Source: Candidatus Thorarchaeota archaeon (lineage in GTDB: Archaea; Asgardarchaeota; Thorarchaeia; Thorarchaeales; Thorarchaeaceae). From it: a stretch of 26,103 nt of DNA. This document shows positions 1-26,103 of this stretch, piece after piece. The notes beneath the pieces were generated by a model. That model did no database searches. It had not been told where the DNA came from and saw nothing but the letters and a program-made list of their open reading frames with translations. A program made the translations under genes and the position numbers. Numbering within the stretch: the stretch's first letter is position 1; each line of letters begins with the position of its first letter. The DNA lies in the NCBI GenBank assembly GCA_048884785.1, contig JBHLQM010000051.1, forward strand, positions 1-26,103, read 5' to 3'.

Positions 1-106
1 ACCTCCATTGCTGTCATTACCGAATTAGGTAGGGGAGGCTTTGGAAAAAGGCATATATCATTTGTGGTTGACGCCAGTGATTTATGGGTCTAGTGGAACC
101 AGTGCA

Positions 107-814
107 TTACGTTATCAATCCCAATTCGTATGCCCAGCCTTGTAAACCAGGAATCATTAGAAAAACTCCGAGAATAATGAGCAAGACACCCACGATAATC
201 TCTATCGTAGGGGCCGAATTAGCCAATCGAGTAGCCATTCGATTTCTAGCTTCTCCTGTCACAAGTGCTATTGCAAGATAAGGTATTGAAACTCCAACTG
301 CAAGAAGGAAAAACATGAAGCCCAGCACAAATAGATTCGTTTCCGTACTGAATAATAATGGCAGAACAAGCAAGACCGGAGCTGTACAGGGGGCCGCTAA
401 GAGTGCGTAGCTAAACCCGACAGCGAACACCCCAATGAGGCTTGTTGGATTTCCAGGATCGGACATGCTCAATCGGGTAAGGTGAAGTTTCTCTCTTAAT
501 TTATGCGAGAGCGTTGCAACCCCTAGAAAGACAACAATAGCACCAAGAATAGCCTGAATATAGGTATAGTATCTTAATACGAAATAACCAATCAAAGTTG
601 AGATGGAAATGAACACTGCTAGAGATGCAAGAATACCAAAGATTAGGACTCCAGTAACTTGTACGCTCTTTCTCCTACTCTGCTCTGATTGAAGATTGCG
701 AATTAAAAAGAGAGGTAGGAGTGGGAAGAGGCAGGGAGAAGTGGCAATATACAGTCCGGCACTGAGAACAGTGCCCAACTGTATGGCTACCTCAAAGAAC
801 AGCTGCAGAAGCAT
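107..814 (-). CDS. ccdA: CcdA/DsbD-family transmembrane electron transporter (thiol-disulfide interchange)
   Basis: 235 aa with about 6 hydrophobic segments and the two conserved Pro-Cys motifs TSPCLFPLLP and AAPCTAPV; lies directly downstream of a TlpA-like gene on the same strand. Confidence 0.85.
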   Translation of the reverse strand: MLLQLFFEVAIQLGTVLSAGLYIATSPCLFPLLPLFLIRNLQSEQSRRKSVQVTGVLIFGILASLAVFISISTLIGYFVLRYYTYIQAILGAIVVFLGVATLSHKLREKLHLTRLSMSDPGNPTSLIGVFAVGFSYALLAAPCTAPVLLVLPLLFSTETNLFVLGFMFFLLAVGVSIPYLAIALVTGEARNRMATRLANSAPTIEIIVGVLLIILGVFLMIPGLQGWAYELGLIT

Positions 815-832
815 TGTTCTTTCATCAGACTC

Positions 833-1468
833 CTACAATCCCATCAAAGTACTCACAGTTGCATTGTAGTCAACGAATCGCCATGTCCCTTCATGAATCC
901 ATCTTAGGGTTCCAAGTTGATCGATGAGAACAAGCGTTGGGATGTACCTAAGCTTGAAAAAGTCATCACATGCATCCCCTGCTTCATCTGTGGCGAAGCC
1001 AATAGTCCATGTGAGCTGATTTTCTGTAATATAATCACGAAGCATCTGGGGTGTATCTCCCTGAGCAGTAGTTAGTTGTACGTATTCCAGCTGATCCCTT
1101 GAGTAGTTATTGTAGAGTTTAATATTGTCTGTATTCTGGTACTTGCACGCAGGACACCATGTGGTCATGAATATCATAACAACAAATTTACCTCTAAGGC
1201 TTGACATGGTTATATTGTCACTGTCAACCATTTCAAATTCCCAGTCAGGAATTGTGACATTATAGGGCAACAAATCTTGGTCTCGAAAGAACCAAGCAGG
1301 AATTCCATTATCATCATCCGGTTCAGTAGTAGTTGTTGTTGTAGTGTCAGTTGTGGTGTCAGTAGCACCATTATCGGCAGGCAATGTTCCTAGTAAAGCC
1401 GCACCTGTAATGCCAATGACAACTATACTCATAACGAGAACGACGGCCAAGAATTGCTTTGACTCCAT
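833..1468 (-). CDS. Membrane-anchored TlpA/ResA-like thioredoxin-fold disulfide reductase
   Basis: N-terminal hydrophobic anchor, Thr-rich linker, LRGKFVVMIFMTTWCPAC (CxxC) and cis-Pro loop YIPTLVLIDQLG; start moved from GTG 1480 to ATG 1468 because GAGGTG (1478-1483) fits as its SD. Confidence 0.85.
   Translation of the reverse strand: MESKQFLAVVLVMSIVVIGITGAALLGTLPADNGATDTTTDTTTTTTTEPDDDNGIPAWFFRDQDLLPYNVTIPDWEFEMVDSDNITMSSLRGKFVVMIFMTTWCPACKYQNTDNIKLYNNYSRDQLEYVQLTTAQGDTPQMLRDYITENQLTWTIGFATDEAGDACDDFFKLRYIPTLVLIDQLGTLRWIHEGTWRFVDYNATVSTLMGL
1325..1366 (-). repeat. Low-complexity Thr-rich linker (ATDTTTDTTTTTTT) within the TlpA-like CDS
   Basis: Run of ACN codons, seen on the + strand as gtagtagttgttgttgtagtgtcagttgtggtgtcagtagc. 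Confidence 0.7.
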
Positions 1469-1692
1469 ATTAAGGACCACCTCAAGTATGCAGTTTTGAT
1501 TTGAAACTCATCTCTCAGATATAAGTCACACTGTTCACTTTTGCAAAATAAGGCAAAACACGTTGTTTCGCACTATATCAGCTTTGAACAAACGGAAGCA
1601 TTTATCACTGTGAAATCTCGCGTAGCACCGATTCCCAAATGGCAAATTAACAGCATTGACAGGGAAGAAAGATAGTATACCGAGGTCCAAGC

Positions 1693-3396
1693 ATGCCTAA
1701 TCCAATGAATCCTCTCATAGTACAGTCAGACAAATCAGTCCTCCTCGAAGTAGATAATCCGAGATACGAAGAAGCAAGAGACTCTCTTGCAAGATTTGCA
1801 GAGTTGGTTAAGAGTCCAGAATATGTTCACACATACCGCGTAACTCCATTAAGTCTTTGGAATGCAGCGGCTGTAGGTCTGACTGCCAGAGAAGTGATTG
1901 ATTCTTTACAGGAATTTGCCAAATATCCAATTCCAAGCAACATTGAACGTGACATCATGGACTACATGACACGATACGGGCAGATTACATTATTCTCTGA
2001 AGGCGAGGATATGCTCTTGGAGTTTCAAGATGAAGATTTGGCCGAAGAGATATGGCAAAACACCAAAGTAAGAGAGTACATTGTTGAGAGAGTTGACGAG
2101 AATACTTTCCTTGTCGATGCTGGACAGCGAGGATTTCTCAAACATGCGTTATTGGAGCTGGGACATCCTGTAGAGGACTTGGCTGGTTATGTCGAAGGTG
2201 AGCATCTGCCTTTTGAGGTACGAGAGATTGCTTTGAGTGGTGCAAAGTTTGACCTCAGAGACTATCAAAATGAGGCGGTTTCAATCTTCTATGCAGGTGG
2301 CGGCGTTCGCGGCGGGTCAGGTGTAGTGGTGCTTCCTTGTGGAGCTGGAAAAACGATGGTCGGAATTGGCGCAATGCAGAAACTGCAAACCTCCACAATC
2401 ATACTATGCCCCAATGTAGTTGCCGTGCGACAATGGATTCAGGAACTTCTAGATAAAACAACATTAACTGCGGATCAGATTGGAGAGTATACTGGTGATG
2501 AGAAGGAAATAAGACCTATCACTGTAGCAACATATCAAATCCTTACTTGGAGAAGATCAAGAGAGAATGACTTTGAACACTTCCGCATTTTTGACGCTCG
2601 AAAATGGGGTTTAATTATCTATGACGAAGTGCATCTTCTACCTGCACCCGTATTCAGGGTGACTGCCAGTATACAAGCAACCAGGAGACTTGGTCTAACT
2701 GCAACTCTTGTGAGAGAAGATGAACGAGAAGAGGATGTATTCAGTCTAATTGGTCCAAAAAGATTCGATATGCCATGGAAATTACTTGAGGATCAGGGCT
2801 GGATAGCAACAGCTGTCTGTTATGAGATCAGAATTGACCTTCCTGATAATATGCGAAGGAAATATGCATTGGCTGAAGACAGAAAGAAATACAGAATCGC
2901 CGCTGAGAATCCAATCAAACTTGAGCTCATCAAGGAACTCGTTGACTACCATAGGGAGGATAATGTGCTAGTTATTGGGATGTACCTTGACCAGCTCAAA
3001 GAAATCGCTGACACCATAAAATCCCCACTAATAACCGGGAAGACCAGCAATGAGGATAGGCAGGAGCTGTATCAAGCATTTCGCGAAGGAAGACAGAAAA
3101 TCCTAGTTGTTTCCAAAGTGGCCAATTTTGCCCTTGACCTACCAGATGCCAATGTTGCCATCCAAGTTTCAGGGACATTTGGTTCAAGGCAAGAAGAGGC
3201 ACAGCGACTGGGAAGAATCCTCCGACCAAAAGTTGATGGTAGTTTTGCTAGGTTTTACTCCATAGTTACACGGGATTCTCGAGATATGGATTTTGCTGCA
3301 AAACGGCAATTATTCCTCACAGAGCAGGGCTATCAATATGTGATTTCCTCTGCAGACGAGGAGATTTGGAGAAGGAATCCCGAGAGCTTCTTTTAG
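1693..3396 (+). CDS. xpb: XPB/Rad25/Ssl2-type SF2 DNA helicase/translocase with N-terminal Helicase_C_3 (clutch) domain
   Basis: Motif I LPCGAGKT, motif II DEVH, motif III plus RED loop GLTATLVRED, motif VI QEEAQRLGRILR; N-terminus LIVQSDKSVLLE...FAELVKSPEYVHTYRVTPLSLWNA is the long (bacterial/eukaryote-like) XPB N-terminal domain. Confidence 0.95.
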   Translation: MPNPMNPLIVQSDKSVLLEVDNPRYEEARDSLARFAELVKSPEYVHTYRVTPLSLWNAAAVGLTAREVIDSLQEFAKYPIPSNIERDIMDYMTRYGQITLFSEGEDMLLEFQDEDLAEEIWQNTKVREYIVERVDENTFLVDAGQRGFLKHALLELGHPVEDLAGYVEGEHLPFEVREIALSGAKFDLRDYQNEAVSIFYAGGGVRGGSGVVVLPCGAGKTMVGIGAMQKLQTSTIILCPNVVAVRQWIQELLDKTTLTADQIGEYTGDEKEIRPITVATYQILTWRRSRENDFEHFRIFDARKWGLIIYDEVHLLPAPVFRVTASIQATRRLGLTATLVREDEREEDVFSLIGPKRFDMPWKLLEDQGWIATAVCYEIRIDLPDNMRRKYALAEDRKKYRIAAENPIKLELIKELVDYHREDNVLVIGMYLDQLKEIADTIKSPLITGKTSNEDRQELYQAFREGRQKILVVSKVANFALDLPDANVAIQVSGTFGSRQEEAQRLGRILRPKVDGSFARFYSIVTRDSRDMDFAAKRQLFLTEQGYQYVISSADEEIWRRNPESFF

Positions 3397-3399
3397 CTC

Positions 3400-4227
3400 T
3401 TAGTCTTTTTTGGGATCACCGGCTTCATACAACGAGATTTTTCTGGCGATTTGCTTAATTTCATCGAGGGTCAAGCGTTTGATGCCCTTCTGGTCGACAT
3501 CAAAAGCCACCCACATGGGATTGTGTGAAGCCCCTTTTACTTTTGTAACTCTGAACTGTTTGATTAGTACTCCAGCTCCTTCAAACACCGGTTCGTGTCT
3601 TGTATCGATGATAACATCACTACTGTATGTTATCAGGTCATCATAGGCAGCAAACTGCTGTAACCCTGTATGATAGGTCGCCCAACAAGGAATGGACAAG
3701 TTCTTGCAGAATGTTGCCCGCCACGCTTTAACGGCATTCACCGCTTTGAAAGGATGGGATTGCAGGAATAGCTCGGTGATGCTATCTACAAAGATTCCTC
3801 CTATTTCCTTCTCGCTGCTATCAGAGATTAGTCCTTGAATCGCATCGCTAATCTGATCAGGTTCAGTTGGATCCCTCACCATAACTGTATGGTCGTATTT
3901 CACAGTTTTTCGCAAAATCTGATTTGAAAAGCAGTCAACCAAGTCAATAAGACCTTCTTTCAACAAGTCAGAGCTCCATCCTAAGGAACTGAGATTCTGA
4001 AGAACTGAAACCGGTGTATCTTCAAAGCATACATAGATTACTCTCTTTCCTGATTCCATGGCAGAACGAGCCATTTCGTTTAGAATCAGTGATTTTCCTC
4101 CGCCACCAGGACCACGAATAACACCCAGCGCATTTCGTGGAAATCCATTGGGGACTTCGTTATCAAGAGGCGCAATCCCAGTTTTGTAAAGCTCTCTTCC
4201 TTTTGCAAGAATTTTATCAAAGCTCAA
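3400..4227 (-). CDS. Single-domain RAD55/KaiC-like RecA-superfamily ATPase
   Basis: TGIAPLD N-terminal motif, Walker A GPGGGGKS, YVCFED, Walker B FVDSIT, SSDVII and RVTKVKGASH...FDVDQKGI tail; TTG start. Confidence 0.85.
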   Translation of the reverse strand: MSFDKILAKGRELYKTGIAPLDNEVPNGFPRNALGVIRGPGGGGKSLILNEMARSAMESGKRVIYVCFEDTPVSVLQNLSSLGWSSDLLKEGLIDLVDCFSNQILRKTVKYDHTVMVRDPTEPDQISDAIQGLISDSSEKEIGGIFVDSITELFLQSHPFKAVNAVKAWRATFCKNLSIPCWATYHTGLQQFAAYDDLITYSSDVIIDTRHEPVFEGAGVLIKQFRVTKVKGASHNPMWVAFDVDQKGIKRLTLDEIKQIARKISLYEAGDPKKD

Positions 4228-4423
4228 TTTCAGAACCTATTCAATTTGATTCAGTACTCTCAGAATAATGTATTGCTTGTCAGTAATCATTGTATAGGAG
4301 CATTAATCATATCACCCCTTTTTCAAGATTGTCTGCTGCATGCGGTGAAATCACACCTGTGCCTAGGATGTGTTTTTTTCGGTGACCGAATAGCACCAGT
4401 GGTTTGGGTAGGCTCTATGATAA

Positions 4424-4460
4424 GTTAATTTATATTATATAATATTCTAACATATTATGA
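4424..4460 (+). promoter_or_regulatory. AT-only tract with TATA-like sequences, probable promoter of 4473..4730
   Basis: TTAATTTATATTATATAATATT ending about 27 nt before ATG 4473; contains the 14-bp palindrome ATATTATATAATAT (4432-4445). Confidence 0.45.
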
Positions 4461-4472
4461 CATCGTATTTAG

Positions 4473-4730
4473 ATGGAGCTGGAACATATGGTAGAAAGTG
4501 ACCAACGGGAGGCGTCTAATCATTCAAATCCAATGCTATTAAAGCTGAGATATGCTGCACTGGACAAAGCTTTCAGCGAAATTCGAAACAAACGATTCCG
4601 GCTAGATGAGTCAAAAACCCATGGTTGGATATCGGAAGAAGAATATCAACAAGGGCTCGTTCAACTCATTCTCGAGGGAAATGAGATTAAGAACCAACAG
4701 AGAATCATTGAGGAGCAATTGACATTCTGA
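4473..4730 (+). CDS. Small helical (coiled-coil-like) hypothetical protein
   Basis: 85-aa ORF filling a gap, heptad-like charged helices around GWISEEEY, TATA-like element upstream; start could be the second Met. Confidence 0.6.
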   Translation: MELEHMVESDQREASNHSNPMLLKLRYAALDKAFSEIRNKRFRLDESKTHGWISEEEYQQGLVQLILEGNEIKNQQRIIEEQLTF

Positions 4731-4766
4731 GCCACATTCATATAGCTGCTTCAAAACCATATTCGT

Positions 4767-5051
4767 ATGAAGGGACGAAATATCATCCTAATGCTATCAC
4801 ACCTGTTTCGAAAGCATGGAAAAACACTACAAATTTCTGAGGCAGTATATTGCCTGAGTTTTCAATGGCGATATGGCAGCCCTTCTTATATCCGAAAAAT
4901 CCTAACTCTTGCAAGCGAGAGCAATCTGATATCAATTGAAGATGGAGTAATTCGGGCCGAGTTTCTCTATGATTCTCAAAGATTGCACCCCAATCAAGCA
5001 GATGCTTTGGGGAAAATTAGTTTCAGTAGAGATGTTTCACCTCTCTATTGA
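4767..5051 (+). CDS. DUF2240-like small archaeal winged-helix protein
   Basis: Pattern LF-x-KHGK-x-L-x-xSE-x-V-xx-LS-F-x-W-x-YGSP...A-x-xxNLI-x-IEDG-x-I-x-AEF resembles the DUF2240 N-terminal region (recognised from memory); 3' end overlaps the convergent RFC gene. Confidence 0.6.
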   Translation: MKGRNIILMLSHLFRKHGKTLQISEAVYCLSFQWRYGSPSYIRKILTLASESNLISIEDGVIRAEFLYDSQRLHPNQADALGKISFSRDVSPLY

Positions 5052-6160
5052 GATTCTGCATCCTCAATGTTTCCTATTGATGCAAGAAAAGCCATCAGAT
5101 GGATATGAGGGTTTTTCCCTTGAGTCATTCGGTAGTCTATGTCAGAAGCACGTTCCAATATGTGACTCATCTTCCGAGAATCGAAGGGTCTTCTAATGAT
5201 ATCTTTCTGAATCTGAATCATGATATCATTTGGAGAGTATTGCTCAGAGGCAAGAAGATGTCGAAGTGTATCGCGTGCCTGAATCCAATTCTGGCTGATT
5301 GCCAAGGAAACCATTTTTCTCACACCAGTAGTGAGTGTGGTTTCGGAATGGGCGTATACTACATCTTCATTGACTTCTTGTCCTGTTGCAGCGCAAATTT
5401 GAAGAAGATCGAGCCCCCGGCGTACATCTCCAGCTGCCTCTCTGACAATTGAATCAATTCCAGAGTCATCGAATGCTACATTTTCGATCTCCGCTATACT
5501 CCGAAGATAGGATTGCATTATGTCAGGTTTGATTGCAGTGAATTTTATCACAACACAACGTGAGGCGATAGCGGGATTCCATCCGGCAAGAGACGGCGTG
5601 ATAAGAATGAATCTACAGGAGTGTGAGTAAATCTCCATTGTTCTTCTTAATGCTTGCAGCATATTGTTGTCAAGTGCATCGGCTTCATCAAGAACAAGTA
5701 TCTTAACATATTTGTCAGCAACGGTCACCGTTGACGCAAATAGGCTAATAGCTTGAAAAAGCAGTTGACTCCTATTTGGATCTCTTGAGCGGCCCTTTGA
5801 ACTCAATTCTGCTTTGGCCTCACGGAATACAACAGACATATACTCATCAAGCTCAGTTCTTTTTGACCGATCCATTTTTGCCAGATCGCTGATATTTCGC
5901 TTTGCTGAGGCAATGGGATATGACCGAATATCACGCACATTGAGAGACTTGAAGTTTGAATCATAGAAGTCTCCAAGTACACTCTTTGCGAATATATCTG
6001 CAGCAACGGTTTTGCCGGTTCCAGACGGACCGTGTAATATGAGATGAGGAACTGTTCGGGATGCCGCGTATTTTTCAAGCTGAGATTTTGCCTGCTCTTG
6101 CCCTTGGAAATCTGTCCAGGTTTTTGGACGGTATTTGACACTCCAAAGAACAGGCTCCAT
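5045..6160 (-). CDS. rfcS: Replication factor C small-subunit-like clamp-loader AAA+ ATPase (atypical, with insertion)
   Basis: LWSVKYRP (RFC box II), PHLILHGPSGTGKT Walker A, LVLDEAD Walker B, QALRRTME, ASRC arginine finger, GDVRRG sensor 2, C-terminal collar; ATG 6160 preceded by GGTG. Confidence 0.88.
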   Translation of the reverse strand: MEPVLWSVKYRPKTWTDFQGQEQAKSQLEKYAASRTVPHLILHGPSGTGKTVAADIFAKSVLGDFYDSNFKSLNVRDIRSYPIASAKRNISDLAKMDRSKRTELDEYMSVVFREAKAELSSKGRSRDPNRSQLLFQAISLFASTVTVADKYVKILVLDEADALDNNMLQALRRTMEIYSHSCRFILITPSLAGWNPAIASRCVVIKFTAIKPDIMQSYLRSIAEIENVAFDDSGIDSIVREAAGDVRRGLDLLQICAATGQEVNEDVVYAHSETTLTTGVRKMVSLAISQNWIQARDTLRHLLASEQYSPNDIMIQIQKDIIRRPFDSRKMSHILERASDIDYRMTQGKNPHIHLMAFLASIGNIEDAESQ

Positions 6161-6304
6161 TATACACACCGAATGTGTGTTCTCTTAATCCAAAATAAGG
6201 TTGACTCTAAACAGCATTATGAAATCAGACCGAAACCGTAATAGTCATATGGCTTCGAAAGCTCGGCGCTTGTTTACAATTTCAAAATTTGATGAGGATT
6301 TAAT

Positions 6305-8017
6305 ATGTCAAAGGAAACTCTCGATAAAGAATTGGACCATATTTTTAGAGAGGACCTTATAGTTGCATGCCAATACTGGGATATTGATGTCAGCGGGAGT
6401 ACTTCAGGTACACAATTGACTCAGCTTCTTTCGAAAAAAATGAAAATCAAAGAAGAGAGAGATCGAATCTTTGCAGCATTTACTGAAGCAGAAGCGGACC
6501 TTCTTGGACTGCTCACTCTTAGTGGTGGTGCAATGAGTTACGATAGACTGAAACCATTTAGAAAGATTTACAGCTATGGCCAACTGAATCAAACTGAAAG
6601 AGACCTCAGGAAGAAGGGCATCATAGTCAGAAGAATGATGTCAAGATTAACCGAATTCGGACGCGAAGTTGCGGAATTCAAGGTTCTTGATTTTTTTATT
6701 CCTCATCTCAAGAGATTCTTTTCTCAGAAATCTGAAATAGTAGGAGAAAAACCGAAGAAGACTAAGAGTATTATCAATGAGAGAGATACCTTGCTACTTG
6801 ATATGCTTCTCTTGTCATCATATTTGGCGAAACATGAAGTAAAAATGACAAGTTCTTGGGAATTCCCAAAGAGAGAAAGTGACAACATAAAGGATGCAAT
6901 GTCCAAGACAACGGATGAGAGATTCGATTTAGTTCAGAGGACGGCCAGGAAGGCTGCAGTCTATGAGATACTGGACAAGGATAGAGTGATCCCAGGAAAA
7001 ATCCAATCGTTATTTGCAGGAAAACAAGAGGTGGTATCAAAAAGAATTCTTCTCTCAGCAGTTGGAAGGACAAGGGCAATCTGGGCAACGCCAGACCAGC
7101 CAACTGAATATACTCTCAATCTAATCATTTGTAGGTTGCGAGAGAGCTCCTCAGAGGAATGGATTACTGTCAAGGAAATGCGTGACTGGATTAGGAGTGA
7201 GCTTTTCATAGACGAGCAACCTCTAAAATGGATTCAAGTTTCAGAGGAACGAGTCAGTATGGCATTGGAAACTCCCCTTCTACTTGGACTTGTTGAAGGA
7301 GCGTATAAAGGAAAGAATCTACTTGCAATACGCCTGACAGATGTAGGTGAATCTGTAATTGCAGGAAATCCTCTAGCGGAAGTTGAGGGGCAAGAAACAT
7401 TCATTGTACTGCCCAATTTTGAGATAACAGTATTCTCTTCAGAAATGGATTATTTCAAGCTGTATCAATTGATGCTGATATCTGAACCAGTTAGGATTGA
7501 TGTGGTCAGTACTTTCAAAATCACGGAGTCTTCAATCTTTGATGCTATTGAACTGGGCTTCAGAGAGAAAGACCTGATTCAATTTCTTGAGAGCAATAGC
7601 TCAAAGCCCCTCCCTGCAAATGTTATTCGCTCGATAAAAGACTGGACATCGCAGACAACTTTTGCGAACGTTTCGGAAATCTTGCTCTTTGAAACTGATA
7701 ATGAGAAAGACTTGGAAGGACTACTATTGATACCTAAATTCAATGAGTATGTCGTTCGCCGAGTCGGACCAACGGCTGTTATAATTCAGGGTGATTTAGA
7801 CCAATTCATTGATGATATGCAGGAACACAAATGCCATTGTACAAAAATTGGGTTGAAGGTAGAAGAAGGAGAGCCATCGGTTGTAACAACGGTTGCCGAG
7901 CAAGTTCTCCTCTATGGAGATCACCCAGCTTCTGATGTTGCAGATGACTGCCTGGGTTGCCCTGCAATTCAGTCCTGCAATAGGGTTGTAAGAAGAAAAT
8001 CAGAGTCTGCGAGGTGA
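6305..8017 (+). CDS. Helicase-associated (Helicase_C_3 / clutch) domain protein with a p52/Tfb2-like architecture and a C-terminal Cys cluster
   Basis: No Walker motifs. Segment FIVLPNFEITVF...FKITESSIFDAIELG...LIQFLESNSSKPLPANVIRSIKDW (about 7394-7648) aligns by eye with the XPB N-terminal domain in this window; winged-helix-like segments upstream; CLGCPAIQSC at the C-terminus. Confidence 0.75.
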   Translation: MSKETLDKELDHIFREDLIVACQYWDIDVSGSTSGTQLTQLLSKKMKIKEERDRIFAAFTEAEADLLGLLTLSGGAMSYDRLKPFRKIYSYGQLNQTERDLRKKGIIVRRMMSRLTEFGREVAEFKVLDFFIPHLKRFFSQKSEIVGEKPKKTKSIINERDTLLLDMLLLSSYLAKHEVKMTSSWEFPKRESDNIKDAMSKTTDERFDLVQRTARKAAVYEILDKDRVIPGKIQSLFAGKQEVVSKRILLSAVGRTRAIWATPDQPTEYTLNLIICRLRESSSEEWITVKEMRDWIRSELFIDEQPLKWIQVSEERVSMALETPLLLGLVEGAYKGKNLLAIRLTDVGESVIAGNPLAEVEGQETFIVLPNFEITVFSSEMDYFKLYQLMLISEPVRIDVVSTFKITESSIFDAIELGFREKDLIQFLESNSSKPLPANVIRSIKDWTSQTTFANVSEILLFETDNEKDLEGLLLIPKFNEYVVRRVGPTAVIIQGDLDQFIDDMQEHKCHCTKIGLKVEEGEPSVVTTVAEQVLLYGDHPASDVADDCLGCPAIQSCNRVVRRKSESAR

Positions 8018-9060
8018 AGTCAAAATTGGTGGATTCTATCATTCCTGGTAGAATGGTAGGACACTTTCTTGGTGTTGGCAGTCTTGTTGAAGACATGAGA
8101 AATGAAGCACTAGAATATATCACTAGGCTAGAGCTGCCCTATGCATACCAGACTCCAAGCAAACATGAAGAAGATATGATCCGTCAATTTGGATCTTTGC
8201 TACATAGCTTTGAAGACAAAGGCACATTCATCTATGAAATCAATCATGATGATTTTTCTGAAATGATAGATAATGATACGCCACTTTTGCCGGATGAAAG
8301 GCACTTCCACTCACTCTATTCTATTATTGAAAAAGGTCCCTTTAATTGCCTCAAAACCCAGGTCACGGCTCCTGCCACAATGGGCTATAGTATCCGCGAC
8401 TCAAAAGGAAATCAGTATCTCACTCCACAAATGTTTCACTTCTTCTTGGCCTTAGCCAAGAGGATATCAACAGGATATATGCAGCACTTTGCAGGAGTGG
8501 TAAAGAACCTCTTCATCTGTCTTGATGACCCTGCCTTGGGCTTTGTCGTAGATCTAATTGAAACAGGAAAGGCACCTGGTCTAACTCCCACTCACGTGAT
8601 GAGTGCCACGGACAATATTATCCCTAAAGCAGTAACACCAATCTATCACTACTGCTATGATTGGAGGACTCTAAACAGCAATGGCAGACACTTGCTCTGG
8701 GAAAGCCGGCCAAAAATCCTTCATCTAGATATGATATCCTATCCTCCTAGAATTGACAATGAACAGGCAGAATTAGCAAACAAGTTCCTTGCAACTGGAG
8801 GAGGGATCGCATTAGGTATATTGCCAAACACCGATAGCGCATATAGTGATAGTGTGAAAGACACAATTGAAATTAATGGAGAAAAAACTCTCAGCCTGTT
8901 GCAGAGCTCGGGAGTTGACATGGAATTGCTCGAAGGACAGTTTATGGTGTCTACTCAATGTGGACTTTCTGGTGCAAGTTCACAGCTTTCAAAGCAAATC
9001 CATGAAAATGATTCGATATTCACTGAAATCATGATAAAGGAATTCAGAAAATTCCATTGA
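8014..9060 (+). CDS. Core (single-barrel) cobalamin-independent methionine synthase-like / MetE catalytic-domain protein
   Basis: GVGSL, KTQVTAPATMG, LDDPAL, Zn-ligand HYC, LGILP and STQCGL motifs in MetE-core order; start is GTG 8014 (GTGA overlap with the upstream stop) or TTG 8026 with GAGGTG as SD. Confidence 0.7.
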   Translation: MKSKLVDSIIPGRMVGHFLGVGSLVEDMRNEALEYITRLELPYAYQTPSKHEEDMIRQFGSLLHSFEDKGTFIYEINHDDFSEMIDNDTPLLPDERHFHSLYSIIEKGPFNCLKTQVTAPATMGYSIRDSKGNQYLTPQMFHFFLALAKRISTGYMQHFAGVVKNLFICLDDPALGFVVDLIETGKAPGLTPTHVMSATDNIIPKAVTPIYHYCYDWRTLNSNGRHLLWESRPKILHLDMISYPPRIDNEQAELANKFLATGGGIALGILPNTDSAYSDSVKDTIEINGEKTLSLLQSSGVDMELLEGQFMVSTQCGLSGASSQLSKQIHENDSIFTEIMIKEFRKFH

Positions 9061-9127
9061 GTTCTGGTTTTGAGATGGCTGTTATGCAACAAGGATACCC
9101 TTAAGAGAAGAAGGAATTTGCTCGCAT

Positions 9128-9994
9128 TTGTCTAGGCTGATAACCATGTTGGAACAAGAAGTCGCAGAACCAGGTTCTATAATGAAGTTTATTCAGGATT
9201 ATAGAATGAAGATGTTAATACCTGAGCTCCTTGTCGTTTTTGGAGTGTGGTATTTCATCGGAGTTATGGGGCTATCACCTATTGAGGGCAATGTCTACGA
9301 GTTCTTGGGACCAATGAGTCTAATTCTGCAACCACTGTACTTTCTTCCCTCGGGATTGCTAGTGCTTCTAACTGCCTTCACCTTGCATGGCATCTATCCT
9401 CTGGATAACTACCATGAAGGAAAGATACCAGAAGTGCCAAAACTGGCGATTGTGATGATAGTGATTTCATTCATCCTCTTGCCATGGTTGGTACTAATGC
9501 AGATGATTGGGTACTTCATGACCGAAGCCACTGAATACATTAGTAGAAATCCATTCTGGGAGAGAATTGAGAGTGTTGGAGACCTATTGTTCTATGCTGG
9601 TCCAATGTTCTTTGTTGGACTTCAATGGTGGTTGCTGATTCCTGTCTTCTTCCTTAGTCAGGGAGTAGATGGAATTCACAAGATTGCGCACCATGAAACT
9701 TCAAGTGAAAAGATAACATGGATTTTCTATTTCCTCTGGCCTATATCCATGCCCTTCTTCTTCTCGCCTGTCGAGATATTTGCAATGGCTGCTTTATCTA
9801 TCCCAGCATTTGCTTTCTATGGCTATATTAGACCCTACTATACATACGTCAATGCAATTCAGACACTCACATTTGCTGTGCTTGTGGTTGTGGCTCTCCT
9901 GACCGCACCATACTTGCCATTACTGAACATATGGTTTGATGGATTCATCCCACCACATATTCCGCCGCGGTTGTTGCCGGGATTTTCATGGTAG
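9128..9994 (+). CDS. Polytopic membrane protein of unknown function
   Basis: 288 aa, about 7 hydrophobic segments; CCCTTAAG TATA-like element ending about 23 nt upstream; start may be TTG 9128 or ATG 9146. Confidence 0.75.
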   Translation: MSRLITMLEQEVAEPGSIMKFIQDYRMKMLIPELLVVFGVWYFIGVMGLSPIEGNVYEFLGPMSLILQPLYFLPSGLLVLLTAFTLHGIYPLDNYHEGKIPEVPKLAIVMIVISFILLPWLVLMQMIGYFMTEATEYISRNPFWERIESVGDLLFYAGPMFFVGLQWWLLIPVFFLSQGVDGIHKIAHHETSSEKITWIFYFLWPISMPFFFSPVEIFAMAALSIPAFAFYGYIRPYYTYVNAIQTLTFAVLVVVALLTAPYLPLLNIWFDGFIPPHIPPRLLPGFSW

Positions 9995-10012
9995 CTATTT
10001 CATGAGCGGTAT

Positions 10013-10318
10013 TTATTCCGCATTTGTTGGCTTGCGTGTCGCCAGGTCAACATCTTCTTCTCGGAGTTTGTGCTGGAAAGGCCTGCCCTGACCATAAATA
10101 GCAGGATCTTCATTTTTCGTCTTGTTCATAATTACTGCAAACCCAATAACCTGAATGATAATAGATCCAAGAGCAATGAGAGCCACATCAAAAAAGTAGG
10201 TATGGCTCACAAACTCAGGAGGTTTCAGAAAAGCGATTAGTGGATAGACAATTGCCTGGATAATTAGACCTGCAAGATATGAAAGCACCCATTTATTCGT
10301 CCAGTTCTTCGATGCCAT
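10013..10318 (-). CDS. Small two-TM membrane protein
   Basis: Two hydrophobic segments and a charged tail; GGAG at 10330-10333 fits ATG 10318 better than TTG 10327. Confidence 0.7.
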   Translation of the reverse strand: MASKNWTNKWVLSYLAGLIIQAIVYPLIAFLKPPEFVSHTYFFDVALIALGSIIIQVIGFAVIMNKTKNEDPAIYGQGRPFQHKLREEDVDLATRKPTNAE

Positions 10319-10382
10319 CTCGGGCAATACTCCTATCTACACGAGCCCCCACCGAGCTCCAATTAAAGATGCCTATTGTATA

Positions 10383-11288
10383 CTATTCCGAATCCAACTC
10401 GTTTATTATATCATCAAGAAAGCCCTTTTCCTCCGAAGCTTCTCTATACAGGAGCAAGCATTTCTTGATTGTCGATTTTATAGCATCCAAGGAGGGATCA
10501 ATTATTGGTGAAATGGACGACAGCTTCTCGTTGTTGCTCTCATTTACCACTGATAGGGCTACAATTCGTCCTTTATCGTTCACATCAAATGACAACGCGA
10601 AAATGCTCTGAATTCCTTCTATGCGAGCGACCAAGTGTGGCTCTCTAAGAGTGAAATATCCCTTCCATTCACCAATCTTGAGCCGAATTCCAATCCAGTA
10701 AATCGCAGGGATTTGAATCAATTCTGCTATTGCCTTTGGCCAAATACTAGTTTTCTGAAAGGGAAATTCATGAGAGATTGGTCCAGGGATAGCTGCTGCT
10801 AGAAATGAAATGAGGAATATACCATAGATTACCAATAATCCGCCTTCTAGGTGTGGTGAAACAAATAAGGCATCTATTGAGATAAAACTCAGTACCAATG
10901 GAAAGAATACGCAAAGCATTCCAGAGAGAAGAACCATTAGAAGCCTTTCAAAGTGAGTTTTTGCCATTAGAAAAGGATATGCCGAATTGTAATCGTTCAC
11001 CATTCGGGAATATTCTTGCATCTCTACATCGCGATTTACATAGTTCCATTCAGGATTAACAGTTCCAATATCATCCTTAAGACGCCAGACGACAATTCCA
11101 ATTGGTATTGGTAGAGATGTAACAAGAATAGCGATATTCAAAATCCACAGAGATGGATCTAGAAGCATTGTGACGAGCATGTTCTGGGTTATGCCATATC
11201 CAATTAATGTCCACGCGATAATGATTGCAAAAAATGCGATATAGTAATACCATCCGGGTTCAAGAGTGATTTCCTCCACTTCCGTCAT
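10383..11288 (-). CDS. 4-TM membrane protein with C-terminal soluble domain (paralogue of 11343..12347)
   Basis: Two TM hairpins separated by the loop PEWNY...YNSAYPFLMA, followed by a beta-rich C-terminal domain. Confidence 0.75.
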   Translation of the reverse strand: MTEVEEITLEPGWYYYIAFFAIIIAWTLIGYGITQNMLVTMLLDPSLWILNIAILVTSLPIPIGIVVWRLKDDIGTVNPEWNYVNRDVEMQEYSRMVNDYNSAYPFLMAKTHFERLLMVLLSGMLCVFFPLVLSFISIDALFVSPHLEGGLLVIYGIFLISFLAAAIPGPISHEFPFQKTSIWPKAIAELIQIPAIYWIGIRLKIGEWKGYFTLREPHLVARIEGIQSIFALSFDVNDKGRIVALSVVNESNNEKLSSISPIIDPSLDAIKSTIKKCLLLYREASEEKGFLDDIINELDSE

Positions 11289-11342
11289 ATCCCTGCCAAC
11301 TCCAAATGAATCATTTCGAAGAGAAACCCGGATAATGGGTAG

Positions 11343-12347
11343 TTATGTATCAATGTTCAGGTCTTTCATCAGGAGCGATAGCCTTTCATTTGTTCCGTGA
11401 ATGCGAGCCCATTCCATGACCAAGATAGCGATTGCATTCTGAAGTACAAGCTTCACGTCCTTTACTCCAAGTTCAACGACCCGTGAAGGGACTGGATTCT
11501 TGACATAATAACCTTCTTCGTTCTCCCCGACATATTTTCTGAAGTTCCTATCGTGAGGCTGCCACCACCAAATAACATCAGGAGTTACATCGGTTTTATA
11601 CATTCGAATAAGAAGAGCACCAATCGATCCTAATTCTTCCGTGGAACATTCAATATAGGCATTCTCTTCAATTGAAACAGCTCTTCCGACAATCCTAGGA
11701 TTTCTATAAATCTCTAAATCCAGATCCTCAGCTTTTTCAAATACTACCCTAAGATGAGAAACTCCGATCACATTTGAGAAAGACCTTGCAAGATCGATGG
11801 TCTCTCTCAATAATGGGAGTCTGAAATCGCCAGAGCCTTTTGATGATGTTGAAAGCCATCCCCCATACGTTGTGAGAGAATGGAGCAAAACAAGAGCTGA
11901 TGTGTACAGAATTGGAATCCAGACCATCAAGTCTGAATTCACATAGTGACCATAGAGTGGCAGCGTGAAAAGCAATACAATCAATACAATTGGTAGATAA
12001 TAGAACCAGAGATTAGGATTAGCAACCAATCTTCGATGCCTTGAATTGTATTGTTTTGATAGATTCTCGACTTCTTCAAGCTTGAGCTGAACAGTCTTAA
12101 ATTCCCAATTAGGCGGGGTATAATCCAGGTTTCTTTTCTTTGTTCGCCATCCCAAGTAAAACCCAAAAACAGCTACAATGGCTGGAACTCCAAGAAATAT
12201 TAGCAGCACAAGCAAGAGATTGACTTCATTTGCAGCAATATATAGGGTTGATATCCAGTATCCGCCAACAAGATATACAATAAATCCTCCAGTGAACCAG
12301 AAAGCCGCATTCTTAAGGGAGTGATAGGTTACTGGGTGATCCGACAT
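11343..12347 (-). CDS. 4-TM membrane protein with C-terminal soluble domain (paralogue of 10383..11288)
   Basis: Same layout: TM hairpin, PNWEF...YNSRHRRLVA loop, TM hairpin, beta-rich domain. Confidence 0.75.
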   Translation of the reverse strand: MSDHPVTYHSLKNAAFWFTGGFIVYLVGGYWISTLYIAANEVNLLLVLLIFLGVPAIVAVFGFYLGWRTKKRNLDYTPPNWEFKTVQLKLEEVENLSKQYNSRHRRLVANPNLWFYYLPIVLIVLLFTLPLYGHYVNSDLMVWIPILYTSALVLLHSLTTYGGWLSTSSKGSGDFRLPLLRETIDLARSFSNVIGVSHLRVVFEKAEDLDLEIYRNPRIVGRAVSIEENAYIECSTEELGSIGALLIRMYKTDVTPDVIWWWQPHDRNFRKYVGENEEGYYVKNPVPSRVVELGVKDVKLVLQNAIAILVMEWARIHGTNERLSLLMKDLNIDT

Positions 12348-12470
12348 GATGCTTCAGCCTGCAGGGCGCAACGACGATAAATGGTCTTTAAGTCTTGTCG
12401 GTGAGTTCATTCCATGCCAAAACCCTTAATACTGTTTTATCGAATGATGTAATTAACTATTATTAACTAA

Positions 12471-12962
12471 ATGGTGATGAAAATGTTGAAACAGGGAGAT
12501 AAAGCACCCGTTTTCGAAACCACTACAGAGAGCGGTGGAAAATTCAAACTCAGTGCATTCAAGGGAAAGAAAGTCATGATCTATTTCTACCCGAAAGATG
12601 ATACGCCAGGCTGCACAGCTGAGGCATGCTCTATCAGGGACTCTTGGAAGGTCTTTACAAAGGCAGATATTCCTGTTTTTGGGATATCAGGAGGCAATGC
12701 AAAGAGCCATGAGAAATTCAAGGAAAAGTACCAAATTCCATACCCATTGCTTATGGATGAGGATTTCAAAATAGCAGAGCTCTATGGAGTCTATGTCAAG
12801 AAGAAAATGTATGGCAAAGAGTACATGGGAATTGAGCGTACAACATTTCTGATTGACGATGGAGTAATTAGCGGAATTTTCGGCGGTCCTGAGGGAATAG
12901 ACAAAGTAAATACTGATGAACATGCATCTCAGGTGATCAAATTCTGGGATTTGAAGCTCTAG
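12471..12962 (+). CDS. bcp: BCP/PrxQ peroxiredoxin
   Basis: GDKAP-x-F, YFYPKDDTPGCTAEAC (peroxidatic and resolving Cys, CxxxxC), ERTTFLID; real start may be ATG 12483. Confidence 0.93.
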   Translation: MVMKMLKQGDKAPVFETTTESGGKFKLSAFKGKKVMIYFYPKDDTPGCTAEACSIRDSWKVFTKADIPVFGISGGNAKSHEKFKEKYQIPYPLLMDEDFKIAELYGVYVKKKMYGKEYMGIERTTFLIDDGVISGIFGGPEGIDKVNTDEHASQVIKFWDLKL

Positions 12963-12975
12963 AGGGGGAAACGAA

Positions 12976-13449
12976 TTGCTTTCTATTGGCGACAAAGCAC
13001 CCGACTTCGAAACTGTTGATGAGTCTGGAAATAAATTCAAACTCAGTGACCTTCGCGGCAAGAAGATTGTTCTATACTTCTATCCGAAGGACTTCACGCC
13101 AGGCTGCACTATGGAGGCGTGCTCACTTAGAGACGATTACCAAATCTTTGAAGGCTCTGGTATTCCTATCTTCGGCATCTCAGGAGGTTCGATAGAAAGC
13201 CATCGAAACTTCAAGAGAAAGCACAACCTTCCTTTCTCTATCCTCTTGGACGAGGACCTGCAAATTGCGGAACTCTACAATGCAAAGAGCAAACTAAGTA
13301 TCATTGGTGCCGGCGCAAAGCGAATCACATACTTGATCGATGAGAATGGCAATATCGAAGGCATATTTGGTGGCTCGGAGGGCGTAGATAAAGTGAAGTC
13401 ATCAAAGCATGCATCACAGATAGTCGAGTTCTGGGGACTCAAGCTCTGA
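12976..13449 (+). CDS. bcp: BCP/PrxQ peroxiredoxin, second tandem copy
   Basis: YFYPKDFTPGCTMEAC and KRITYLID; TTG start preceded by GAGGGGG. Confidence 0.93.
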   Translation: MLSIGDKAPDFETVDESGNKFKLSDLRGKKIVLYFYPKDFTPGCTMEACSLRDDYQIFEGSGIPIFGISGGSIESHRNFKRKHNLPFSILLDEDLQIAELYNAKSKLSIIGAGAKRITYLIDENGNIEGIFGGSEGVDKVKSSKHASQIVEFWGLKL

Positions 13450-13470
13450 AACGGAAATATGCTGAATTCA

Positions 13471-14199
13471 CTATCTTCGAGGGACTCCAACAGCACTCAG
13501 ATAGATCACTGACTCTGAAGTACCATCTAGTCCTAGAATCCCATTCATCTCATCATCATAGATAGCTCCAATCTGACATGACCCTAGTCCCAATGCCTGT
13601 GCAGATATGGCCAAATTCTGTGCAATATGTCCGGCATCCAGAAAGATATACCGATATGCCCTTTGGAGATACTTCCACTTGGAGCGTTCAAAGACTGCAG
13701 ACCAGATGAATACAACTGCAGCCTTCTGTGTAAATTGCTGATCTAAGGCACCTGCTCTTATTTCTCTGGAGAAATCCCCGAGTCTCACAACATCAAGATG
13801 ATGATGCGGGACGTTATAGTGGTAAAGCCCGGATTCAAGGCTGTCAACCCGATTGACAGAGAGATAGGTCTCAATGGGGTAGAGAGCTCCAGCAGATGGA
13901 ACGGTTCGTAGAAGGTGGTCGGCAACTTGTCCAGTTGCTCCTTGTGTTCCCCATAGCATCTGTGAGAGACCGGTTAGTGAGATAGGATCATCCGTGTACG
14001 CTCGCACACTTCTACGATTTCGAAGAGCAGACCAAATACCCGGACCTTCGTCCTGTACCGGTGTTGGCAGAGCAACATGCTCGGCATCGAGATATTCCTT
14101 GAACGGAGAAGGTTTCTTTGTCCAGTCAAGAAAATGGTATGGGAGATGGCCCCTTGTGTATTTCGATTTTAGAAGAAAATCATCACCAAAAGCGGTCAT
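13471..14199 (-). CDS. SagB/ThcOx-family FMN-dependent nitroreductase-like oxidoreductase
   Basis: RRSVRAY, RTVPSAGALYPIETY, GLYHY, KYLQRAYRYIFLDAGHIAQN, LGSCQIGA. Confidence 0.9.
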   Translation of the reverse strand: MTAFGDDFLLKSKYTRGHLPYHFLDWTKKPSPFKEYLDAEHVALPTPVQDEGPGIWSALRNRRSVRAYTDDPISLTGLSQMLWGTQGATGQVADHLLRTVPSAGALYPIETYLSVNRVDSLESGLYHYNVPHHHLDVVRLGDFSREIRAGALDQQFTQKAAVVFIWSAVFERSKWKYLQRAYRYIFLDAGHIAQNLAISAQALGLGSCQIGAIYDDEMNGILGLDGTSESVIYLSAVGVPRR

Positions 14200-14292
14200 G
14201 GCTATAAAGCTGCTGCAATCCTATATGAGTCAATGTCTAGGTGCAGAGAGAAAAGAGTGACCGAAAGGCATAGACTTTAATCGAGGCTCTTT

Positions 14293-14334
14293 CCCAGCTG
14301 GGCGTGCTAAGTGGGCAATTTAGCCCGCATGTTG
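14293..14334 (+). promoter_or_regulatory. GC-rich stem-loop in the probable 5' leader of the malic enzyme gene
   Basis: GCGTGCTAAGT-GGGCA-ATTTAGCCCGC (14302-14328; one mismatch, one G-U pair) about 25 nt after a TTTAA box; palindrome CCCAGCTGGG at 14293-14302. Confidence 0.45.
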
Positions 14335-14355
14335 AGGTGTAGGGGCAACAAAAAA

Positions 14356-15717
14356 ATGCCTGATGAGAAAGTATCCGTAGAGGAGCTCAAGAAGAAGGCT
14401 GAGAAACCGGGTAAAGATGCCATGATATTGCACCCATTCTATAAGGGTAAGATACAGTCAATTGGAAAGGCACCAGTACGTGATTTCTCTGACTTCGCAA
14501 TTTGGTATACTCCTGGTGTTGCTAAGGCCTGCCTGGCAATCAAGGAGAATGAAGAAGCCTCCTATGACATGCTAAATCGTGGGAACATGGTTGCCGTTGT
14601 TTCTGATGGCACCAGAGTTCTGGGTTTAGGAGATATCGGTCCATATGCTGCAGGGCCTGTCATGGAGGGGAAAGCAATCCTTTTCAAATACCTTGGAGGC
14701 GTTGATGCCTGGCCAATCTGTTTGGACACAAAGGATCCTGATGAGATTATCAGGACTGTTAAGATTTTGCAGCCAAGTTTTGGTGGAATTAACCTCGAAG
14801 ATATCTCCAAACCAAAGTGCTACAGAGTTCTTGAAGAACTAAGAAATGATCCTGAGGTTAAAATCCCAGTCTGGCATGATGATGCGCAAGGAACAGCAAC
14901 TGTTGTTCTGGCTGGCGTCTTCGGTGGACTCAACGTTGTAAAGAAAGATATCGAAAATATTCGCATCGCACTCCTTGGTGTAGGTGCGGCAAACACGCGT
15001 ACTGCATACCTACTATTTGCAGCAGGTGTTGACCCGAAGAATGTTGTGATGGTCGACAGCAAGGGGGCTATCTATGCAGACCGAGAGGATGTGGTTGCAG
15101 AAAGAGATTATGATACCTTCAAGTATGATTTAGCACAAAAGACCAATCCTGATAGGATGACGGGAGACCTTGGTGAAGTTATCGGTGGAATGGATGTACT
15201 AATCTCAGCATCAACTCCGAAACCAGGGACCATAAAGAAGGAATGGGTTGCGAAGATGGCGAAGGACTCCATTGTCTATGCATGTGCAAACCCGTTACCC
15301 GAAATATGGCCCTGGGATGCCAAAGAAGCTGGTGCCCGAATTGTTGGTACTGGCCGAAGTGACTTCGAGAATCAGATAAATAACTCACTTGGATTCCCAG
15401 GAATTTTCCGCGGCACCCTTGATGTGAGAGCGAATACAATAACGGATGAGATGTGTGTTGCAGCCGCGAAAGCGCTTGCCGATTTGGGGGCAAAGGAAGC
15501 GAATGTGAAAAAGGTGATACCCACCATGGATCAGTGGGAACTCTATCCAGCAGAAGCCACTGCAGTTGGCATGAAGGCCATAGAACAGGGCATTGCTAGA
15601 GTTCACTGGGAGGAGAAAGACCTCTACAAGCATGCAGAGAATGTCATTCGAACGGCTAGAAAATCATCTGAGGTCTTGTACGAAAAAGGTTTCATTCCCA
15701 AGGCACCCAAGACATAG
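14356..15717 (+). CDS. mae: NAD(P)-dependent malic enzyme (short prokaryotic type)
   Basis: WYTPGVA, VVSDGTRVLGLGDIG, VMEGKA, FGGINLEDI, WHDDAQGT, GVGAA, ANPLPEI, GRSDFENQINNSLGFPGIFRG; start set to ATG 14356. Confidence 0.95.
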   Translation: MPDEKVSVEELKKKAEKPGKDAMILHPFYKGKIQSIGKAPVRDFSDFAIWYTPGVAKACLAIKENEEASYDMLNRGNMVAVVSDGTRVLGLGDIGPYAAGPVMEGKAILFKYLGGVDAWPICLDTKDPDEIIRTVKILQPSFGGINLEDISKPKCYRVLEELRNDPEVKIPVWHDDAQGTATVVLAGVFGGLNVVKKDIENIRIALLGVGAANTRTAYLLFAAGVDPKNVVMVDSKGAIYADREDVVAERDYDTFKYDLAQKTNPDRMTGDLGEVIGGMDVLISASTPKPGTIKKEWVAKMAKDSIVYACANPLPEIWPWDAKEAGARIVGTGRSDFENQINNSLGFPGIFRGTLDVRANTITDEMCVAAAKALADLGAKEANVKKVIPTMDQWELYPAEATAVGMKAIEQGIARVHWEEKDLYKHAENVIRTARKSSEVLYEKGFIPKAPKT

Positions 15718-15720
15718 GTT

Positions 15721-15757
15721 AATGGGCGGCGTATGATGCGCCGCTATTCTTCATTTT
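15721..15757 (+). terminator. Hairpin followed by a T-rich tract after malic enzyme
   Basis: GCGGCGTA-TGA-TGCGCCGC then TATTCTTCATTTT, immediately after the stop codon and between convergent genes. Confidence 0.65.
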
Positions 15758-15813
15758 CTAGATTCCATTGCAATCTATCCTAATTCAGCAGACCTGATTC
15801 GTTCTAGGTTTCG

Positions 15814-17799
15814 CTAACGGATCTTCTTCGCGAAGTACGCTGTGCCTAATGCAACGGGGATTAATGCCAATCCAAGAATCACAAGAAGAGAATTAATACG
15901 TGGATTTCGATCAGGACCATCAGGAGAAAGGTCGACATCATAGTCAGGAACTAACGGATTCAGTCCTTCTATGAGCTCCAATTGATCTCGAAGTCCGTCT
16001 TCATCAGAATCCTCATTGAGGGGGTTTGTGCCAATCGCAATCTCATCAGGGTCAGAGATGCCATCGAAATCCCCATCAGCTGACATGGGGTCCGATTTAT
16101 AGGTGTACTCTTGGATATTTGTGAGATTGTCGTTATCGAAGTCTAACTGCGCGTCATTTACCATTGGATTGGTATGATAAGTTATCTCCCAGAAATCATC
16201 CATTACATCCTGATCTGTATCTGTTGAATTCGGATAGGTACCCAACCCGTATTCACGGATATTGGCCAGTCCATCATCATCCAAATCCTCCAAACTATCA
16301 TCTACAAGAGGATTCAGGCCAAATCTGTATTCATATCCATCAGGCATTGAATCCAAATCTGTGTCTGCAACGAAGATATCAGTACCTGCGGATTTTTCCA
16401 GTGAATCACTAAGACCATCAAGGTCCCAGTCAAGCGGCGGTTCAGGTTCTGACCAAGTGTATTCTTCTGAATCCAGTGTGCCATCTCCGTCAAAATCAAA
16501 CTCGTATTCTAATTCGATTTTGACTTGAGATGTAAAATTGCCTGTATTCCTTACTCCAATTCTTACGAGTTGCACTCCGGACATCTCAGTGAAGAATAGG
16601 GTAGTATTCGTCTCACTACTGGTGAGAGTTTCAATGACTTCCGAATCAGACCTAAGTGTGAATTCAAGAGGCTGACTGCTGTTTTGCAAAAGATGAAGTT
16701 CTATGAGCTGACTTGTTGACATCATATTCCAGTAGCTGGCAGAAGTCATGGAAGTCAAATTCGCAGCAAATCGGCTTCTAATAGGCTCTCCATTTCCACT
16801 ATTAGCTAGGAATATTGCCAGCGAGGCGATAGCGAGTGTGAGCTTCCTAACATTCTCCATGCTATAATCAGAACTAGAGATAGAATCTGTTGGAGGATCA
16901 AGTGGATTGAGTTCTTCGGCACCTCGGATGTTTATTGTTGGTAGTCCGAGGTCTATGAATGACTTTTGGTCGTTAATGGTTTGTCCCCTAGGAGATATTG
17001 AAAGTAGATTTTCCCCGTTCTGCCTGAATGCGGTGTCCAACAAATCACATAGGAATTCGCTGCGATAGTACCCAGGCTGTGATAGTGATTCATATTGAGC
17101 CTCAAATCCGGACCTTGACAGCATTACCTCTTCAAAGTTGTAAACGGCCATCACTTCGATTCCTTCATCTATGAAGTACTGGGCCATTTCTTTTGATCCA
17201 TAAAGAAAGGGAAGCAAATCACCATTTGGAGCATAATCGCCGGCTTTCGAATACGAGTAAAAAACATAGTAAATATCAATAGGAAGTCGGAATTGACTGA
17301 GAATCTCAGCAAGCATTACTATCAGCGCACATCCTCCACCATTCTGAAGTATGGTGAGTGTTGATCCGGGTTCAGTGTCAAGATAGGCACCAAAAACCAA
17401 GGCGCGTTCATCATTCCCGAAACCCTTCTGAAGACCAACAAGAGAGTCGTAACTTCCTTCAAGCCAACTATCAATCCCAAAACTCTCGAGTTTTGAACTG
17501 ATGTATTCAGCCGCCGCGAAATATCCCGCTGGCTGGTATACCATACTTCGGTATGGATAGAGGTCAATCTGAGACAAGTGATTGGCGATATTTGTGGCTT
17601 CAGTTAGTTTCCTTGGAAGGTCCCACCAATTCAGATTGTTATAGGGATGTGGAATAATTTCTCTCTGTGGCGCTGTACCATCAGGTCCATCAACTGATAG
17701 ATATGTGATTATTGCATAGCCAGCAATAATCATTCCCACTACTGCGATAATGGCAAATATCCGTCGACGAGACCTCAAGATTTGTATTGCTCCTTGCAT
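15814..17799 (-). CDS. Membrane-anchored surface protein: degenerate M28 peptidase-fold domain, beta domain, DxDxDG Ca-binding repeats, C-terminal TM
   Basis: N-terminal signal/TM; M28 scaffold (AAAEYISSKLESFG, LVFGAYLDT, NGGGCA, DIYYVFY, GS, AVYNFE, NDQKSF, GLPTI); acidic repeats; C-terminal TM plus KKIR. Confidence 0.75.
   Translation of the reverse strand: MQGAIQILRSRRRIFAIIAVVGMIIAGYAIITYLSVDGPDGTAPQREIIPHPYNNLNWWDLPRKLTEATNIANHLSQIDLYPYRSMVYQPAGYFAAAEYISSKLESFGIDSWLEGSYDSLVGLQKGFGNDERALVFGAYLDTEPGSTLTILQNGGGCALIVMLAEILSQFRLPIDIYYVFYSYSKAGDYAPNGDLLPFLYGSKEMAQYFIDEGIEVMAVYNFEEVMLSRSGFEAQYESLSQPGYYRSEFLCDLLDTAFRQNGENLLSISPRGQTINDQKSFIDLGLPTINIRGAEELNPLDPPTDSISSSDYSMENVRKLTLAIASLAIFLANSGNGEPIRSRFAANLTSMTSASYWNMMSTSQLIELHLLQNSSQPLEFTLRSDSEVIETLTSSETNTTLFFTEMSGVQLVRIGVRNTGNFTSQVKIELEYEFDFDGDGTLDSEEYTWSEPEPPLDWDLDGLSDSLEKSAGTDIFVADTDLDSMPDGYEYRFGLNPLVDDSLEDLDDDGLANIREYGLGTYPNSTDTDQDVMDDFWEITYHTNPMVNDAQLDFDNDNLTNIQEYTYKSDPMSADGDFDGISDPDEIAIGTNPLNEDSDEDGLRDQLELIEGLNPLVPDYDVDLSPDGPDRNPRINSLLVILGLALIPVALGTAYFAKKIR
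15910..16497 (-). repeat. About 9 tandem acidic DxDxD(G)xxDxxE repeats (thrombospondin type-3-like Ca-binding)
   Basis: DFDGDGTLDSEE, DWDLDGLSDSLE, DTDLDSMPDGYE, DLDDDGLANIRE, DTDQDVMDDFWE, DFDNDNLTNIQE, DGDFDGISDPDE, DSDEDGLRDQLE, DYDVDLSPDGPD, mostly linked by G-[TL]-[ND]-P spacers. Confidence 0.85.
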
Positions 17800-17812
17800 G
17801 AGAATTTCTCAT
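17798..17812. promoter_or_regulatory. Perfect inverted repeat ATGAGAA-T-TTCTCAT, candidate operator
   Basis: Overlaps the start codon of 15814..17799 and lies just downstream of a minus-strand TTTAT box (17821-17825). Confidence 0.4.
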
Positions 17813-18029
17813 AGTGTCTCATAAATACGCAACGGCTAGGGCAAGCAATATAGAAATGCGACTATGAATCCATTCAATTCGTATTATAATCTGTTTCTAG
17901 TCTAATTCAAGCTTTTTCAATGTTCAACTTACTCCGAGCAAAAAGGACGATTCGGACCATAGACCATAGGGACTAGTTTTTATGTATAAAATCAGGAAAT
18001 GGAATACCCCGAATACAGGAGCTACTTAG

Positions 18030-19133
18030 ATGTCGTACGACCGATGTGTGCGATGTGGGTCATGCTTAAAGATATGTCCCATCTTTGACGCGATGGGTGA
18101 AGAACAGTATTCACCCCGTGGAAAGAACTACATACTGCAAATTATGGATCAGATAGAAGACGACCCTGAAGCTGCAAAGGAATTCAGGAAACTACTCTTT
18201 ACATGCACAATGTGTGGGCGATGTAAAGAAACATGTTCTTCGGATGTCGACCTCCTCAAAGTTTGGCATGAACAAAGAGGTAACGCTGTTCGCGAGCATC
18301 CAGAGGAATTTGCCTATCTTGATTCATTGCGAGATGCTCTTGAAAATGTGCAAAACATCTACGGTCTCGATCCAGAAGACAGAGCAATCTATTGGCTTGA
18401 TGAACTTGAGGACGAGATTCCTGGAATCGCTGATAGAGTATATGAGTCTGGGAAGACAGCTGATGTGATGGTTTTCCTTGGATGCCTGATGTCCTTCAGA
18501 GGAACCCAGCTGGATGTTCTAAGATCGCTTTTCAAAGCTCTTGAGAAGTCTGGCACAAGCTATTTAGTAATGGGATCTCAGGAATTCTGTTGTGGTCATC
18601 CCCTCTATCTTATGGGCGATGATCAGGGTGCGGATGAGCTTCGGAAACATAACAAGAATGTCATTGTGGATGCCAAGGCGAAGCAAGTAATCACTTGCTG
18701 CCCAGGTTGCCTAATCCAGTTGAAGGAGCATCATGATCTAGGCGATATTCAGGCATTACATCACACACAGTTCTTCGACATTCAGTATGACGAGCTACCT
18801 GGCTATAAACACGAAAAACAGTTCGCATATCATGATCCCTGTGAACTCCATAGAATCCTTGAGATTAAGAAAGAGCCAAGGTCTTTACTCAAGAAAATGA
18901 GCGTAGACTACAGGGATATTGAACCGAGCTGCTGTGGCGGCGGAGGTCTCCTACGAATGACTGACTCAAACTTGAGCAATATCATTCTTGGGATGAAAGC
19001 TGCTAGTGAAAGACTCAAGGAAACAACTGTACTCACATGCTGCCCGTCATGCAGAGAGCAACTACTAAGCAACGACCTGCGAACAAGAGACATCGTCGAG
19101 CTTGTCTCTGAGGTCTTGGAGGAGGAGAAGTAG
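18030..19133 (+). CDS. Fe-S oxidoreductase, GlcF/GlpC/HdrD family (2x[4Fe-4S] plus two CCG domains)
   Basis: CVRCGSCLKICP and CTMCGRCKETC; FLGC...CCG...CCPGC; HDPC...CCGGGG...CCPSC; AGGAG SD. Confidence 0.9.
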   Translation: MSYDRCVRCGSCLKICPIFDAMGEEQYSPRGKNYILQIMDQIEDDPEAAKEFRKLLFTCTMCGRCKETCSSDVDLLKVWHEQRGNAVREHPEEFAYLDSLRDALENVQNIYGLDPEDRAIYWLDELEDEIPGIADRVYESGKTADVMVFLGCLMSFRGTQLDVLRSLFKALEKSGTSYLVMGSQEFCCGHPLYLMGDDQGADELRKHNKNVIVDAKAKQVITCCPGCLIQLKEHHDLGDIQALHHTQFFDIQYDELPGYKHEKQFAYHDPCELHRILEIKKEPRSLLKKMSVDYRDIEPSCCGGGGLLRMTDSNLSNIILGMKAASERLKETTVLTCCPSCREQLLSNDLRTRDIVELVSEVLEEEK

Positions 19134-19134
19134 G

Positions 19135-20472
19135 ATGAAACTACGAGACATAGCTATCGGAGCCAATGCATCAATATACTACAAGATGGACTTCAAAAAG
19201 ATCAGGGGCGTGTTCTATCCTCGGACTGAGGAGGAGCTAGTTGAAACAATCACCAAAGCCAAAGAGCAGGGCTATGGAGTGACACCTAAGGGAGGTGGCT
19301 CGGGCCTCAGCGGTGCCTGTACAGGTGGGAATGAAGAAAGAGTAATGATAAGCAGTCTCCAGATGCGACAGATTCTGACAGTATCGAAAGACCAGAAGTA
19401 TGTAGATGTCCAGCCTGGTGCCACGCCTGATGAGATCAACAAGCTGCTTGCACCAATGAAAATGAAGTTCTATGTTGCCCCTAGTAGCAGAGATATTGCA
19501 ACTGCTGGTGGAATTCTGAGCACTGATGGAGGAGGAAATGATACATGGGTCAACGGAACTATGCGCGACAATACCCTGCGAGTGAAGATGGTCCTCTATG
19601 ATGGTCGAAAGCTAACGATTTCAGAAGATGGAGTCATATGTGATGACAAAGGCCTTGAAGCAGAACTCAAGAAGCAAAAAATGAGCATTCATGATATAGC
19701 TGGGTCACATGGAACCTTGGGATTCATTAGCGAACTACGTCTGTTGATAAAGCCCATTCAGACCAAGCCTGTCGTAGGCGGTATCGTCAACTACTCTGAT
19801 AACAATGAGGCAGGAAAGGCTCTGGACTTGATGATCGCTCGGAGGATTCCTGTAGAATATGGAGAGGTAATAGCATCAGCTCATGAAGATGTTCGGGGAG
19901 ACCTCACACCCCCGGTACATATCCTCGAGGTCACAGAAGATGCGATCTCCCAGTTGTCAGAGATTGTAGACTTAAAGCGACTCCCGAAAGAAGAGGTAGC
20001 CTATATGAAGGATGTAAGAATCAAACTCCCGAAGCGACAACCAAAGGTTGGAAATCAGCTCGCGCTGTTCGAGGACTATGGATTCTATGGTGAAAGCTTG
20101 CGTAAGATGCAGGATGGAATTGACGAGATTGATGCGCTACTTAGAAAGCATGGTTTCACACCATTCGCTAAATATGGGCACGGCCCGAGTAAATGGTATC
20201 AAGGAAACAACACAGCAACCTATGGAATAATTCTGCATTCGCGGGAAATCAGGCCCGAAGGCAAGACAGGAAAGGAGATCTATCAAGGAGTTCTCGACAT
20301 CGTCAATCTCTGTACAAGGTTGAAGGTAACACCTAAGCCAGAGCACAAATGGCCTTTCTCTGATGAGGTGAAGAATGCTAGACTCATCGAGCTGAGGAGA
20401 ATCATTGGAGATGGTTTCAACGCATTCCTCCTGGATTCTAGCTGCAACGATACACTCGCAGCGATGGTGTAG
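19135..20472 (+). CDS. FAD-binding oxidoreductase, GlcD / D-2-hydroxyacid dehydrogenase-like
   Basis: PKGGGSGLSGA, VDVQPG, APSS...ATAGG...TDGGG, GSHGTLGFI; C-terminal GH...LH...EH metal-site-like residues; ATG 19135 one base after the upstream stop, with GGAGGAG SD. Confidence 0.82.
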   Translation: MKLRDIAIGANASIYYKMDFKKIRGVFYPRTEEELVETITKAKEQGYGVTPKGGGSGLSGACTGGNEERVMISSLQMRQILTVSKDQKYVDVQPGATPDEINKLLAPMKMKFYVAPSSRDIATAGGILSTDGGGNDTWVNGTMRDNTLRVKMVLYDGRKLTISEDGVICDDKGLEAELKKQKMSIHDIAGSHGTLGFISELRLLIKPIQTKPVVGGIVNYSDNNEAGKALDLMIARRIPVEYGEVIASAHEDVRGDLTPPVHILEVTEDAISQLSEIVDLKRLPKEEVAYMKDVRIKLPKRQPKVGNQLALFEDYGFYGESLRKMQDGIDEIDALLRKHGFTPFAKYGHGPSKWYQGNNTATYGIILHSREIRPEGKTGKEIYQGVLDIVNLCTRLKVTPKPEHKWPFSDEVKNARLIELRRIIGDGFNAFLLDSSCNDTLAAMV

Positions 20473-20498
20473 TGGAATACTTTCGGCTATGTCTCTGA

Positions 20499-20516
20499 GG
20501 GGTTTTTATACCCCCC
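20499..20516 (+). promoter_or_regulatory. TATA box (TTTTTATA) flanked by G4 and C6 runs upstream of the Orc1/Cdc6-like gene
   Basis: GGGG-TTTTTATA-CCCCCC; TATA ends about 28 nt before ATG 20539, which fits a leaderless or short-leader transcript. Confidence 0.5.
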
Positions 20517-20538
20517 TAGAGACCAACTTCTGATAAGA

Positions 20539-21675
20539 ATGAAGAGGGTAGACGTCAGTCCTAAGGGGCTATTCGATCCATATTATGTTCCGGAAAAGTT
20601 GCTTCACAGGGATAGGGAGCTTGACAGCATTGGTGGTATTTATGCTGATTCCTACACGGGGGAATATGGAATCAATTGCCTGGTTCATGGAATAACAGGG
20701 GTGGGCATGACTGTATTCTCTCGCTACTTTCTTACGAGATTGATACCTGAGAGCTTCGATGCATATACAATCTACGTTGATGCAAAAAACAAGGACTCTC
20801 TTGAAATTGTTTCAGAGCTCAGCGATAAGGTTCACCGACAAACAAACACTCCAGTGACATTTGCGTTTGACCTTGATGTTCTTTGGATGCAGCTCAAACG
20901 TACTGCTTCAACAACACCAAAGAGGGGTGTATTTGTCATAGACAACATCGATGAACGAAATGAAGAGGTATATGCGAAGGTTGCACGACTCTCGAAAGAG
21001 ATCAATGCAAGCACTATTGGAGTCCTAAATAGTCATGACTATCGACTACTCACAAAGGGACAGGCAAGTAGCATGGCCTATGATTTCGAAGTCCCATTGG
21101 ACACCTACACACAGTCTCAACTCTATGATATAGTGCGAATGCGTGTTGAAGACACCTTTCCTCATGGACTTACAGACGAGATTGTTCGATATATCACAGA
21201 TTGTGTTGTCGAGTTTGATGCATCCAAACCTAAGACAACCGTTGAAGCTCTGAAGGTCTTATGGCCTATGGCATCAAAAGGACAAGAGATTGACTCAGAT
21301 ATGGTGAGAAGTGCAACCGCACATATCAGTGCCTTCGCACACGACCAAGACTACATGGATATCATTGACACCATCAGCATGAATGATTTCATGACACTGC
21401 TTGTTCTGGAGGCTCTCTCTGAGCATCTCATGCGTTACAAGACAGAAACATACATCGACAGGAAAACACTGAATGAGATTGTCCAGATAAAATGCGAGGA
21501 GCTGAATGTTAAGTATGCACCTGATGATATTGAAAGGAGCCTTCAGACCCTGATTTTCCAGAGTGTCATTTTTGAATCAGGATACTCAAGGAATTTACTC
21601 TACGTCCTCGTTCCACCCGAGATTCTCTATGATTCGGCAATGACACTCAGAAGAGAATTAGCAAGAAGAAAATGA
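20539..21675 (+). CDS. Orc1/Cdc6-family AAA+ protein with degenerate Walker A and Walker B motifs
   Basis: LFDPYYVPEKLLHRDREL, NCLVHGITGVGMT, YVDA, VFVIDNID, YTQSQLYDIVRMRV, C-terminal winged-helix-like region. Confidence 0.85.
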   Translation: MKRVDVSPKGLFDPYYVPEKLLHRDRELDSIGGIYADSYTGEYGINCLVHGITGVGMTVFSRYFLTRLIPESFDAYTIYVDAKNKDSLEIVSELSDKVHRQTNTPVTFAFDLDVLWMQLKRTASTTPKRGVFVIDNIDERNEEVYAKVARLSKEINASTIGVLNSHDYRLLTKGQASSMAYDFEVPLDTYTQSQLYDIVRMRVEDTFPHGLTDEIVRYITDCVVEFDASKPKTTVEALKVLWPMASKGQEIDSDMVRSATAHISAFAHDQDYMDIIDTISMNDFMTLLVLEALSEHLMRYKTETYIDRKTLNEIVQIKCEELNVKYAPDDIERSLQTLIFQSVIFESGYSRNLLYVLVPPEILYDSAMTLRRELARRK

Positions 21676-21680
21676 AATGG

Positions 21681-21704
21681 TGTGGACCGGAAGAACCGGC
21701 CACA
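21681..21704 (-). terminator. Hairpin between the convergent Orc1/Cdc6-like and gcvH genes
   Basis: TGTGG(A)CCGG-AAGAA-CCGGCCACA; on the minus strand it is followed by CCATTTCATTTTCTTCTT. Confidence 0.55.
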
Positions 21705-21713
21705 TATACTGTA

Positions 21714-22154
21714 TTATTCGCCCTTCATAGCCTTTTTAGATGTAACCTCGCCCTTGGCCCAGGCTTCCAGGCCACTGGCTCCTTGAAGAGCAGTGAACTC
21801 AGACATATCTTCAGGATCAATGACTGCTATCCAGCCTGCACCATATGGGTCGTCATTCAGTAAAGCAGGATTGTCTTTCAATGCATCATTGACCTCAGTG
21901 ATGATTCCGCCGACCGGTGCCTTTACGGCTCCAGTCCACTTGCCAGATTCAAGAGTACCGATACTTCGACCACTCTTGACATCCTTTCCAGCTGGTCTGA
22001 GCCGAATGAACTTTATCTTGCCTGCTGCATATGCACCAAGCTGAGTGATGCCCAGTCTAATCTTTCCGCCCTCTTCCTTCAACCATAGCGAGTCGGTTTC
22101 GCTAGAGTAGTAGCGAAGGCCATCAGGGAAATCGAACTCGTCAACTTTTACCAT
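21714..22154 (-). CDS. gcvH: Glycine cleavage H protein / lipoyl-carrier family protein
   Basis: FPDGLRYY, RLGIT, GTLESGKWTG (lipoyl Lys), APVGGIITEVN, NPALLNDDPYGAGWI. Confidence 0.88.
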   Translation of the reverse strand: MVKVDEFDFPDGLRYYSSETDSLWLKEEGGKIRLGITQLGAYAAGKIKFIRLRPAGKDVKSGRSIGTLESGKWTGAVKAPVGGIITEVNDALKDNPALLNDDPYGAGWIAVIDPEDMSEFTALQGASGLEAWAKGEVTSKKAMKGE

Positions 22155-22233
22155 GGCTAATACACCTTATCTGTTTAGAAATTGTAGGGACTATAAGACA
22201 GTTTCGGAGAGTCATATATCTATCCATGAGAAG

Positions 22234-22446
22234 TCAATCTGGGTCTTCATTGCCATTAATGGCCTTGCGCATATGGTCAAGCTCCTTGATATCCACTTCA
22301 ACGTAGACTGAACCTGAATATCCGCAACCCTCTGCACTGCAATAATAGGTGGGTGGAACTAGCCAGCCCCCTACTGAACTGGCTGCCGCTCTTAGATTTG
22401 AACTGCCACACTTTGGGCAGACTCGTACAGTACGCTGTGTCAACAC
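22234..22446 (-). CDS. Small Zn-ribbon protein
   Basis: CPKCGS...GGW...YYCSAEGCGYSG; GGAGG upstream of GTG/TTG starts. Confidence 0.8.
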   Translation of the reverse strand: MLTQRTVRVCPKCGSSNLRAAASSVGGWLVPPTYYCSAEGCGYSGSVYVEVDIKELDHMRKAINGNEDPD

Positions 22447-22486
22447 ACATCCTCCCGACGTGATACATTATATCTATCGCCTTGGC

Positions 22487-22520
22487 TTTTAAACTGCCTG
22501 CCGGCGGCAGACTGCAGTTT
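22487..22520. promoter_or_regulatory. GC-rich inverted repeat overlapping a TATA-like box in a divergent promoter region
   Basis: AAACTGC-CTGCC-GGC-GGCAG-(ACT)-GCAGTTT (22491-22520) overlapping TTTTAAA (22487-22493). Confidence 0.5.
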
Positions 22521-22567
22521 TCGCTTTCAGGGGCGGTTATTAGTGCATGACATGACAAGAGTATGAG

Positions 22568-23338
22568 ATGAGAAAGCCCAAGTCAGACCTTATGCCTGGG
22601 TTCTTCACAGCAGACCAGGTCATAAGAAGAAGAATGAAGACAGGAATCACAGCTATAGATGAATTGCTCGATGGTGGACTTGAGTGCGGGCTTACCCATC
22701 TCTTCTATGGCGCAAAAGGACTCCATGATGACCTGCTCAAGATGACAGTACACACCCAGGTTCCAGAAGATAAGGGAGGCATTGGAACCCCGGTGATTAT
22801 CATAGATAGTGCAAACATGCTCAAGATCGAGAAGATGACAGACTTTGCGTTTGAATTCGAACTCGAGCCAGAAGAGGTCATGGATAACATCTACATCACC
22901 CGGGCATTCAATTCATCGCAGACCTATGACCTTGTGATGAGCCAGCTGGATGAGTTCTTCCAGCGGGTTCCTGCTCGACTCCTGTTAGTAACCGGCCTTC
23001 CAGACCTCTATATCAAAGAGGGAATGACAGGAGAAGGCGCTCAACATTTGACACACATGGCAACTCGACTAATGACCTTCACTCTGCAGAGGGAACTATT
23101 CACTGTTATCTCAGCACCTCCTGCAGACAAAAATCAAAATGTCCCAGTAGGGGGAAAGGCTCTGGCCAGCTGTGCACAGGTTCATGTACAGGTCGACGAA
23201 CAGAAGTCATACTTCAGGTACACACTCGCAAAGCACCCTAATCTTCCAATTAGGCGGACCTCTCGCTCAAAACCAGTCAGTTTTGGTACGACCCTGCCGC
23301 TCTCGCACTTCATTGGCTCTGAAGACGAGAAGGAGTGA
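22568..23338 (+). CDS. RadA/Rad51-fold paralogue lacking a Walker A motif
   Basis: KTGITAIDELLDGGL, QVPEDKGG, IIDSAN, LEPEEVMDNIYITRAFNS and GGKALA are RadA core motifs; the P-loop reads FYGAKGLHDD and the Walker B position reads LLLVTG. Confidence 0.82.
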   Translation: MRKPKSDLMPGFFTADQVIRRRMKTGITAIDELLDGGLECGLTHLFYGAKGLHDDLLKMTVHTQVPEDKGGIGTPVIIIDSANMLKIEKMTDFAFEFELEPEEVMDNIYITRAFNSSQTYDLVMSQLDEFFQRVPARLLLVTGLPDLYIKEGMTGEGAQHLTHMATRLMTFTLQRELFTVISAPPADKNQNVPVGGKALASCAQVHVQVDEQKSYFRYTLAKHPNLPIRRTSRSKPVSFGTTLPLSHFIGSEDEKE

Positions 23339-23352
23339 TGTGGTTTCCATCA

Positions 23353-26103
23353 TCACTTTCTATCGTCATCGATACTTCGAACAAGTTCCTCAACCAGTTC
23401 TCTTGGTAGTGTTTTTGCCTGTTCAACAATTGTGTTGATTTCGTACTCGGGAACTCCCTTTCGAATCAGCTTGGCCTTAAGCTCCTCGATTTCATGGATG
23501 GATAATTTGTCATCCTTGTCGATAACATCATCAATTATCCTAGGCCTAGTTGGTGGTGGGGGTTCGGGTATATCAAGAGTCCGAGGTACTTCCTTAATTG
23601 GTATAGTATCAGGCTCTTCATCAAGTTTTGCTGGTACCGCATCAGGGCTCGCTTCACCTGCAATTCGTTTGTCTGCTTCAGCAGCCACTTCAGTCATCAC
23701 TTGTTCGACTGTCTTGCCTTCCCGGCGAGCTGTACGGATTACTTCTTGTTCGATGACTTCACGAACGAATGCGGCCTGTTCACTCATCTTCATCTTTGAG
23801 ATATCAGCCTTGAACTCATCCAACTCTCCGGGGCTCAGACTTGTAAGAATAGAGAGCTGTACCAATAGCTCGCCCATCTCAGGGATGTCAATCGGTATCG
23901 GCTCCTCAGGCATCTGTGAGGGGATTCTTCGTATATTCGTCTGCTGGAATGTGTCATTGAATAAATCACTAGTAATTTGCTGGCGAGGCCGGACATCAGT
24001 GAGCGGTTTGGGTATCTTGCCCTTGCGAATAGCCTTGATTTGACCATTAATCTGACGTATTTTCTTTGGTACGCTCCAGACTCGTACATATGCTGCAAGT
24101 AATATGACTAGGACTAAACCAAATGGCAATCCATATCTTGTGAGGTTTAGGACTAGTACATCTGTGTCATTTGGTAGCACATCGATGATTATCTGAATCT
24201 CCTTTGTTTCATAGAAGCCAATGCCAACCTGAATGTATACAACTCCACCGCCCGTGTAAAGCAGAGTTCCTGTTAACAGAGTGATTTCGTAGTACCCATT
24301 TCCAGTATCTCGGACAGATGGAATTACAACATCTGAAGAACTGCTCGCATTCAAACTGGCTCCAGATATTCCCCTGTTATGCCAAGTATCATTGAAAAAG
24401 TAGACAAGAATTGGATTGTTTCCATTTACAAAGCTCAGCTGGACATCAGGATTCGTTAAGATAAGTTCTGTAGGAATTTGAGTGACTTGGATTCGAATTA
24501 GGATATCAGCAACCTTTCTATTTTCCAAAAAGATTTGTATATACAATCTATATGCTTCTGGACTAACTAAGGCCGCAATAATCGCGTCAGTTGAATCGAA
24601 CGTGAAACTATACAGACCACCCCCAATCTCAATGAGAGTGACATTGAGATAGCTCTCAATAGATGGACCTCGGAGGTAGCTGTTTTCCGTTGGAAGAGCA
24701 CCTTCCAATCCAAGGCCTCCAACACTGCCATCATTCGGATCGACATCTAAGAATGAGAAGGTGATAGTAACCGAGTCGCCAATGGGTAGAAGGAGGCTAC
24801 TGAAATCATCCAATGTGCCAGAGTATGTCGGAGTATAATCTATTGTATGCACAACCAAGAGCGTGCCAACTTCATTAACAATAATAGTTACACTTGCAGG
24901 GCCTTCCTGATAGTTTTCTTTAACGAACGTTATTGTTAGAGTGTATGAACCCGGTGACACCAAAGAAGTGTCCACAGGGATAATGTAGGTTCCGTTGCCG
25001 AGATCAGTTGCATTTCCTCCAAACGTGCCCCAAGAATAGGTTGCCTGCGCTCCAAGAACAGGTCCAAAACGGCCTGCATCAAAAGTGAAACTTAGGTTGC
25101 CTGACCAACCCCAGCTCTTTTCAACGGTCGATGGGCGAATCACTTCAGTTGGAATTCGTTTGATGGCTAGACTTAGTCGAGTTGATGAGCTTGAAAATAT
25201 TGGGTTATTTGGAGTCGCACGGAAACTTAGACCCCAGATTCCAAAACCAACTTCAGTGGTATTAAATGTGACCATGAAGAAACCGCCGTATCCAAGACTC
25301 GTGAGATTGCCATAGAGCCCTTTCTCTGCAAGTACCCACGTCACAGTTGCATTATCAATATCAACCACCAAGTCAGGAGCATTGAGATGAACAGTGAAGT
25401 TCACCAATTCGGAATAGAATGCCTCTTCGTCTACTGTTGTTCCACCTGCCAGCAAAAGAACTGACTGTGTCTGCAACAGACTAATCTTGAATGAGTCAGC
25501 AGCAGGCACATAGTTAACCAGATTAGCAGATAGTTGTACAATGTACGATGAGCCAATGTCTAGTATAGTAGGACCACCAGCGGGGATTTGACCTGTGTAG
25601 TAGCCAGGTGTTCCATTATAGACTAATGGTGTCGGATATCCTTCAAGAACAGCGAGAACTTCAGTAACATATGCATCTAGGACTGGACCGCCACTAGCAA
25701 GGTCAATCAGATAGACAGTAATATTGATTTCTCCACCGCGAGGGATGAAGAGTAGACTCTCACTTGGATTAATAGTCGTCATATCTGAAGATAATGAAAG
25801 CACAACCACAGTGATTGTAGTAATTGAAGTTGTGAATCCTGTCTTATTTGCACGAATCGTAATCACAAATGTACCTGCACCGAAGTTCGTCGTATTCACT
25901 TGTGCCAAATAGGCACCTGTGTCAGCAACTTCAGGTACAGTTCCTGAATACGCGCCTGAGCTCCAAGTGACTGTCGCCCCAGTTGTGAAGTTGCCATGAA
26001 GTAGATCGTAGAATTCTACACCAAGCGATGCATTCTCTCTCCAGTTCACTTGGATGGTGTTGGGAACAGGATTCAGATATGTATTAATCTCTACAACATT
26101 AAA
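23353..26103 (-). CDS. Large single-pass cell-surface protein (5'-truncated by the window edge): repeated Ig-like beta domains, TM, about 240-aa cytoplasmic tail
   Basis: Frame stays open from 26103; repeated G-[NG]-G-x-Y...D/N-T...G-x-Y-x-[LI]-x-I units, many N-x-S/T sequons, TM YGLPFGLVLVILLAAYV, charged tail. Confidence 0.85.
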   Translation of the reverse strand, partial: FNVVEINTYLNPVPNTIQVNWRENASLGVEFYDLLHGNFTTGATVTWSSGAYSGTVPEVADTGAYLAQVNTTNFGAGTFVITIRANKTGFTTSITTITVVVLSLSSDMTTINPSESLLFIPRGGEINITVYLIDLASGGPVLDAYVTEVLAVLEGYPTPLVYNGTPGYYTGQIPAGGPTILDIGSSYIVQLSANLVNYVPAADSFKISLLQTQSVLLLAGGTTVDEEAFYSELVNFTVHLNAPDLVVDIDNATVTWVLAEKGLYGNLTSLGYGGFFMVTFNTTEVGFGIWGLSFRATPNNPIFSSSSTRLSLAIKRIPTEVIRPSTVEKSWGWSGNLSFTFDAGRFGPVLGAQATYSWGTFGGNATDLGNGTYIIPVDTSLVSPGSYTLTITFVKENYQEGPASVTIIVNEVGTLLVVHTIDYTPTYSGTLDDFSSLLLPIGDSVTITFSFLDVDPNDGSVGGLGLEGALPTENSYLRGPSIESYLNVTLIEIGGGLYSFTFDSTDAIIAALVSPEAYRLYIQIFLENRKVADILIRIQVTQIPTELILTNPDVQLSFVNGNNPILVYFFNDTWHNRGISGASLNASSSSDVVIPSVRDTGNGYYEITLLTGTLLYTGGGVVYIQVGIGFYETKEIQIIIDVLPNDTDVLVLNLTRYGLPFGLVLVILLAAYVRVWSVPKKIRQINGQIKAIRKGKIPKPLTDVRPRQQITSDLFNDTFQQTNIRRIPSQMPEEPIPIDIPEMGELLVQLSILTSLSPGELDEFKADISKMKMSEQAAFVREVIEQEVIRTARREGKTVEQVMTEVAAEADKRIAGEASPDAVPAKLDEEPDTIPIKEVPRTLDIPEPPPPTRPRIIDDVIDKDDKLSIHEIEELKAKLIRKGVPEYEINTIVEQAKTLPRELVEELVRSIDDDRK

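Follow-up and report, generated by a model that had tools for sequence, protein, structure and literature searches.

A probable two-protein XPB-p52-like module in a Thorarchaeota archaeon

XPB is a motor that opens DNA, and in eukaryotic TFIIH it is held in place and activated by p52. There, the N-terminal domain of XPB and the homologous clutch domain of p52 form the XPB-p52 heterodimer (PMC6422496). In a window of 26,103 nucleotides from a Candidatus Thorarchaeota archaeon (contig JBHLQM010000051.1; the window is the whole stretch of DNA that was analysed), an XPB gene and a nearby gene for a non-helicase protein with the same type of domain raise the question of whether an archaeon encodes such a pair, where the pair belongs and with what it works. 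Here, we report that the window probably (we put it at roughly 0.75) carries a widespread prokaryotic two-protein XPB module, consisting of a long-type XPB and a non-catalytic, full-length homologue of p52/Tfb2 that is named p52L. The binding of XPB to p52L is what we infer from homology and co-occurrence.

The first gene (P0001; 1693..3396, plus strand) encodes a long-type XPB of 567 aa, an SF2 DNA translocase/helicase. It matches the NCBIfam equivalog NF045503 (repair_heli_XPB) at 868.6 bits, over a cut-off of 610; ERCC3_RAD25_C (166 bits) and ResIII were matched as well in the profile search, and the Walker A (GAGKT), DEVH and RED motifs can be read in the translation. The first-pass annotation had proposed that this XPB begins with a clutch-type domain, and indeed the Pfam Helicase_C_3 domain covers aa 8-134 (1714..2094, plus strand; 122.9 bits). 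The segments that it had quoted from XPB and from the partner are real and can be aligned to the N-terminal domains of human and yeast XPB; in P0001, aa 6-130 align to human XPB 74-199 with no gap (E 1e-11). The threonine corresponding to human T119 is retained (T51), and Ser31 takes the place of F99, a residue of human XPB that matters for p52 binding, so the interface between XPB and its partner may differ from that in TFIIH. As a whole, P0001 scores 303 bits with yeast Ssl2 and 287 with human XPB, and 134-159 bits with short archaeal XPBs.

The second gene (P0002; 6305..8017, plus strand) encodes the 570-aa p52L. The helicase motor is absent from it, and a second copy of the XPB-type domain is present, as had been suggested: Helicase_C_3 matches aa 388-486 with 41.7 bits (gathering score, 34.2). 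The Pfam Tfb2 match is faint, i.e., 13.1 bits over the last 75 profile positions, which is below the gathering score of 34.5. When a profile of the partner family was compared with PDB sequences, both XPB (E 1.2e-7) and Tfb2/p52 (E 3.5e-5) were found. The AlphaFold2 model of p52L (pLDDT 83.3, pTM 0.73) was searched with Foldseek, and p52/Tfb2 chains take all of the 18 best PDB ranks (E 6.5e-11 to 1.4e-6), most of them with 470-550 aligned columns, which bears out the anticipated structural match to p52/Tfb2. VIA comparison of the model with whole p52 gave Z 13-14.5, the highest value covering 382 residues (model 53-511 against p52 42-461).

Winged-helix units before the clutch and a small alpha/beta domain after it, both expected from the earlier reading, are seen in the AlphaFold2 models. 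According to model secondary structure, the winged-helix array spans about aa 58-345 (6476..7339, plus strand) and is co-linear with the N-terminal region of p52; single units also resemble MarR/HxlR-type winged helices (Z 8.6-9.6). The clutch domain follows at aa 362-452 (7388..7660, plus strand) and superimposes on human XPB 72-164 and yeast Ssl2 128-221 with Z 16.0, an rmsd of 1.1-1.5 Å over 91-92 residues and 23-24% identity. The small C-terminal domain (aa 455-510; 7667..7834, plus strand) has a predicted p8/Tfb5- and Tfb2C-like fold. Modelled alone with AlphaFold2, it reached a pLDDT of 95.3, and Foldseek ranks 1-15 were all p8/Tfb5 or p52/Tfb2, with E 0.03-0.5 and TM 0.47-0.61; an unbiased VIA comparison with 48,161 chains gave Z of at least 5 for only human XPB 172-293 (6.8) and yeast Tfb5 (5.5). 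A Cys-rich tail, C-x2-C-P-A-x3-C (7940..8014, plus strand), lies in a low-confidence region of the model and is kept across the order Thorarchaeales: C553, C556 and C562 occur without exception in 23 sequences, the 36%-identical f2 form among them, and C510 is usually retained. Taken together, the models support a structural kinship of p52L to p52/Tfb2 over the full length, the winged-helix array, the clutch and the p8-like C-terminal domain following one another as in p52.

There are just two Helicase_C_3 domains in the whole 3.6-Mb assembly, one in P0001 and one in P0002. The two genes are 2.9 kb apart with opposite-strand genes between them, i.e., they do not form an operon. A co-occurrence of the partner with long-type XPB had been foreseen, and the coupling is strict across the order: Helicase_C_3 is present in 58/59 plus 1/1 genomes of the order (59 of 60), mostly in exactly two copies, and in none of the 191 genomes from other sampled Asgard families. 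The partner was found in 42 of 43 family genomes and in the single sister-family genome, and in almost every one of these carriers XPB is encoded 4-6 kb from p52L, in the same orientation. The module carries no nuclease. A Bax1-like nuclease gene had been noted as lacking beside XPB, and no Bax1/DUF790 gene is found anywhere in this 91%-complete genome; the gene occurs in 3 of 43 family genomes and in most other Asgard families. It appears that in Thorarchaeia the XPB-p52L module stands in for the XPB-Bax1 of most other Asgard archaea. A search limited to p8/Tfb5 and p44/Ssl1 found no gene for either, so the regulation is not identical to that of TFIIH, and XPB-p52L is, within this search, a minimal module.

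The pair is not specific to Thorarchaeales. The first-pass annotation had pointed to a bacterial family of long XPB with a Helicase_C_3 protein, and the XPB-p52L pair belongs there: many bacterial phyla, as well as ANME-1-like archaea, have a long XPB gene followed directly by that of a partner, so we regard the pair as an old prokaryotic module. In 27 of the 51 bacterial loci with enough flank, the partner gene comes directly after XPB on the same strand, at a distance of <400 bp, and in a Bacillota example the two genes overlap by 4 bp. Of 38 bacterial loci for which both flanks are available, 14 have no partner within about 7 kb, and XPB may therefore function without an adjacent partner gene. 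In the literature searched, the bacterial partner is not recognised as a p52 homologue. In the XPB tree, Thorarchaeales join Methanophagales/Methanolliviera in an archaeal clade placed in a basal polytomy, and the tree did not show this clade to be strictly nested within a single bacterial phylum; the partner tree is congruent, both trees, which cover prokaryotic sequences, joining Thorarchaeales to ANME-1-like archaea. The family is mostly bacterial, and within it the genes of this order and those of Methanophagales/Methanolliviera make up an archaeal clade.

Does p52L need XPB at all? It could act on its own as a DNA-binding regulator of the winged-helix type, having a domain in common with XPB but not binding it, and the MarR/HxlR-type resemblance of several units (Z about 9), the C-terminal WYL ligand-sensor domain of many bacterial relatives, the separate transcription of the two genes in Thorarchaeales and a euryarchaeal relative with no XPB within 8 kb all point in this direction. 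We nevertheless consider this unlikely: p52L co-occurs with XPB almost perfectly and at fixed spacing in the order, the bacterial genes are operonic, the two trees agree, and it is through the shared domain that XPB and p52 heterodimerise in TFIIH (PMC6422496).

Just as doubtful, in our estimate, is a larger undescribed repair or DNA-opening machine in which XPB and p52L would be joined by the genes around them. These neighbours are as the earlier annotation described them. A KaiC/RadA-superfamily ATPase (its RAD55-like ATPase; 3400..4227, minus strand; PF06745, 69.6 bits) is convergent with XPB; a 94-aa DUF2240-like protein, o94 (4767..5051, plus strand), matches PF09999 weakly (22.8 bits; cut-off, 22.3); and a divergent second RFC small-subunit paralogue (5045..6169, minus strand; Rep_fac_C, 49.7 bits) is transcribed divergently from p52L and reaches 229.8 bits with PRK12402 (RFC small subunit 2), under the cut-off. 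DUF2240 resembles the N-terminal tri-helical bundle of Rpa1, a protein-interaction domain (PMC10122647), which would suit such a machine. So would the order XPB, o94, divergent RFC variant, p52L, which is kept order-wide, even where the partner is 36% identical, with o94 retained in 5 of the 6 loci compared. Five better-assembled genomes have a canonical RFC-S of ~320 aa elsewhere and a 372-391-aa form beside p52L, this lineage-specific paralogue adjoining p52L in every genome checked, and full-length orthologues with at least 32% identity were found only in this order. On the other side, clamp loaders of other archaea are known to include second RFC small subunits (cf. NCBIfam PRK12402). The order of a MetE-like (TIM barrel) gene, peroxiredoxins and malic enzyme is kept equally well, therefore gene order in Thorarchaeales is generally stable; the KaiC-like ATPase is inconsistently kept, being missing from 3 of 6 loci, and RFC, DUF2240 and KaiC do not stand beside the pair in the one bacterial and one ANME-1-like neighbourhood listed. 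The proposed joint repair system comes down to synteny, and that synteny is shared by metabolic genes.

We give still less credence to the idea that this XPB-p52L is the vertical ancestor, or the closest prokaryotic sister, of TFIIH XPB-p52 through the Asgard lineage. An Asgard archaeon with full-length p52 architecture is suggestive, its XPB is about twice as eukaryote-like as short archaeal XPBs, no bacterial phylum robustly encloses the archaeal long-type clade, and an ANME-1-like member of this clade reaches 38.9 bits with Pfam Tfb2, over the gathering score. The special relation to a TFIIH ancestor raised in the earlier annotation is nonetheless unsupported, because the Thorarchaeota XPB is no nearer to eukaryotic XPB than bacterial ones are (yeast/human bits: Poribacteria 312/300, Planctomycetota 306/290, here 303/287) and its partner scores low on Tfb2 (13-17 bits, against 19.6-38.9 for 7 of 8 other prokaryotic partners, one having no match); the lack of Helicase_C_3 in the other Asgard families also counts against it. 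Direct descent of eukaryotic XPB-p52 from this lineage is not supported.

Finally, helicases with WYL-domain partners are common in defence loci and PADLOC gave partial PbeA helicase-core matches for XPB, but a recently acquired anti-phage or mobile-element system is very improbable and the pair is not a defence system: those XPB matches are generic, no PADLOC family matches the partner, nearly all genomes of the order carry the pair, in single copy and at a fixed chromosomal place with housekeeping genes around it, XPB sequences from different domains of life share 59-61% identity, and GC content across the region is unremarkable.

For the two-protein XPB-p52L module, TFIIH offers an analogy of how it may work. 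The p52L clutch would pair through beta-sheet with the homologous N-terminal domain of XPB; the p8-like domain may help to position RecA2 and tune the XPB ATPase/translocase; and the winged-helix array and Cys-rich tail could touch DNA, make other contacts or form a metal site. In repair, the module would likely use ATP to open or remodel duplex DNA.

Among known systems, the archaeal short XPB-Bax1 similarly combines an XPB-family motor with a dedicated partner for presumed DNA opening in repair; however, its partner, a nuclease, attaches to the ThM/HD2 regions (PMC7672443), its XPB has no Helicase_C_3, and Bax1 is common in other Asgard families rather than here. TFIIH XPB-p52-p8 (Ssl2-Tfb2-Tfb5; PDB 6NMI, 7NVV, 8EBS-8EBU, 6TRS, 3DOM) shares the homologous XPB N-terminal domain with its T119-equivalent threonine and, as modelled, the p52 domain order, but differs in having p8/Tfb5 and p44/Ssl1, in the N- and C-terminal extensions of eukaryotic XPB (782 against 567 aa), in Phe instead of Ser at the F99 position and in lacking the extra Cys-rich tail; p52L itself stays below the Pfam Tfb2 cut-off. 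The bacterial counterpart is a long-type XPB, as described in Mycobacterium (PMC3353954), with an adjacent "helicase-associated domain-containing protein" (Helicase_C_3), e.g., in Bacillota, Planctomycetota and Chloroflexota. Whereas the Thorarchaeota genes are spaced apart and p52L has the Cys tail where bacterial and ANME-1 forms commonly have a WYL domain, the bacterial XPBs are 54-64% identical to the one studied here, the partners are co-linear over 522 residues (22% identity, E 2e-20), and the same two protein families are genomically coupled in both.

The window, contig C51 of a Thorarchaeota (Asgard) assembly (3.6 Mb, 91% complete; lineage taken from the source names of its nearest homologues), holds a real and conserved XPB-p52-like pair, i.e., a prokaryotic variant of the XPB-p52 submodule of TFIIH, the two members of which would interact. 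The first gene (1693-3396, + strand) encodes a long-type XPB of 567 aa (P0001) with Helicase_C_3 at aa 8-134 (122.9 bits), ResIII, and ERCC3_RAD25_C; the SF2 core with its RED motif is seen in the translation. P0001 scores 868.6 bits against the NCBIfam model NF045503 ('repair_heli_XPB'; cut-off 610) over model positions 1-547 of 548, which by sequence assigns it to this prokaryotic long-type XPB family. The second gene (6305-8017, + strand) encodes P0002 or p52L, a 570-aa protein without a helicase motor that carries Helicase_C_3 at aa 388-486 (41.7 bits; gathering score 34.2). The genome contains no Helicase_C_3 domains other than those of P0001 and P0002. A long XPB accompanied by a non-helicase protein with a second such domain had been proposed in the first-pass annotation, and Pfam, NCBIfam, and the ORF coordinates all agree with it. 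The absence of a Bax1-like nuclease at XPB, also proposed there, extends further: DUF790 (Bax1) has no match in the whole genome, as assembled to 91% completeness. The pair is not the archaeal XPB-Bax1 system, in which a short XPB without Helicase_C_3 adjoins Bax1, since the XPB is long and DUF790 is absent. The same 91% complete genome gave no match to p8/Tfb5 (PF06331) at E <= 1, although a very divergent small protein could escape this search, and no match to Ssl1/p44 (PF04056), the subunit searched among p34/p44/p62; two XPD-like genes are located on contigs other than that of the window.

At the level of Pfam, P0002 reaches only 13.1 bits against Tfb2 (PF03849), under the gathering score of 34.5, with a faint match on the last part of the profile. 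The p52L structure was modeled using AlphaFold2 with a 53-sequence alignment (pLDDT 83.3, pTM 0.73). When this model was searched against the PDB with Foldseek, the 18 best matches were all p52/GTF2H4/Tfb2 chains of TFIIH (E 6.5e-11 to 1.4e-6), mostly over 470-550 alignment columns, and XPB chains came next, which bears out the likeness to Tfb2/p52 suspected earlier. VIA-align superposed residues 53-511 of the model on residues 42-461 of human p52 (Z 14.5, 382 residues), and the XPB-proximal part of p52 (7NVV) gave Z 13.9 with an rmsd of 7.7 Å over 262 residues. In both Foldseek and VIA-align comparisons of the model, the domain order, i.e., winged-helix array, clutch, and small C-terminal domain, is co-linear with that of p52. 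The clutch (aa 362-452), the domain homologous to the XPB N-terminal domain, fits human XPB 72-164 and yeast XPB 128-221 with Z 16 and an rmsd of 1.1-1.5 Å (91-92 residues, 23-24% identity). The C-terminal domain was also modeled alone (63 aa, pLDDT 95.3); its Foldseek ranks 1-15 are all p8/TTDA/Tfb5 or p52/Tfb2 chains, with scores (E 0.03-0.5, TM 0.47-0.61) that are modest owing to its short length. A search of 48,161 chains independent of Foldseek returned Z >= 5 only for human XPB 172-293 (6.8) and yeast Tfb5 (5.5), and the model thus points to the p8/Tfb5-pairing fold. Sequence profiles agree: the p52L family profile matches XPB (E 1.2e-7) and Tfb2/p52 (E 3.5e-5 to 6.7e-5) among PDB sequences, and the match to p52 reaches into the winged helix preceding the clutch. 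Based on the structural matches of the whole protein, the clutch, and the C-terminal domain together with these profile matches, the modeled architecture of p52L is that of p52, although P0002 falls under the Pfam Tfb2 cut-off.

The pair is not specific to Thorarchaeota. Exhaustive searching with HMMER brought up 1219 representative relatives of the partner at E < 1e-3, and 80 genome loci gathered with the XPB alignment as query showed that long XPBs 54-64% identical to that of the window occur in >15 bacterial phyla, in Methanolliviera, and in Methanophagales. Most of the partner relatives are 650-900 aa long and match in the last winged helix and clutch region; many end in a WYL domain, which is absent from P0002. 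Their source name is 'helicase-associated domain-containing protein', and P0002 is a member of this prokaryotic Helicase_C_3 family of XPB partners; some relatives carry precomputed Pfam Tfb2 matches, while the databases name the protein generically. Of the 51 bacterial loci in which the sequence after XPB is long enough, 27 have the partner within 400 bp downstream of XPB on the same strand. In a Bacillota genome there is a 4-bp overlap between the partner and the XPB stop, and genes for a UvrD-family helicase and a DNA ligase adjoin. A Bacillota member of the partner family aligns with P0002 (522 residues, 22% identity, E 2e-20). In a control search, Corynebacterium glutamicum also proved to have a Helicase_C_3 gene. 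Compared with the Bacillota or the ANME-1-like genome, the Thorarchaeota XPB is 59-61% identical and the partner 22-24%, co-linear over ~500 residues; the evolutionary rates of XPB and partner differ strongly. Two or more partner-like ORFs adjoin XPB at six loci (L035, L042, L077, L078, L081, and L088): at the five Chloroflexota loci they are in tandem downstream of XPB, and at L081 (Verrucomicrobiota) XPB is flanked by one on either side. The ANME-1 (Methanospirareceae-like) partners, at 2798-4522 of locus L024 and P0296-P0303, combine Tfb2 with Helicase_C_3, often with WYL as well, and at L024 the partner and a long XPB are neighbors in divergent orientation.

Within Asgard archaea, p52L was found in 42 of the 43 sampled genomes of the Thorarchaeota family, as well as in the one genome of its sister family (36% identity), and in nearly all of them it is 4-6 kb from XPB on the same strand. 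When 251 Asgard genomes were scanned with Pfam, Helicase_C_3 appeared in 58/59 + 1/1 genomes of the order, mostly in exactly two copies, and in none of the 191 genomes of other Asgard families. The Bax1 pattern is nearly opposite: three of 43 genomes in the Thorarchaeota family have it, and so do most other Asgard families (e.g., 21/21, 17/19, and 7/7), where it adjoins a short XPB. From these nearly opposite distributions, it looks like XPB-Bax1 was replaced by XPB-p52L in Thorarchaeia; both systems are retained in four sampled genomes of the order. At locus L021 (G155:C3, ~6755-8453) the XPB frame is split near codon 189 into two tblastn pieces in different frames; a frameshift, a pseudogene, or a misassembly could explain this.

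In TFIIH, the p52 clutch pairs through β-sheets with its homologue, the XPB N-terminal domain, as a pseudo-symmetric dimer, and the p52 C-terminal domain together with p8 cradles RecA2 (PMC6422496). Because the same domains are present in the Thorarchaeota pair, the most likely mode of action would be a TFIIH-like pairing of the p52L clutch with the XPB N-terminal domain; homology and gene coupling suggest that p52L binds this domain and may stimulate the XPB ATPase. As no p8 was found, one may speculate that the p52L C-terminal domain acts alone or pairs with the module of similar structure located after the N-terminal domain of XPB. The threonine equivalent to human T119 is kept (T51). The alignment places Ser31 at the position of human F99, which agrees with a 2012 study reporting a lack of F99 conservation among prokaryotes (PMC3353954); details of the interface may for this reason differ from those of TFIIH, and we dropped the F99-equivalent residue as interface evidence. 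A complex prediction of XPB 1-140 with p52L 355-515, both with alignments, gave a score of 0.21 (mark 0.32) and was counted neither way for binding. PADLOC holds no defence family for the partner.

It had also been suggested that the pair is embedded in a larger repair module with a RAD55-like ATPase, a DUF2240-like protein, and a variant RFC. These neighbors are indeed present, and the order kept across the Thorarchaeota order is XPB, (KaiC-like), (85-aa ORF), 94-aa DUF2240-like, RFC-like on the opposite strand, p52L, 348-aa, and 288-aa. The RFC small-subunit-like gene (5045-6169, − strand) contains an insertion and is a second, divergent paralogue: five better-assembled Thorarchaeota genomes have a canonical ~320-aa RFC-S elsewhere and a 372-391-aa form adjoining p52L; in the assembly of the window the variant alone was found, without a canonical RFC-S. 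Clear orthologues of the variant are confined to the order; another Asgard family has a different 350-aa second RFC-S (27-29% identity). The 94-aa stand-alone protein (4767-5051, + strand), kept in five of six Thorarchaeota loci, is a borderline DUF2240 match resembling the N-terminal tri-helical bundle of Rpa1, and DUF2240 is the protein-interaction bundle at the N terminus of archaeal Rpa1 (PMC10122647). The 85-aa ORF (4473-4730) is kept within the genus only. Given an order-specific RFC paralogue, an Rpa1-type interaction bundle, and a kept gene order, a functional link of the pair with the RFC variant and the DUF2240-like protein is conceivable. However, unrelated neighbors are equally kept. 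The 348-aa ORF (8014-9060, + strand), the GTG start of which overlaps the p52L stop by 4 bases, has no Pfam or NCBIfam match and resembles the TIM barrel of cobalamin-independent methionine synthase (MetE C-terminal; protein-atlas feature score 0.93-0.94, TM 0.83-0.84); it is as well conserved as the RFC variant and others, and its place after p52L is kept in the family but not in its sister family. Further along lie genes for a nitroreductase, malic enzyme, and peroxiredoxins; the order is kept for the last two, the peroxiredoxins being two tandem AhpC/TSA paralogues (12471-13449, + strand). Together with these peroxiredoxins, DsbD-like and thioredoxin-like genes upstream (107-1480) give the region a redox-housekeeping flavor. 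Since the order of MetE-like, peroxiredoxin, and malic enzyme genes is kept too, and KaiC is gone from three of the six loci compared, the synteny mirrors a gene order that is stable in general, and no module can be concluded from it. The RFC, DUF2240, and KaiC genes do not adjoin the pair in one Bacillota and one ANME-1-like neighborhood. Comparison across relatives thus upholds the coupling of XPB and p52L and leaves the larger repair module unsupported.

In the XPB tree the Thorarchaeota sequences form a clade (SH-aLRT 97), and its sister is a group of Methanolliviera, Methanophagales, and an ANME-1-like contig (99). The partner tree agrees, with weak support (82-83), and the ANME-1-like partner has its nearest named relative in Methanospirareceae. 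The long-XPB tree was rooted with short Asgard XPBs; at its base the archaeal clade (97), Chloroflexota groups, and all other bacteria then form an unresolved polytomy. With an outgroup branch of ~10 changes per site, transfer may have gone from bacteria to archaea or the reverse. Strict nesting of the archaeal clade inside one bacterial phylum was not found in the XPB trees. As a crude stand-in for a eukaryote-containing tree, six prokaryotic XPBs were scored against the PDB sequences of yeast Ssl2 and human XPB, respectively: Thorarchaeota (window) 303 and 287 bits, ANME-1-like 308 and 292, Poribacteria 312 and 300, Planctomycetota 306 and 290, Chloroflexota 292 and 269, and Bacillota 280 and 279. 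Against Tfb2, the Thorarchaeota partners reach 13-17 bits, seven of eight other prokaryotic partners 19.6-38.9, and one has no match; relatives range from 17 to 39 bits, and P0190, the ANME-1-like partner, is the only one to pass the Pfam cut-off (38.9 bits). The XPB and Tfb2 scores do not indicate a special link between Thorarchaeota and eukaryotes. The earlier reading of the pair as related to the TFIIH ancestor is consequently unsupported: bacterial XPBs score like that of Thorarchaeota, and the Thorarchaeota partner scores low on Tfb2. A broader reading would derive the eukaryotic XPB-p52(-p8) module from a prokaryotic XPB-p52L heterodimer, make the clade of Thorarchaeia with Methanophagales/Methanolliviera its closest living relative, and let the Thorarchaeota pair cooperate with the lineage-specific RFC-like ATPase and an Rpa1-AROD-like protein; we regard this combination as very improbable.

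TFIIH is commonly presented as an invention of eukaryotes, and human mutations in the control of the XPB motor by p52 cause XP/CS and TTD. Because Thorarchaeota, many bacteria, and some methane-cycling archaea have XPB coupled to a p52-like partner of full length, the XPB-p52 regulatory pair is older than eukaryotes; this is not evidence that TFIIH passed from Asgard archaea to eukaryotes. The pair offers a minimal two-protein system for p52 control of the XPB motor, and the origin of the TFIIH core becomes testable by phylogeny. We found no description of an Asgard, other archaeal, or bacterial p52 homologue in the literature searched, in which subscription journals are few. A 2012 study states that no p52 homologues were known from bacteria (PMC3353954), and a 2026 review states that archaea use Bax1, without a TFIIH-like assembly (PMC13024598).

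p52L also has a Cys-rich tail, C-x2-C-P-A-x3-C (7940-8014, + strand; aa 546-570), which comes after a disordered linker. C553, C556, and C562 are invariant across the order, a Cys at aa 510 is usually conserved, and the tail could be a Zn or Fe-S site. The p52 of TFIIH has no counterpart of it, and in p52L it takes the place of the WYL domain of the bacterial and ANME-1 relatives.

Follow-up and report, generated by a model that had tools for sequence, protein, structure and literature searches.

The window, a 26,103-nucleotide stretch of DNA from a Thorarchaeota genome, contains a gene for an inactivated Orc1/Cdc6 paralogue of the Thorarchaeota, here named ORCL (Table 1). As proposed in the initial annotation, the reading frame is full length, and it contains no stops. 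The best PDB matches of the protein are S. solfataricus Orc1-1 (2qby_A, E 7e-15) and A. pernix ORC1 (2v1u_A). The TIGR02928 model scores 77.4 bits, under its curated cut-off of 181.3, and the equivalog models NF001625 and NF001623 score 59 and 55 bits, respectively; with TIGR02928, the genome's own canonical Orc1 copy reaches 410 bits. The only Pfam match is AAA_22, slightly under its cut-off. From the protein atlas, nothing is recovered beyond ORCL's own unnamed cluster and generic Orc1/Cdc6 clusters. No published description of the ORCL family was found in the literature.

Table 1. Features of the ORCL gene and its promoter, with positions in the window
Feature	Position	Strand	Remarks
Putative DDRE-type conserved element AATACTTTCGG	20476..20486	+	-63 to -53 from ATG
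TATA-like box TTTTTATA	20503..20510	+	~16 nt downstream of the element, 29-36 nt upstream of ATG
ORCL CDS (dead Orc1/Cdc6 paralogue)	20539..21675	+	378 aa plus stop; TIGR02928, AF2, 1fnn_A
N-terminal Orc1/Cdc6 motif (SPKGLFDPYYVP..LLHRDRE)	20557..20619	+	Nearly unaltered
P-loop remnant GITGVGMT	20689..20712	+	Glycines and Thr retained, Lys to Met
Walker B remnant VIDNIDE	20935..20955	+	Asp retained, catalytic Glu to Asn
Sensor-1 strand IGVLNSH	21016..21036	+	Asn164 retained; Asn in 104/104 orthologue clusters
Arginine-finger segment LTKGQASS (canonical LDPRVxSS)	21049..21072	+	Alignment
Sensor-2 segment EFDASKPKTTVE (canonical xxGDARxAxxLL)	21211..21246	+	Alignment
Predicted winged-helix domain	21385..21672	+	Acidic, DNA-contact arginines replaced; alignment, AF2, charge

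The predicted architecture of ORCL is complete, consisting of an AAA+ base, a helical lid and, at the C terminus, a winged helix. The AF2 model, built on an alignment of 101 sequences, has a pLDDT of 94.4 and a pTM of 0.90, and supersedes an earlier model from 17 sequences in which the AAA+ part reached a pLDDT of 54.5. The winged-helix-like C-terminus recognised in the initial annotation corresponds to residues 283-378, with a pLDDT of ~95 in the deep-alignment model. Compared with 1fnn_A (P. aerophilum Cdc6), the model gives a Z-score of 29.6 (rmsd 3.7 A, 356 of 378 residues), and it gives Z ~22 with archaeal ORC1/ORC2 structures. At the site of the ISM, two helices (87-102 and 112-125) are predicted between strand 2 and the Walker B strand. 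Within the N-terminal motif, P8, G10-Y16, P18, L22, R24 and E27 are invariant in alignment A1, and P18 is at least 90% conserved when canonical paralogues are included. A complex prediction for ORCL and the genome's canonical Orc1 (alignments A2 and A3), run without controls, gave no verdict (score 0.00 against a mark of 0.32) and weighs on neither side of the question of binding.

The ATPase site is altered at several positions. GITGVGMT aligns with GLTGTGKT of the PDB matches, VIDNID with VLDEID, and ASKPKT with GDARRA, the last of these removing the sensor-2 Arg. These alignments bear out the losses of the Walker A Lys, the Walker B Glu and the sensor-2 segment described in the initial annotation, and the positions given there for the first two motifs are correct (H50-T58, 20686-20712; V133-D138, 20935-20952). 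The arginine finger is an additional loss that was not listed; the column of the canonical Arg is Gly in ORCL, and the segment is variable among the 104 clusters of orthologues. In the representatives of these clusters, Walker A position 57 is Met in 81, Arg in 14, Asn in four, Ser in three and Ala in two, and is never Lys. Position 136 in Walker B is Asn in 99 and Gly in five, with no Glu, and the preceding D135 is invariant. Since the substitutions are conserved across orthologues, with neither GK nor DE present in any of the 104 clusters, they represent neither sequencing error nor decay, as the initial annotation had argued.

Other parts of the site are retained. G51, G54, G56 and T58 of the P-loop remnant are invariant in alignment A1, as are P231 and T233 of the sensor-2 segment, whose Pro-containing form is a hallmark of a whole wider Asgard family. 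The sensor-1 Asn is replaced by Ser in a 45%-identical relative from the same order. In AAA+ proteins, substitution of the Walker A Lys normally abolishes or strongly weakens ATP binding. ORCL should be unable to hydrolyse ATP, and ATP binding in the normal mode is probably absent in its Thor branch. However, little or no variation is seen in the P-loop glycines, Thr58, Asp135, Asn164 or the N-terminal motif, and the pocket may therefore serve some ligand-binding or nucleotide-like function.

The wider Asgard family to which ORCL belongs includes sequences labelled Thor, Loki and Ranarchaeia, with strong matches in 9 of the 30 Asgard families sampled. Most of its members retain GK[TSN], and DE, the arginine finger and sensor 2 are absent. 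Because of this retention, the family as a whole may consist of ATP-binding switches rather than nucleotide-free scaffolds. The ORCL lineage is split from the canonical paralogues with 100% SH-aLRT in two trees (39 of 119 rows and 20 of 56 rows on the ORCL side of the branch), and attaches on the Orc1-2-like side of the trees, not within the well-supported Orc1-1-type clade. Closed Loki-type genomes carry paralogues a, b and c in addition to ORCL, and the closed Thor genome carries a, b and ORCL. This co-occurrence with canonical paralogues rules out ORCL as the Orc1-2 orthologue. In the Thor family, paralogue b is a canonical Orc1-2-type protein (NF001623, 361 bits; best PDB match 1fnn_A) with all canonical DNA-binding residues present. 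Paralogue b was not recovered from this MAG, whose completeness is 91%.

ORCL is under strong purifying selection and its place on the chromosome is fixed. For the two least diverged pairs of orthologues dN/dS is 0.064 (L021/L022, dS 0.37) and 0.023 (L014/L018); for most pairs synonymous sites are saturated. Identity across genera is 68-87% for ORCL and 51-91% for neighbouring genes, and the branch length between genomes G000 and G239 is 0.27 for ORCL versus 0.20 for canonical Orc1. The reading frame is unbroken in all 23 complete loci of orthologues and in over 100 representatives of the clusters; a 24th locus (L030) is interrupted by the end of its contig. Nearly every genome of the family carries a single copy. 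In the Thor family an FAD oxidase gene precedes ORCL; after it come GcvH and a Zn-ribbon ORF on the opposite strand, with a RadA-like gene next, an order kept in most of the family's loci across genera. Synteny and vertical inheritance are thus conserved, which rules out for the Thor clade an origin from mobile elements, as in 'shell' copies (PMC3914693). Loki- and Ranarchaeia-type loci share no neighbour with those of the Thor family, and for this reason the gene neighbourhood was not used as a functional clue. The ORCL neighbourhoods examined outside Thorarchaeia give no hint of a partner or function. Taken with the predicted fold, these data support the view of the initial annotation that this is a full-length, selected, non-catalytic homologue of Orc1/Cdc6.

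The residues associated with DNA contact are also replaced. In the recognition helix the canonical arginine pair becomes a pair of aspartates (QRR reads PDD in ORCL), in the wing the canonical GRxGRT (GRYGRT) becomes GYSRNL, and the Gly-Leu of the ISM is absent (PFTGL to PVTFAF). The net charge of the winged helix is -2, versus +4 in the genome's own Orc1. The mean for the ORCL family is -4.3 +/- 3.3, and that for canonical proteins is +2.7 +/- 3.9; the whole ORCL protein is acidic, with a net charge of -15. The recognition helix and a basic C-terminal tail, LRRELARRK, are conserved among Thorarchaeota. In Orc1-2, the winged-helix arginines and the ISM are important for DNA binding (PMC9738581).

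Origin signatures are likewise not seen around ORCL. The canonical orc1 gene has three ORB-like boxes within 35 bp upstream. The spacers on either side of ORCL measure 66 and 38 bp, and the window contains no exact ORB-like TTCCANTGGA. Matches with one mismatch number 13 in the window versus 9.4 expected, which is chance level. Adjacency to an origin or to ORB boxes is typical of Orc1-1-type initiators, but is not universal. We infer that ORCL is not an origin-recognising initiator. Its winged helix may bind DNA in an altered, non-canonical manner.

The promoter of ORCL contains two conserved features. The TATA-like box TTTTTATA, which substantiates the promoter proposed in the initial annotation, occurs at the same position in 16 orthologue loci, mostly as TTATATA. 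Upstream of it, A[AT]TA[CG]TTTC[GA]G is present in all 16 orthologue promoters, and the core [AT]TACTTTC (TACTTTC) occurs in all 30 promoters of the family's Orc1-2-type paralogue b, even with most pairs saturated at synonymous sites. The element in the window, AATACTTTCGG, matches positions 1 to 11 of the DDRE consensus from S. islandicus, AATAGTTTCRGWDTACTCWS, if position 5 is taken as the unconstrained N in the core ANTTTC (PMC6061795). In S. islandicus the DDRE (extended consensus AATAGTTTCRG..., core ANTTTC) is bound by Orc1-2, switching on the DNA-damage response (PMC6061795). The assignment of the Thor element as DDRE-type is a putative one, based on identity to a motif characterised in Sulfolobales only. 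Outside Thor, an upstream ANTTTC[GA] element is found at four of six ORCL loci, followed in three by a C-rich tract.

In the closed Thor genome G239, ORCL and paralogue b are the only genes with AATASTTTCRG located in a promoter; the other six matches lie inside coding frames or have no gene start close by. The extended element is not enriched genome-wide in G239, with eight matches versus six for a reversed control. Nor is it enriched in G000, where 3 of 13 matches fall outside long ORFs, and neither genome allowed a wider regulon to be delimited. The remaining intergenic matches in G000 are one upstream of a membrane protein without Pfam assignment and one inside a small ORF.

Four known systems provide points of comparison. 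With archaeal Orc1/Cdc6 proteins (TIGR02928; 1fnn, 2qby_A, 2v1u and 1w5s/1w5t, A. pernix ORC2) ORCL shares the three-domain fold, the N-terminal motif, the P-loop glycines, the Walker B Asp and the sensor-1 Asn. Unlike them, it has no Lys in Walker A, no Glu in Walker B, no arginine finger and no sensor-2 Arg, has replacements of the ISM Gly-Leu and the winged-helix arginines, carries an acidic winged helix, has no adjoining ORB boxes and forms a separate clade. Sulfolobales Orc1-2 and ORCL are both Orc1/Cdc6 paralogues that are not linked to origins, and each has a DDRE-type element in its own promoter. However, Orc1-2 alone has intact Walker A and B motifs, ISM and arginine pairs, and it requires ATP binding in order to bind DNA (PMC9738581). 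Since the Thor family also has paralogue b, a distinct and canonical Orc1-2-type protein whose promoter carries the element too, ORCL looks like a target or effector rather than the regulator.

Eukaryotic Orc2, Orc3, Orc4 and Orc5 resemble ORCL in that an Orc-type AAA+/winged-helix fold has been selected after catalytic loss, with a winged helix that has no obvious DNA-reading role. However, neither profile nor fold indicates a specific relationship. A search with profile A4 scores archaeal Orc1/Cdc6 at 80-88 bits, human Cdc6 at 54, Orc1 at ~41, Orc5 at 29 and Orc4 at 23, and Orc2/3 do not appear among the best 60 matches listed. Fold comparison with ORCL gives Z-scores of ~20 for eukaryotic Orc1, 17.6 for Orc4 and 16 for Orc5. 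A parallel within Asgard archaea is the Lokiarchaeales RfcS2, an RFC small-subunit paralogue in a heteromeric clamp loader (PMC12680538). Both RfcS2 and ORCL are Asgard-specific AAA+ replication paralogues that have lost hydrolysis residues and are selected. RfcS2 differs in belonging to another AAA+ family, in keeping its Walker A motif and arginine finger, and in co-purifying with its partners (PMC12680538), whereas ORCL has lost all four elements.

Tentatively, the best explanation for these observations is that ORCL is a catalytically dead Orc1/Cdc6 paralogue that serves an Orc1-2-type response as an effector without enzymatic activity, and is not an initiator. The DDRE-type element in the promoter makes a non-enzymatic regulator or decoy probable. 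Transcription of ORCL would be controlled by an Orc1-2-type paralogue, and the conserved Orc fold of the product would make protein-protein contacts with no enzymatic step. In the most likely form of this role, ORCL would be a decoy or modulator and would engage partners of the active initiators, such as MCM or Orc1 itself, and initiation would be restrained or redirected as a result. A more specific and quite doubtful version holds that the Sulfolobales Orc1-2/DDRE circuit is conserved in Asgard archaea, with ORCL as its most tightly linked target in Thorarchaeia, made on demand and blocking or redirecting origin licensing through the partners of Orc1/Cdc6.

The initial annotation had considered a subunit of a heteromeric ORC-like complex alongside an initiator antagonist or a regulator. 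The latter two fit the new evidence better, given the lost DNA contacts, the acidic winged helix, the missing ORB boxes and the DDRE-type promoter of the Orc1-2 kind. That ORCL is a stable, non-catalytic structural subunit standing beside active Orc1/Cdc6 at the origin is unlikely, even with its full Orc fold, conserved surfaces and single copy in almost all genomes of the family. Precedents for such a subunit are eukaryotic Orc2/3, the Lokiarchaeales RfcS2 without Walker B (PMC12680538) and the S. solfataricus Orc1-1/Orc1-3 heterodimer on origin DNA (PDB 2qby). However, a composite ATP site is impossible for ORCL, since it has neither an arginine finger to donate nor a complete site to accept one. 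The acidic winged helix, the lack of ORB boxes near ORCL, the lack of special affinity to Orc2-5 by profile or fold, and the occurrence of the wider family in just 9 of 30 sampled Asgard families also speak against a subunit, as does the dating of ORC2-5 to after the split from known archaea (PMC7058166, PMC12680538).

It is improbable that ORCL is instead a sequence-specific transcription regulator, that is, a nucleotide-independent version of Orc1-2 with a re-tooled winged helix and possible autoregulation through the upstream element. DNA binding by Orc1-2 requires ATP binding, the ISM and two arginine pairs, and ORCL is without all three; both its winged helix and the entire protein (net charge -15) are acidic. 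Sulfolobales Orc1-2 demonstrates that Orc1/Cdc6 paralogues can be pure regulators (PMC6061795, PMC9738581), and the strongly conserved promoter element and the conservation of the recognition helix and LRRELARRK tail in Thorarchaeota are consistent with such a role. However, the element also occurs in the promoter of paralogue b, and with all its canonical DNA-binding residues that protein is the more evident candidate to bind it.

Slimmer still are the chances that ORCL binds nucleotide as a switch that is permanently on and incapable of hydrolysis, with the loss of Lys in Thor only weakening binding. The pattern of conservation would suit such a switch, in that there is no variation at G51, G54, G56, T58 and D135 or in the N-terminal motif, almost none at N164, and drift at position 57 only. 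Members of the wider family, mostly with GK[TSN] and without DE, arginine finger and sensor 2, would suit it as well. In addition, MCM loading is supported by the hydrolysis-dead Orc1-1 E147A, and the hydrolysis-dead Orc1-2 E154A is hyperactive (PMC9738581). However, Orc1-2 with the K72A substitution no longer binds ATP and binds DNA far less well (PMC9738581). The free drift at position 57 suggests that the phosphate contact is unused, the sensor-2 Arg and arginine finger are likewise gone, and ATP binding by AAA+ proteins is normally lost or much weakened once the Walker A Lys is substituted. Finally, pseudogene decay or an error of assembly or sequencing, for which the motif losses alone speak, is refuted by the conservation data, with intact frames, dN/dS of 0.02-0.06, conserved synteny and promoter, and a confidently predicted fold.

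The eukaryotic ORC includes AAA+ subunits, such as Orc2 and Orc3, that no longer hydrolyse ATP. In current analyses, Orc2-5 arose later than the separation from all known archaea (PMC7058166, PMC12680538). In ORCL, an Asgard lineage has independently fixed an Orc-fold protein stripped of every catalytic element, and strong selection has maintained this protein in many genera. Inert Orc paralogues are thus viable and useful in an archaeal cell. Ranging from members with GKT to members without the Lys, the wider family is a natural gradation in which the workings of an Orc fold without ATP can be followed. The promoter link suggests that the Orc1-2/DDRE circuit, so far experimentally restricted to Sulfolobales, extends into Asgard archaea, with ORCL as a candidate output. 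If the more specific version given above were true, with ORCL made on demand against origin licensing, an inactive ORC-type protein would exert a checkpoint-like control over initiation in those archaea that are nearest to eukaryotes, and ORCL would be an independent or ancestral example of inert Orc-fold proteins joining the control of initiation.

The ORCL gene encodes a predicted catalytically dead Orc1/Cdc6 paralogue that scores 77 bits against the family model TIGR02928, far below the 181-bit cut-off. Among solved structures it matches S. solfataricus Orc1-1 (2qby_A, E 7e-15) and A. pernix ORC1 (2v1u_A) best. Alignment to these bears out, in residue and position alike, the three substitutions reported in the initial annotation: Walker A GLTGTGKT is replaced by GITGVGMT, Walker B VLDEID by VIDNID, and sensor 2 GDARRA by ASKPKT. 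A fourth loss appears in alignment to the genome's own canonical Orc1, where the arginine-finger box LDPRVxSS reads LTKGQASS.

Features of the ORCL locus, of the remaining window and of the canonical orc1 locus (window coordinates unless stated)
Feature	Position	Strand	Remarks
ORCL CDS	20539-21675	+	uninterrupted ORF, 378 aa
Promoter element A[AT]TA[CG]TTTC[GA]G	20476-20486 (-63 to -53)		kept in 16-orthologue promoter alignment
TATA-like box, mostly TTATATA	20503-20510		downstream of element, same alignment
Small ORF	22234-22446	-	70 aa; two CxxC-like pairs (Zn-ribbon); no Pfam match
RadA/Rad51-core paralogue	22568-23338	+	256 aa; Pfam Rad51, 63.9 bits
RFC small-subunit-like AAA+ protein	5045-6169	-	374 aa; Rep_fac_C, AAA
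ORB-like boxes TTCCAGTGGAAAT, TTCCACTGGAT, TTCCACTGGAG	L001 (canonical orc1 locus) 2700-2760 (= G000:C91:5466-5498)		directly upstream of canonical orc1

The names carried by close homologues place the window's MAG in the Thorarchaeota (Asgard). Orthologues at 68-87% identity occur in 24 of the 24 other family genomes first searched, with one relative at 45% identity in the same order. Across representatives of 104 orthologue clusters, the residue in place of the Walker A lysine is Met in 81, Arg in 14, Asn in 4, Ser in 3 and Ala in 2, never Lys; that in place of the Walker B glutamate is Asn or Gly, never Glu. The finger segment is variable and lacks Arg at the canonical position, sensor 2 follows the consensus A[SG][KRT]P[KR][TS], and the sensor-1 Asn is invariant. 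The P-loop glycines G51, G54 and G56, Thr58, Asp135, Asn164 and the N-terminal motif are invariant or nearly so, which makes a residual ligand pocket possible. Most orthologue pairs are saturated at synonymous sites; dN/dS is 0.064 and 0.023 in the two least diverged. The path length between the window's genome and the closed Thor genome G239 is 0.27 for ORCL, similar to that of the canonical initiator (0.20). An FAD oxidase precedes the gene; behind it, GcvH and a Zn-ribbon ORF lie on the opposite strand, and a RadA-like gene comes next. Most Thor-family loci retain this order, and the conservation of ORCL equals or exceeds that of the genes around it. ORCL is under selection and is not decaying.

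A shallow alignment gave a poor structure model, and a 101-sequence alignment was used instead (pLDDT 94.4, pTM 0.90). P. aerophilum Cdc6 (1fnn_A) superposes on the full-length model with Z 29.6 and rmsd 3.7 A over 356 residues. The remaining archaeal ORC1/ORC2 structures score about 22, and eukaryotic proteins about 20 (Orc1), 17.6 (Orc4 and Cdc6) and 16 (Orc5). The full-length superposition and this ranking show ORCL to be a genuine three-domain Orc1/Cdc6 protein. The initial annotation had proposed a non-catalytic subunit of an ORC-like complex, an antagonist or a regulator; this is partly supported, the firm part being a non-catalytic, selected, full-length Orc homologue, as seen in the 104 clusters, the dN/dS values and the fold.

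The residues of canonical DNA contact are also replaced. Relative to the genome's own Orc1, PVTFAF stands for PFTGL in the ISM, PDD for QRR in the recognition helix and GYSRNL for GRYGRT in the wing. Net charge is -2 in the winged helix, against +4 in that Orc1 (family mean -4.3, against +2.7 in canonical proteins), and -15 in the whole protein. DNA binding by Orc1-2 requires winged-helix arginines, the ISM and ATP binding, all three (PMC9738581). The spacers flanking ORCL are 66 and 38 bp. The window contains no exact ORB-like TTCCANTGGA (ORB, the origin boxes of canonical initiators), and one-mismatch matches are at chance level. Unlike ORCL, canonical orc1 (contig C91) is preceded by three ORB-like boxes, all in the 35 bp before its start and probably marking the origin or an autoregulatory site. 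Judged by its sequence, ORCL is unlikely to be an origin-binding protein. The gene for the PolD small subunit is the tail-to-tail neighbour of canonical orc1. A further origin may lie on contig C15, which contains seven matches to TTCCANTGGA.

Alignment of the 90-nt upstream regions of 16 orthologues shows a promoter block that is strongly conserved although synonymous divergence is saturated. In S. islandicus, Orc1-2-dependent promoters have the consensus AATAGTTTCRGWDTACTCWS with core ANTTTC (PMC6061795), which Orc1-2 footprints, its own promoter included (PMC6061795; PMC9738581). The Thor element agrees with the first 11 positions of this consensus except at position 5, which is the core's free N and varies between C and G among Thor sequences. 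The Thor family also has a canonical Orc1-2-type paralogue, b (NF001623, 361 bits, above cut-off); among solved structures it is closest to 1fnn_A, whose source lineage retained only Orc1-2 (PMC3914693). Of 40 other family genomes, 38 carry b. It was not found in the window's MAG (3.6 Mb, 158 contigs, 91% complete), likely owing to an assembly gap. The core [AT]TACTTTC occurs in the same orientation in 30/30 b promoters, extending as ACTTTCGG in 24. In these 30 genomes (L060-L089), conservation covers about 90 nt, about 85-100 nt upstream of b, with the pattern GAGCTCGCC..WWTACTTTCGG..ACCTC...TTTAATCG.ACA...CTTTTAAG, a DDRE-type element (DDRE, the Sulfolobus damage-response element bound by Orc1-2) followed by two TATA-like boxes. 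AATASTTTCRG has 8 matches in G239, against 6 for the reversed control; of the eight, only the copies ahead of b and ORCL lie in promoters. ANTTTC[GA] is found upstream in four of six non-Thor ORCL loci, followed in three by a C-rich tract. Neither the window's genome nor G239 shows genome-wide enrichment of the element, so the claim is limited to the two-gene link between b and ORCL. Only one further exact copy of AATACTTTCGG is intergenic in the window's genome (G000:C115:4555-4565; L090 1056-1066). It stands some 100 nt ahead of a gene for a polytopic membrane protein (>436 aa, no Pfam family), divergent from one for a ferritin-like protein, and may be another site of the same regulator or a chance match.

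Searching 1.8 billion representatives with a Thor-clade profile gave a graded series of relatives, with named members in Lokiarchaeia, Promethearchaeota and Ranarchaeia. Across about 45 representative clusters, the Walker B Asp-Glu is replaced (DD, DN, DS, NN, QK and others), the arginine finger is absent throughout, sensor 2 contains Pro (EFDxxRPxT or xVPGxx), and the wing ends in aromatics without GRxGRT. Most retain GK[TSN], with the Lys lost in the Thor branch and a few others; the wider family may be ATP-binding, non-hydrolysing switches. Among 301 Asgard genomes, strong profile matches occur in 9 of 30 families, and the others have canonical-level matches only. The family falls on one side of a branch with 100% SH-aLRT in two trees, and is a new, well-defined subfamily of Orc1/Cdc6. 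Closed genomes contain a, b, c and ORCL (Loki-type), a, b and ORCL (Thor G239), or, in one family, only a, b and c, which makes ORCL additional to the canonical paralogues. The Orc1-1-type clade excludes it with full support; ORCL seems to attach, with weak placement and by a long branch, on the Orc1-2-like side. Profile search detected no special affinity to eukaryotic Orc2-5. One fragmented MAG of the same genus has, in addition to its ORCL orthologue, a second ORCL-family gene (G001:C32:4188-5207), only 28% identical to that orthologue (110 bits). This second gene resembles Loki-type members; it may be an additional paralogue, may have been transferred, or may stem from contamination (5% in this MAG).

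The RadA/Rad51 paralogue, two genes from ORCL in most Thor-family genomes, has an apparently degenerate P-loop, so that the locus holds two apparent pseudo-ATPases of DNA metabolism; it was not seen in Loki-type ORCL loci. The Zn-ribbon ORF, between GcvH and this gene, is 38-75% identical across the family, and in the same-order relative (L031) it is again found downstream of ORCL. The RFC-like protein gave the window's second, weak TIGR02928 match and is no Orc paralogue.

We found no paper on the ORCL family. In a recent Asgard replisome study, archaeal copies fall into Cdc6-1 and Cdc6-2, with expansions noted as unresolved, and ORC2-5 count among the gains of the LECA (last eukaryotic common ancestor) replisome; the main text gives no description of the ORCL clade (PMC12680538). 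ORC duplications have been placed after the split from known archaea (PMC7058166). ORCL is a conserved full-fold paralogue without catalytic or canonical DNA-contact residues, chromosomal and vertically inherited, with no nearby ORB boxes and with a DDRE-type element common to the b promoter. It would be unable to hydrolyse ATP and is presumably not an initiator. By analogy with the DDRE circuit, tested in Sulfolobales only, a putative Orc1-2-type regulator would control ORCL, which may modulate initiation, or serve as a decoy in it, by contacting other proteins within the Orc1-2-type response, a reading held with at most moderate confidence. The shared promoter element provides a testable regulatory link between b and ORCL for this new subfamily.
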